Assembly: GCA_039588295.1 (NCBI GenBank)
Contig: JBDHAB010000042.1
Span: forward strand, 1-50,298
Reading direction: 5' to 3'
From: Gemmatimonadota bacterium
GTDB taxonomy: Bacteria > Gemmatimonadota > Gemmatimonadetes > Gemmatimonadales > GWC2-71-9
Length of the DNA: 50,298 nucleotides
In this document: one piece after another, positions 1 to 50,298 of the stretch
How positions within the stretch are numbered: position 1 is the stretch's first letter
Layout: every line of letters starts with the position of its first letter
Position numbers and translations under genes: made by a program
The notes under the pieces: generated by a model
What the model saw: the letters and a program-made list of their open reading frames with translations, nothing else
Database searches by the model: none
What the model was told of the DNA's origin: nothing

Positions 1-1
1 C

Positions 2-325
2 ATGTCGATCGAGAGTACGGAGTTCAGAGATCTCATCATGCTGGACCGCGAATTCAGCAGTATGGGCAACAAGATCGAAGTCCAGTACACCGAGAGCGGA
101 GAGGTCACCTACTTCAAGTTCCAGTACAAGACGGTGGGAATCCTCCTCGACTACGGTGTGAGCGAACCGAGCGAGTTCGTGAGCGCGTTCCGCGAGCGAT
201 ACGGCATTCCGGACATGGCCTTCGAGAACATGGGATTCGTGAACGCGTGGAATCACACGGACCCGGACGCCGGATACACGCTCTCGATCGACGACGCGAT
301 GAATATCACACTGCAGAGACCATAG
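2..325 (+). CDS. Hypothetical protein, probably the C-terminal part of a gene starting before the window
   Basis: Open frame from the window edge to TAG at 323-325 with strong GC3 codon bias (ttc, aag, gag, gac); no motif recognised. Confidence 0.6.
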   Translation: MSIESTEFRDLIMLDREFSSMGNKIEVQYTESGEVTYFKFQYKTVGILLDYGVSEPSEFVSAFRERYGIPDMAFENMGFVNAWNHTDPDAGYTLSIDDAMNITLQRP

Positions 326-728
326 GGCGCTCAGCGCTCTCGTGCATCCGCCTGCTGCTGTACCCGATCAATGTGGCGCTTGGCCCTATGGTAGTCACGA
401 TGGAAGTTCGTTACCTGGGCGTTGGCGTTTCCCGTCCGCATAGGAGCAGATGATACGCAGCTTCCGGGCCGGCGGGCGTGTCAGGTTCCGAAGACCCCGG
501 GAATGTCAAAGTCATCGGCATCCAGCCCCGAGCGCCTGCCAAGGGAAGCGCCGCCATCTGCTCGTTGAGCATCCAGTATGTCTCAGCACCTGCGCTTGAA
601 ACCCCAGATCGGTTCGGGCGGTCTTGGTCACTCTTGCGTCTGGCGTGCAAGGTCGTACATGTTGAATTCGGCAGCCTACTGGGCTCCCAAAGCCTTCTGA
701 AACACACACAACTCGTCTATTCCCAACG

Positions 729-746
729 TGTTGAGAACTTGTTGAG
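729..746 (+). promoter_or_regulatory. Heptamer direct repeat TGTTGAG-N4-TGTTGAG, SARP-box-like, upstream of the BTAD regulator
   Basis: Exact heptamers at 729-735 and 740-746 (11-bp period), about 40 bp upstream of the ATG at 788. Confidence 0.35.
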
Positions 747-787
747 CGGCCGCGTGCAAGATTGGATTGCGACAGGCTAACCCGTCT

Positions 788-3700
788 ATGGCCACACACC
801 CTCACCTCAAAATCTTCGGCCCTCCGGTGCTTTGCGGCAGCGACGGGCGCCCAGTCCGGTTCCGCACCCGAAAGCAACTCGGGCTGGTGGTCTATCTGGC
901 GCTCGAGACCCGTATCCGGCCGGTCTCGAGGGATCTACTTGTCGAGCTGTTCTGGCAGACCGATTCCCCAGACCGGGCACGCCACTCGCTATCCCAGGCG
1001 CTCAGTGCTATCCGCCAGGTTCTGGGTAGCGGAGCGATTCCTCGAGGCGGTCGCGACGTACAGCTGAACACCACCCTGGAGACTGATCTCGACGCACTTG
1101 CGGGAGGCACCGACCTACCTGCGCAGTTCGAGCATCCACTTCGTGATCTGGATCGCAACGGCAGCGCCGAGTTTGCCCATTGGGTCGAAGGCATGAGGGC
1201 GCGCTGTCTGCGACAGATTCGAGAGAGCCTTGCACGCCAACTGAGCGAAGCAAGGGAACGGGGAAGCGTCGGCCAAGTCTACGAACGCGCAGCGAAGCTC
1301 TACCAGGTGGATCCACTGAGCGATGCCGCAGCGCAAGCGCTGGCCGAGGAGCTTCTGCTGAAGAGCGACGTGCCCGGAGCCATTCGCTTGCTCCGCTCGC
1401 ATCACGAACGCGTCCGATCCGAACTCGCCTGCAATCCACATCCGGATCTCGAACGGTTGCTTCGGCGAGTCGAAAGCGGATTGGTGCCAGCAGCCAGTGG
1501 CCTCGGAGCGAATTGTCTTGAGCCCCGGCGGCGGCGACCGTTTGTGGGACGAGAGCGTGAGTTGTCCCGTCTCGAGTCTTGGTGGGTCGAAGCCCAACGC
1601 GGAAAGCTGCGAACAGGCCTCTTGGCTGGTCCGACAGGAGTCGGCAAGACCTCCGTCCTGCGCCGCTTCACAACAGCAGTTGCGGCCCGTGCAGGCGCAG
1701 TGTGGGACGTCGCCTGCCAGGAAATGGGCCGCAACATCCCCTTCGCTGCCGTCGCCGACCTGATTCACGTCGTGTGTCACGACCGCGGTGTCGGCGGAGC
1801 CGACCCACGCTGGCTCGCGGAGGCAAGTCGCGTCGCGCCAGGGATACGGTCCGTGTTTACCGGAATCCCCGACCCGCCTCCGGTGCCGGCTGAATCGGTT
1901 CGCTTACGTTTGGCCGAGGCACTACTGCGAATGTTCGAAACAGTTGCTGATGGCGGTCCGATGATGCTGGCTCTCGATGATCTTGCGTTCCTGGATCCGG
2001 CCAGTCGAGATGTTCTACATGTACTCCTGCGACGGCTGCAGTCGCACCCTGTACTGCTTGTAGCGTCGTCACGCACTCCGGAGGCGACGAATCTCGCTCG
2101 GCGGGATGGCGGGGACATAGGAATGCCATGGCACGAGGTACTCGTTCTCCCACCTATGGCGACAGCCGAGGTCTCCGCTGTCGTCGATGGACTTTGTGGC
2201 GAGCAGGGGACTCTTTCGAACGAGACTCGCAAGGCCTTACTCGAGCTATCAGACGGGAATCCGTACCTGACCGAGATGCTAGTGTCGGACTGGCTGCGGA
2301 ACGCCGGCCAATCACTCGTCGCCGCACACAGACGGGGCGAAGGCAATATCGGCTCGTTGCACCTGCCTGATACTATGCGGCGGGCCTTCGAACGGCAGTA
2401 TCACGGGCTGACCACTGTCGCTGAACGAATGCTCCACCTCATGGCTGTCGCGGGACGTCGCGTTTCGATCACGGAAGTTCACAGCCTTCTCGGCATCGCC
2501 AAACCGGCAGCGAACCTCGCCGCGCTTGAACTGTTCGACCGAGGCCTCGTTCGTCTCGAGGACGGCAGGCTTGGCTTCACCAACGAGTTGCACCGTTCCT
2601 ATGTGTACGCGGCGATGCCAGAGGAGAGCCGGAAATTCTATCATGGACAGATGGGGGAGGCGTTGGCGACCGGCTGTTGCGCCGGTGACTTTCAGCGTCT
2701 TTTCGAATCTTCCCAACACTTCCTCAGGGGAGGGTCCACAACTGCGGCGGCTGATTCGTTAGTAGGAGGAGCCGAGCTTGCGCTTGAACGAGGCGCACCC
2801 AAAGAAGCGGAGCAAGCACTACGCCGAGTCGGTCCGCTGTGTCGGGATCGGAATACAGCCCGAATCACCACACTTCTTGCAGAGGCACTTCTCGCCCAGG
2901 GTCACCACAGCCGCGCTCTGGCTGCCGCCGACAAGGCGAGCGCATTTGCCAGATCCCCAGCCGAGGTCGCCCGGGTCGCTGCCATAAGTGCGGAGGCAAT
3001 CCTGTTCGGAAGACTTCGAGACCGAGCTGGCATCGGCCTGGCCGTACGATCTGCACTCAGTGAAGCCACCAAGGGAAACGACGAGCAGTGTCTCGCACGC
3101 GCACTGCTACTTAGCGCCGAGGTGGCGTACGACCAGGTTGACTCCGACTCGCTGAATAGCGTTGCGCGAGCGGCAGCGAATATTGTCAAGGAAGCCAAGA
3201 ACCCTTTCGTCTATTCCTCAGCTCAAATCACACTCGCCTACTGTGCCCTTGTGACCGGGCGTAGCCGTGCCGCTGCACGTCTCTTCAGCAGTGCTGCAGG
3301 TAGTCTTCGTGCGCTATCGAGGGAAAGCGATCTTCGACGAGCGCTCAACGGGCTCGGTATTGTGTTGACTAGTCTCGGCGATTGGGAGCACGCAGTTAGC
3401 TGCTTTCGGGAGGCAATTCGACTGGCGGAAAATGCGGGAGATTTCCATACACAAAGCGTGCTCTGGGATAACCTCGCAGTGCTGTACGAAGACACTGGTT
3501 CTTTTCACGATGCCGTCAAGGCACGGAGGACTGCCTTCCAACTCTCTCAGGGCTCCACATCGCCAAAACGGCTGGTCGAGCTATTCACAAATTCAGCGTC
3601 GCTTTCGATTACCCTCGGTGCGTTCTCGGAGGCAGCCTTGTGTCTAGAACAAGCAGAGCGGTTCAGCAAACAGGCGCAGCTGCACCGCCTCACCGTCTCA

Positions 3701-4183
3701 ATACTTCTTGCCCGAGCTGACTTGGGAATCGCGCAGCATCAGGACGACAGTGCCTGGGAGAACATCGAAACGGCAATTGCCGTGGCAGGAGAGCACGGGG
3801 AGAATGCACGCGGAATCGCGGATTTTGAACGGGCTAGACGACACTTTATCTGGGCAACTCAGGGGTTTGACACATTCGTTGCATGTGTGGATGACAGACA
3901 AGCTTCACGATTGGATTTGCGGATCTCACAACGACTAGAGCTGAAGGCGCTGGAGGAATGGGTGTTCCAACGTGAAGGCAAGCCCCTGCGTCGAGAATCT
4001 GTTGTGAACGAACTCCGGCAACGAGGCATATACGGAGCCATAGCCCACCTCGTTGCACTTCACATCTATCCAGGGAAGTTGCCCACCCGGCGGGCGGACG
4101 AATCTAGCGTCCGACTAGTGAAACGCGCCTTTCCGGAACACGATCAGCGGCTCGCGCCAAGAAGAGTTGGCGTTCCTCTATGA
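788..4183 (+). CDS. SARP-family (wHTH-BTAD) transcriptional regulator with STAND/AAA ATPase and C-terminal TPR-like repeats
   Basis: N-terminal LKIFGPP...LVVYLALE...SRDLLVELFW...ARHSLSQALSAIR (SARP wHTH); BTAD-like DPLSDAAAQAL; FVGRERELSRL, Walker A GPTGVGKT, Walker B LALDD, GNPY motif; helical repeats such as RALNGLGIVLTSLGDWEHAVSCFREAI. ATG at 788 preferred over TTG at 767. Confidence 0.9.
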   Translation: MATHPHLKIFGPPVLCGSDGRPVRFRTRKQLGLVVYLALETRIRPVSRDLLVELFWQTDSPDRARHSLSQALSAIRQVLGSGAIPRGGRDVQLNTTLETDLDALAGGTDLPAQFEHPLRDLDRNGSAEFAHWVEGMRARCLRQIRESLARQLSEARERGSVGQVYERAAKLYQVDPLSDAAAQALAEELLLKSDVPGAIRLLRSHHERVRSELACNPHPDLERLLRRVESGLVPAASGLGANCLEPRRRRPFVGRERELSRLESWWVEAQRGKLRTGLLAGPTGVGKTSVLRRFTTAVAARAGAVWDVACQEMGRNIPFAAVADLIHVVCHDRGVGGADPRWLAEASRVAPGIRSVFTGIPDPPPVPAESVRLRLAEALLRMFETVADGGPMMLALDDLAFLDPASRDVLHVLLRRLQSHPVLLVASSRTPEATNLARRDGGDIGMPWHEVLVLPPMATAEVSAVVDGLCGEQGTLSNETRKALLELSDGNPYLTEMLVSDWLRNAGQSLVAAHRRGEGNIGSLHLPDTMRRAFERQYHGLTTVAERMLHLMAVAGRRVSITEVHSLLGIAKPAANLAALELFDRGLVRLEDGRLGFTNELHRSYVYAAMPEESRKFYHGQMGEALATGCCAGDFQRLFESSQHFLRGGSTTAAADSLVGGAELALERGAPKEAEQALRRVGPLCRDRNTARITTLLAEALLAQGHHSRALAAADKASAFARSPAEVARVAAISAEAILFGRLRDRAGIGLAVRSALSEATKGNDEQCLARALLLSAEVAYDQVDSDSLNSVARAAANIVKEAKNPFVYSSAQITLAYCALVTGRSRAAARLFSSAAGSLRALSRESDLRRALNGLGIVLTSLGDWEHAVSCFREAIRLAENAGDFHTQSVLWDNLAVLYEDTGSFHDAVKARRTAFQLSQGSTSPKRLVELFTNSASLSITLGAFSEAALCLEQAERFSKQAQLHRLTVSILLARADLGIAQHQDDSAWENIETAIAVAGEHGENARGIADFERARRHFIWATQGFDTFVACVDDRQASRLDLRISQRLELKALEEWVFQREGKPLRRESVVNELRQRGIYGAIAHLVALHIYPGKLPTRRADESSVRLVKRAFPEHDQRLAPRRVGVPL

Positions 4184-5438
4184 GTCGACGAATGGCGGTG
4201 CTCCGCTTGAAAGCCTCAACCACATCGGGATCGAACTGCGTCCCAGCGTAGCGATCGAACTCCCTGATCACGTCCTCATAGGTGCGAGCACCCCTGTACG
4301 GCCGATCCGTCATCATCGCGTCTGCAGTGTCGGCAACCATGACGATCCTGGCACCTATCGGAATCTCGTCGCCAACAAGACCGTCCGGATAGCCGCCGCC
4401 ATCATAGTGCTCATGGTGGCACCGAACGCAGCGCTCTACATATCCTCGGAGGCTCGAGATGGTCCGCACCAATTCCGCACTTCGCCCAGGATGAGTCTGT
4501 ATCAGTTCGCGCTCAGTCGGTGAAAGGTCATCGCCCTTCCTAAGAATGGCCGCATACTCTCCGTAGATCTTTCCGACATCGTGCAGAAGTGCGGCAGTCT
4601 CGATTTGTTCAATGTCCCTAGCTGGAAGTCCTAGTGATCTCGCAATAGCTCTGGCGAAGGTCGCAACGCGAACAGAGTGACCCGAGGTATAGGGATCCCG
4701 AGCTTCGATAGACTTCACCATGAGCTCAAGGAGCTCGCGGTTCGTCTGTTCAAGCTGGAGATTGACGTGGAGTGCGTGCCGCACGAAGAAGAGTGGCACG
4801 ATGACCAGGAGTAGTCCTGACAGCTGGAGCTTGATCCACAAGAACGCGAGGAGCGGAGCCAGGGAGCTGGAAAGGACATCATGGACCAGACCCTTGACAA
4901 CGATCTGACTCCACGCTTCGCCCAACTCCGAGCGGGAACTCATGGCAACCGCCGTCGCCGCAGCTCCATTGCTCACCAGAAAATACAGGACGGTGGCGCC
5001 CAAGAACGCAGGCACCTTCATGGCCGGTTCGGCGATCCAAAGTGTTCCGCCCGCGGCGACGTAGACCCACCCTGCAAAGCCAACGGCGACGATTTCCTTC
5101 GCAGTGTTGTGAAGGATCTTAATGAGGGGCTTCCTTCTGACGACGGTCTCGGCCACCAACTCGGTTGTGCCCGCGATGACCATTGCCCACGGCGGACCGA
5201 GAAGAAGTACGGCGGACAGATAGGCGACGAAAGAGACAGCACTTGTCGCAGTCCCGACCCTTAGCCGCAGTGAGAAGAACTCGGCTAACAGGCCTAGCGC
5301 CAACAGTGCAACGAATGTGTTCCAGAACGGAATGCCCGCAGTTGAGACATCAAACTCTGCACTGGCCAGCATTGCGCCTGCCGCCAGGCAAACCGCGATC
5401 ACATAGGCGACTATGGCCGTCGGGTGTTTGATGGACAT
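4104..5438 (-). CDS. Membrane-anchored HD-GYP cyclic-dinucleotide phosphodiesterase with multi-TM N-terminal sensor domain
   Basis: About 7 hydrophobic segments in the first ~220 aa, then EARDPYTSGHS, LHDVGKI, HHEHYDGGGYPDGL, ADTADAM and RPYR; metal-ligand motifs intact. Confidence 0.93.
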   Translation of the reverse strand: MSIKHPTAIVAYVIAVCLAAGAMLASAEFDVSTAGIPFWNTFVALLALGLLAEFFSLRLRVGTATSAVSFVAYLSAVLLLGPPWAMVIAGTTELVAETVVRRKPLIKILHNTAKEIVAVGFAGWVYVAAGGTLWIAEPAMKVPAFLGATVLYFLVSNGAAATAVAMSSRSELGEAWSQIVVKGLVHDVLSSSLAPLLAFLWIKLQLSGLLLVIVPLFFVRHALHVNLQLEQTNRELLELMVKSIEARDPYTSGHSVRVATFARAIARSLGLPARDIEQIETAALLHDVGKIYGEYAAILRKGDDLSPTERELIQTHPGRSAELVRTISSLRGYVERCVRCHHEHYDGGGYPDGLVGDEIPIGARIVMVADTADAMMTDRPYRGARTYEDVIREFDRYAGTQFDPDVVEAFKRSTAIRRLIEERQLFLARAADRVPERRVSLVGR

Positions 5439-5468
5439 CTAGCTGAGGGGGTGCCCCTGGAGAAGAAG

Positions 5469-5546
5469 CTACCAACTGACGTTCCCGCCGGCCAAGAAAT
5501 ACCGCGCGAGAGCGCTGAAGAACGCGGCTAGCCAGCCTAATGCCAT
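5469..5546 (-). CDS. Small hydrophobic peptide MALGWLAAFFSALARYFLAGGNVSW (25 aa), putative signalling-peptide precursor
   Basis: ATG at 5546 to TAG at 5471-5469; strong SD AAAGGGGGTGA (5564-5554) 7 nt upstream; ends 30 nt before the HD-GYP start on the same strand; below the ORF-track length cutoff. Confidence 0.75.
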   Translation of the reverse strand: MALGWLAAFFSALARYFLAGGNVSW

Positions 5547-5553
5547 GAGAGCC

Positions 5554-5564
5554 TCACCCCCTTT
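5554..5564 (-). promoter_or_regulatory. Shine-Dalgarno site of the 25-aa peptide
   Basis: Minus strand reads GAAAGGGGGTGAggctctcATG. Confidence 0.75.
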
Positions 5565-5962
5565 CCGCAGTCCCTAACGACCTGCTTGGGTAGTAGCGCA
5601 CCCCGCTACGGTACGCCCGAGGCTCCGCTCGTTACTGCTGACCGATCCGCTCCGCTCTCCTTCTCCGGGGGCCCCCTAATCTCCTTTCCAAAGCTTCTTG
5701 GTCCCGTTTTGCGCGCAAGACGATTTTCTCTGTGAGACGCTCGCGCGCCGAACGGCTCCTACCTGCTATGGCCAAGGAACAAAGCGGGCGGGTCCAGCTG
5801 GGGACATCCCAGCCCGGCCAGCCCTCAGCCGAAAAAACCAATCTATGTATCCGCCACCCGGCGGTCCGTCACTGCGAGACCACCAGCGGCGTAGGATTAC
5901 GACCCAACAGCGGGGCTTAGAACCTACACCCCGATCGGCCTGTCCACTAGCCCCCCACCCGC

Positions 5963-6676
5963 CTAGGCCGGCGTCCGGGCCTGGAGCCACCGGTTGGTGG
6001 CGTCCAGCACCGCCAGGATCGCCGCACGCTCGGCACTCTCGCGCAACGGGGCGGTCCCCATCACCATCTCCGGATCGCGCCCTTCCACGACCTGCACACC
6101 CACCACCACGAGCCGCTGCTCGAACGCCTCCACCACCTTCACACCCTCCAGCTCCATGGCCCCCACCGCCAACGGCTGCTCCAAGACGCCCAACGCCGCC
6201 CGCGCCGCGGCCTGCATGCGCGCACGCGTGGTGTCGGCCACTTCCTCCTCCGCCTGCGCCTCCGCCCCACCCACCATCAGGGTGACCCTGACCCGCGTGC
6301 GATGCTCGCCCACGGAGACCATCTCCAAATGCTTGAACACCACGCTCCGGCGAATCGCCTCCACCCGGACCGCCTCCTGATCGAGCGCCTCGATGGGACG
6401 GACGTCGGCCGTCTGCGCCACACTGATCTTGCGATGATCCACCTTGAGGCCGAGCTGCGCCAGGAGGGCGCTCTCGACGTTGCGGACCACCTGCTTGGGC
6501 GAGAGCCCCGCATGCGTGAGCACGTGGACCGCCGTCACCTCACCGATCGGCGAGACCTCGACCCGCGCCGACAGCACGTCCTGCAAGCTCGTCAACAGGT
6601 TCTCCGCCCGCTTCACTCCCCACGGATCGGGGGACCGCGCGGCGTCGGGCGGCGTCGGAGGCGTCTCGGTCCTCAT
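5963..6676 (-). CDS. Conserved hypothetical two-domain protein
   Basis: High-GC3 ORF with globular-looking sequence VHVLTHAGLSPKQVVRNVESALLAQLGLKVDHRKISVAQ and C-terminal AILAVLDATNRWL; ATG at 6676 (alternative GTG at 6691). Confidence 0.8.
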   Translation of the reverse strand: MRTETPPTPPDAARSPDPWGVKRAENLLTSLQDVLSARVEVSPIGEVTAVHVLTHAGLSPKQVVRNVESALLAQLGLKVDHRKISVAQTADVRPIEALDQEAVRVEAIRRSVVFKHLEMVSVGEHRTRVRVTLMVGGAEAQAEEEVADTTRARMQAAARAALGVLEQPLAVGAMELEGVKVVEAFEQRLVVVGVQVVEGRDPEMVMGTAPLRESAERAAILAVLDATNRWLQARTPA

Positions 6677-6738
6677 CCCTGGATCGCTCACTCGCAGTTC
6701 TCCACTGACGTCACCGATCGTCCACCACCACAGACGAC

Positions 6739-8478
6739 CTAGGTTTGCAACGTGATCGGGCCGGTGTCCGATTCCCCCTCGGACTCCCCGAAGACCACCA
6801 AGTTACCACCGGCCGCCTTCGCCCGATACAGGGCCCGGTCCGCGCTGCGCAGCACATCGTCCGGCAGACGGTTCACCGGATCGTAACTGATCGCCCCCAC
6901 CGACGCTGTGACGCGGCGCTCATCGTACCCCAGCGACTGGCTCACCCGCTCGACCGACGACCGCATGAGCTCGCCCACGTGCAGCACCCCCTCCCGCCCC
7001 GTTCCCACCAGCACCACCACGAACTCGTCGCCCCCATAGCGGACCGCGACGTCCGTGGCACGCACGACCCGCCGGATCTCCCGCCCGATCGCCGCCAGCA
7101 AGATATTGCCGGCCTGGTGCCCGTGCACGTCGTTGATCTCCTTGAACCCGTCGAGGTCCAAGAACAGCACGCCGCACGGCTCCTGCGTACGATGGCTGCG
7201 CGCGATTTCCTGCGCCAGCCGATCCTGCAACACGCGGTAGGTCGACAGCCCCGTCAGATCGTCCACCGCCGACTGCTTCCGCGCCTCCGCCGCCTTCCGT
7301 TCCTGATACGGCGGACACTGACGGAACGTCGCGCGACCGCGCATCAACGCCCGGGCAAACTCCCGGCAACCCGCGTAGCCGCACGCCCCACAGTCCCACG
7401 GCGCACCGCTGGGCGCCGTACCGATCTCGCTCACCACCCAGTCGAGATCGCCCGTCGAGGGCTCCTTCCCGTCCGTCGCACCCTCGAACGTGGCGGCCAC
7501 CGGGACCCACACCCCGGGATCCACCACCGGCGTGGGGCTGCGCGGAGGCTCGGCCTCCTGCGCCAACCGGCGCCGGTGGAACAGCTCCTCGCGCGGACCC
7601 AGCAGCGGATGGTCGAGACACCCCTCACAGGGCAACAGGTCGACAAACCCGAGATCGACCTTGTCCACCACCACCGCCCGCGCGATCACGTCCAGCGCGG
7701 TGATGCCCCGCACCTTGCGGAACCGACGGCTCGTCTGCGGCTCGACCGCGAGCACCGGCAGCGGCAACCCGCCGGGCGTGCTCACATACCGCTGGCGCAC
7801 CCCCGGGATGCGCGTGAAGTAGCGCGACTGATCGGCTACCACCACCCCGCGCCGCCGCAACAACTCCTCCAACTCGGTGAACGTCAGAACCGCATCGACG
7901 TCCTCGTTCCCATCCGCCACGCATACACCCGTATACACGATGCTCGCGTCCCGCCCGTGCGTCGCGCGGAGGTACGCGGCCTCCGCCGCCAGCGGCGTCA
8001 TGATCGGCGCGAGATACGGCACGAGTTCGGGATAGTCGTGCCGGATCTTCTCCACCACCACCGGGCAGGTCGAGCGGATCCGCGTCCCCCACCCGGGATC
8101 GTCCAACAGCCGCCGGTACTCCTCCGCGACCAGCTCGTCTCCCACCACACCCCGGGACACGACCGCGAACCCCGCCGCATGACACGCGTTGATCACCTGC
8201 TCCGGCGCGTGTGGGTGGAAGTGGACATCCGCCTCCACGCTCAGCACCAGGATCGCGTCACCACGCTCGGCCAGCGCTAGCCCCTGGCTGAGGTCCCCCA
8301 CGGCGTCGATCGCGTCGTGTGGGCACGCCGGCACGCACGCACCGACACGAATGCACGACTCATCGACGATTCTGACCGTCGTGCCGTCCACCGCGATGGC
8401 CTGAGAGGGACACACACGGACACACGCCAGGCAGGCGACACACTTGTCGTTTACCTCAAACCGCACGGCCCGCCCCAC
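6739..8478 (-). CDS. Diguanylate cyclase with 2x[4Fe-4S] ferredoxin, [FeFe]-hydrogenase large-subunit-like and FeS sensory domains
   Basis: CVACLACVRVCP and CIRVGACVPACP; hydrogenase-fold motifs RSTCP, TGVCV, DLLPCEGC; DCGACGYAGC...CPPY FeS domain; DDLTGL, DLDGFKEIND, RATD I-site, YGGDEF, ADRALYRAK. Start GTG at 8478 or 8466. Confidence 0.9.
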   Translation of the reverse strand: MGRAVRFEVNDKCVACLACVRVCPSQAIAVDGTTVRIVDESCIRVGACVPACPHDAIDAVGDLSQGLALAERGDAILVLSVEADVHFHPHAPEQVINACHAAGFAVVSRGVVGDELVAEEYRRLLDDPGWGTRIRSTCPVVVEKIRHDYPELVPYLAPIMTPLAAEAAYLRATHGRDASIVYTGVCVADGNEDVDAVLTFTELEELLRRRGVVVADQSRYFTRIPGVRQRYVSTPGGLPLPVLAVEPQTSRRFRKVRGITALDVIARAVVVDKVDLGFVDLLPCEGCLDHPLLGPREELFHRRRLAQEAEPPRSPTPVVDPGVWVPVAATFEGATDGKEPSTGDLDWVVSEIGTAPSGAPWDCGACGYAGCREFARALMRGRATFRQCPPYQERKAAEARKQSAVDDLTGLSTYRVLQDRLAQEIARSHRTQEPCGVLFLDLDGFKEINDVHGHQAGNILLAAIGREIRRVVRATDVAVRYGGDEFVVVLVGTGREGVLHVGELMRSSVERVSQSLGYDERRVTASVGAISYDPVNRLPDDVLRSADRALYRAKAAGGNLVVFGESEGESDTGPITLQT

Positions 8479-8516
8479 CTCGGCATGTGACCCGTGGTAA
8501 CGGGCCGTAGCGGCTT

Positions 8517-8545
8517 ACTATGTAATGCAACTCAAGTTCTGTCAA
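8517..8545 (-). promoter_or_regulatory. Sigma70-type promoter for the Fe-S GGDEF gene
   Basis: TTGACA (8545-8540), 17-nt spacer, CATAGT (8522-8517), ~40 nt upstream of the start codon. Confidence 0.55.
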
Positions 8546-8833
8546 ATGTTTGGACCATTCCGACTCGTTTGATGCGTGAGGTCGCGCTCACTGTCCCACC
8601 GGCACCTCGGAGCACGACCGCGACCAGGCGCACCTGTGCCGCCTTTTCGCCCCAGGGTTGCAAGACCAAAGCCAGTCAGGAGAACGCTTTTCCGCCCCGT
8701 TTGGCACTCACAAACGGGCTGGAATTCCTAGAGTTTTCGTCGGATTGTGGTGCGGTTACCACAAATTCGTGCACCCGGGCTGCCGACCAGCGGCCTGCGG
8801 CGCAACAGTGTAGACGGCCGGTCTCCAGCCCGT

Positions 8834-10387
8834 TCAGCCCAGCTCGTACTCTTTGATCTTGCGGTAGAGCGTCCGTTCGCCGATGCCTAACTTCTGCGCC
8901 GCCCGCCGCCGGTTCCCCTTCGTCTCCTCGAGCGCGGCCTCGATCGCCGCCCGCTCGACGTCCGACATCTTCATCCCGGAGCGATAGACGACCGTCGCCG
9001 CCCGCTCAGGCTCCGCGCGTGGCTCGCCGCCCCCGTCCCCCGAGGGCTCCACCTCCCACGCCTCACCCACCGTGATCTCCTCGGCGGCAAACCGCCGCGG
9101 AGTCTCGATCACCTCCACCCGCCGAGGCTCCTCATCGATCCGCCGCCGCAGCTCCTCCATCTGGAGCTTCAGCTCCATGAGGCTCCGCAGAATGAACTCG
9201 AGCTCCTGGCCGGACACGTCCCGCCCGGGGGCCTGTACCCGCATGGGCAGCAGCCGCGTGCCCCCCTCGCGCACATCCTGCGGGATGTCGCTGGGCCGGA
9301 TTTCCCGTCCGGGCGCCAGCACCACCATCGATTCCACCAGATTCCGCAGTTCCCGCACGTTTCCCGGCCAGTGGGCGTTCACCAGGATCTCCACGGCCTC
9401 CGGCGTCATGCCGCGGAACGAGCGTCCGTGCGTGGCACTCAACTCGCGCACGAACCGGCGCACAAGAATCGGGATGTCGCTCTTACGCTCCCTGAGCGGT
9501 GGGAGATACACGTTCAGCACGTTCAGCCGGTAGAACAGGTCGTCGCGGAACTCGCCCAGTGCCGTCGCCTCCTTGAGCGGGCGATTGGTCGCCGCGATCA
9601 CGCGGACGTCGACACGGATCGGCGCCGCCCCACCCACCCGGAAGAACGTTTGGTTCTCCAACACGCGGAGCAGCTTGACCTGGGTCGACGGGGGAATCTC
9701 GCCGACCTCGTCCAGGAACAGCGTGCCGCGGTCGGCCAGCTCGAACCGGCCGAGCCGCCGTTCGGCGGCGCCGGTAAACGCCCCCTTCTCGTGACCGAAC
9801 AGCTCGGACTCGAGCAGCGTCTCGGGTAGCGCCGCGCAGTTGACCGTGATGAACGGTCCCTCGCGCCGCGGGGAGAGATGGTGGATCGCCTGCGCGACCA
9901 GCTCCTTGCCGGTTCCCGACTCGCCCTCGATGAGGACCGTGCTCGAGACCGGCGCCATCTGCTCGATCTTGACGAGCACTTCCTGAATCGCGGCGCTCTC
10001 GCCGCGAATGCCCGTGTGTTCCTGGAGGCGCCGTCGCCCGATGAGCCGGCGGGCGGCCGCGACGACGTCGTTGGGATCGGCCGGTTTCACCATCCACGCG
10101 GTGAGCCCGACCTGGCGCGCGAGATGCGCCGGATCGGGGTTCGCCTCCTCGATGAGCCCCAGCGTCGAGATCGGCACGGTACGCGCGAGCCGAATCAGCG
10201 TATCCGAACGACGTTCCTGCAGCGCGCCGGTGAGAATCACGACGTCGGGAGCGGCGCGTCGGAATACCTCCGGCGCGTCGTCCTGCGACGAGACCAGCAC
10301 CGTTTCGAATTCGGCCGACTCGAACGCGGCGTTCACCGGCACGGCCGTCTCGAGATCGTCCATCGTGAGCAGTACGCGATCGGTCAT
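8834..10387 (-). CDS. Sigma54-dependent Fis-family activator with atypical receiver domain
   Basis: [50 protein letters not shown] and C-terminal HTH LGIGERTLYRKIKEY; receiver reads DVVILTG where the phospho-Asp is expected. Confidence 0.92.
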   Translation of the reverse strand: MTDRVLLTMDDLETAVPVNAAFESAEFETVLVSSQDDAPEVFRRAAPDVVILTGALQERRSDTLIRLARTVPISTLGLIEEANPDPAHLARQVGLTAWMVKPADPNDVVAAARRLIGRRRLQEHTGIRGESAAIQEVLVKIEQMAPVSSTVLIEGESGTGKELVAQAIHHLSPRREGPFITVNCAALPETLLESELFGHEKGAFTGAAERRLGRFELADRGTLFLDEVGEIPPSTQVKLLRVLENQTFFRVGGAAPIRVDVRVIAATNRPLKEATALGEFRDDLFYRLNVLNVYLPPLRERKSDIPILVRRFVRELSATHGRSFRGMTPEAVEILVNAHWPGNVRELRNLVESMVVLAPGREIRPSDIPQDVREGGTRLLPMRVQAPGRDVSGQELEFILRSLMELKLQMEELRRRIDEEPRRVEVIETPRRFAAEEITVGEAWEVEPSGDGGGEPRAEPERAATVVYRSGMKMSDVERAAIEAALEETKGNRRRAAQKLGIGERTLYRKIKEYELG

Positions 10388-10872
10388 GCGTGATCCGTCG
10401 GCTGGTCCTTGAGCAGTTGAACAGCGTGTTCCACGAGTGCATCGAGCGCCGCGAGCCCATCCCGCACCCCACCGGGACTGCCCGGCAGGTTGACGATCAG
10501 CGCGGTCCCTCGGGTCCCGGCGATCCCGCGCGACAACGCACTGCGCGGGGTCGTCGCGCGGCCGGCCTCACGCAACGCTTCGGCGATCCCGGGAACCTCC
10601 CGCTCCACCACCGCACGCGTGGCTTCCGGCGTCACGTCGCGCGGCGCGAGACCGGTGCCACCGGTCGTGAGAATCACATCGGCCACATCGTCATCGGCCC
10701 ACCGCAGCAGCCAGCCGGCGACGAGATCCGACTCGTCGGCCACCACCTCACGCGCCGCGACCCGATAGCCGCGCTCTCGAGCCCACGTGGCGATCGCGTC
10801 TCCCGACGCGTCGGCCCGCTGACCCGCAGCACCCAGGTCCGAAACCGTGAGCAGCGCCACCCGAATCGCCAT
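10384..10872 (-). CDS. MogA/MoaB family molybdopterin adenylyltransferase
   Basis: LLTVSD, DASG, ILTTGGTGLAPRDVTPEA, NLPGSPGG; start ATG at 10872 (the longer ORF extends into gcvT). Confidence 0.92.
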   Translation of the reverse strand: MAIRVALLTVSDLGAAGQRADASGDAIATWARERGYRVAAREVVADESDLVAGWLLRWADDDVADVILTTGGTGLAPRDVTPEATRAVVEREVPGIAEALREAGRATTPRSALSRGIAGTRGTALIVNLPGSPGGVRDGLAALDALVEHAVQLLKDQPTDHA

Positions 10873-10892
10873 TACGTGCTCGCCACGACGCG

Positions 10893-12005
10893 CTAGGACT
10901 TCCGCACGCTTCCCTTGGTGTAGAACGGCATCTTGACGACTTCGGCTACCACCCGCTTGCCGCGGCTCTCCATCTCGAGGCTCGTGCCCGGCTCCACCGA
11001 GTGGGTCGGCAGGTAGGTAGTCCCGATCCCATGGGCGAGCGACGGGCTGTAGCCGCCGCTGCGCACGACGTCGACCTTGTGGTCCTTGAGATACACGCCG
11101 TAGCCGTGGCGTGGGATGACGCCTTTTTCCTTGCACGCGAATCCGATCAGGCGACGCGTCGGGCCTTTCGCCTTGATGGCGTCCAGTGCGGTCTTGCCGG
11201 CGAACGGGACGCCCTTGTTGAGCTTGACGATCCAGCCGAGCCGCGCCTCGTACGGGTTGATCGTGTCGTCGATCTCGTTGCCGTAGAGGGCGTAGCCCAT
11301 CTCGAGGCGCAGCGTGTCCCGCGCACCCAGGCCACATGGGGTGGCCCGGCCCTCGCCGGCCACCGCGTGCCACATCGCCTGGGCATTCTTGGGCCGGAAG
11401 TAGAGCTCGAACCCGTCCTCTCCCGTGTACCCGGTCCGCGCGACGAAACAGTCCACGCCCGACAGGTGTCCGACCTCGAACCGGTAGTAGCCGATTCGCG
11501 AGAGGTTGATCTTGGTGAGTGGCTGAAGCAGCGCCTCGCTCTCGGGCCCCTGCACGGCGAGCAGGGCCACCTCGTAGGAGATATTCTTCACCCGTGCGTT
11601 CACGTTGCTCTTGCTCGCGACGACGTGTTCCCAGTCCTTCTCCATGTTGGCCGCGTTGACGACCATCATGATGCGGTCGTCGAACCGGTACACAATGCAG
11701 TCGTCCACGAACGTGCCTTCGTCGTTCAGCAGCGCCGTGTACTGGGCCTGCCCGTCCTCCAGCGCACCGACGTCGTTACACGTGAGCCGATTCACCCACG
11801 CGTTGCGGTCCGGTCCGGTGAACTCGAACTCGCCCATGTGCGACACGTCGAAGACGCCGACACCCGTGCGGACCGCCTCGTGCTCCTTGGTGATGCCGGT
11901 CGGATACTGGACCGGCATTTCGTATCCCGCGAAGGGAACCATCTTCCCGTCGAGCGCGACATGGATGTCGTAGAACGGCGTCCGCTTGAGCGATCCTTTG
12001 CTCAT
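10893..12005 (-). CDS. gcvT: Glycine cleavage system aminomethyltransferase T
   Basis: [54 protein letters not shown] at 12005 overlaps the argF stop. Confidence 0.96.
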
Positions 12006-12916
12006 CGACCCTCCTCTCCACCCATGAGTTCGACCATCAGCGCCTTCTGGACGTGCAACCGGTTCTCCGCCTGATCGAACACGCGGGACTGCGGACCCTC
12101 GATCACGTCGTCGCTGACCTCCTCGCCCCGGTGCGCGGGGAGACAGTGGAGGAAGATGGCGCCGGGAGCCGCGAGCTTCATGAGCTGGGCGTCCACCGAG
12201 TAGCCCTTGAACGCCAGCTTCCGCGCCTCCTCCTCCCCTTCCTGACCCATGGACGCCCACACGTCGGTGTTCACCACGTGCGCCCCTTGGACCGCCTCTT
12301 CCGGATCTTCGTGCATCGACACGCGGGTCGTCCGCTCGGCGCGGTCGAAGATGGCGTGGTCGGGCTCGTACGTCTCCGGACACGCGAGCCGCAGCTCGAA
12401 GCCGAGCACGCCGGCGGCCTGGAGCCACGAGTTGGCAACGTTGTTTCCGTCGCCGATCCACGCGACCACCCTTCCCTCAAGACTGTCGAAGTTCTCCTGC
12501 ATGGTGAGCACGTCCGCCAGCACTTGGCAGGGGTGGAGGTAGTCCGTGAGACCGTTCAGCACCGGCACGGTCGCGTGGCGCGCGAGTTCCTCCACGTCCG
12601 CGTGCGCAAACGTGCGAATCATGATGCCGTCCACATACCGCGAGAGCACGCGCGCGGTGTCCTTGATCGGCTCGCCTCGTCCGAGTTGAATGTCACGACT
12701 CGAGAGAAACAGTGCGTGACCACCTAGCTGGTAGGCCCCCACCTCGAACGAGACACGCGTGCGCGTGCTGCTCTTCGTGAACACCATCGCCAGCGTCTTC
12801 CCCGCAAGCGGGCGCTCGCGATAGGCTCCTCGCTTCATCTGCAGTGCCAGGTCGAACAGGGCTCTGATCTCGTCGGCGCTGAGATCAGGGATCTGCAGGA
12901 AATCGCGTTTGGGCAT
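12002..12916 (-). CDS. argF: Ornithine carbamoyltransferase
   Basis: SSTRTRVSFE, HPCQ, DVWASMGQE, FLHCLPAHRGEE, QAENRLH. Confidence 0.96.
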   Translation of the reverse strand: MPKRDFLQIPDLSADEIRALFDLALQMKRGAYRERPLAGKTLAMVFTKSSTRTRVSFEVGAYQLGGHALFLSSRDIQLGRGEPIKDTARVLSRYVDGIMIRTFAHADVEELARHATVPVLNGLTDYLHPCQVLADVLTMQENFDSLEGRVVAWIGDGNNVANSWLQAAGVLGFELRLACPETYEPDHAIFDRAERTTRVSMHEDPEEAVQGAHVVNTDVWASMGQEGEEEARKLAFKGYSVDAQLMKLAAPGAIFLHCLPAHRGEEVSDDVIEGPQSRVFDQAENRLHVQKALMVELMGGEEGR

Positions 12917-13031
12917 GTATCACCAAGCTGGTGTGTCAGAATGACAGAGTAGGTAAGTGATTTTATCTGCGTGACATGCAGGTGTAAAGCCGGGGGATGC
13001 GAATGCTGGGCCTGCCGGTGGGGCGGCATGG

Positions 13032-13049
13032 GGGGCGGACTGCCGCCCC
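13032..13049. terminator. GC-rich hairpin downstream of hslU
   Basis: GGGGCGG-actg-CCGCCCC; no clear U-tract. Confidence 0.35.
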
Positions 13050-13061
13050 GTCTCCGGAGCG

Positions 13062-14596
<1,535 letters not shown>

Positions 14597-14600
<4 letters not shown>

Positions 14601-15160
14601 GAGGACCCCGTCGTGCCGGCACCGAGTTCTACGATGGACACGTTGCGGTTGGTGTACACGCAGATGTCGGCGGCGATCTCGAGACTGCGCTCCACGATCG
14701 CGCGGGCCGTCAGGTCGGGGTTTGGGAGCAACGCCCGCGCGGCGGCCAAGGCGTAGTTCCCGCCACTGCCGATGGCGAGGAACCCGTCGTCGGGCTCGAC
14801 CAGCTCTCCGCTGCCGCTGATGATGAACCCGTGTTCCTGGTTCGCGACGGCGAGCAGCGCCTCCAGCCGTCGGAGCACGCGATCGCTGCGCCAATCTTTC
14901 GCCAGCTCGACGGCCGCCCGCGCGATGTTTCCCGGGAAGCGTTCCAGCTTCTCCTCGAATTTCTCGAACAGCGTGAACCCGTCCGCGGCGGCTCCGGCGA
15001 ATCCCGCGACCACCTTCCCGGCCGCCAGCGTGCGCACCTTTTGGGCGTGCGCCTTCATGACCGTGTCGCCCATGGTGACCTGACCGTCACCACCCATCGC
15101 CACCCTGCCGTCCTTGCGAACGGCGAGGATCGTGGTGGCATGTACGTCGACGTTCTTCAT
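14597..15160 (-). CDS. hslV: ATP-dependent protease subunit HslV
   Basis: TTILAVRK after a short propeptide, [35 protein letters not shown]. Confidence 0.97.
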
Positions 15161-15227
15161 TGGAATCCCTCAAGTACATCAGCCGCCGCCGGATGCAGCC
15201 CGGCCGGCGGCCAGAGTCGCGAGCCGG

Positions 15228-16190
15228 CTACGCCCTCGGGTGCGCCTGTTGGTACACCTTCTTCAGACGCGCCACACTGGTATGAGTATACACCTGGGTG
15301 GTGCTCAGAGAAGCATGGCCGAGCAGCTCCTGGACGGCACGCAGGTCGGCTCCGGCATCGAGCAGGTGGGTGGCGAAGCTGTGGCGCAGGGTATGGACGC
15401 GGTACCCCATGCTCTCGTCGAGCGTTCGCAGGTAGCGGGTAACGATGTGCTGGACACCGCGGGCCGACAGCCGTTTCCCCCGCGCCGACAGGAACAGCGC
15501 CCGCCGATCCACCTGCTTCGAGCGCGTCCCGGCAATGAGATCGTCGCGCTCGGATATGTAGCGTCGCAGCGCCGACGCGGCGTGGCTGCCGAAGGGAACG
15601 ATGCGCTCCTTCTTTCCCTTGCCTCGCACCTTGACTTGCTCCGAGACGATATCGACATCGGACACGTTGAGACCCACGAGCTCCGAGAGACGCATGCCCG
15701 TTGCGTAGAACATCTCGAGCATCGCGAGATCCCTTGTCGGCGTGAATCCGCCATCTGCCGCCAGGGCCTGCGCGTATTCGAACATCACGTCCACCTGCGC
15801 GCGATCGGGCACCGCGGGCAAGCGCCGCTCGAGTTTGGGGATGCGCACACCCTTGGCCGGGTTCTGCTCGATACCGTACCGCGTGCCCAAGAATCGGTAG
15901 AACGTTCTCAGCACCGAGACGGCGCGTGCAATCGATCGTTTTGCGAGCCCCCGCCGCTTGAGCTCACCCATGAACGACCGGAGCGCCAAACGGTCGAGCG
16001 TTTCCCAACTCCAGCGCTCGGGACCACCGAAGTAGTCGTCGCAGAACTTGCAGAACGTCTCCAGGTCGCGGCCGTACGCCTTGACCGTGTGCGGCGAGTC
16101 GTTGCGCTCCTTGGCGAGAAACGTCTGAAACTCGGAGACTTCCGGGTGTGCGCGCTTGCGGCTACCAGCCGATCGACGGCGAGACATCAC
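15228..16190 (-). CDS. xerC: Tyrosine recombinase XerC
   Basis: YATGMRLSEL, GKGKKER, HTLRHSFATHLL, LGHASLSTTQVYTH; classic topA-trmFO-xerC-hslVU order. Confidence 0.9.
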   Translation of the reverse strand: MMSRRRSAGSRKRAHPEVSEFQTFLAKERNDSPHTVKAYGRDLETFCKFCDDYFGGPERWSWETLDRLALRSFMGELKRRGLAKRSIARAVSVLRTFYRFLGTRYGIEQNPAKGVRIPKLERRLPAVPDRAQVDVMFEYAQALAADGGFTPTRDLAMLEMFYATGMRLSELVGLNVSDVDIVSEQVKVRGKGKKERIVPFGSHAASALRRYISERDDLIAGTRSKQVDRRALFLSARGKRLSARGVQHIVTRYLRTLDESMGYRVHTLRHSFATHLLDAGADLRAVQELLGHASLSTTQVYTHTSVARLKKVYQQAHPRA

Positions 16191-17500
16191 ACGGGGATGT
16201 GGGCGATGTCGGCGGCAAACTCGCGCATCGCGGCCAGCGCGCGATCGGCCAGGAGCTCGCGCTTACGGCGCTTGTCCCGCACCGGCGGGTCCAGCGGAGG
16301 GAGCAGTCCGAAATTGGCGTTCATCGGTTGAAACCGTGTGGGGTCCGTCTCGTGGACATACCGAACCAGCGAGCCGAGCATGCTGGCGGCCGGCGGCAGG
16401 AGGGGAGCCGCTCCCTGGAGGACTCGCGCCAGGTTGATGCCCGCGAGGAGCCCGGTGGCGAGCGATTCGGTGTACCCCTCGACGCCCACGAGTTGACCCG
16501 CGAAGAACACGCTCGGGTCATCGCGCGCCGTGAGCTGCTCGGTGAGCGCGGATGGCGAGTTGAGATACGTGTTGCGGTGAACGCTCCCATACCGGTAGAA
16601 CTCCGCCGCCTCGAGGCCCGGGAGCGAGCGGAACACGCGCCGCTGCTCCGGAATGCGAAGCCGCGTCTGAAAGCCCACCAGGTTCCACATCTGGCCGGCG
16701 CGATCTTCCCGCCGGAGTTGCACCACGGCGTAGGGCACGCGACCGGTTCGCGGATCGGGGAGTCCCACCGGCTTGAGCGGGCCGAAGCGCGGCGTGTCAC
16801 GCCCGCGGCGCGCCATTTCCTCGATCGGCAGACACCCTTCGAAATATGGAACCGAATCGAACTCGTGGCCGGCATGTTGGTCCGCCGCAAGAAGCTCATC
16901 GATGAACGTCTCGTACCCTTCCCGGTCGAGCGGCACGTTGAGGAAATCGTCACCCTCACCTTTGCCATACCGTGAGCATCGGTACAGCGGCGTGAGCTCG
17001 AGCGAATCGGCGCTCACAATGGGCGCGATCGCATCGTAGAACGCCAGCGCGTCCAACCCCAGGCGTCGCGCGATGGTGTCGGCGAGCCGATCGGACGTGA
17101 GCGGCCCCGTCGCCACGATGCCCGGCGACGGGAGCTCCGTCACCTCCTCACGCACCACCTCGATACGGGGGTGGCTGCCAACGCGACGTGTCACCTCCTC
17201 GGCAAACACCTCCCGATCGACGGTGAGCGCCGCGCCGCCCGGAATGCGCGCCACCTCGGCCACCTGCATGAGGAGGCTATCGAGCACGCGGAGCTCGGCC
17301 TTCAACACGCCGTGCGCGTTGACCAGCTCGAGTGACTTGAAGGTGTTGCTGCAGACGATTTCGGCGAGCTTGTCCGTCTGATGGGCGGGCGTCGTGCAAC
17401 GAGGCCGCATCTCGAAGAGCGTGACCTGGACCCCGCGCTGTGCGAGCGCCCACGCGGCCTCACATCCCGCGAGGCCGCCACCTACCACCGTTGCCTTCAC
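16187..17500 (-). CDS. trmFO: FAD/folate-dependent tRNA m5U54 methyltransferase
   Basis: VVGGGLAGCEAA, EIVCSN, FYDAIAP, YFEGCLPIE, GPLKPVG, NLVGFQT, GVEGY, PMNANFG; GTG at 17500 overlaps the topA stop. Confidence 0.96.
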   Translation of the reverse strand: MKATVVGGGLAGCEAAWALAQRGVQVTLFEMRPRCTTPAHQTDKLAEIVCSNTFKSLELVNAHGVLKAELRVLDSLLMQVAEVARIPGGAALTVDREVFAEEVTRRVGSHPRIEVVREEVTELPSPGIVATGPLTSDRLADTIARRLGLDALAFYDAIAPIVSADSLELTPLYRCSRYGKGEGDDFLNVPLDREGYETFIDELLAADQHAGHEFDSVPYFEGCLPIEEMARRGRDTPRFGPLKPVGLPDPRTGRVPYAVVQLRREDRAGQMWNLVGFQTRLRIPEQRRVFRSLPGLEAAEFYRYGSVHRNTYLNSPSALTEQLTARDDPSVFFAGQLVGVEGYTESLATGLLAGINLARVLQGAAPLLPPAASMLGSLVRYVHETDPTRFQPMNANFGLLPPLDPPVRDKRRKRELLADRALAAMREFAADIAHIPV

Positions 17501-19953
17501 TCGGTCACTGCTTCCGGGGTCGCTACCTCGACGGTGAACTCGTGTTCGCATTTGAGGCACCGGCGGAACTCGCCCCGCACCTTGGTGACCCGGCGCTCGG
17601 CGCCCAGGTTTCCGCAGGCCGGACAGACGTCAGGCACCGGTCGATGCCAGGACGAGAAGTCGCAGTCCGGGTACTTCGTGCACCCGTAGAACGACCGGCC
17701 ACGCCGCGTGCGACGTTCGATCAGATCACCGGTGCCGCACTTGGGGCACGTGACGCCCAGCGGGATCGGTCTGGTGTGTTTGCACTTGGGATACTGGGTG
17801 CACGCCAGGAACTCACCGTAACGTCCCGTCTTGATGACCATCGGCGAGCCGCATTCCTTGCACAGCTCGTCCGTCGGACGATCCGGCACTTGGTCCTGCT
17901 TGAGCGGCTTGGTGTAGCGGCATTCCGGATAATTGGTGCACGCGATGAACGGTCCAAAGCGTCCGCTCTTCACCGTGAGCTTCCCACCACACTCCGGACA
18001 CGGCTCTTTCTCCAGGTGCTCCACGTCATGCGCTTCCCGAATCAGCGCCGCGGTGTCGACCGACTCGAGTGCCTTGGCGAACGGGTGGTAGAAATCCTCG
18101 AGCACCGCCTGCCACCCGAGCTCACCCTCCTCGACCTTGTCCAGCTCGGTCTCCATCTGTGACGTGAACTCGACGTTGAAGATGTCGGGGAACCGGCTCA
18201 CCATGACTCTGGTCACCGTTTCCCCGAGCTCCGTCGGGAAGAAGCGACGGCTCTCCATTCGCACGTAGCCACGATCTCGCAGCGTCGAGATGATGGACGC
18301 GTACGTGCTCGGCCGGCCGATCCCGTCTCCCTCCAGCTCCTTGACGAGACTCGCCTCACTGAATCGCGGCGGGGGCTCGGTGAAGTGCTGATTCGGCGTG
18401 ATCGCGCGCACCGCCGCCTTGTCGCCCTTCTCGAGTACCGGGACAGGCGAGAGATCCTCAAACGTCTTCTCGTCGCCGGTCTCCTTCGTATCCGCGTAGA
18501 GCACGTGGAAGCCGTCGAACACGGGAACCGAGCCCGTGGCCCGGAACAGGTGTTTCGCGATGTCGAAATCGATGGTCGTCGTGTCGTAGACCGCGGGCGT
18601 CATCTGGGACGCGACGAACCGGAGCCAGATGAGCTGGTAGAGCTTGAACTGATCGGCGTTGAGGTACTGCTTCACGTCCTGCGGACGCCGCTCCACGTCT
18701 GTGGGCCGAATGGCTTCGTGCGCCTCTTGGGCGCGCGCCGATCGCTTCGCTCCGTACACGTTCGGCTTGTCCGGCAGGTAGGCGTCGGCGTAGTGCTTCG
18801 TGATGAAACTGCGCACGGCATCGATCGCCCCGGGGGCAACCCGCGGGGAGTCCGTCCGCATATAGGTGATGAGGCCGACCGCGCCTTCCGTGCCGACCTC
18901 CACGCCCTCGTAGAGCTGCTGGGCGGCCCGCATCGTGCGCTTGGCCGAAGATCCGAGCCGCTTGGCCGCTTCCTGCTGGAGGGTGCTCGTGATGAACGGC
19001 GGCCCAGGGCGACGGCGGCGCTGCTTCCGCTCGACGCTCGCGACGACGAACGGCTTGCCGCGCACCGCGTCGACGACCCTTTGCGCCTCCTTCGCGTTGT
19101 GCAGGTGGGGAGTCTTGCCGCGCAGTTTGTGGAGCTTCGCCGTGAAGCGCTTCTTCCTGGCCTCGAGGTCGGCCTCGATCGACCAGTACTCCTGCGGCTT
19201 GAACTCACGGATCGCCCGCTCTCGCTCCACGATGAGCCGCAGGGCGACCGTCTGCACCCGTCCGGCCGAGAGCCCGCGCTTGACCGACTTCCAGAGGAGC
19301 GGGCTCGCCTTGTATCCCACCAGACGATCCAAGATGCGCCGCGCCTGCTGCGCATCCACCTTGTTCGCGTCGATGTCCTCGGGGCGGTCGATGGCCTCCT
19401 GGATCGCTTCCTTGGTGATCTCGTGGAACAGCACCCGGCGGATCTTGGACCCATTGCCGAGCTGTTCCGCCACGTGCGATGCGATCGCCTCGCCTTCCCG
19501 ATCCGGGTCGGTGGCGAGCAGCACGGAACCCGCGTCCTTGGCCGCACGCTTGATGGCGGCCAACTGCTTTCCCTTACCGCGGATGGTGACGTACTTCGGC
19601 CTGAATCCCTTGTCGACATCAACCCCGAGCTCGCGCTGCGGCAGATCGCGGACATGCCCCACGGTGGCCTTCACCGTGTAGCCTGAATCGAGGTATCGGT
19701 CGATCGTGCGGGCCTTGGCCGGAGATTCCACCACCACGAGCGTCCGCGAGCGCCCTGGTGCCTTCGCACCCGTGGTCCATTTTCTCGCGGTGGATTTCTT
19801 GGCCGTCGACTTCTTGGCGGTGGATTTCTTGGTGGCCGGCTTCTTGGCGGTAACCTTCTTCTTTACGCGCTTCGCGGAGGGACGGGTCGACTTGGCCCGG
19901 GATGTCCGCGCAGTGGACTTCTTCGACTTGGACGCTCTCTTCTTTTTCGGCAT
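17497..19953 (-). CDS. topA: DNA topoisomerase I (type IA) with Lys-rich N-terminal extension and three C-terminal Zn ribbons
   Basis: LVVVESPAKA, ATDPDREGE, SAGRVQT, LITYMRTDS, GIGRPSTYA, CPECGG / CKECG / CPKCG; ATG at 19953. Confidence 0.97.
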   Translation of the reverse strand: MPKKKRASKSKKSTARTSRAKSTRPSAKRVKKKVTAKKPATKKSTAKKSTAKKSTARKWTTGAKAPGRSRTLVVVESPAKARTIDRYLDSGYTVKATVGHVRDLPQRELGVDVDKGFRPKYVTIRGKGKQLAAIKRAAKDAGSVLLATDPDREGEAIASHVAEQLGNGSKIRRVLFHEITKEAIQEAIDRPEDIDANKVDAQQARRILDRLVGYKASPLLWKSVKRGLSAGRVQTVALRLIVERERAIREFKPQEYWSIEADLEARKKRFTAKLHKLRGKTPHLHNAKEAQRVVDAVRGKPFVVASVERKQRRRRPGPPFITSTLQQEAAKRLGSSAKRTMRAAQQLYEGVEVGTEGAVGLITYMRTDSPRVAPGAIDAVRSFITKHYADAYLPDKPNVYGAKRSARAQEAHEAIRPTDVERRPQDVKQYLNADQFKLYQLIWLRFVASQMTPAVYDTTTIDFDIAKHLFRATGSVPVFDGFHVLYADTKETGDEKTFEDLSPVPVLEKGDKAAVRAITPNQHFTEPPPRFSEASLVKELEGDGIGRPSTYASIISTLRDRGYVRMESRRFFPTELGETVTRVMVSRFPDIFNVEFTSQMETELDKVEEGELGWQAVLEDFYHPFAKALESVDTAALIREAHDVEHLEKEPCPECGGKLTVKSGRFGPFIACTNYPECRYTKPLKQDQVPDRPTDELCKECGSPMVIKTGRYGEFLACTQYPKCKHTRPIPLGVTCPKCGTGDLIERRTRRGRSFYGCTKYPDCDFSSWHRPVPDVCPACGNLGAERRVTKVRGEFRRCLKCEHEFTVEVATPEAVTE

Positions 19954-20010
19954 AGCTCTCAACGGTGTCGAGGTCCAAGCTCTCGCTCCGTCCTCAACCA
20001 CGCCTCAACA

Positions 20011-20155
20011 GACCACGGCTTCAGCCACAGCCGGTTCTTCGATCCCAAGGCTCGCGAGGCCCAGACCGGAGGGTGCCTCCAGCCTAGGCCGATCCGCGTA
20101 ACCTCTTGGACCGCAGTACGTTCCAGAGACTCACCCCACACCGGGCGGTCGGCTC
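20011..20155 (-). ncRNA. Candidate structured non-coding RNA (possibly 6S/SsrS-like) or topA leader
   Basis: Intergenic, preceded by a promoter-like element; ends can pair (GACCG with TGGTC; CCGGT with ACCGG); internal GGCACCCTCC resembles the GGCACCCACC element of Firmicutes 6S RNAs. Short for 6S and not folded computationally. Confidence 0.35.
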
Positions 20156-20166
20156 TGGCGGGGCAG

Positions 20167-20196
20167 ATTATTACCACCTGGTCAGAATTCGCGCAA
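20167..20196 (-). promoter_or_regulatory. Sigma70-like promoter upstream of the candidate RNA and topA
   Basis: TTGCGC, 17-nt spacer, TAATAA(T), with TG at the extended -10 position. Confidence 0.4.
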
Positions 20197-20238
20197 GCTG
20201 GCAGAGCATGGGCCGGTCGGGCCGGGTCGCCAAAACGA

Positions 20239-20265
20239 CCGAGCCCGGCCAGCAGCCGGGCTCGG
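20239..20265 (-). terminator. Rho-independent terminator after pilQ
   Basis: 11-bp perfect stem CCGAGCCCGGC/GCCGGGCTCGG with 5-nt loop, followed on the minus strand by TCGTTTT. Confidence 0.7.
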
Positions 20266-20308
20266 GAGGTTCATCATGGCGCCCCGATTGCGGGCGCGGC
20301 GTTGACCC

Positions 20309-22063
20309 TCAGCTACCCCCCCCTCCCGGGATGTCCAGGATGTGCGGAGTCACGAGGATCAACAGGTCCTTGCGCGTCTCACTCCGGCGGGTCACCCCGA
20401 ACAGGTTCCCGAGGATCGGGATATCGACCAGGTAGGGGATTCCGCTCTTGGTCACGGTGAGTTGCGTCTGTGTCAGCCCACCGATCACCGCCGTCTGGCC
20501 GTTGTCGACCAGCACCTGAGTCTGCGCGCGGCGCGTGCCGAACGCGAAGCCGAGGTCGGTCTCGACCGTCCGGAAGGACGAATTCTCGGCCAGAATGTCC
20601 AGCAAGACCTGCTGGTTGGCCGTCACGTGCGGTGTGACCTGGAGCTTGATGCCGGTTTCGATCAGCTGAATGCTCGCCGCGGACGTGGCCTGCGCGCCCA
20701 CGTCGAGCACCCTGATCGGCGTCTGGTCACCGACGAGGATCGACGCCTGGTGATTATCGGCCGTCGCGATCACCGGCTCCGCCTGCTCGTCGGCCAACTG
20801 CTTGGACTGTAGTGCCTGGATCCACGCCGTCAGGCCGAACCGGCCCACGGCCAACGAGAACAGAATGTCGAGCGCGGTCGCGGGCAGCGGGGCCGAGGCG
20901 TTGGCGACGCCTGCCACCACGTCACCGCCCACGTTCACCACGGCCGGCACCTGCGCCGGATCGTACGGCTGGAACGCGTCCGGAATCCCGTCGGCGTTGG
21001 TATCGAACCCCTTGGACGGGTCGGGCCGGGCGATCACCGTGTTGAAGAACGTGCCGCGGCCGTCGTCACCGAAGTCGTACTGGATTCCGAGATCCAGGAT
21101 GTCGGTGCGGTCGACCAGAATGATCTTCGCCTGAATCGAGATCTGCGGCGTCTGGATGTCGAGGCCGTCGATCAGTTGCCTCATGGCGTCGAGCCGCCGC
21201 GCGACATCCGTCATCACCAAGCTGTTGGTGGCCGTGTCGGCCACCACCGTGCCACGCTCGGATTTGGCACCGGCGAGTACCGGGATGAGCGCGGTCGCCT
21301 TCGCGTAGTTCACGCGAACGATCTGCGTGTTGAGCGGCTCGATCGAGTCCCGTGCGGCGATATTGGCACGCGTATCGACCCGGATGATGCCGTAGTCGTC
21401 CTCTTGTGCGTCCAGTCCCTGCGCATCGAGGATCGCCGCAAAGGCGACGTCCCACGGCTGGTTGCGCACGCGGGCGGTCACGAAGCCGTCGACGTCCTTG
21501 CCCAACACGATGGTCCTGCCGCTCAGCTCGGCGAAGCCTTCCATCACCTCGGCGATAGACGCGGAGTCGTACGACGCCGTCACGACCGGTTGCTGAACCT
21601 GGAGCACCGGTGGTGTCTCGACAGCCGGCCTGTAGGCTTTCTCGAACTCCGCCGGAGTGACGGACGACCACGCGGAGAAGGTTCGATCCGCGCCAATCGA
21701 GATCCGAATCGCGTCGTCCGCGTATTCCAGCTCGTAGTCCTTCAGCGACTCGAGCTCGAGCACGATTCGCACGACGTCGGCCCGGAACTGTGAGGAGCGA
21801 ATGTTGAGGATGCCCCCGCGATTACGACCGTCGTACACGACGCCGGACGTGTTGAGCGTGGCGCCGACGACGTCGATCACGAGTCTGGCGGGGTGCTCGA
21901 GCGTGAAGTCCTGCACACTCACGCTGCCGCGCACGTCGATGACCACAAGCGCTCGACCCGCGCCTGGTAGGACGCTCACCGCGGTGACTTCGCCTGGCCC
22001 CGCAAGGGCTCGGGGCGCGATCAGGGCGAGCCCGACGAGTGCGAGCATGATTGACCGCTTCAT
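20309..22063 (-). CDS. pilQ: Type IV pilus secretin PilQ with AMIN domain
   Basis: Signal peptide, AMIN (PARLVIDV), NQPWDVAF, VNYAKA, QISIQAKI, TGIKLQVTPHV, GQTAVIGGL, LLILVTPHI. Confidence 0.93.
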   Translation of the reverse strand: MKRSIMLALVGLALIAPRALAGPGEVTAVSVLPGAGRALVVIDVRGSVSVQDFTLEHPARLVIDVVGATLNTSGVVYDGRNRGGILNIRSSQFRADVVRIVLELESLKDYELEYADDAIRISIGADRTFSAWSSVTPAEFEKAYRPAVETPPVLQVQQPVVTASYDSASIAEVMEGFAELSGRTIVLGKDVDGFVTARVRNQPWDVAFAAILDAQGLDAQEDDYGIIRVDTRANIAARDSIEPLNTQIVRVNYAKATALIPVLAGAKSERGTVVADTATNSLVMTDVARRLDAMRQLIDGLDIQTPQISIQAKIILVDRTDILDLGIQYDFGDDGRGTFFNTVIARPDPSKGFDTNADGIPDAFQPYDPAQVPAVVNVGGDVVAGVANASAPLPATALDILFSLAVGRFGLTAWIQALQSKQLADEQAEPVIATADNHQASILVGDQTPIRVLDVGAQATSAASIQLIETGIKLQVTPHVTANQQVLLDILAENSSFRTVETDLGFAFGTRRAQTQVLVDNGQTAVIGGLTQTQLTVTKSGIPYLVDIPILGNLFGVTRRSETRKDLLILVTPHILDIPGGGGS

Positions 22064-22545
22064 GGGGTTTCCTCCTGCCTGCCGCGAAGCCGGAGCGACA
22101 TCTGTCGTTCCACGCCGAATTCTTCGATTGTCACCATAACCTCGTCGGGTTGAATATTGGTGACGCGCATCCGTCCCAACTCGTCACCAATCCGAACCGT
22201 ATACCGTTTGTTCACGGTGGTGTCGCGCAGCACCGCAATGCTTGCGCCGGGATACCGGCCGTCGAAGTTGATCGCCGTGACCCGCAGGTCCCCGATCAGC
22301 GGCCGCACGTCGCCCGTGCGGAGCAGCGAGACGAACGGATCGCGTCCCGAGCTCCGGTACGAGAACACCTCTCGGAGGAGCTGCGTCTCATTTTGCAGCT
22401 CGGGCGCCGGCATCTGGGCCGCGCCACCCGGAGGAGGCGGCTCGCTCGCTGGAGTCCCCGCGGCGGGCTGCTCCTCTGAGCTGCAAGCGACGGTGCCAAG
22501 ACCGGCGCACACCACCAACCACGCCAGCGCGCTACGGACTCTCAC
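22060..22545 (-). CDS. pilP: Type IV pilus lipoprotein PilP
   Basis: Lipobox VAC, YRSSGRDPF motif, position between pilO and pilQ. Confidence 0.8.
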   Translation of the reverse strand: MRVRSALAWLVVCAGLGTVACSSEEQPAAGTPASEPPPPGGAAQMPAPELQNETQLLREVFSYRSSGRDPFVSLLRTGDVRPLIGDLRVTAINFDGRYPGASIAVLRDTTVNKRYTVRIGDELGRMRVTNIQPDEVMVTIEEFGVERQMSLRLRGRQEETP

Positions 22546-23137
22546 TGGTCCCTCCCGCCGATTGCGACTTCACGAAAGTGCGAACCTGAAACCGTGCTTC
22601 GAGCAACGCGCCGGAGGTGTCGGCATACAGTGCTTCCGCCACATCCTGCGCGGTACTGACGGTTACATCATAGGGCACCATGATCCGGGCCAGCGACGCC
22701 ACGTCGCTCATGAATTCCCCGATCTCGTCGTAGTGCCCGAACACCTGCAGCGCATAGCGATAGGTGTCGAAGATCGGTCCCGGCTCGACGGACGAACGGG
22801 CAAACTCCGCGATGTTCACGTTGCGGAGCGCCGCCCGTGCGGCGATGTCATCGATGAGCTGGGGTACCTCGTTTTGCGCCGGGACCAGGCGCCGCATGAG
22901 CCCGAGACTCCGCTCATACACCGCGATCCTCACACGCAACTCCTCCACCGTCCCCTGGGCCAAGTCCTGCTTGGCCGCCTCGACCCGCGCCTGCAGCGAA
23001 TCCACTTCGGTCTGGAGCTCGGCAATCCGTTCCGCCTTCGGCGCGCGCCACAAGAACCAGAACGCACCCGCCGCGGCAAGCGCGACGATGATGACGAGGG
23101 CGAGGACTTGTTTTCGGTCTCGGTCGGTAAGCGCCAC
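22532..23137 (-). CDS. pilO: Type IV pilus assembly protein PilO
   Basis: N-terminal TM, coiled coil, LVPAQNEVPQLI, GHYDEIGEFMSDVASLARI. Confidence 0.9.
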   Translation of the reverse strand: MALTDRDRKQVLALVIIVALAAAGAFWFLWRAPKAERIAELQTEVDSLQARVEAAKQDLAQGTVEELRVRIAVYERSLGLMRRLVPAQNEVPQLIDDIAARAALRNVNIAEFARSSVEPGPIFDTYRYALQVFGHYDEIGEFMSDVASLARIMVPYDVTVSTAQDVAEALYADTSGALLEARFQVRTFVKSQSAGGTSESP

Positions 23138-23149
23138 GGTTCCTCCTCC

Positions 23150-23836
23150 TTAGCGTACCGATTCCGTCACGGGGACGGTTCGGATGAAGGCCGAATCCGC
23201 GGTCCGGAAGGTGGCCGTGATACTGAACGCCCGCATGGCTTTGTCTTCCTCGACGACCGTCGTAGCGGGTCCCTCCACGACGTTGGTCGTCCACGGTGAG
23301 GCGGCCAGGCGGCGGAGGAATCGGGTGTACGCCGCGATCTCCGACGTCCGCCCCTCGAGCTGGAACTGCATGGGTGGCACCAGGAGCGTGTCACCCTCCT
23401 CCGAGAGTACCGGACTGGGCTGCAACGCCGCCAACGACACCAACCACGAGTAGTCCGGCAGCGCCTTGGTGACCTCTTCGAACACGTGAGGCCACACGTA
23501 ACGGTCCGCGTCGATCTCCCGGATGGCGTCCAGCTCCGCGAGCAGCGAGTCGCGCAGCCGCTGCGCCTGTCGCTTCTGGGCGATCAGGTTCGAGTAGCGG
23601 CGTGACTCGGCACGCATGTCCTCAGCCTCGTTCTCGAGCAGCGAGACACGCGCCTGCGTGACCGTGAAGAACCCGGCAATGAAGACGACGGCAGCGACGA
23701 CGGCGACGACAGCGCCGATGAACAGCGGGTCTCGAACCCCCGCAAACATGTCTTTGAAGTTGGGAAGGGAAAGGCCTGCACCGGCTCTGCCCTTCTTTCG
23801 CTTCGTGCCACCGAGCAGATTGATCTCGATTCGCAT
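23150..23836 (-). CDS. pilN: Type IV pilus assembly protein PilN
   Basis: N-terminal EINLL PilM-binding motif, TM, ALPDYSWL. Confidence 0.9.
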   Translation of the reverse strand: MRIEINLLGGTKRKKGRAGAGLSLPNFKDMFAGVRDPLFIGAVVAVVAAVVFIAGFFTVTQARVSLLENEAEDMRAESRRYSNLIAQKRQAQRLRDSLLAELDAIREIDADRYVWPHVFEEVTKALPDYSWLVSLAALQPSPVLSEEGDTLLVPPMQFQLEGRTSEIAAYTRFLRRLAASPWTTNVVEGPATTVVEEDKAMRAFSITATFRTADSAFIRTVPVTESVR

Positions 23837-23854
23837 GAGTCGGCCCTCTCGATC

Positions 23855-24904
23855 CTACGCTGCGTGCCGCAGCGCGAGACCGGTCGCGAGCATCAAGAGC
23901 GGTCCCACCTCGTCGGCGTTGACGGTATCGAACACTCCCTCCTTCACCGACAGACGCTGCAGCGGGCTCGCGATCTGGACCGGCATACGGAGCCGCTGCC
24001 CGAGCGCCTCCGTCAGGCCGGGGATGCGCGCGCCCCCACCGCAGCAGTAGACCCGCTGTACGGTCCCGCCATCGCTGGTTGCGGTCTGCAGGAAGGCGCT
24101 GGCCCGTTCCAACCCGACCGAGATCTCCTCCCCGCGGTTCTGCAGGTAGGGCTCGAGATCGGGTGTGAGTTCGTAACCCTGCAACAGCCCGTCGGCGTCA
24201 TCCGAGGACATTCCCCGCTCCCGCTGCAGATCCTCACGGAACTTCCGCGTCCCCACGGCCAGATCCCGCGTGAGCAGCGGCACGCCGTTGAGCAGGATGT
24301 TCACGTTGGTGACCTCGTGTCCGACGTTGAGGAGCGCCACGCCCCCGGCCATCGCATCGGGGTAGTTGAGCTCGAACGCGTTGTGCAGCGCGAACGCATC
24401 GACGTCGACAACCGACGGGTCGAGACCCGCCTGGGACAGGAGCTGAACCTTGTCCTCCACCAGGTCCCGCTTGGCGGCGACCAAGAGCACGTCCATCTGG
24501 AGCCCGCTGCCTTCCGGATCCAGAATCTGGAAGTCCAACTCGACCCCTTCGATGTCGAACGGGACGTGCTGCTGCGCTTCCCAGCGCACCACCTCGTACG
24601 CCTCGCTCTGCTTCATGCGGTCGACACGGATCTTCTTGATGATAACGTCGCGCCCGCCGACGGCTACCACCACGTGCTTCTGCTTGACACCGGCTGACTT
24701 GAAGAGACCCTGGATCGTGTCGGCGACGATGTCGGGATCCATGATCTCCCCTTCAACGATGGCGTTGCCCAAAACCGGGGCAACGGCCACACGGGCGAGC
24801 TCGGGCTCGTCCTTAGAGTGATCAATGGCGACGAGCTTCATGAGCCCGCTGCCCACATCGAGGGCGACGGTCGTCTTGCCGCGCCCAAATCCGAAAAGAG
24901 CCAT
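23855..24904 (-). CDS. pilM: Type IV pilus assembly protein PilM (actin-like)
   Basis: ALDVGSGLMK, EAQQHVPF, VLLVAAK, DVDAFAL, GGGARIPGL, ATGLALR. Confidence 0.95.
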   Translation of the reverse strand: MALFGFGRGKTTVALDVGSGLMKLVAIDHSKDEPELARVAVAPVLGNAIVEGEIMDPDIVADTIQGLFKSAGVKQKHVVVAVGGRDVIIKKIRVDRMKQSEAYEVVRWEAQQHVPFDIEGVELDFQILDPEGSGLQMDVLLVAAKRDLVEDKVQLLSQAGLDPSVVDVDAFALHNAFELNYPDAMAGGVALLNVGHEVTNVNILLNGVPLLTRDLAVGTRKFREDLQRERGMSSDDADGLLQGYELTPDLEPYLQNRGEEISVGLERASAFLQTATSDGGTVQRVYCCGGGARIPGLTEALGQRLRMPVQIASPLQRLSVKEGVFDTVNADEVGPLLMLATGLALRHAA

Positions 24905-24948
24905 ATCTCCCGACCGTTTAACGAGATAAGTGGGGTGAGCGGCAGACT

Positions 24949-24977
24949 ACAGTACCGCCCACCCCGGATTTTGTCAA
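24949..24977 (-). promoter_or_regulatory. Sigma70 promoter of pilMNOPQ
   Basis: TTGACA (24977-24972), 17-nt spacer, TACTGT (24954-24949), 44 nt upstream of the pilM ATG. Confidence 0.65.
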
Positions 24978-25062
24978 GCTCTAACCTACTTTAAACGAAA
25001 CGCAACAAGTCCATCTGGGACCGTGAGTTACGTCACTTTTGGCCCAGGTTCCTCCGGCCCCG

Positions 25063-26184
25063 TTAGTTCAGGTTCACCCAGCTGCGCTCTTGGAGCAGGA
25101 ACGCTGGCGCCGAGTTCGAGAGTGCTTTGGTAATGGCACAGCTCGAGAAGTTCACCACCGCGTCACCCAGCACCACGCTCTGATCGAAGTTAACGTTGGC
25201 CGCGATCACGCCGCCGTTGAAGTGACCGCCGGTACCCTGGGTATTGAGCGCTCCCTTGACGATCACCGGCCCGTAGAACTGGAACCCACCCTGCACGCTC
25301 AGGTTGCCTTCGACGAGCAAGACGCCCTGACCCTGCACACCATTGATGTTGAGGTCCCCGGCCACCCAGATAATCGGGAAGTAGTTTCCGCAGGCGCTGG
25401 TCGGGTTCAGCGGCTCGCCCCAGTTGTTCACATCGGCCTTGTCACACGCGGTCCCCGAGAGGGTCGGCTGGATCTTCCGCGTCCCTCCCCCTGGCACGAA
25501 CTTGTTGGCGAACGTCTTGAGCTCGTCGAACGTCACGTCCCCGAAGTTCGTCAGCGTGGAGGACGTGATTGTCGGATCCTCCGCGACCGGGGGGACCCCA
25601 TCGACACAGCTCATGTCGGTGCACCCGGAGGTCTCGATTTGGGTCGCATCGGGCAGCAGGATTCCCGGGAGGCCAGTTTGCGGGCTCGGGCATGTCCAGC
25701 CCGAGGGGCTGTTATCGTGACCGTCGATCTGGGACGAGCCACCGATTTTGAGCTTGCCCTGCGTCATGAGTGCCGCCTTGACGTCGAATTCGATCGGGCG
25801 GAGTCGCAGCAGAAGGCCTACTTGCTGCCGCGACGCACTGTCCCGACTGAACCCTTCCGAACGGACGAGGAACAGCCGGTTGTTCATCCGCCGGACGGAG
25901 CCCCGATACCAGCCTCCGTTGCTACCGACCGTTCCAGCAAACATCAGGCTGTCTCCGGTGGCTATCAGGTTGGCGTTGTTCGCATCCCAGTTCGCAACCT
26001 GACGCTGCGCACCCTCCTCGGCGGCCGAGAAAGCCTGCTGGTAGGTGATCGTGTTGCGGCCCACCCGCTGCTCCTGCATGCCGACGAAGAACGCCCCCGT
26101 CACGAGCGCACCGACCACGACCAGCGCAAAGATGGCCACGGCCAGGGCAATGCCACGTTCGTTCCTCAGGGATGTCATCATCAT
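25063..26184 (-). CDS. pilX: Minor pilin PilX-like protein
   Basis: NERGIALAVAIF (prepilin cleavage site lacking Glu5), AFSAAEEG, C-terminal beta-helix-like G-rich repeats. Confidence 0.8.
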   Translation of the reverse strand: MMMTSLRNERGIALAVAIFALVVVGALVTGAFFVGMQEQRVGRNTITYQQAFSAAEEGAQRQVANWDANNANLIATGDSLMFAGTVGSNGGWYRGSVRRMNNRLFLVRSEGFSRDSASRQQVGLLLRLRPIEFDVKAALMTQGKLKIGGSSQIDGHDNSPSGWTCPSPQTGLPGILLPDATQIETSGCTDMSCVDGVPPVAEDPTITSSTLTNFGDVTFDELKTFANKFVPGGGTRKIQPTLSGTACDKADVNNWGEPLNPTSACGNYFPIIWVAGDLNINGVQGQGVLLVEGNLSVQGGFQFYGPVIVKGALNTQGTGGHFNGGVIAANVNFDQSVVLGDAVVNFSSCAITKALSNSAPAFLLQERSWVNLN

Positions 26185-26204
26185 TCCTCCGTAGTTCGTG
26201 TGGG

Positions 26205-27068
26205 TCAGCGGGTGTTGTTCCGCAACGCCACTTGCGTGCTCAGCGTGTCAATCACGTGCTGCAGACCACCGGCCGTCCGCACCGGCTCTCGGGTCATGCC
26301 CGAGACCGAGATCCCGATCCGTGCGACCTCGCTCGGGGTCGTCGTCGCGGCGCCGAGCGTGTCGAAGTAGCTCAAGGTGAGGCCGCCGGACTCAAGCGGT
26401 CCCAGCACGGGCTGCGTGGTCGTCCACCCACCGCCCTTGGCGAACCGTCGCGCCCCCATCCAGGACTCGCCACCGGCATCCGTGTAGGTGAGTAACTGCA
26501 CCACCTCGAACGCCCGAACCGGTGCACCGTCGGTCACCGCGCCCAAACCACCAACCGGGTGGACGCTGGCGAGGTTCAGCGTGACGCTGGCGGCGCCGCC
26601 CGGGCAGGCCGTTCCCGTCGCGATGCTGGCCAGGTTCGCATGCAACCAGTAGTTGTCCGTGCGAGTGGCTGGATCGCCTTCCGCAAAAAGGACCACCGAG
26701 TCCCGGGCGGGGTCGAGGCCCCGCATGCCGAAACTGGGGTTTCGCCACACCGTCAGCGTGCCGGTCGCGCCGTTGTCCACCGGCACCGCGCACAGGAAGT
26801 GGAGCGTGCGCATTGCCTTAAACGTGACGGACGTCGGCGACAGCACCGTGATGTCACTTTCGACGGTGTCGCGCGCATTCGCCTCGCGCAGCTCGGTCGG
26901 GACGATCGCAACCGCGCCCCGCAGGGTGGTGTTGAGATCCGCACGCTCCGTCTGCTGCCGGTACATCCGCTGGTTGTTGATCAAGAGTTGGTAGATCGAG
27001 AGACTCACGATCCCCACCAGGATGACGCCCACCAGCAGCTCAATCAGCGTAAAGCCTCGTCTGTTCAT
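26205..27068 (-). CDS. pilW: Minor pilin PilW-like protein
   Basis: MNRRGFTLIELLV, TELREA, C-terminal VALRN; ATG at 27068. Confidence 0.82.
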   Translation of the reverse strand: MNRRGFTLIELLVGVILVGIVSLSIYQLLINNQRMYRQQTERADLNTTLRGAVAIVPTELREANARDTVESDITVLSPTSVTFKAMRTLHFLCAVPVDNGATGTLTVWRNPSFGMRGLDPARDSVVLFAEGDPATRTDNYWLHANLASIATGTACPGGAASVTLNLASVHPVGGLGAVTDGAPVRAFEVVQLLTYTDAGGESWMGARRFAKGGGWTTTQPVLGPLESGGLTLSYFDTLGAATTTPSEVARIGISVSGMTREPVRTAGGLQHVIDTLSTQVALRNNTR

Positions 27069-27075
27069 GACTTCC

Positions 27076-27423
27076 TCAGCAGGCAATGGTGGTCGCGAAC
27101 GTATCCGCTCGCGTGCCGCGGTTCGTGGGCGATACCACAACGACCGTGACGACCCGTGAATTGGGTTGGGAAACGGCATCCACGGTCCACGAGATCGTGT
27201 ACGCGCCCTGCGTCGCGCCGCCGTTCGCCAACGTCGTGCACGACCGACTGCGCATGCGCTCGATCCGCTGGGCCGCCAGCGTGCTCGCCTCGCTGTAGCG
27301 CTGTCCCTGCCCGATCATTCTGGTCACGAGCGCGGCGGTGGTTACCAGTCCGAGAATCCCGACCGTCAGGATCATCATCGCGACCAGGACTTCGAGGATG
27401 GTGAAGCCAGCTCGGTTTTTCAC
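27076..27423 (-). CDS. pilV: Minor pilin PilV-like protein
   Basis: GTG at 27423, KNRAGFTILEVLVAMMILTVGILGL, ASTLAAQRIERMR. Confidence 0.82.
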   Translation of the reverse strand: MKNRAGFTILEVLVAMMILTVGILGLVTTAALVTRMIGQGQRYSEASTLAAQRIERMRSRSCTTLANGGATQGAYTISWTVDAVSQPNSRVVTVVVVSPTNRGTRADTFATTIAC

Positions 27424-27857
27424 CTCAGTACCCTCCCCCAGGGATTGATCACGACGGAATCCTGAAACACGTTCTTGGCGACCGTGACCTTCGTGTTGCC
27501 AGTCTCCATTCCCAGCCCACGCGAGTCGAACACCAGCGTGTCCCGGGTCCGGTTCACGGTCACGCCGTAGCGCCCGTGCAGGTCCGTCGGCTGCCCAATC
27601 GTATCCGGCGCGCCGGTGACGGGATGGCGTGACACGATCAGGACGTTGTTGGCTTGGAAGACCAGCGCAGTCGCACTTCCGCGTTGGATCGCCACCGCCC
27701 TGGCCTTCGCATGCATGGTGACCACAGCGTCCCGTGCCGAGCGAACGTTCTGCCGCACGATCGCTCGCCGGATCCGTGGGATCCCAAGCGCCGCCATCAC
27801 GCCGACCAGGCCGATGACGATGAGCACTTCCAGTAGGGTAAATCCACGCCGATTCAT
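27420..27857 (-). CDS. fimT: Minor pilin FimT/FimU (GspH-like)
   Basis: MNRRGFTLLEVLIV, KARAVAIQR, VFDSRG, INPWGRV; ATG at 27857. Confidence 0.82.
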   Translation of the reverse strand: MNRRGFTLLEVLIVIGLVGVMAALGIPRIRRAIVRQNVRSARDAVVTMHAKARAVAIQRGSATALVFQANNVLIVSRHPVTGAPDTIGQPTDLHGRYGVTVNRTRDTLVFDSRGLGMETGNTKVTVAKNVFQDSVVINPWGRVLR

Positions 27858-27890
27858 GTCGGTCTCCACAGGTTGCCTGCCCGTTGGACA

Positions 27891-27993
27891 TCCAAGAAGC
27901 ATGCCACACCCTATGTTGTTGTCATAGAAACACTTAGATAATCGAACCACGGCCGTGAACCTGCAACATTGTGCACGACTGCATTATTATGCA
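27891..27993 (-). promoter_or_regulatory. Sigma54-like promoter with tandem palindromic enhancer-like sites for the minor pilin operon
   Basis: TGGCAT-N5-TTGGA at 27906-27891 (-12 GG rather than GC); TGCA-N6-TGCA twice, at 27962-27975 and 27980-27993. Confidence 0.55.
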
Positions 27994-29331
27994 CTAATCG
28001 ATGCCGTGTTCCTTGAGCTTGTAGAACAGCGACCGCACGCTGATGCCGAGCAGCCTGGCGGCCTCGCGCCGGTTGCCGCCGGCCGCCTCGAGCGCCCGCT
28101 CGACGGCGCCTCGTTCGGCCTGCTCCATCGCGGCTCTGAGGGTCACGGCACTCTGGTCGCTGCGAAGCGGGGCGCTCGCGCCCAGGCCTTGGAAGGCATC
28201 CGGGAGGATCACCCCATCCGGCGAGAGCACCGCGGCCCGCTCGAGCGCGTTCCCCAGCTCGCGCACGTTTCCCGGCCAGCGGCCCTTCCGCACCAGTGCC
28301 AGCGCCTCGCGGGTGATCGATGCCTGGCGACCCGACCGCTCCGCCACCCGCTCCAGCAGCGCCGCAACCAGTCCGTCCAGATCCTCCCTGCGCTCCCGGA
28401 GGGGCGGAATGTGGATGTGCACGACATTCAGCCGGTAGAACAGATCTTCGCGGAACCGCCCGTCGCGCACCTCCGCCTCCAGGTCACGCGCGGTGGCCGC
28501 AAGCACCCTCACGTCCACGGTGCGTGACGTGGCTTCACCAACCCGCCGGATCTCTTCCTCCTGCAGCACCCTGAGCAGCTTGACCTGGAGGGGGGACGGC
28601 AACTCTCCCACTTCATCCAGGAGCAATGTCCCCCCGTGCGCCTCCTCGAACAGACCGGTCTTATCCATGGTCGCGCCGGTAAACGCTCCCCGGGCATGAC
28701 CGAACAGCTCGGATTCCAGCAGATTCTCCGGGATCGCGCCGCAGTTGACCGCGACGAACGGTCGCTCGCGTCGCGGGCTCATGCGATGGATCGTGCGGGC
28801 CAGCACTTCCTTGCCCGTCCCACTTTCACCGGTGATCAGCACCGTCGTGCCGTACGCGGCGACACGCGCGGCGAGGTCCATGACGTTGCGCATCGCGGGC
28901 GAGTCAGCGACGACGTCCTGCCCGGTCCACCTGGCCAGCTCGGCCTCGAGCGTGGCCACGCGGCCCCGGAGCCGTTCGCGCTCCTCCGCCTTGCGCAGCG
29001 TCAGCAGGAGCTCGTCGGAGCGGAATGGTTTGGGCAGGTAGTCGTAGGCGCCCTGCTTCATCGCCTCGATCGCCGAGTCTTCACCCCCGTACGCGCTCAT
29101 CATGATCATGAGCGCGCGCCCGTCGGCATCCTGATAGCGACGCAGGAACTCGATGCCGTCCATGCCCGGCATGCGGACGTCGCACAGGATCACGTCGAAC
29201 GCCTCCCGCGCTGCAAGCTCGAGCGCGCGCATCGGGTCGCCCTCCGATACGGCGCCGTGGCCTTCGCCATCGAGCAGGAGGCTGATCGAGCGCCGGAGAC
29301 CGGGATCGTCGTCGACGATGAGGATCCTCAT
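27994..29331 (-). CDS. Sigma54-dependent response regulator (REC-AAA-Fis), PilR2/AtoC-like
   Basis: [46 protein letters not shown]. Confidence 0.93.
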
Positions 29332-30482
29332 CGTGGCGTCTCACGATCGGTGGGGAGGAACACCTTGAACGCCGCACCACCTTCCCGCGAGGCGTCCACC
29401 CACACGAGTCCTCCCATCTCGTGCACGGTGCCCTCCACGATCGCCAGGCCGAGCCCTGTACCGTGTCCCGGCGGCTTGGTCGTGAAGAACGGATCGAACA
29501 CCCGGTGGCGGTCCTCCGGCCGAATGCCCGGGCCCGAATCGGCGACCCACACGAGCACGCCCCGCGTGCCATCGGCAATCTCGGGCCGACTCGGCCGGTT
29601 CCACACCCGCCGCTCGACTGCCATCGCGCCGGATGGATCGGTGTACCGCCGTTCGCTGCGCGTGTCTCCGCGATAGCGGAGCCGATCCGCCCCGACGGCT
29701 ATCGGACCTCCCGGCGCGGCGTCGACCGCGTTGAGGAGCAGGTTCACGACGACTTGCTCCAGTCCGTGTACGCTCGCGTGAACGGTGGGAAGATCGGGCC
29801 GGACGTCGATTGAGACGACCTCCCGCGCAACCGTGCCCTGCTGTGTGAGGAGATCAATCGCGGTCCCGATCACGGCACCGACATCCACCTCACCCGCCTG
29901 ATCCTCACGCGGTCGCGCGTACGCTAGAAGACCCCTCACGATGCGGTCGATCCTGGCGGTCTCACGCTCCATGGAGGTCATGATCTCCGGATCGGCGCCG
30001 CGCTTGCGCAGCACCTCGAGATACGTGCCGATGGCCGACAATGGGTTCCCGACTTCGTGGGCTACTCCAGCCGCGAGTCGCCCGACCGTGGCCAGCTTCT
30101 CGGCCCGTACCAACTCAGCCTGCACCTCGATGAGATGCTCCGTCATGCGGTTGAACCGTTCACCCAGGTGGGTCAGCTCCTCGGTCGCCCGCGCCGCGAG
30201 ATCTCCGCTCGCGAGGTCATCGGCCGTAGCAACTAGCTCGCCGAGCGGGTGGAGCACCAATTTCTCCAGCAGGTAACGGCCGAATAGGAACAGCACCGCG
30301 ACGTCGGCCACGATCATGAGTATCAATCCGACGACGGCAAGACCGGGTTGGAGCACCTGTGCGACCAAGGCCGTGAGCACGGCGAGCGAGATAGCAGCAC
30401 CCGCGATGAGCGCGAAGTTGAGCAGCAGCTCACGCTTGAGGCTGGGCCGGGGTGCGCGCGCGGTCGGGTCGGGGGCGCTCAT
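29328..30482 (-). CDS. HAMP sensor histidine kinase, PilS2-like
   Basis: Two TMs with minimal loop, HAMP, AHEVGNPL, NLLLNA, DSGPGI, FDPFFTTK, GTGLGL; ATG at 30482. Confidence 0.92.
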   Translation of the reverse strand: MSAPDPTARAPRPSLKRELLLNFALIAGAAISLAVLTALVAQVLQPGLAVVGLILMIVADVAVLFLFGRYLLEKLVLHPLGELVATADDLASGDLAARATEELTHLGERFNRMTEHLIEVQAELVRAEKLATVGRLAAGVAHEVGNPLSAIGTYLEVLRKRGADPEIMTSMERETARIDRIVRGLLAYARPREDQAGEVDVGAVIGTAIDLLTQQGTVAREVVSIDVRPDLPTVHASVHGLEQVVVNLLLNAVDAAPGGPIAVGADRLRYRGDTRSERRYTDPSGAMAVERRVWNRPSRPEIADGTRGVLVWVADSGPGIRPEDRHRVFDPFFTTKPPGHGTGLGLAIVEGTVHEMGGLVWVDASREGGAAFKVFLPTDRETPR

Positions 30483-30555
30483 GACCCTCAGAGTATGGCA
30501 AAAAAAAGAGGCGATGGGAAACCCCATCGCCCGGATGTATCACACGGCCTGTCTG

Positions 30556-30936
30556 TTACGGCGTGCACTTGGGCACGCCATCCTGAGTTGCCGGCGCCAG
30601 CGGCGTGGCGTTCACGTAGACGGCACACGTCTTCGTGGAAACGTTGTGACCCACGAACGCCTGCCATCCAGAGCCGTCCAACGAGATCGTCGGACCGGTC
30701 ACCCCGGCGGTCACCGTAAAGACCGACGCCGGGAAGGACGTCGTGTACGCGTTCTGGTCGTACAGATACGCTTCTTGCGCCGTTGCCAGGTTCCGAAGAT
30801 CACTCTTCATCGAGGCCAGGAACGCCTTTTCCTTCGTCGACGAGAACTTCGGTATCGCGATCGCCGCGAGCAGTCCAATGATCACGACCACGATCAGCAA
30901 CTCGATGAGCGTGAATCCCTTCGGATGCGTCCGCAT
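30556..30936 (-). CDS. Type IV pilin, second copy
   Basis: KGFTLIELLIVVVIIGLLAAIAIPKF, C-terminal Cys pair; ATG at 30936. Confidence 0.92.
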   Translation of the reverse strand: MRTHPKGFTLIELLIVVVIIGLLAAIAIPKFSSTKEKAFLASMKSDLRNLATAQEAYLYDQNAYTTSFPASVFTVTAGVTGPTISLDGSGWQAFVGHNVSTKTCAVYVNATPLAPATQDGVPKCTP

Positions 30937-30988
30937 GATCAGTAGTCCCGGGCGAATTAAGATGGTGGAGCGCGCTTGGTATGAGGAG

Positions 30989-31016
30989 TGGGTGGCGGGC
31001 CTGAGCCCGCCACCCA
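30989..31016. terminator. Strong hairpin between the two pilin genes
   Basis: 12-bp perfect stem TGGGTGGCGGGC/GCCCGCCACCCA with 4-nt loop, 16 nt after the first pilin stop; poor U-tract. Confidence 0.65.
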
Positions 31017-31032
31017 TCGCCTCGTTACCAAG

Positions 31033-31410
31033 CTACGGCGTGCACTTAGGCTCGCCTTCGTTGGTGGCCGGCGCCAGTGCCGTGGTGCCGATGAAGACGG
31101 CGCAGGTCTTGGTGGTCAGGTTATGACCAACCGTGCCTGTCCAACCATCGGCGGTCAGCGCAAGCGTCGGACCCGTGACGCCAGCGGTGACCGTGTAGGT
31201 CGTGGCCGCGAGCGCCGTGGTGTAGGCGATGTTGTCGGCGAAGTAGGCCTCCTGGGCCGTTGTCAGGTTCTTCAGGTCTGACTTCATCGCCGTCAGGTAC
31301 GCCTTCTCCTTCGTGGACGCGAACTTCGGAATCGCGATGGCGGCCAAAATGCCGATGATGACCACCACGATCAGAAGCTCGATCAGGGTGAAGCCCTTGC
31401 GGTTTAACAT
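31033..31410 (-). CDS. pilA: Type IV major pilin
   Basis: MLNRKGFTLIELLIVVVIIGILAAIAIPKF, SD GGAG, own sigma54 promoter and downstream hairpin. Confidence 0.9.
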   Translation of the reverse strand: MLNRKGFTLIELLIVVVIIGILAAIAIPKFASTKEKAYLTAMKSDLKNLTTAQEAYFADNIAYTTALAATTYTVTAGVTGPTLALTADGWTGTVGHNLTTKTCAVFIGTTALAPATNEGEPKCTP

Positions 31411-31465
31411 CTTTACTCCTCCAACGTTTGGTGTCATGAGGGGCCGTGTGCCACGCCTCTTAAGG

Positions 31466-31480
31466 GCAAGCTTCGTTCCA
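31466..31480 (-). promoter_or_regulatory. Sigma54 (-24/-12) promoter of pilA
   Basis: TGGAAC-GAAGC-TTGC (GG-N10-GC), 55 nt upstream of the ATG; AT-rich IHF-like stretch at ~31510-31522. Confidence 0.75.
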
Positions 31481-31681
31481 ACTATGGCACAACATCGCAA
31501 CGTATTTCTTTGCAACACCTTACAGCTCTTCGCCGAGACCGGTTTTGTCCGTTTTCCCGCCGAGAGGCTCTCATTATGCAAGGGTGGCGGCTCGGCGCAA
31601 GGGTAGTGATGCGGATCACACTCCGGGCCGCAGGCGGCCGGACTGGCGCCAGCAAGGCCACACCATCGCGACCGCCGGACG

Positions 31682-33508
31682 CTATCTGGTGATCGGCTCG
31701 ATCGCACAGCCGCCGGGGCCGGTGACCTCTCGCTCCAGCTCAGGGCGGAGCGCCCGGATCACACCGATCGTGCGGCGCACCTCGGCGCAGCCGGCGCCGG
31801 CACTCACGTCGTCGGGCAGCTGCGTCGCCACCGAGCCCAGCAACCGGCTCGCCTCGAGAACCGCGCCCGTGAGCCAGGCGATCCGAGCGCGCACCAGATC
31901 CAATTGCCATTGCGCCGCGCCGGCCGCTTCCATCGCTCTCCCATAGCCGGCCAGCACGCGGGGGTCATTTGGCACCCGGTCCGCCGCCACCGTTGCGTTC
32001 CTCACTGCTGAATCGGGCAGGCCCGCTTGCAGCTCCGCCGTAACGAGGGCGTCGACGACACGCGGGTCGACGGGATGGAGCCCGAAGGCGCGCCTCGCCT
32101 CCCGTAGGGCCAGCCGGTGGCGGCCCTGCGCCGTCGCGTGTTGGGCCGCCAGCAGTGCACCGTTGGGATCGGCGGGGAACAGCGCTCCCGCCACCAGCAC
32201 TTCCGCCAAGGCCCTGGCCGAGTCCGCCCGGTCCGCGAAGTAGTCGCTCAGCAGGAGACGGGTGTGTGCGTTTTCCGGGTGGGCAGTCTGCTCCACCGCC
32301 AGCGGCGTGATCCAATCGGTCCAAAACGGAATACGCTCAACCGCGCGATACCCACAAGCGACGACGAAGCCGACGGCCGCGAGGTGCACCAATCGCCGAT
32401 ACGGCGTCCTGGACGCCCACGACACGGCCCACCCGACCACGAGCGCGGGTGCCAGTACCGCCAAGTAGAGATTCCGCTCGGCGAGCATCACACCCGACTC
32501 GAACACGAGGTTCGAGGTGGGCAGGTAACTCACCGCCGCGACGAGAATGCCGAAGGCCACGACGGGCACCCGATGCCGCAGGAGCACACCGAGTGCCAGC
32601 AGGGCACCAGTCGCCGCCAATCCCAGAACGGTGAGCGCTCCGATGGTCGCACGCACCGGGATTACCTGCGGGGCGTAGTCGGACGTCAACCGGAACGGCC
32701 ACGCCAAGAGTCGCAGCACCTCCAAGAACACCGGGAGCATCGTGGCCACGCGTTCCGACGTGGACAGCCCGAAGAACGCGGCGTGAGCACCGCTGCCCAC
32801 GTACGCGCCGGCGATGTTCCGCCAGAGGAACAGCCAGGCGATGGTGAGACCGGCAACCGCCAAGTAGAGCGGGGTCGAATCGCGAGTCGACCGATTGGGA
32901 TCGAAGTGGTGGTCCAGCGCGATGAGCGCGATAGCGATCACGCCATGTTCCTTCGATAGGAGCGCCAACCCCACACCACCAAGGACGGCAAGCAGCCAGC
33001 CTGCGCGCCGGTTCCCCGACCTCCGCCGATATCGTCTCGCCGCAAGGACTGCAGCACCAATCCCGATGGCCACAAGCAGTTCCGCGCGGCCCACTACGTT
33101 CGCTACCGCCTCGACGTGGACCGGGTGAACCGCGAACACCACACCGGCGGCCGCAGCACCAAACGGAGCGAGCCATGCCAGCGCGACGAGCACCACGAGC
33201 GCGGTCGCACCCGCATGCAGGAGCACGTTGGTGAGGTGAAACCACCACGCGTGACCACCGGAGAGCGTCCAATCCAACCCGTACGTCAGAATCGTGAACG
33301 GGCGGTAGAGGCCGGCGTACCGGATCTGCTCGGGCCAGTAGGGCTCGAACCAAGCTCTTAGGGCGGCTCCAAAGGAGTGGGCCGCCAGGTTGTCGCGCAC
33401 CGCCACGAGGTCGTCACCCGCCCACCCATTGCGCAGTGCCAGCGCGAACGCGACCACTGCCACGAGAGCCGCAATGCCCACCGCCTGGCGACGGGTCAGC
33501 TCGGGCAT
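31682..33508 (-). CDS. TMTC-like GT-C protein glycosyltransferase with C-terminal TPR-like helices
   Basis: AGDDLVAVRDN (DD motif), YRPF, HLTNVLLH, HPVHVEAVANVVGRAELL, LLSKE, AERNLYL; many TMs. Confidence 0.82.
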   Translation of the reverse strand: MPELTRRQAVGIAALVAVVAFALALRNGWAGDDLVAVRDNLAAHSFGAALRAWFEPYWPEQIRYAGLYRPFTILTYGLDWTLSGGHAWWFHLTNVLLHAGATALVVLVALAWLAPFGAAAAGVVFAVHPVHVEAVANVVGRAELLVAIGIGAAVLAARRYRRRSGNRRAGWLLAVLGGVGLALLSKEHGVIAIALIALDHHFDPNRSTRDSTPLYLAVAGLTIAWLFLWRNIAGAYVGSGAHAAFFGLSTSERVATMLPVFLEVLRLLAWPFRLTSDYAPQVIPVRATIGALTVLGLAATGALLALGVLLRHRVPVVAFGILVAAVSYLPTSNLVFESGVMLAERNLYLAVLAPALVVGWAVSWASRTPYRRLVHLAAVGFVVACGYRAVERIPFWTDWITPLAVEQTAHPENAHTRLLLSDYFADRADSARALAEVLVAGALFPADPNGALLAAQHATAQGRHRLALREARRAFGLHPVDPRVVDALVTAELQAGLPDSAVRNATVAADRVPNDPRVLAGYGRAMEAAGAAQWQLDLVRARIAWLTGAVLEASRLLGSVATQLPDDVSAGAGCAEVRRTIGVIRALRPELEREVTGPGGCAIEPITR

Positions 33509-35013
33509 TGGAACCGGAACAAGCCAGGGCCGTCCGTTACGACGAACAACGGATCCAGGGTGGAGTCAGACCGCGCCTCGAAAGCCTCGAACAGTGGAAC
33601 CGCATCACCCCCCACCCACGATGTCGCTACGTGGGTCACACCGGACTCACACAAGTACGCGAGCGTCGTATCCGCACCGAGGTTCTCGATGGCGCGGCCG
33701 CGGAGCCGAAACAGAAACAGCGGGACGGTACGCCGACCGGTGTAGAGGAAGACCGTCGCTTCCCCGTCCGACGCGATGACGGCATCCTCCGGAGTGCCCG
33801 TCGCAATTCCACGGGTGAGCAGCTCGAACGGCCTGCTTGAGCGCTGTGCCGTAACGGCGAAGCGCCGCTCGATCACGGAAAGCGCCTGGAGTCGCACGAA
33901 CCCGAAGAGCACGGCCGCCGACAGCAGCACCACCGCGACCTTCCCGGCGCGGCCCCACTCCCACAGCCGCAGCGCCCCGAGCACGCCGAGCAATCCGACC
34001 CACGGAAGCAGGATCCACATGAATCGGTCCGGCGTGAACGGCCACAGCGTGACGATGCCCACGTAGGGCACGAGCACCGCAATCAGAACCGGCGTGCGTC
34101 GCAATGCAGTCCATGCGCCGGTCAGCACCACGAGCACGAGGATCGCCGCGATCGGGATCCAGAGCGCCCACGGAAGACCGCGAATCAGCAGCCGGGAAAA
34201 CGGTCCGAGCGCACGCAGATCCAAACCGGCCAGCAGGCCGCCGAGTCCCGCGAGCCGGGCGTACTGGCCGTACGTACCGTAGTTCGCCATCAGGCGTGGA
34301 TCGATGCTCTCCCCGTGCACGGTCGTCCAGACGGCCCACGGGGCGGCGAGCGCAACGCCGATGACGAGCGCGACGAGCGCGGCGCGGCGCTGCCGCCGGA
34401 ACCAAAGCACCGCTGGAATCCCGACGATCGCGGCAACGCCGATGGAGCGCGTGAGGGTGGCAAGTCCGGCGAGCAGTCCGGCCGCGAGGGCGCGTTTGGT
34501 CGTCACCCGGTCCACATCTGCCGTCGCCACCGCGCCCGCGAGCAACAGGAGGAACAGCGGCTCCGAGAACCTGACACCAACCAGCGTCAACAGCGGAAAC
34601 GCGGTCATTCCCATGACGAGCGTCACGTAACGGGCGACGGCCGGGAGTCGCAGGTGTCGCGCATGGGTCGCAATCACCCACGCGGCTCCGGCGAGCACCG
34701 CGGCGTCGAACAGCTTGAAGAGCGCGACGTTCTGCGGAAAGCTCGGCCACAGCTTCCACAACGTTGCCAACACGGCTGAGTAGAGTGGCGGGTAGTGCAC
34801 CGCAGGTGGCGCACCCGGTAGGTGAATCGAGCGATAGCCCTCGCCCTCCGCGAGCGCCTTGGCGAGCGTCACGTAGATGCCGTCGTCGTAGAACACGCCC
34901 ACCAGAGCAGAGGACTGCGCCCACAGGGCGACCGCCAGCACGAACAGCGCGAGTGCCTGTGGCCAGTGACGCTCGAACGAAGTCGTCGCTGGTGTGCGTG
35001 GGGCGTTCGTCAC
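33496..35013 (-). CDS. GT-C fold integral membrane glycosyltransferase (ArnT/PMT-like)
   Basis: YDDGIYVTLAKALAEGEGY, HYPPLY, FSEPLF, LTRSIG, DRF; multi-TM. Confidence 0.75.
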   Translation of the reverse strand: MTNAPRTPATTSFERHWPQALALFVLAVALWAQSSALVGVFYDDGIYVTLAKALAEGEGYRSIHLPGAPPAVHYPPLYSAVLATLWKLWPSFPQNVALFKLFDAAVLAGAAWVIATHARHLRLPAVARYVTLVMGMTAFPLLTLVGVRFSEPLFLLLLAGAVATADVDRVTTKRALAAGLLAGLATLTRSIGVAAIVGIPAVLWFRRQRRAALVALVIGVALAAPWAVWTTVHGESIDPRLMANYGTYGQYARLAGLGGLLAGLDLRALGPFSRLLIRGLPWALWIPIAAILVLVVLTGAWTALRRTPVLIAVLVPYVGIVTLWPFTPDRFMWILLPWVGLLGVLGALRLWEWGRAGKVAVVLLSAAVLFGFVRLQALSVIERRFAVTAQRSSRPFELLTRGIATGTPEDAVIASDGEATVFLYTGRRTVPLFLFRLRGRAIENLGADTTLAYLCESGVTHVATSWVGGDAVPLFEAFEARSDSTLDPLFVVTDGPGLFRFQCPS

Positions 35014-36980
35014 GTGCCCGGTCCTGGTACGCGTGTGAGTTGCGGGGGTGCCCCGTTCTCAGCGGGCCCGTACCTCCATACCGGCCATTCAGGATACCGA
35101 GTCAGCAGCGCCTCGTTTCGCTCGAACAGATCCCGGGCGAACACGATACCGGCATCCAGTCCTTCCGCGTTGCGCCAGGCCAGGTGCTCGTAGACGGTGA
35201 GCCCCGAGAGGTCACGTGCGATCTCGCGGCGACACTCCTCGGGGAGCGCTCGGCCCGGTTGCAGCCGCAGGCTCGGGTCGGGCCAGTCGGGTACCCGCGG
35301 TGCAGCGACCACCGCCCGCACAATCAGCGCCTCGAGCTCGGCGCTCAGCGCCTCCGCCGACATGCCGGTCGTACGGGCCTGGTGTCTCAGACGGTCCAGG
35401 TCGCACGCGTCTACCCGGCGGTACGCCCGTTCGGCGAGTCCCGGCATCACCCCAAGAGTCCACAGGTCGGAGACGATGCGGTTCCCCCAACTCGTGCGTA
35501 CGAGGACCAACGCCTGCCCGACACCACGTTCCCGCAGTTCTCGCTCGGGGTGTCGTTTCAGCGTCGGAAACTCCGTACGGTACTGATCGAAGCGCGCCGG
35601 GAGCACGTCGATCCATCCCCACACCAGCACCAGCAGTGCAGCGGTAGCAATCGCCGGGCGCCAGCGGATGACCCGGCCACCCCACGCCCCTGCGAGCGTC
35701 ACCAACCACCGCCACGCGCGCGCCGTCCCGATCACGAGGTACGGCACGATCACGAAGTAGAACCGCGGTCCACGCAGAAACCCGGAGTGCCAATACAGGG
35801 CGTACAACAACGGGGCGGTCATCAGCCCGATCGCGAGGATCATGTCGGCCTTCGTACGCTGCCGGCCAAACGCCGCCCAGAGGGCAAGGGGGAGCAGGGC
35901 CGGAATCGGCCATTCGAAGAGGTAGATGTGGAGACGCCGGATCGCCATCGCCACGTTACTCAGCGCGATGAACGGCGTGTACATCTGGTCCCACGGATCC
36001 ACGTGGAATCCGAGACCGTGTGCCGGGCCGTAGAGCAGCGAATAACCCAGCACCACCGGATTGCCGTAGGCCGCCCAGTTGAACCCCGCCCATGCGAGGA
36101 CAACCGGTACCCCGCCGACGACGATCCACGGCACCGCGCGCCAGGCACGGGTGACGGCCAGCCATGCGGCAATGGGAACCGCCGCGGCAACACCGTCCAA
36201 CGGCCTGGTCGCAGCGGCCCACACGAGAAACAACCCGACACCGACCCAACTGACGCGTCCGGGACGGCGTGGTCCCACGGCGCAGGCCATGGCCGCGAGC
36301 GAGAGCGTGGCGGCTGGCACATGGTTGACGAAACTCGCCGACATGAACAGCACCCACGCGGCTATCAACCATAGAAACGCCGCGACGCGAGCGACCCGCC
36401 GGCCGTACCACCTTCGTGCAACCACGTACACCAGCACGAGCGTCACACCACTGAGTACCGGATTGACCAACCACGCGGCCCGGGCGAGCAGCCCGAACGC
36501 GAGAAGCACCGTGTGTCCCGGCGGGTACTGCGAGACCCAGCCTGCATCCGTGACCCACGTCTGGGCAATGAGAAACGCCTGCGGCGGCTCCGGTGGCTGC
36601 AACGCGACCTGACCGGCCGCCAGCGCTCGCGCATGGAGCAGCTGCGCCATTTCGTCGATGAGCTGCGGGTTCCGCGCGAATAGGAGTGACGACACGACCG
36701 CCGCTCCGACGACGGAGAGGACCGCAAGCGCGGCAACGAGCCAGCGGTCTGCCACCGGGACCCTGGGCAGCCGCCAGTCCGGCATTCGGGTGGCGAGCCG
36801 CCCAGCGATGATCGCGAGCGTCCCGACGACCACTACCCCCAGCGCCCATGATTCCAGATGCGGCGACCACACGGGGCCCTGATCGGGCGCGCCGCTCCAG
36901 CGCGACAGCGGAAGCAGTGGCAGCGGCACCGCGGCCACGGCGATCATCACCCACAGTGGCCGGGTGAGGGCCCGTGTCAC
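35010..36980 (-). CDS. GT-C fold integral membrane glycosyltransferase (PMT_2-like)
   Basis: [24 protein letters not shown]; multi-TM. Confidence 0.75.
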
Positions 36981-37724
36981 GGAGTCTTCGGGCGCCGGGA
37001 AAACAGGTTGAATCGCAGGATGTGCCAGAACGCCGCGAGGCCGTCGCGCCAGTTGATCTTCTTCCCCTCGGCGTAGGTCCGTCCGCTGTAGCTGATGGGG
37101 ACTTCCCAGATCCGCGCTCCCGCGGCTGCGAGGCGGGCGGTCAATTCGGGTTCAAAGCCAAACCGGTCGGAGACGAGCGGCAGCGACTTGAGCAGGTCGG
37201 CCCGCACCATCTTATAGCACGTCTCCATGTCGGTGAGATTCAGGTCGGTGAGCATGTTCGAGAGCAGGGTCAGGAACCGGTTTCCCACCGAGTGCCAGAA
37301 ATACAGCACCCGATGCGGACCGGCCTGGAACCGCGACCCGAACACCGCATCGGCTCGGTCGAGCCTGATCGGCTCGAGGAGCATCGGATACTCGTGGGGG
37401 TCGTACTCCAGATCGGCATCCTGAATGACGATCACGTGACCCGTTGCCACCTGGATGCCCGCACGGACGGCGGCCCCCTTTCCCATGTTCCTCGGCTGGT
37501 GAATCACTTGATCCACCAGCCGCCGCTCGTGCAGCCCATCCAGCACCGTGCCGGTCCCATCGGTGGACGCGTCGTTGACGGCCACGATCTCGATCCGCAG
37601 CGGCACCGATCGGATACGACGGATCGAATCCTCGATCGTCTGCTCTTCGTTGAACGCCGGCACGACGGCCGTCAGCCGGATCTCGTCGTGGTTCGTCGGG
37701 AGCGGATTCCCGAAGAACCGCCGT

Positions 37725-37741
<17 letters not shown>
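36977..37741 (-). CDS. GT2 polyprenol-phosphate glycosyl (DPM1-like) synthase
   Basis: [64 protein letters not shown] at 37741 (approximate). Confidence 0.9.
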
Positions 37742-39094
<1,353 letters not shown>

Positions 39095-39098
<4 letters not shown>

Positions 39099-40777
39099 GC
39101 TGCCACCTCCGAACTCCCTTTGGCCGGGAGGACCACGCTGAACACCGTGTCGCTCCCCGGCATGGAGTCGACCAGGACCACGCCGCGATGCGCGAGCACG
39201 GCGCGCTGCACGATGGCGAGACCGAGTCCCGATCCGCCGGACCGTCCGCTGACGAACGGCTCGAACAGCCGTTCCTGGAGATCGGTCGGAATGCCGGGCC
39301 CGTCGTCGGACACCCGGAGCAGCGCGCACGGCCCGTAGGACACGCCGAGCGGTAGCTCCTCCACGCGCGCTTTGCGAACCTCGACGGTCACGCGCGCCTT
39401 GCCGTCGGAGGCCTGTATCGCGTTCAGGACCAGGTTCGCCACCACCCTGTGGAGCAGGTCCTCATCTCCGTCCATCGCGGTGGGCTCACACGCGAGATCG
39501 ATCGCCACGTCGTCCGGACAGTCAGGGTGCTTGCGCACGACATCGACGGCGGTGGCGGCGATCTGCCCGAGATCAATCGGCCGGGAGTTGGTGACGCGGA
39601 CCCGCGAAAAATCGAGAAACTCGCTGAGCAGACGGCTCAGGCGATCGCTCTCCTGGATCACGAGTTGCGCGAGGAACCGCTCGTCTTCGTCCGTATGCCC
39701 GGACGCCGACAGTTGTTCAATGGATGAGCGAATCGAGGCGAGCGGGTTCTTGATCTCGTGGGCGAGCGAGGCCGACAACTCCGCGACGGCCTCGAGACGC
39801 TCGGTCCGCAAGCGCATCGCCTCGAGTCGCTTTTGATCCGATATGTCTGTGAAGATGGCCGTCACGGAGGGAAGCCCCTCGCCGATCACGTCGATCCGCG
39901 TTGTGGTGACACCGATCGGAAACGAGTGGTCGTCCAGCCGTACCGTTCCCTCAGAGCGCACCGTCTTGCGCGGGCCACGCTGCGTGGTGTCGATCGCGGT
40001 GACCAGCTGGGGAGCCCGGTCCTCCAGCAGATTCTCGAGCGGCACTCCTTCGAGCTGCCCGGTGGGCAGACCGAGCAGTTTCCGTGCGGCGGGGTTCACG
40101 TAGATCAGCGTGCCCAGGCCGTCTACCGTGAGCACACCACTCTGGATATTGCGGAGAATGTCGCTTGCCTCGAGCCGCAGTCGATGCACTTCCTGCTGCA
40201 GTGCCGCGCGCTCGACCCCGACGACCCGCACGCGGCTGGCGATGAACCCCGTCGTGACGAACACGCCCACGAACACCGCGACCTGCAGCCAGACTGCCAC
40301 GGAGAGTTGGACGTCCTGGAAGAAGACGATGTCCCCCAGGTACAGCAGGCTGGCCAGGCTGGTGACGAGCAGGCTTGACGCAAATGGCATCAGCACCGCG
40401 CTCACCGCGATCACGAGGATGTAGAGGGCCGGGAACTGACTCGCAGGCCCCTCGGTGACATGCACGACCGTCGTCACCAGCGTGAGGTCGAAGACCGCCT
40501 GGGCATAGAGAAACGTCAGACCTGGCTCCGCCCCGTGGATGTGGGTGTACCACAGCGACACCGAGCTCGCGATGACACTCGCGATCGCGGCAAAGGCCAG
40601 GATGACAATGAATTCAGGTGGGATTGCCCGAAAGTAGAACGCGCCGGCAACGAACACGACGATGGCCACCGTAACGCGGCCGAAATAGACCCACCGTAAG
40701 AGCCCGTGCGCAAGCGGGATCCCGCTTCCGGGCTGGGTGGAGCTATCCGAGTGCGACAGACCGCCGGCCAAGCGCAT
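39095..40777 (-). CDS. pilS: Sensor histidine kinase PilS (multi-TM, PAS, HisKA, HATPase)
   Basis: About 5-6 TMs with DLTLVTTVVHVTEG, PAS (YVNPAARKLLG), AHEIKNPL, DDGPGI, GSGLGL; start uncertain (40777 or 40807). Confidence 0.85.
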
Positions 40778-40853
40778 AGGGTGAAAGTATTCCGGGGGCT
40801 CTGGCAAAATGCAATACCCGCCCCGGTTCGGCCGCGGCGGAGTGGGTGACGGG

Positions 40854-42344
40854 CTAGCCCTTGAGCGCCTTGCGAACGTGCCTGCAGACGGTCCGCAACA
40901 CCTGGATCCGAGTCCACCGCTTGTCTTCGGCTTCGATGAGCACCCACGGCGCGTTATCTGTGCTGGTGCGCTCGATCATATCAGACGCTGCGGTTTCGTA
41001 CCCATCCCATTTCTTGCGGTTACGCCAGTCGTCTTCGGTCAGTTTGTACTGCTTGTAGGGGGTGGTCTGGCGATCGCGAAACCGGCGGAGCTGTTCCTCG
41101 GGGCTGATGGCGAGCCAGAACTTGATGACGATGGTGCCGAACTCGGTCAGCTGGGCCTCGAACTCGTTGATCTCGGCGTAGGCCCGCTTCCACTCCTCCC
41201 GCTCCGCGAGGCCTTCAATCCGCTCCACCAGGACGCGCCCGTACCACGAACGGTCGTACACCGTCACGCGACCCCGGCGAGGGAGGTGGCGCCAGAACCG
41301 CCACAGGTAGGGGTGCGACGCTTCCTCGTCGGTCGGTGCCGCGACCGAAATCACACGATAGAGACGCGCGTCCATGGCGCCCGTGAGGCGCCGAATGGCC
41401 CCGCCCTTGCCGGCGGCATCCGGGCCTTCAAACACGAGGGTCAACGACCGCTCCGCGTCGCGGAGTTGGCGCACCAGTTTCGCCAGCCTGGCGGAATACT
41501 GTTCCAGCTTCTCCTCGTACTCGTTATCCGGAAGCGCGAGGGTCAGATCCAGCTGGCGTATCAGGTTCGCCTTGCGCGCACGCGGCAGCGAAATCTTGGC
41601 CTTTCGGCCTGACCGTTTCGCGCGATGTGCGTCGTCCGAGTGGACGGCGTCCTGCAGTGCCCTGGTCAATGTGGTGACGACCGTGAGGTTGCGATACCGG
41701 TCATCCACGGATTCCACGATATGCCACGGCGCGACACCACCGCTGGTCAGGCGGATCGCCTCCTCGGCGGTACGGCGGAATTCGTCATACCGCTTGAAGT
41801 TCGTCCACGACTCCTCGCTGATGAGCCAGCGGCTACGGGGATCTCGCTTCACCTTGGCCAGCCGCTTCTTGTGCACCGATTTCGCCAGGTGCAGCCATAA
41901 TTTGACGACCGGCACTCCCTCGTGTGCCAGCATCACCTCGAAATCGCGGATGCGCCGCATCTCCCGCTCGAACTCCAGCTCGTCGAGCCGCTCGTAGGCA
42001 CGCTCCACCACGGGATGGCTGTACCACGAACCGATGAGGATGCTCATCTTCCCGCGGGCCGGAAGCAGTCGCCAGAAGCGCCAGAATCGCGGGCGCTCAC
42101 GCTCCTCATCCGTCGGATCCGACAGCGCGTACGACTCCACACCGCGCGCATCCAGCCAGGAGAGCAGTAGATCGAGCACGGGGACCTTCCCATACTCATC
42201 TCCGCCGCTGATGATGACGACCGGCGCAAGTCCGGAGCCTGCCACGACGCGTTGGACCTCGAGCAACTCGGCTCGCGCCTTCGGCCCTTCGCGCTTGAAC
42301 GTCTTCTTGTCGATCTTGCTGCCGAGTTCGGCGGTTTCAAACAT
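40854..42344 (-). CDS. pap: Polyphosphate:AMP phosphotransferase (two-domain class II PPK2)
   Basis: MFETAELG start; degenerate N-terminal domain; C-terminal FEGPDAAGKGG, YLWRFW, YDRSWYGRVLVERIEG, EDDWRNR. Confidence 0.92.
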   Translation of the reverse strand: MFETAELGSKIDKKTFKREGPKARAELLEVQRVVAGSGLAPVVIISGGDEYGKVPVLDLLLSWLDARGVESYALSDPTDEERERPRFWRFWRLLPARGKMSILIGSWYSHPVVERAYERLDELEFEREMRRIRDFEVMLAHEGVPVVKLWLHLAKSVHKKRLAKVKRDPRSRWLISEESWTNFKRYDEFRRTAEEAIRLTSGGVAPWHIVESVDDRYRNLTVVTTLTRALQDAVHSDDAHRAKRSGRKAKISLPRARKANLIRQLDLTLALPDNEYEEKLEQYSARLAKLVRQLRDAERSLTLVFEGPDAAGKGGAIRRLTGAMDARLYRVISVAAPTDEEASHPYLWRFWRHLPRRGRVTVYDRSWYGRVLVERIEGLAEREEWKRAYAEINEFEAQLTEFGTIVIKFWLAISPEEQLRRFRDRQTTPYKQYKLTEDDWRNRKKWDGYETAASDMIERTSTDNAPWVLIEAEDKRWTRIQVLRTVCRHVRKALKG

Positions 42345-42453
42345 CTCCGATCCTCCACCGGTTCACGCCACGAGACTCGTGTACCGTGCGGGCTGCCGTA
42401 GCGGAGTTTGGCAGCCGGACCGCGGGACCGCCAGTACCCCATGGGCGCAAAGC

Positions 42454-42488
42454 ACGACCGGGCGTCACGCAGCGTGACGCCCGGTCGT
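42454..42488. terminator. 17-bp perfect inverted repeat after pilC
   Basis: ACGACCGGGCGTCACGC-a-GCGTGACGCCCGGTCGT, followed on the minus strand by GCTTT. Confidence 0.6.
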
Positions 42489-42511
42489 ACCAGCGCTTCG
42501 TGTCGCGAGCG

Positions 42512-43702
42512 CTACGCCACCACGTTCACCATGTCGAAGATCGGCAGGTACATCGACACGATCATCCCACCAACGATGACGCCGAGGACCACGATCATGA
42601 TCGGCTCCATCAAGGAGAGCAGGGCCGCGACGGCCGCGTCGACCTCGTCATCGTAGAAGTCGGCGATCTTCGTGAGCATGTCATCCAGTCCGCCCGTGGC
42701 CTCACCGACCGCGATCATGGAGGTCACCATGGGCGGGAACACGCCGGATTTCTCCAGCGGGCCAGCCACGGTCTCACCGCCGGCAATCGAGCCGCGCGAC
42801 TCCATGACAGCATCATGGATCACCCGGTTCCCGGAGGTCCGGGCCGTGATCTCCAGGCCGTCGAGGATGGCGACACCCGACGAGAGCAGCGTTCCGAGCG
42901 TGCGCGTGAACCGGGACACCGCCGACTTGCGCAACAGGTCGCCGAGGACCGGCATCCTCAGCAAGAGGTGGTCGATCACGAACTTGCCACGATCCGTCTT
43001 GTAGTAGCGGCGAATTCCAAACGCCAGGAGGACCGCACCGATCAGCATCGCCCACCAGTAACCCTGGAGCAGGTCACTCAGGGCAATGACGAAGCGCGTG
43101 GGGAGCGGGAGGGCCACACCCGACTCCGTGAACATCCGCTGAAACGTCGGGATGACAAACACAAGCAATACCAGGACGGCGATGGCCGCGACGCCGAAAA
43201 TCACTCCCGGATAGATCATCGCGCCTTTGACCTTCCGAATGATGGCGTCGTTCTTCTCCAAAAAGGTCGCGAGCCGGAGGAGAATGGTATCGAGAATACC
43301 ACCTGCCTCACCGGCGGCGACCATGTTCACGTAGAGTGCGCTGAACGCATTGCGATGTTTGTCCAACGCGTCTGCCAGCGTCTGTCCGCTCTCAACGTCG
43401 TAGAGTACCTGTTTCGTGACGCTGGAGAGCGCCTTGTTCTCGGTTTGCTGGGCGAGGATGTCGAGCGACTGCACCAGCGGCAGCCCCGCGTTGATCATCG
43501 TTGCGAACTGCCGAGTGAATACCACCACGTCCCGCGTGGGAATCCGGCCGCCCCGCTTGGCACGCTGGCGCTCGCGGACGCGGACAACCATGAGTCGGTT
43601 TTTGCGAAGATGCTCCCGAACCGCATCGATCGACGGGAGATCGATCGTGCCGGTCGTCTCTTCGCCGCTGACGGAACGCGCAGTGTACTCGAATACTGGC
43701 AT
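42512..43702 (-). CDS. pilC: Type IV pilus platform protein PilC
   Basis: FTRQFATMINAGLPL, AGEAGGILD, AMIYP, GEATGGLD, MYLPIF. Confidence 0.96.
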   Translation of the reverse strand: MPVFEYTARSVSGEETTGTIDLPSIDAVREHLRKNRLMVVRVRERQRAKRGGRIPTRDVVVFTRQFATMINAGLPLVQSLDILAQQTENKALSSVTKQVLYDVESGQTLADALDKHRNAFSALYVNMVAAGEAGGILDTILLRLATFLEKNDAIIRKVKGAMIYPGVIFGVAAIAVLVLLVFVIPTFQRMFTESGVALPLPTRFVIALSDLLQGYWWAMLIGAVLLAFGIRRYYKTDRGKFVIDHLLLRMPVLGDLLRKSAVSRFTRTLGTLLSSGVAILDGLEITARTSGNRVIHDAVMESRGSIAGGETVAGPLEKSGVFPPMVTSMIAVGEATGGLDDMLTKIADFYDDEVDAAVAALLSLMEPIMIVVLGVIVGGMIVSMYLPIFDMVNVVA

Positions 43703-43720
43703 AGGTCGTCTCCGCTTGGC

Positions 43721-44863
43721 TTACCGGCGACCGGCCGTGGCCTTGGCCGATTGCGCTTCGCCCGGGATGGGTTCGCCGATGGCGCGCAGGAACTCGTTTT
43801 GATCCGGTGCCACTCTGAGGCACTCTTCCATGGACACGTGCCGACCCATGTAAAGCTGATACAGCGAGTCGGTCATGGTCTGCATGCCGTGCTTCTTCCC
43901 CGCCTGCATCGATGACAAAATCTGGTGCACCTTGTCGTCGCGGATGAGGGCCCGAATGGCCGGCGTGGCGACCATGATCTCGGCCGACATCACCCGGCCC
44001 TTGCCGGAGGCCTTGGGCAGCAACAGCTGCGTTACGACTCCCTCGAGCACGAAGGCCAACTGCGCCCGGACCTGTGACTGTTGGTGCGACGGGAACACGT
44101 CAATGATACGGTTGATCGTCTCGGCACACGAATTGGTGTGGAGCGTTGCGAAGGCCAAGTGTCCGGTCTCGGCAATCGTGAGTGCCGACTGGATCGTCTC
44201 CAGATCGCGCATCTCACCGATCAACACGACATCGGGATCCTGCCGGAGGGCGTACTTCAACGCGTTCGCAAACGACTTGGTATCGGTCCCGACCTCGCGC
44301 TGGTTGACGATGCAGCCCTGATGGCGGTGAATGAACTCGATCGGGTCCTCGATCGTGATGATGTGCCCGCGCCGCTCCTTGTTGATCTTATCGACCATCG
44401 CGGCGAGCGTCGTCGATTTCCCCGACCCCGTAGGGCCGGTCACCAGCACGAGCCCACGCGGCCGCTCCGCGAGCCGTTCCATGATCTGCGGCAGCCCTAG
44501 CTCGTCGAACGTCTTCACGCTGAAGGGGATCTGACGGATCACCAAGGCGACGCAGCCACGCTGCTTGAAGCAGTTGCCGCGGAACCGGGCGAGGTTCTGA
44601 ATGCCAAACGAGAAGTCGAGCTCGTCCTCGTTCTCAAACCGCTTCTTCTGATTCTCGGTCAGCACCGAGTAGGCCAGTTGAAGCGTCTCTTTCGGAGTGA
44701 GCGACCGATCGATCTGCGAGCTGGTGATCTCTCCATCCACGCGGAGCTTCGGGCGCTCCCCGGCCGTGACGTGGAGGTCCGAGGCATCCCGCTCGATCAT
44801 CTCTTCGAGCAACTGTCGCAGATTCAGCGAGTCGCCACTCGCCTGAGTCACATCAACTGTCAT
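43721..44863 (-). CDS. pilT: Retraction ATPase PilT
   Basis: ASDLH, GPTGSGKSTT, TIEDPIE, LRQDPDVVLIGEMRD, AETGHLAFATLHTN, AIRALIRD, GMQT. Confidence 0.97.
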   Translation of the reverse strand: MTVDVTQASGDSLNLRQLLEEMIERDASDLHVTAGERPKLRVDGEITSSQIDRSLTPKETLQLAYSVLTENQKKRFENEDELDFSFGIQNLARFRGNCFKQRGCVALVIRQIPFSVKTFDELGLPQIMERLAERPRGLVLVTGPTGSGKSTTLAAMVDKINKERRGHIITIEDPIEFIHRHQGCIVNQREVGTDTKSFANALKYALRQDPDVVLIGEMRDLETIQSALTIAETGHLAFATLHTNSCAETINRIIDVFPSHQQSQVRAQLAFVLEGVVTQLLLPKASGKGRVMSAEIMVATPAIRALIRDDKVHQILSSMQAGKKHGMQTMTDSLYQLYMGRHVSMEECLRVAPDQNEFLRAIGEPIPGEAQSAKATAGRR

Positions 44864-44867
44864 ACGA

Positions 44868-46478
44868 TCATCCCGCCGTTTCCTTGACGACTTCCTCGAG
44901 TGTGGTGATACCCTTGCGGATCTTCTGCATGCCGTCCGAGCGAAGCGTGAGCATTCCCTCTTTCACCGCCTGCTGCGTGAGCTCCTCGGTCGACCCGCCC
45001 CTGAGAATCATGCGGCGCAGCTCGGGACTCAACGCCATCACCTCGTAGAGGCCCTGACGGCCCTTGTACCCGGTGCTGCCGCACATGTCGCATCCCTCAC
45101 CCCGATAGAAGGTAATGCCGACGGCCTCTTCCGGTTTGAGGCCCAGGGCGCCCAACTCCTCGGCGGAGTACTCGTGCGGTGCCTTGCAGTCCGTGCAGAT
45201 GCGTCGTACCAGACGTTGCGCCACGATGAGGTTCACGGCGCTCGCGACGTTGAACGGCTCGATGCCCATGTCGACCATCCGGGTGATCGTCGAACCTACC
45301 ATGATGATGTTGGGATCCTGACGCAAAAACGCTCGGAGCGCGGCGGCGAACGTCATCCCGATATCGGTCCGCACGAGCACCTGGTTGATGCCGTGGATGT
45401 TGTACTCGACCGGGTCCTCCGCGGTCATGATGTTGACTTCCAGCGTGTTGATGCGAGAGAGCGCTGAATACAGCGTCGTCGTCTTCCCCGAGCCCGTCGG
45501 GCCGGTCACCAGCACCATCCCGTACGGGTTCAGGATCGCCCGCAACAGGTCTTCCTCGGACTGCGGCTCGAAGCCGAACTTCTGTAAGTCGAGGGTGAGG
45601 TTTCCCTGGTCGAGGATCCGCAGCACGATCTTCTCGCCGAAGATCACGGGCAGCGTGGAGACGCGGAAATCGATCACGCGCTTGCCCATCTTCAGCTTGA
45701 TGCGTCCGTCCTGCGGGACACGGCGCTCCGCGATGTTCAAGTTCGACATGATCTTGACGCGGCTCGTGAGCGCCGCCCGGAGCTTGATCGGCGGCTTCAT
45801 GACTTCCTGCAACGCACCGTCGACGCGGTACCGCACCCTCAGTTCTTTCTCGAACGGCTCGATGTGAATGTCGCTCGCGCCGCGCTTGACCGCATCGGTG
45901 AGAATGCCGTTGATGAGCTTCACGACCGGCGCGTCGTCACCGATCTGCGTTGGCTGATCCTCTTCCTCCGCTTCCTCGATGACCTCGAGTTCTTCGTCCT
46001 CCATGTCCTTCAGCAGCGTCTCGAGTTGAGCGTCGGTCTGCTCGTAGTAGCGCTCGATCGCCGTGCGGAGCGTGTACTCGCCCGCAATCACCGGGAAGAT
46101 GTCGAACCGCGTGATGAATTTGAGATCATCGATCACGGTGACGTTGGTTGGATCGGCCATTGCGCACGTCAGCGTGCGCCCCTCCCGCTTGAGCGGGAGC
46201 ACGGTGTGCTTGAGCGCGACGTCCGCTGGGATCAGCTTGATGATCTTGGTTTCGACCTCGAACCGCGTCAGGTCAACCGCGGGCACCCGGTACTGCCGGG
46301 CGAGCATCTTGGTGATCTCGATCTCCTGCACCAAACCGAGCTTGACCAGCACGTAGCCCAGGCGCATGCCCGTCGCCCGCTGCTGCTCGAGCGCCTGCTG
46401 GAGCTGCTCGCGGGTGATCAGACCTTCCCGCACCAGGAGGTCACCCAGTCGCTCTATGCTTGCCGCCGCTGTCGCCAT
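44868..46478 (-). CDS. pilB: Extension ATPase PilB with MshEN domain; apparent internal in-frame deletion (possibly non-functional or an assembly artefact)
   Basis: RLGDLLVREG/RLGYVLVKLG, ASDIHIEP, GPTGSGKTTT, AEDPVEY, tetracysteine motif; RQDPNIIMVG joins directly to STITRMVDMG. Confidence 0.93.
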   Translation of the reverse strand: MATAAASIERLGDLLVREGLITREQLQQALEQQRATGMRLGYVLVKLGLVQEIEITKMLARQYRVPAVDLTRFEVETKIIKLIPADVALKHTVLPLKREGRTLTCAMADPTNVTVIDDLKFITRFDIFPVIAGEYTLRTAIERYYEQTDAQLETLLKDMEDEELEVIEEAEEEDQPTQIGDDAPVVKLINGILTDAVKRGASDIHIEPFEKELRVRYRVDGALQEVMKPPIKLRAALTSRVKIMSNLNIAERRVPQDGRIKLKMGKRVIDFRVSTLPVIFGEKIVLRILDQGNLTLDLQKFGFEPQSEEDLLRAILNPYGMVLVTGPTGSGKTTTLYSALSRINTLEVNIMTAEDPVEYNIHGINQVLVRTDIGMTFAAALRAFLRQDPNIIMVGSTITRMVDMGIEPFNVASAVNLIVAQRLVRRICTDCKAPHEYSAEELGALGLKPEEAVGITFYRGEGCDMCGSTGYKGRQGLYEVMALSPELRRMILRGGSTEELTQQAVKEGMLTLRSDGMQKIRKGITTLEEVVKETAG

Positions 46479-46534
46479 GCCAGCTCTGATGGGAAGATTC
46501 GGAGGACAGTCAACTCATTAGGGCGCAAGGAGGT

Positions 46535-46562
46535 AAGGTATGAGTACCCTGGGGGGTGTCAA
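46535..46562 (-). promoter_or_regulatory. Sigma70-like promoter of pilB
   Basis: TTGACA (46562-46557), 16-nt spacer, TACCTT (46540-46535). Confidence 0.45.
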
Positions 46563-47176
46563 GGTATCCGCACCCGCTCTTTGAGCCGTTCCACCGTGCT
46601 GGGTCCAATTCCCGGCACCCGCTGTAAATCGTCGATGTTGCGAAATGGCCCGCGTCGCCGTCGGTCATCGACGATGTCCCGGGCCCGCACCGGGCCAATG
46701 CCCGGCAGGCGGGCCAGCTCCTCTTCCGACGCTTGATTCACGCGCACGCGCGGCGCTCGGTCGCCCGCGCGTACGGGCCGGGCTCGCCCCGAAAACGTGA
46801 CGTGCCGCCGCACAGCCTCGAGCAACGATGGACCGACGCCGGGCACGCGATCCAGACGTTCGAGCGACCCGAACGCTCCGTGTACCTCGCGATCCGCTAC
46901 GATGCGCGCCGCTAACGCCGGTCCAATTCGGGGCAGCCGGGTCAGGTCGTGGACATTCGCGCGGTCCACGTCGATCCGCTCGTCCGACCCCAATGGGCGG
47001 GCAAGCCGAATCGACTGAGCCGCCACCGAGTCCTGTCCCGGCCGCTCACCGCCGGCCTCGCGATACCCCACAGCACCAGGAGCTGCTGCGCCACCCACGG
47101 CAAAGCGGACCACCACCCCCGCGAACGCGAGTGCCAACAGGAGGATCGCTGCACGGCGATCATCATGCGAAGCCAC
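46559..47176 (-). CDS. comEA: ComEA-family DNA receptor with two HhH domains
   Basis: N-terminal TM; LTRLPRIGP...LDRVPGVGP and VNQASEEELARLPGIGP...LQRVPGIGP. Confidence 0.9.
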   Translation of the reverse strand: MASHDDRRAAILLLALAFAGVVVRFAVGGAAAPGAVGYREAGGERPGQDSVAAQSIRLARPLGSDERIDVDRANVHDLTRLPRIGPALAARIVADREVHGAFGSLERLDRVPGVGPSLLEAVRRHVTFSGRARPVRAGDRAPRVRVNQASEEELARLPGIGPVRARDIVDDRRRRGPFRNIDDLQRVPGIGPSTVERLKERVRIP

Positions 47177-47274
47177 GCCGCATTTCTGTGACGCAGGTCA
47201 CCAGCGTGGTAGGCATTCGCGCTCGCCAGCGAACCGGAATCGCGCGCCTTCAGTGGGAAAGCTCGACTACGCTC

Positions 47275-48177
47275 CTACCGCACCAACGCCAACGCTACTT
47301 CACCTACGACCTGCAAGCTCTCCGCACTCACCTTGTCCAGCGTGTCGTCCGTCGTATGCCAGTAGGCGTTGTTGGGCCCGTAGTCGAAGTCGATCACGTC
47401 GATCGCGCGCACCCCAGCTTCCTGCAGCGGGACGTGGTCGTCCTCGACCGTGTGGAGCACGGACCGACGAAACACGTTGCCGTACCCGAGTTCCCGCGCC
47501 TTGCTCCATACCCGTTCGACCACTTCCGGAGCCCGGGACGCGGAGTAGCCCTCCTGGTACAGTTGGAGATCTCGATCACCCACCATGTCCCACACGACCG
47601 CGAACAATGGCCGCGCGTTGGGATCCAACCGCTCCGCGTAGTACCGCGACCCAAGAAACACGTCGTGACGCTCGCTGAAGTCGCCGTAGTCCTCCCCGTC
47701 GACGAACAGCAAGTCAACTCCGAGTGTCGGTGGGATCTGGTGGAGTGCATCGGCGACGGCGAGTAACAGCGCAACACCGGAGGCACCGTCGTTCGCTCCA
47801 GGTATCGGGAGACGTTGTTGCCCGAGGTTGGCGCTCCGATCCGCGTGGGGGCGCGTATCCCAGTGCGCAACATACAGCACTCGCTCGGCAAGCCCCGGTC
47901 GAAACCGCCCGATAAAATTGCGCAACGCCAGTGTATCGCCAGCACTCGTCACATGGGAGAACGCCTGGACCTCGACGCTGTCGGCCCGTTCCTGGAGATG
48001 CTGGAGGATCCAGTCGCCGGTGCGGCGATGGCCTTCCGTATTCGGAATCCGGGGACCGAACTCCAACTGCAGCTCCACGTATCGGAGAGCCGTCACGCCC
48101 TCGAACTGCGGGCGATTGACGCCGCTTCCGCCACAACCGAGGGCAACCGTCATGATCATGCTTAGGCACTGTCTCAT
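47275..48177 (-). CDS. M28-family metallo-lipoprotein, glutaminyl-peptide cyclotransferase-like
   Basis: Lipobox ALGC, FGPRIPNT, AHWDTRP, GANDGASG, DGEDYG, DMVG, DDHVP, WHT; ATG at 48177 overlaps the upstream stop. Confidence 0.85.
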   Translation of the reverse strand: MRQCLSMIMTVALGCGGSGVNRPQFEGVTALRYVELQLEFGPRIPNTEGHRRTGDWILQHLQERADSVEVQAFSHVTSAGDTLALRNFIGRFRPGLAERVLYVAHWDTRPHADRSANLGQQRLPIPGANDGASGVALLLAVADALHQIPPTLGVDLLFVDGEDYGDFSERHDVFLGSRYYAERLDPNARPLFAVVWDMVGDRDLQLYQEGYSASRAPEVVERVWSKARELGYGNVFRRSVLHTVEDDHVPLQEAGVRAIDVIDFDYGPNNAYWHTTDDTLDKVSAESLQVVGEVALALVR

Positions 48178-50297
48178 CGGACTTGACCCGCTCGCAGGGT
48201 GATGTCGCCGAATATCGTGAAGACGATCTGTGACAGCTTCTGGGACGTGTGTCGCTGGTCGGTGATGATGTAACTGAACGACAGACCGCCGCGCAGTGTC
48301 GAGCTGAAGCCCGTGTCGAGTCGGGCATCGAGCTGCTGGCGCCTGCTGTCCGACACCGTGCGACACTCATCCGTACCGGTGCGCAGCAAACACACGGCAA
48401 GGACCGAGGAGCTGAACCCGAGCGTCGTCTGAATGCGATTGCGCAGGGAGACGAAGCGGGGCGACCGAAACGCAAAGTTCACCGTCGCACCCCACTCGCG
48501 CCGCTCGCTCTCCGTCACATTCCCGGACGTCACCGCCTCGGATATCGAATACGTGTATCGTCCTGACGTCGTCACACCCCGTGTCCACGCGAGAGTTAGC
48601 GACGGCGCGATGAACTTCGAATTGTTCTCCGTGCGCACCTCCGTCCCCAACTCCGAGGCCGACGTGCCGAAGGACGGCTGGGTTCTCGAGGACTCCAGCA
48701 CGCGATACTGCGCCTGCGCCGTGACGGCGGTCACGAGCTTCTGCACCATCCGCGGTGGCGTATACGACCAGATGACGTTCACCGACGGCCACTCCCGACT
48801 CAGCTGGCGAACTTCCGTCTGCTCTGCGCCGCGACGCTGCCACAGCAAGTTCTCCAAGTCGCGATAGGTGGCCCGCACCTGAAATGCCAACGGAAGTCTC
48901 ACACCGCCCGAAATCAGCACCGTTGTAACGTCGCCCGCGGCGGTCGCCAGAACCCCCTCCTGCTCGCGGAAATCGGTGAGCCCGCCCCACGCCAGGTGAT
49001 AGCGGAATCCTGCGTCGAACGGAGACCGATCGAAGGACGAACGGAGCTCGCGCGTATACGAGAAATCGGCAGGAAGAATCCCCCGGAACAGTGCAGTAAC
49101 AAGCCCAGAGTCGCCGCCGATCCCTCGAGCGAGCCGGGCGAGATCGAGTGCCGCACCCCACTCCTGCCGCCGGGAGTTCTGCAGCGTTTCGGGCACTTTG
49201 AAGGCGCCCGCGGTGTCACCCTCAAGGCGCACCGCGTCCTGCCGGTTCGGATTCCGATTGAGCGTGAAGTTCGTACTGAGCGAAAACCGTGGCCGCAGCC
49301 ACGACGTGAACGCCGGGGAAACGCTGAAGGCGGTCGTAAGGGTCCGCAGCCGTTCAAACCCCACGTCCGTGCCAAACAACTTCCGCCGCTCCAGCTCGAG
49401 AAGCTTCCCGACCGTGCTGGAATCACCATAGTTCTGCAGATCTCGCGTGCTGCTGTAGTTCACCCTGAGCGTCAAACTCGAGTAGGGGCGAAGCTCGATG
49501 CCGGCCGTGTTACGCCATGTGCGGACGACGCTGGGAAGCGGTCGCAACGCCGAATCTTCGACGAGCTCGACCGGCACGCGAAAGACGAAGCGCTCCGTCA
49601 GGTTATTGGTCAGCGTCGAGCTGAAGGTGAGTTGATACGGATTCCACCGAAGTCGTGAACGCCGGAGCGCCTTGCCAAACTCGCTCTCTCGGATGAATGC
49701 CGGGAGCGCCTGGACGGCTTTGATCAGAAAGCCCGGCGCGCCGCGAATCGTGCGCGGACCTGCTGTGTTGCTGTACTGGATTCGGTACTGGCGGTTGCGC
49801 GTGCTGAAGCTCGAGAGGGAAGTCACATTCCGAGCGTTGTCCCGCGTCGCCGTTACGGTGACAGGATCGAGAAACGCCCGGGCGAAGAACGAACGACCCC
49901 GTCGCGCTCGACGGATATTGACCTGCAGACGCGTGGCGGACCCCTCGGGCCGCCGCAACTCGGTGAGCGCGTCCGCCCGCACATCGGTACCCCGGATATA
50001 GAACGGGTCGGCACTCGTCCGCTGATGCTGCACCGTGAACGGAATCGCGAGACCCCACGACTCCGGCAGCAACTTGTCGAGTCGGAAGAGCGCACCGATG
50101 CGCGTGGCCGCATCGGTGACGTACCTCGGATCCTCATCGAGCTGGCGGAACTTGCCGTCTCGCCGAGTAAGGGACAGGTTGACCTCCGCGAGGTCGGCGG
50201 CGGAGAACCGCACGTCCAACGCCGCCGCGAGCCCTGCGTCATCGATGACGCTCGTCAGGCGAATCTCGTCGACCCAGAGCTCCGCCTGTTGGATCGC
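48174..50297 (-). CDS. SprA-like large outer-membrane beta-barrel protein, C-terminal part (5' end outside the window)
   Basis: Frame open to the window edge; ELWVDEIRL...GLAAALDVRFSAADLAEV recalls the SprA W(V)NELRL..G.AA....AD block; long run of amphipathic beta-strands. Confidence 0.65.
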   Translation of the reverse strand, partial: AIQQAELWVDEIRLTSVIDDAGLAAALDVRFSAADLAEVNLSLTRRDGKFRQLDEDPRYVTDAATRIGALFRLDKLLPESWGLAIPFTVQHQRTSADPFYIRGTDVRADALTELRRPEGSATRLQVNIRRARRGRSFFARAFLDPVTVTATRDNARNVTSLSSFSTRNRQYRIQYSNTAGPRTIRGAPGFLIKAVQALPAFIRESEFGKALRRSRLRWNPYQLTFSSTLTNNLTERFVFRVPVELVEDSALRPLPSVVRTWRNTAGIELRPYSSLTLRVNYSSTRDLQNYGDSSTVGKLLELERRKLFGTDVGFERLRTLTTAFSVSPAFTSWLRPRFSLSTNFTLNRNPNRQDAVRLEGDTAGAFKVPETLQNSRRQEWGAALDLARLARGIGGDSGLVTALFRGILPADFSYTRELRSSFDRSPFDAGFRYHLAWGGLTDFREQEGVLATAAGDVTTVLISGGVRLPLAFQVRATYRDLENLLWQRRGAEQTEVRQLSREWPSVNVIWSYTPPRMVQKLVTAVTAQAQYRVLESSRTQPSFGTSASELGTEVRTENNSKFIAPSLTLAWTRGVTTSGRYTYSISEAVTSGNVTESERREWGATVNFAFRSPRFVSLRNRIQTTLGFSSSVLAVCLLRTGTDECRTVSDSRRQQLDARLDTGFSSTLRGGLSFSYIITDQRHTSQKLSQIVFTIFGDITLRAGQVR

Positions 50298-50298
50298 C

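Follow-up and report, generated by a model that had tools for sequence, protein, structure and literature searches.

The window analysed here is a whole stretch of 50,298 nucleotides (positions 1-50,298) of contig JBDHAB010000042.1 from the Gemmatimonadota bacterium GCA_039588295.1, in which the module occupies the region 788-8545. We found that the minus strand carries four co-directional genes, encoding an Fe-S/GGDEF protein, a hypothetical protein (Hyp), a short peptide and a multi-TM HD-GYP protein; all four had been named in an earlier, sequence-only reading, and open reading frames and Pfam matches agree with it. The features of the locus are as follows.

788-4183, plus strand: regulator with the order wHTH, degenerate BTAD, STAND NTPase and TPR, convergent (AAA_16 and TPRs by Pfam)
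4104-5438, minus strand: MASE9-type membrane sensor (ECF S-component fold) with an intact HD-GYP domain and RxxR motif (Pfam, homologue columns, structure model)
5446-5468, minus strand: predicted 3' arm of a long-range helix, between the peptide stop and the HD-GYP start
5469-5546, minus strand: 25-aa hydrophobic, Trp-ended peptide with a strong Shine-Dalgarno sequence, probably a ligand or partner of MASE9
5549-5625, minus strand: predicted RNA junction with a hairpin at 5596-5616, whose helices would mask the Shine-Dalgarno sequence at 5554-5561
within 5602-5656, minus strand: four AGCGGR repeats (5651-5656, 5646-5651, 5624-5629, 5602-5607), likely protein-binding sites
5657-5677, minus strand: predicted 5' arm of the long-range helix enclosing leader and peptide ORF (cognate-arm ranking)
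5963-6691, minus strand: Hyp (predicted model, pLDDT 91), which probably regulates the leader as a ligand-gated RNA-binding protein
6739-8478, minus strand: Fe-S sensor cyclase with Fer4, Fe_hyd_lg_C, FeS and GGDEF (Pfam), an optional member
8517-8545, minus strand: sigma-70-type promoter TTGACA-17-CATAGT, conserved across loci, likely driving the operon
8834-10387, minus strand: NtrC-like sigma-54 activator (Pfam), a conserved upstream neighbour with a candidate role in the module only

The order Hyp, 25-aa Trp-ended peptide and MASE9-type HD-GYP, with the STAND-TPR regulator facing them, recurs across Gemmatimonadota, where Hyp lies upstream in 56/56 and the STAND gene downstream in 62/65 informative loci. 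The sequence-only reading had staked itself chiefly on co-occurrence of these genes in other genomes, and this proved to be wide. Gene adjacency alone is cheap evidence, because in Gemmatimonadota a strand-biased region close to the terminus retains its gene order, as described in the available part of the source (PMC11237797). The conserved neighbours are Hyp, HD-GYP, STAND, the NtrC-like activator and the Fe-S cyclase, and no linked processing or modifying enzyme is found among them. Our literature searches returned no paper describing such a system, nor any peptide-gated cyclic-dinucleotide phosphodiesterase.

The TTGACA promoter was correctly recognised before and lies at 8545-8517. Sites of this type are not above chance in 11 kb (2 found vs 1.5 expected), but a match of at least 9/12 precedes the Fe-S/GGDEF gene in 28/33 loci having the gene, compared with 1/62 on the opposite strand, while 0/56 Hyp-to-leader gaps hold such a site (approximate windows). 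No sigma-54 consensus site was found in the intergenic stretches scanned. Of the operon as previously drawn, the shared conserved promoter and the peptide as a good ligand candidate for the membrane domain stand, whereas the redox cyclase is not core: the Fe-S/GGDEF gene is present in 21/48 and absent in 27/48 loci spanning the region, and since it is optional, redox control is better seen as an add-on. At the 20 extended out-of-phylum loci we found no adjoining Fe-S/GGDEF gene and a single unlinked GGDEF-only match.

The cyclase has a 2x[4Fe-4S] ferredoxin with one Cys replaced by Val45, an extra Fe-S motif and an RxxD I-site. Its hydrogenase-like core keeps four cysteines (138, 186, 284 and 287), which we take to be the H-cluster motif positions; C138, C284 and C287 are each kept in only 13/37 homologues. 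For a group C sensory [FeFe]-hydrogenase, the Lys of the second motif and the HydE/F/G maturases are expected; in the 96%-complete genome, HydG had no match and HydF none over cut-off. The residues of a canonical diguanylate cyclase are present (D441, D443, N449, R473-x-x-D476, R480 and GGDEF at 482-486), but the guanine-selecting Asp is replaced by Asn458 (36 of 37 homologues have Asn and one has Ser); Asp occupies this position in the 5 other GGDEF proteins that were found in the genome. Because of this replacement the product of the cyclase is uncertain and, judging from sequence, need not be c-di-GMP.

The HD-GYP ligands and motif (E245, H254, H286-D287, H316, H341-H342, G349-Y350-P351, D370) are kept in 47/47 homologues, and the motif RxY[K/R] is found as R379-P-Y-R382 (R in 46, K in 1 of 47). 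In the text available, this motif denotes c-di-GMP and RxxQ/N shifts the specificity to cGAMP (bioRxiv 10.1101/2021.11.05.467447). The model of the catalytic domain matches PmGH with Z 24, and that of the MASE9 domain matches over a dozen ligand-binding ECF S-components with Z 10.5-13.9, best of all RibU (Z 13.9, rmsd 3.1, 160 aligned). The window protein has no match to PF20972 at E 0.1; in homologues of 60-64% identity the domain is annotated in precomputed form. MASE9 diverges much more strongly than the regions on either side of it (median distance 0.73, against 0.42 for HD and 0.48 for Hyp) and is low in GC3 (0.65 vs 0.88), HD-GYP lying below Hyp in 56/62 loci. Galperin and Chou propose ligand binding by MASE9 inside the membrane; in the part of their paper available no ligand is named, and the word peptide is absent from its main text (bioRxiv 10.1101/2021.11.05.467447).

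The peptide encoded at 5469-5546 on the minus strand reads MALGWLAAFFSALARYFLAGGNVSW. A hydrophobic peptide led by a Shine-Dalgarno sequence is present in 72/72 loci with upstream DNA, with Trp among the last three residues in 65/72 and no terminal Trp in 7/72; length and sequence vary widely among loci, the shortest peptides having 14-16 aa. A comparison of 6 copies from the same genus shows silent variation at 14 codons and a changed residue at 2, which indicates coding selection. In two other phyla, peptides of this kind precede the MASE9 gene at 13/25 and 12/26 loci (0 and 2 in the opposite-strand control), some of these genes encoding MASE9 proteins that lack an HD-GYP motif; a third phylum has such a peptide at only 1/27 MASE9 loci. 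Other phyla retain the hydrophobic pattern and terminal aromatic as well, even behind a riboswitch or an unstructured leader. With the other five regions removed, the distance between peptide tails tracks that between MASE9 domains (partial r 0.23, 47 loci), compared with -0.05 for the HD domain, -0.05 for Hyp and 0.14 for the TPR part; the near-identical peptides of loci L202 and L203 pair with MASE9 domains 35% apart. For the homologous L051 pair, a predicted peptide-MASE9 complex scored 0.50 (best of 3 controls 0.01), with runs agreeing in at least 96% of contacts and a partner pLDDT of at least 68. The mark applied is reached by 116/157 solved and 2/215 mismatched pairs, and since scores up to 0.60 cover only 18 solved pairs and both mismatches, this complex is weak support. 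The earlier proposal that the peptide acts via the membrane domain gains from the tracking and from the weakly predicted binding, and the peptide is a good candidate for its ligand.

A covarying predicted RNA element extends over 5446-5677, with the repeats, a junction that would mask the Shine-Dalgarno sequence and, around the peptide ORF, a closing long-range helix. In the long-range helix the cognate arm ranked first in 21/60 and in the top three in 33/60 loci (control median rank 24.5). Its 3' arm starts directly after the peptide stop, and the HD-GYP start follows 22-60 nt past that stop without a free Shine-Dalgarno sequence; the median Shine-Dalgarno energy is -11.7 kcal/mol for the peptide vs -2.2 for HD-GYP (43 loci). 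The AGCGGR repeats occur in 2 to 5 copies in 62/64 Gemmatimonadota leaders and at most once on the opposite strand, with varying spacings (10, 12-16, 20-24), and the last repeat sits in the hairpin loop. Junction helices pair the flank of the third repeat (5619-5625) with 5549-5555. Across the junction 96% of cells are paired (slid controls 46-59%, 0/500 shuffles), and two-sided changes occur in 8/19 pairs, 6 of these in the hairpin; the masking helix P1 is nearly invariant (3/5 pairs unchanging), which leaves its cognate test weak (median rank 14 of 60). A search of window positions 5400-9000 against Rfam 15 gave 0 matches at E up to 5, and 14 Hyp-positive loci likewise gave none.

The sequence-only reading had overlooked this leader, as well as the likely role of Hyp, which together form the most distinctive part of the module.

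Hyp, which had been read as 5963-6676 from a later start of the same ORF, matches no Pfam family. In the structure model, the N-domain (22-95) adopts a KH-II/BolA/CDF-C-terminal-like fold and the C-domain (115-238) a LeuA/CMS regulatory fold. For the latter, Foldseek matched LeuA (E 2.6e-6, Z 8.1) and the CMS regulatory domain aligned with Z 9.8 (rmsd 3.1, 110 aligned), while no sequence match was found in PDB or Pfam. LeuA/CMS regulatory domains bind branched-chain amino acids at the dimer interface; the conserved residues of the C-domain of Hyp are R158, R205, G212 and N233-R234-W235. The N-domain has a common fold arrangement without net positive charge, conserves Glu30, His56, Glu73 and Asp85, and is best matched by acyl-CoA ligase and metal-transporter C-domains (Z 8-9.6). 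Because a KH/BolA-like domain is joined to a LeuA-type regulatory domain, these models make Hyp a likely regulator of the leader that binds RNA under the control of a ligand. It is near-universal in the host's family (97/97 genomes), with over 1,200 representatives at E 1e-10. Hyp also occurs apart from the module: 4 genomes of family f4 hold two nearby copies with no adjoining MASE9 gene, the downstream copy being followed by neither a repeat cluster nor a peptide, and the 2 of these genomes searched throughout gave no MASE9; 6 further homologues lack an adjoining peptide.

Outside the phylum, AGCGGA repeats are found in 13/15 Hyp-positive vs 0/18 Hyp-negative genomes, wherever Hyp lies (upstream, divergent, downstream or unlinked). 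The c-di-GMP-II riboswitch RF01786 shows the reverse, at 7/18 Hyp-negative loci vs 0/14 Hyp-positive loci scanned; at those 7 loci it precedes the peptide-MASE9 genes in the place otherwise taken by the repeats. This table of 33 genomes holds only a few independent contrasts, and the riboswitch loci are probably one clade.

The convergent regulator had been described as BTAD-STAND-TPR. It overlaps the HD-GYP 3' end by 80 nt and has AAA_16 and Pfam TPR families including TPR_MalT, but its BTAD is degenerate (Pfam E 0.71, against 8.6e-8 in the homologue at L074); the wHTH matches Trans_reg_C with E 0.002. Walker A (GxxGxGK[T/S]) keeps its K in 47/47 homologues, Walker B is DD in most, and the TPR part is hypervariable, changing far faster than the rest (median distance 0.84). 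It is probably an activator of transcription that belongs with the module and responds to some other, fast-changing ligand. The PilB at 44868-46478, suggested before as a recipient of the signal, carries the full N-terminal tandem RLGxxLxxxGLxxxxxLxxxLxxQ, which we take to be the MshEN motif (PF05157, E 5.6e-23, sole such match in the genome); this motif, on which the suggested link depends, lies 36 kb from the module, and PilB lacks 31 codons of its ATPase including the Walker B glutamate, so that the link is not supported in the form first given.

The explanation we prefer, at slightly less than an even chance, is that the Trp-ended peptide is a membrane-embedded ligand of MASE9, and that Hyp binds the AGCGGA repeats and thereby gates peptide and enzyme together, as a feedback on c-di-GMP breakdown. 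One transcript would start from the conserved promoter at 8545. In the resting fold, indicated by covariation, the ribosome site of the peptide would be paired and masked, with the HD-GYP start at the end of the long-range helix. Once its LeuA-type domain has taken up a small ligand, Hyp would bind the repeats and open the junction; this ligand is most probably c-di-GMP or a related nucleotide, because in Hyp-less relatives a c-di-GMP-II riboswitch stands where the repeats would be and the conserved C-domain residues are arginines. Ribosomes finishing the peptide would then melt the helix and start HD-GYP, while the peptide, lying in the membrane, may fit its Trp tail into a pocket of MASE9 that resembles that of S-components and set the phosphodiesterase activity. 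One lineage has gained the Fe-S cyclase in this operon, which would provide synthesis under redox control, with an uncertain product. A wider version, which we regard as rather doubtful, sees a novel cross-phylum circuit in which Hyp is a c-di-GMP 'protein riboswitch' interchangeable in evolution with the c-di-GMP-II riboswitch, the peptide an RNA-caged, kin-specific ligand and the sensor transporter-derived; the cyclase of the Gemmatimonadales, as a fossil hydrogenase with an altered base pocket, would supply this circuit with a redox-dependent and possibly non-canonical dinucleotide.

If the peptide or its processed tail leaves the cell to be read by MASE9 from outside, the module would serve kin-specific signalling with swappable peptide-sensor cassettes. 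The basic-then-hydrophobic N-part and the A-G/E-G-x-x-W tail resemble a signal peptide and a mature part, most clearly in other phyla, tandem identical copies occur at L157 and L170, and the high variability and low GC3 of MASE9 are likewise found in the variable part of comQXP. We nevertheless think this somewhat unlikely, and the quorum-like switch as originally stated is not supported: the conserved neighbours include no peptidase, exporter or modifying enzyme, peptides of 14-16 aa leave scant room for leader and mature part, and Trp stands 0-2 residues from the end with no linked prenyltransferase. The helix arm right past the stop, the HD-GYP start without a free Shine-Dalgarno sequence and the divergence of the peptides would suit a purely cis-acting leader, in which translating the peptide ORF opens the long helix and so permits HD-GYP to be made, while the product has no target. 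Purifying selection on the residues, the pattern kept across phyla irrespective of leader type, and a tail that tracks MASE9 and not the HD domain, together with the predicted complex, make this unlikely.

Instead, the STAND protein could recognise the repeats as DNA through its SARP-type wHTH, with Hyp doing other work such as metal or Fe-S handling. SARPs bind heptamer direct repeats, and BolA and CDF C-domains handle metal or Fe-S, in keeping with the conserved N-domain residues of Hyp; spacings close to helical turns are common at both ends of the array (often 10 for the first, 22 for the last), and wHTH-BTAD or STAND-TPR genes lie near 6/20 extended out-of-phylum loci and also near L296. 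The middle spacings (12-16 and 18-35) show no phasing, one repeat sits in a covarying hairpin loop, the repeats are strand-specific and follow Hyp, and L308-L311 have a SARP gene directly upstream without repeats, so that we hold this quite improbable. Most improbable, in our view, is that the peptide induces the STAND protein through its TPR sensor, RRNPP- or MalT-like, with HD-GYP as regulated output. The adjoining STAND gene and the weaker tracking of the tail by the TPR part speak for it, but adjacency is cheap near the terminus, L062 and L067 share identical peptides with MASE9 domains 7% and TPR regions 48% apart, a single tail residue distinguishes the peptides of L202 and L203 although their TPRs have diverged by 63%, and most out-of-phylum peptide loci have no nearby STAND gene.

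MASE9 is an orphan sensor in many phyla, and a putative cognate peptide encoded just upstream makes its ligand testable. If Hyp, which has no family name despite its many representatives, is a nucleotide-gated RNA-binding protein replacing a riboswitch, it would be a new class of c-di-GMP receptor and half of a new regulatory RNA-protein pair. Little is known of signalling in Gemmatimonadota, although they abound in soil. Whether GGDEF enzymes have additional dinucleotide products could be tested at little cost on the Asn-signature cyclase.

Several parts of the module resemble known systems. The cyclase is like the HydS group C sensory [FeFe]-hydrogenases, as far as the available text describes them, in fusing Fer4, a hydrogenase-like core and FeS to a signalling output (PMC5037454); unlike HydS, it has no Lys in the second H-cluster motif (183-192), and core cysteines are lost in 24/37 homologues. 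It shares with the Hypr enzyme GacA a GGDEF motif (not GGEEF) and a non-Asp residue at the base-selecting position; in the Hypr enzymes, which are cGAMP synthases, this residue is Ser/Thr according to the part of that source available (PMC6456294), and here it is Asn. In C. difficile, c-di-GMP-II riboswitches control small membrane proteins, similar to the leader and peptide described here; those proteins are about 57 aa long, and the portion of text searched names no MASE partner (PMC13724677). Within the accessible text, the MASE9-HD-GYP paper mentions no upstream micro-gene, RNA leader or S-component fold (bioRxiv 10.1101/2021.11.05.467447). Like T. maritima TM1467 and S. venezuelae HdgA (PF20972), the enzyme joins a membrane domain to HD-GYP, and 62%-identical homologues carry PF20972. 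Unlike RF01786, the leader has no Rfam match and appears to be protein-bound.

Our STAND protein resembles AfsR/SARP-type STAND regulators and MalT in the order wHTH-BTAD-NTPase-TPR and in intact Walker A and B motifs; it differs in a BTAD below cut-off, in the TPR part changing fastest and in being tied to a c-di-GMP module, not an antibiotic cluster. TRAP, HutP and CsrA/RsmA are RNA-binding attenuation or translation regulators, and the proposed pair of Hyp and leader is similar in a ligand-gated or loop-reading protein, short purine-rich repeats and changed access to a ribosome site; its repeat (AGCGRA, 2-5 copies), its KH/BolA-like and LeuA regulatory folds and its target, a micro-peptide inside a closed helix, are different. 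ComX-ComP, AgrD-AgrC and small membrane regulators such as MgrB-PhoQ are peptide-sensor pairs, in which, as in the module, a short peptide gene adjoins that of a membrane sensor, and the input part of the sensor changes along with the peptide. Unlike comQXPA and agr, the module has no linked ComQ/AgrB-type processing gene and its receptor is not a histidine kinase; its output is a cyclic-dinucleotide phosphodiesterase, and its sensor has the fold of a transporter S-component.

All five genes of the sequence-only reading were confirmed at their positions:

Genes of the module, with position, strand and Pfam content
6739-8478, minus strand: Fe-S cyclase gene; Fer4, Fe_hyd_lg_C, FeS and GGDEF
5963-6691, minus strand: gene for a hypothetical protein (hyp); no Pfam family
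5546-5469, minus strand: peptide ORF, preceded by a strong Shine-Dalgarno (SD) sequence
4104-5438, minus strand: HD-GYP protein gene; HD_5
788-4183, plus strand: convergent STAND gene; AAA_16 and TPRs

The TTGACA promoter proposed at 8545-8517 also held up, being unremarkable in frequency alone, yet found in 28 of the 33 loci with the cyclase gene. The coding strand from hyp to the peptide showed no intrinsic terminator, and none of the intergenic stretches scanned has a sigma-54 site that would serve the upstream activator.

The synteny sample comprised the best 80 among 594 relatives of the HD-GYP protein, taken from a scan of 8 of the 64 parts of the genome collection; by record title, nearly all of the related loci belong to Gemmatimonadota. 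Among these best 80, hyp lies upstream in 56/56 loci with enough DNA and the convergent STAND gene downstream in 62/65. Within the phylum, the sensor, a MASE9-type membrane domain of the HD-GYP protein, is missing from 20/20 hyp-less genomes; five genomes have hyp with the sensor adjoining, and five have hyp or a distant paralogue without it. Because of these co-occurrence counts in loci and genomes, we regard hyp, the leader RNA, the peptide and the sensor-HD-GYP protein as the core of the module. The redox-plus-quorum switch of the sequence-only reading was partly right: its genes and their recurrence stand, whereas the redox cyclase, found in 21 of the 48 loci of this sample that span activator to hyp, is a lineage add-on outside the core.

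The GC drop below 5900 had hinted at a recent horizontal insertion of peptide, HD-GYP and STAND genes, a reading we reject because both the gene order and the low GC3 are found throughout the phylum. GC3 is lower in the HD-GYP gene than in hyp in 56/62 loci, and almost every relative with a high GC content has an HD-GYP gene (4104-5438 and homologues) that is low in GC3. At the window's edge (1-760), the high GC that stops near 5900 never resumes; 1-325 is a truncated ORF without family and 326-760 has no assigned gene. In L044, L045, L052, L206, L210 and L211 the HD half has high GC3 and the MASE9 half low GC3, a sequence pattern compatible with swapping of a peptide-sensor cassette. About 700 extra bases lie between hyp and leader in L025, L029, L030, L031, L036, L042 and L217, encoding a 200-aa protein with an HTH-like start in L025 and a receiver-like ORF in L029 and L030. 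Short contigs titled as other phyla (L047, L037, L054, L061, L034) carry Gemmatimonadota-type loci and are probably misbinned.

The leader RNA upstream of the peptide was absent from the sequence-only description of the module and was found here. Two to five AGCGRR repeats precede the peptide in 62/64 Gemmatimonadota leaders, with at most one on the opposite strand, and their spacing is unphased. In 27 Gemmatimonadales-type leaders, chosen for sharing a hairpin that holds the last repeat in its loop, the predicted junction also has helices formed by the flank of the third repeat and by a CU tract paired with the SD region. Across these leaders 96% of cells are paired and 8 of 19 pairs show two-sided changes, a level reached by 0/500 shuffles, while slid controls were 46-59% paired. 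The covariation signal comes mostly from the hairpin; the helix that masks the SD hardly varies, and its cognate test is weak. A further helix is long-range and pairs the segment ahead of the repeats with the bases immediately following the peptide stop. In the 60 loci whose upstream DNA spans 170 nt or more, its cognate arm ranked first in 21 and in the top three in 33 (control median rank 24.5), figures inflated by relatedness. The HD-GYP start lies 22-60 nt past the peptide stop with almost no free SD, the median SD energy over 43 loci being -2.2 kcal/mol, versus -11.7 kcal/mol for the peptide. A riboswitch or other known RNA in the window was rejected, as Rfam gave no match in 5400-9000, and TRAP and CsrA were judged unlikely repeat binders since the repeat count and the GAA variants misfit their consensus. 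The own genome has three repeat clusters, with only this leader among them, and one exact pattern of the leader had 0 matches in viral contigs.

The hyp model (pLDDT 91, built on 93 sequences) has two domains. In fold, its C-domain matches the regulatory domain through which LeuA and citramalate synthase bind ligands (Foldseek E 2.6e-6; Z 9.8). The N-domain is modelled as a small alpha/beta fold, a widespread arrangement also seen in BolA and in the C-domains of CDF proteins and acyl-CoA ligases (Z 7.7-9.6), which we take to be akin to the KH-II fold. No sequence family was found in Pfam, NCBIfam, PDB sequences or PADLOC, and the Atlas matches are unnamed Gemmatimonadota clusters. Stand-alone C-domain paralogues of about 140 aa occur at G000:C2:22741-23202, preceding a lytic transglycosylase gene, and at G000:C59:10838-11206; most relatives have similar single-domain paralogues.

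Outside the phylum, 33 genomes carry a peptide-MASE9 locus. At least two repeats were found in the peptide leader in 13 of the 15 hyp-positive genomes (L223 is a fourteenth by eye; the L163 genome was scored via L227) and in 0/18 hyp-less ones. Since hyp lies there upstream, head-to-head, downstream or far away, its link with the repeats is more than mere adjacency. The relation is one-sided: where the repeats occur hyp does too, but hyp is also found without the module. Family f4 genomes (L323-L326) have two nearby hyp copies, neither of them next to a MASE9 gene. Seven of the 18 hyp-less loci (L119, L120, L123, L125, L126, L134, L138; probably one clade) have a c-di-GMP-II riboswitch directly before peptide-MASE9-HD-GYP, ending about 90-110 nt before the peptide. 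Six score above the gathering score and one reaches 53.4 against 53.5; none was detected in the 14 hyp-positive loci scanned. As the riboswitch occupies the leader in these seven hyp-less loci, and the conserved hyp residues R158, R205 and N233-R234-W235 are compatible with an anionic ligand, by analogy the most likely ligand of hyp would be c-di-GMP.

Every locus with upstream DNA (72/72) encodes a hydrophobic peptide of 16-37 residues behind an SD, and in 65 of them Trp is among the last three residues. Comparison of six copies from the same genus showed silent variation at 14 codons and a residue change at 2; no family matched any of the peptides whose length allowed a scan (48 of 66). MASE9 (PF20972) was searched in three further phyla, entered via loci titled Dehalococcoidia, Solirubrobacteraceae and Edaphobacter. 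Similar peptides precede MASE9 genes in 13/25 loci of the first phylum and 12/26 of the second (opposite-strand control 0 and 2), and in 1/27 of the third, their tail often being A-G-A/G-x-x-W/F. An HD-GYP motif is missing from some of these MASE9 proteins, and L116 has GGDEF; the peptide therefore goes with the sensor, not with the enzyme. L157 and L170, in low-GC genomes without hyp or repeats, have two identical tandem peptide genes before a MASE9 HD-GYP gene.

Close homologues of the HD-GYP protein carry PF20972, the window protein falling below the model threshold. Galperin and Chou (bioRxiv 10.1101/2021.11.05.467447) present MASE9 as an orphan domain whose ligand is probably bound inside the membrane. 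The modelled membrane part matches ECF S-components, with RibU at Z 13.9 (rmsd 3.1 over 160 residues); more than a dozen such entries score Z 10.5-13.9, near chance level for helical bundles, yet all of one family. In 47 of the 85 peptide loci, those with full hyp and STAND after removal of one duplicate and one divergent locus, peptide-tail distance correlated with MASE9 distance, other regions removed, at a partial r of 0.23, compared with 0.14 for TPR and -0.05 each for HD and hyp; permutation p-values overstate the significance, since related loci are not independent. Co-folding of the homologous L051 pair (35-aa peptide) gave 0.50, the best of three controls 0.01, with 96% contact agreement and partner pLDDT of at least 68. 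Since the co-folding mark was reached by 116/157 solved and 2/215 mismatched pairs, with 18 solved pairs and both mismatches at ≤0.60, the model weakly suggests peptide-sensor binding. In the HD-GYP domain every metal ligand is retained, as is the RxYR motif associated with c-di-GMP. Many out-of-phylum loci, among them L298, L299, L300, L301, L305 and L306, have a second HD-GYP gene behind the first; it is more divergent and in some loci has its own MASE9.

The STAND protein has intact Walker motifs, and its overlap with the HD-GYP gene varies (stop-to-stop -80 to +1810, often -4). Related genes occur, differently arranged, close to L296 and to 6 of the 20 extended out-of-phylum loci, a recurrence that speaks for a functional link to the module. 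PMC11237797 reports conserved gene order near the terminus in Gemmatimonadota, and this may explain part of the synteny, pilus cluster included. No other region varies as much as the TPR part, which differs even where the peptide is identical; it therefore likely senses something else. Assignment to a named defence system was discarded, with generic TPR matches only. Four riboswitch regions have a stand-alone wHTH-BTAD gene just upstream, two with a separate TPR gene (L308-L311).

A link to PilB (44868-46478, minus strand) is possible. This PilB has a full MshEN motif, with no other found in the genome, and its gene lies 36 kb from the module (39-47 kb in three relatives). Near 45300, 31 in-frame codons are missing, including the Walker B glutamate, kept in a relative, and the His-containing segment that comes next; the open frames of relatives span 575-625 aa. 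The gap is either a real lesion or an assembly collapse.

The cyclase has intact catalytic residues and I-site. At the guanine-selecting position, Asp in the own genome's other five GGDEF proteins, 36/37 homologues have Asn and one Ser; Hypr enzymes, which make cGAMP, are given Ser/Thr there in PMC6456294, unlike the Asn here. The ferredoxin and extra Fe-S cysteines are almost invariant. All four core, hydrogenase-like cysteines are present in the window, three of them kept in just 13/37 homologues; Lys is absent from the second hydrogenase motif, and searches of the own genome found neither HydG nor HydF. Redox or oxygen sensing is plausible for the cyclase, and hydrogen sensing unlikely.

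Overall, the module is a real, widespread and undescribed signalling unit; no paper describing it turned up in searches of the literature. We give somewhat less than an even chance to a peptide ligand of the MASE9 HD-GYP protein that is RNA-gated, with hyp as the RNA-binding gate. The systems used for comparison are TRAP, HutP, CsrA, ComX, Agr, MgrB and SARP sites. In the proposed mechanism, hyp would bind the AGCGGA repeats and report its ligand, as the c-di-GMP-II riboswitch does elsewhere.

Follow-up and report, generated by a model that had tools for sequence, protein, structure and literature searches.

Introduction

Small membrane proteins such as MgrB and SafA tune the sensor PhoQ. In Phr, ComS and SHP systems a short gene lies beside the gene of the receptor and encodes a hydrophobic N-terminal part followed by a short C-terminal tail, with Trp occurring in ComS tails. 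At the RNA level, TRAP and HutP are amino-acid-activated RNA-binding attenuators, of which TRAP binds (G/U)AG repeats.

Known proteins that combine a MASE9 membrane domain with an HD-GYP domain are T. maritima TM1467 and S. venezuelae HdgA (10.1101/2021.11.05.467447, PMC6205966; available text). Galperin and Chou suggested ligand binding by MASE9 within the membrane, and the available text of their paper names no ligand (10.1101/2021.11.05.467447). According to the accessible part of the Streptomyces study, HdgA, the one member studied so far, was without phenotype and its authors suspected that an activating signal was missing (PMC6205966). Receptors that use the S-component fold are the 5TMR-LYT kinases BtsS and YpdA, which have small-molecule ligands and in which the C-terminus of H6 is inside the cell and the pocket outside (PMC11109136, available sections).

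Here we describe a locus in the window, that is the whole stretch of Gemmatimonadota DNA that was analysed (50,298 nt), in which a micro-gene and a structured leader precede the gene of a predicted enzyme with the architecture of the MASE9-HD-GYP phosphodiesterases (Table 1). We propose that its product, like MgrB and SafA, is a hydrophobic protein of fewer than 50 aa that acts on a membrane sensor; unlike them, it has no sequence link to either protein, its target would be a c-di-GMP enzyme, its gene adjoins that of the target in a shared RNA structure, and its helix is amphipathic. The arrangement resembles Phr, ComS and SHP in that a short gene for a hydrophobic N-part and a short tail with Trp stands beside the gene of a putative receptor, but in contrast to these and to double-glycine peptides the receptor is neither of the RRNPP type nor an outside-loop kinase, GG is not conserved and no exporter is adjacent. 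With TRAP and HutP it shares short (G/U)AG-type leader repeats and a linked protein whose fold is predicted to be of an amino-acid-binding kind, whereas the fold of that 242-aa protein is a different one (a LeuA-type regulatory domain and a small alpha-beta domain) and its RNA binding is putative. As far as the available text of the two papers goes, a hidden Shine-Dalgarno sequence (SD) and a long-range helix that depends on translation are also found in mgtQ-mgtB (PMC8092293) and aapA (PMC6733600), but here the product is under protein-level selection and the leader has no Rfam family. The sensor is predicted to use the S-component fold with an extra N-terminal helix, as 5TMR-LYT does (PMC11109136, available sections), but in the opposite orientation, judged by its additional helix H7 and the distribution of charges. 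The words 'peptide' and 'small ORF' are absent from the main text of Galperin and Chou (10.1101/2021.11.05.467447), the main text of PMC11109136 mentions neither MASE nor HD-GYP, and the available text on MASE9-HD-GYP proteins names no S-component fold or leader (10.1101/2021.11.05.467447, PMC6205966). Searches of the openly accessible literature gave no paper on a partner of MASE9, be it a peptide, a leader or a protease.

Table 1. Features of the locus (positions in the window) and of related loci with a protease gene.
Feature	Position or loci	Strand	Remarks
Micro-gene	5469..5546	minus	25 aa; amphipathic hydrophobic helix and short Trp-ended tail
SD of micro-gene, AAAGGGGGTGA	5554..5564	minus	mostly paired in the predicted fold
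MASE9-HD-GYP gene	4104..5438	minus	444 aa; MASE9-like membrane domain (residues ~7-238) and HD-GYP; predicted c-di-GMP phosphodiesterase
242-aa protein gene	5963..6691	minus	no Pfam family; small alpha-beta N-domain and LeuA/citramalate synthase regulatory-type C-domain
Leader core	5548..5626	minus	P1, P2, P3
Helix P1	5619-5626 with 5548-5555	minus	closes over SD-to-ATG spacer
Hairpin P2	5610-5617 with 5595-5602	minus	8 bp; conserved TAGCG loop
Anti-SD helix P3		minus	weak in window copy
AGCG(G/A)AG-type repeats	5622..5657 (5649-5657, 5622-5630 and a copy in the P2 loop)	minus	five-base steps between copies; candidate protein-binding sites
P0 5' arm	5657..5677	minus	
P0 3' arm	5446..5468	minus	begins at peptide stop; spans most of the 30-nt gap
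S8 protease with tandem Trp-pentamer tail	L203, L222, L229, L231, L232, L234, L239, L240, L262, L263, L265, L266		before MASE9 kinase or GGDEF-EAL genes

Results

A conserved micro-gene ahead of the sensor gene

The micro-ORF runs from an ATG to a TAG stop and its product, MALGWLAAFFSALARYFLAGGNVSW, has no match in Pfam or NCBIfam. Its SD is separated from the ATG by a spacer of 7 nt, and a gap of 30 nt lies between its stop and the ATG at 5438 of the HD-GYP gene, a gene that lacks an SD at the usual distance. An earlier note on this DNA had described a 25-aa ORF with a very strong SD at 7 nt before a membrane HD-GYP gene with a poorer one, and all of this holds, down to the exact peptide sequence; of the interval that it gave, 5469..5564 with no strand, 5469-5546 is the ORF, but the end at 5564 is the edge of the SD.

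A search of 301 genomes from the phylum found the MASE9-like sensor part in 155; this is one of only two tallies in which the unpublished genomes G157, G393 and G425 are counted. Of the roughly 160 matches, 90 (30 loci and 60 regions) were inspected for an ORF of 13-36 aa with a near-perfect SD that ends at most 100 nt from the sensor gene. With the window and three loci with less than 150 nt upstream excluded, 86 loci remain, and in 80 of them the orthologous sensor gene has such a micro-ORF in front of it. As a control, 2182 long ORFs of the window's genome served as gene proxies; 35 of them fit the rule, one of the 35 being this very locus. Here, as in all counts below, related loci are not independent. 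Five of the six other loci have a hydrophobic ORF with a weaker SD, and the sixth has none and an interrupted sensor match. A metagenome scan with the MASE9 part returned one weak locus (L031), which is left out of every count. The micro-ORF is a real gene, since an SD-led ORF is found at nearly all sensor loci and at very few control genes.

There are 82 distinct peptides in the phylum, 14-35 aa long, among them that of L078, which looks damaged and was retained. Trp falls within the last three residues in 73 and the remaining nine end in I, L, F or V; only 19 have a GG among their 12 C-terminal residues. In 71 of 73 peptides the helical hydrophobic moment is above that of shuffled sequences (mean z 1.6). 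The frame contrast in hydrophobicity is partly circular, as the candidates were ranked by SD and hydrophobicity, whereas the count of 80/86 uses the SD alone. Across 13 disjoint close pairs dN/dS is 0.31 (Fisher p 3e-9), and the window copy differs from the micro-ORF of its nearest relative by 10 silent and three replacement changes. Judged by these substitutions, the micro-ORF is under purifying selection. The amphipathic or hydrophobic helix that had been read from the window copy recurs among the peptides of the phylum, small ORFs do recur upstream of HD-GYP homologues as the note had suggested looking for, and the lack of purifying selection that it named as a counter-argument is not seen; of the (A/G)G-x-x-x-W-like tail that it expected, the terminal Trp is common and the GG is not. 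Apparently damaged copies are found at L065, with in-frame TGA stops in the sensor gene, at L067, with an interrupted sensor match and no micro-ORF, and at L078, with an altered peptide and no P0 arm after its stop.

The micro-gene accompanies MASE9 in other phyla

In two named Bacillota plasmid records an unannotated peptide lies between a homologue of the 242-aa protein and an HD-GYP gene. We also selected 80 genome loci by the 242-aa family alone, mostly from Bacillota and Armatimonadota, and dropped five short ones. By the strict rule a micro-ORF is present in 59 of the 61 loci with MASE9 (one of which, L171, is identical to a same-phylum locus) versus one of the 14 without it, and in the remaining two MASE9 loci it is visible by eye. 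Loci picked by PF20972 only, from the two phyla to which an Actinomycetota-labelled genome and a Chloroflexales-labelled one belong (52 of 54 examined), show a clear peptide by eye in 29 cases, 25 before HD-GYP genes, three before kinases, all histidine kinases, and one unassigned; in the other 23 no clear micro-ORF is present in the stretch first examined. At least 12 of the 29 have neither leader repeats nor an adjacent 242-aa gene, and there is one case of a GGDEF-EAL MASE9 gene with a micro-ORF. Because the peptide persists when the output domain or the repeats change, the constant partner of the micro-gene is, as far as gene order tells, the MASE9 membrane domain and neither the output domain nor the leader. 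The tie to the membrane sensor that the note had drawn from the window is therefore found inside the phylum and outside it alike.

Homologues of the 242-aa protein also stand before genes without MASE9 and without a micro-ORF in the Moorella group (L143, L145, L150, L151 and L156), and those of Sulfobacillus (L146, L165 and L166) likewise have no downstream MASE9 or micro-ORF; one genome with a MASE9-less homologue has a complete second unit elsewhere (L174). In a Natranaerobius plasmid (L093, NZ_CP144220.1, 4938-6229) the MASE9-HD-GYP gene is split into two frames, with leader and peptide intact. Cultured carriers of the unit that are not pathogens are Natranaerobius thermophilus, Thermosediminibacter and Thermovorax.

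A further set of 40 loci was chosen as long or peptide-less MASE9 forms, so that the following proportion is not a family-wide rate: in 10 of the 40 an S8 protease gene ends -7 to 81 nt upstream of the MASE9 gene. Each of the ten proteases ends in a tail built of Trp-containing repeats of five residues, a signal peptide is visible by eye in all of them, and none occurs with a micro-ORF; of the other 30 loci, three have a micro-ORF and no protease and in 27 neither was seen. Two more Trp-pentamer proteases were found at L203 and L222. The replacement of the micro-ORF by Trp-tailed proteases supports, at the level of gene arrangement, short Trp peptides as the probable MASE9 ligand. Tandem MASE9 genes, a kinase and a second MASE9 gene, are present at L258-L261 and L268, where no micro-ORF or protease was seen in the fetched stretch.

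The sensor is predicted to be an inverted S-component

The window enzyme matches HD_5 with an E of 2e-33 and its HD, HHE and GYP motifs, which are present in 79 of 79 full-length copies, are intact; it is predicted to be a c-di-GMP phosphodiesterase. Its residues 1-235 have 86 homologues besides itself, most of them marked PF20972 (MASE9). The PF20972 profile gives no direct match on the window enzyme, and a profile built from the phylum does match the loci picked by PF20972.

A model of residues 1-239 (pLDDT 91.9) was compared with known structures. The top 14 matches among 48,161 chains are all ECF S-components (VIA; Z 11.1-14.4, the next match 7.8), superposing with an rmsd of 2.9-4.3 over 153-189 residues (VIA), and S-components rank first in Foldseek as well, the best at E 8.6e-3 and none under E 0.001. 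The six-helix S-component core corresponds to residues ~33-207, with one extra helix on each side. We predict from the model that MASE9 has the ECF S-component fold in inverted orientation, with the pocket facing the cytoplasm, since the HD-GYP domain must be cytoplasmic and follows an extra last helix. The loop charges agree with this: K+R versus D+E is 1.08/0.42 in L1, 3.55/0.22 in L3 and 2.35/1.75 in L5, as opposed to 0.57/1.2 in L0 and 0.7/1.3 in L4, and the basic L1, L3 and L5 and acidic L0 and L4 place the pocket face inside the cell. Invariant or near-invariant polar residues are found at positions 111 and 156 of the window enzyme, on helices that in S-components line the pocket. Among 30 MASE9 positions checked on a quick tree, none tracks the loss of Trp.

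Complex prediction for the pair of a relative (L049, with a 31-aa peptide that is not the window's) gave a score of 0.53 and no interface, and the best control scored 0.00. In the calibration 116 of 157 solved pairs came up to the mark, as did two of 215 mismatched pairs, and scores of up to 0.60 among those reaching it came from 18 of the 157 solved pairs and both mismatches. Contact agreement between the L049 runs was at least 95% and the partner pLDDT at least 72. These predictions lend weak support to the pairing of the L049 peptide with MASE9.

Leader RNA and a long-range helix

Among relatives, P1 shows a C-G/G-C swap and P2 many G-U pairs. In the alignment of P1-P3, whose 48 rows include about one third with a different core, 82.8% of cells are paired compared with 36-48% in slid controls, eight pairs show two-sided change, and the two-sided changes number 45 versus 15.8 in shuffles. 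The leader helices thus covary, and the SD of the micro-ORF is predicted to be hidden in the fold.

A second element, P0, is a long helix whose 5' arm lies about 100-130 nt ahead of the ATG and whose 3' arm takes in the bases directly after the stop, starting at the stop codon or a few bases from it in most loci. Own arms pair with -37.4 kcal/mol versus -27.8 kcal/mol for crossed arms, and 54 of 81 own pairs fall in the best tenth of crossed pairs; outside the phylum 34 of 61 are in the best tenth, in a set that includes the two plasmid records. When 5425-5700 is folded, the bases of 5446-5458 pair with 5657-5677 at probabilities of 0.6-1.0, whereas the fold of 5400-5600 alone is unremarkable (z 0.47), as the structure needs the upstream arm. 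The AGGGG/CCCCT stem that had been proposed at 5446-5458 can be drawn (5 bp with a 3-nt loop), but its bases prefer P0; the translational coupling to the HD-GYP gene that it was to explain is plausible by way of the long-range helix and not by way of the 5-bp stem. With the ORF and 10 nt forced open, the G-run at 5454-5457 and the outer G-C stem remain paired in the equilibrium fold, and in most cases 9-19 nt separate the G-run from the enzyme ATG. Both the modelled fold and this spacing speak against a simple unmasking of an SD for the enzyme, so that coupling would be kinetic, or transcriptional where a U-run follows. U-rich runs after P0 were seen by eye in many Bacillota loci; in the window there is none.

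Most leaders have four to six copies of AGCG, where 0.92 would be expected, and the distances between copies peak at 5 and 10; in the other-phylum set the repeat motif occurs in 46 of 61 leaders. The repeat pair of the window leader is single-copy in the genome. In searches of Rfam 15, 15 phylum loci at E up to 5 gave only two chance matches elsewhere, and 20 other-phylum loci at the gathering score gave only tRNAs. A c-di-GMP riboswitch was dropped as a candidate since Rfam gave no match. CsrA is present and was considered as the repeat-binder; it is a weak candidate, as many repeats read GAA and not GGA. A sigma-54 promoter pattern was found in one of 81 upstream regions and no sigma-70-like site in 4500-7500 of the window. 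Just outside the P0 5' arm, a terminator-like hairpin lies at 5705-5722 (plus strand), possibly by chance (two found versus 1.6 expected).

The 242-aa protein and neighbouring genes

Of 81 loci whose DNA reaches far enough upstream, 75 have a gene of the 242-aa family there. Homologues carry Gemmatimonadota labels, the protein atlas has hypothetical clusters only, and unannotated proteins of this type, 220-250 aa long, amount to 1454 representatives at E 0.001. The model (pLDDT 88.3) relates the C-domain to LeuA (Foldseek E 1.9e-6) and to the Ile-bound CMS domain (VIA; Z 9.3, rmsd 3.2, 109 of 115 aligned), while the N-domain gives generic matches to small alpha-beta folds (Z 7.6-9.5); a KH-like RNA-binding role of the latter would be a guess. 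Where the leader has at least two repeats and no same-strand 242-aa neighbour, the genome encodes the protein in nine of nine cases, the gene often being divergent next door, versus two of 16 genomes without repeats, in a comparison that uses rough repeat counts (windows of 150 or 300 nt), incomplete genomes and related taxa. In both of the zero-repeat genomes that encode the family, the gene is beside another MASE9 copy. From this co-occurrence and the generic fold we infer that the 242-aa protein is the repeat-binding factor of the leader. The genome gave no match to DUF5317, which lies downstream in both Bacillota plasmid records.

Immediately upstream of the 242-aa gene and on the same strand, 6739-8478 (minus) encodes an Fe-S/FeFe-hydrogenase-like/GGDEF fusion. 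Of the 27 loci that extend 1400 nt upstream, 10 have a GGDEF gene in the equivalent position; the fusion in the window is likely, by its domains, a redox-linked cyclase clustered with the phosphodiesterase. On the other side, 767-4183 (plus) encodes a convergent 1138-aa STAND-type ATPase with TPR repeats, the 3' end of which overlaps the HD-GYP end by about 80 nt. G+C is 0.58-0.61 around this gene versus 0.68-0.70 in the genes upstream of the leader.

Discussion

The reading that we favour, with a probability of roughly 0.55, is that the peptide is a partner of MASE9 inside the cell or within the membrane, that the leader gates peptide synthesis, and that this synthesis is coupled to that of the enzyme. 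The peptide helix would lie on the inner membrane face and its Trp tail would enter the MASE9 pocket, which may switch the enzyme on more probably than off, the direction being a guess. The SD of the micro-ORF would stay hidden until the 242-aa protein, a likely amino-acid-sensing RNA-binding protein, acts on the leader repeats, and translation of the micro-ORF would then disfavour P0 over the gap, so that synthesis of the enzyme would be coupled to that of its partner. Among the ideas of the earlier note, an intramembrane regulator of the phosphodiesterase fits best, by the complex score, the inverted fold and the loop charges. A more far-reaching version is possible but stands well short of even odds: MASE9 may be a widespread receptor of short Trp-ended peptides that uses an inverted vitamin-transporter fold and draws on one of two sources, an adjacent micro-gene or the tail repeats of a secreted protease; in this lineage the micro-gene would be gated by a new amino-acid-sensing RNA-binding protein on a new leader, in which case nutrient status would pass through the peptide to c-di-GMP.

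The peptide might instead be exported as a pheromone precursor and cut, its Trp-ended tail coming back to MASE9 from outside or being re-imported like Phr, which we consider unlikely on balance. A precursor layout with GG as a processing site had been read from the window, and outside the phylum several traits agree with it: 56 of 58 peptides begin with a basic, signal-peptide-like stretch, GG occurs in 30 of 58, and many have an LAGGA-type motif before the tail. Armatimonadota-type peptides (L110-L114, L116, L118-L120, L128 and L138) are 38-47 aa long; their N-part resembles a signal peptide, their polar tail is rich in Tyr and Pro, and they appear from their sequences to be the best candidates for true export. 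These basic N-termini, together with the secreted-type Trp-pentamer proteases that never occur with a micro-ORF, keep the export reading alive. Receptors of the S-component fold for outside ligands also exist (PMC11109136, available sections). In the lineage of the window this layout is not supported: only 12 of 81 phylum peptides have K or R in the first six residues, the window peptide and 69 of the 81 are amphipathic and have no basic N-region, and GG, seen in 19 of 82, finds no support as a processing site. No exporter or protease gene adjoins the micro-ORF in the window, no transporter-fused C39 peptidase was found in the genome (96% complete), and its only C39 match is marginal, a stand-alone 305-aa frame. 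The pocket face, moreover, is predicted to be inside, and an outside source of the peptide could be reconciled with an inward pocket only via re-import or entry through the membrane.

A second alternative leaves the peptide as a by-product of a pure cis element, in which the translating ribosome opens P0 or blocks a long-range terminator. The position of the P0 3' arm at or near the stop, which recurs outside the phylum, the U-rich runs of Bacillota loci and the lack of a good SD for the enzyme gene all agree with it, and mgtQ before mgtB is a precedent (PMC8092293, available text). It is nonetheless quite improbable in view of the purifying selection, the amphipathic pattern and the conservative changes of Trp to I, L or F; the peptide stays with MASE9 despite a changed output domain or changed repeats, Trp-pentamer proteases take the place of the micro-ORF, and the window has no U-run after P0. 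Tryptophan sensing by attenuation, with a ribosome stalled at the Trp codon or a TRAP-like protein on the five-base repeats, would suit the terminal Trp of most peptides, the repeat spacing and the amino-acid-binding type of fold of the 242-aa protein. We regard it as very improbable: there is a single Trp codon, which has given way to I, L, F or other residues on several branches (seven changes, quick tree), TRAP was not found in the 96% complete genome, and the regulated gene is not a Trp gene. The least weight of all goes to a type I toxin-like system, in which a membrane-active peptide would be silenced by anti-SD pairing and a 5'-3' long-distance helix. Its RNA logic is that of aapA and hok mRNAs (PMC6733600, available text) and the product is likewise small and hydrophobic, but the peptide matches no Pfam or NCBIfam family, the leader repeat pair is single-copy, the gene is tied to MASE9 across phyla, and no antisense RNA was identified (Rfam blank).

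Many phyla have c-di-GMP enzymes and kinases that carry MASE9, an orphan sensor, and an encoded peptide partner, as in the reading that we favour, would address the question of its ligand. If this is true, peptides would be added to the ligands of the S-component fold and the fold would be seen in inward-facing use. A leader RNA not described before would be added as well, and the large unannotated family of 220-250 aa proteins would gain a candidate function.
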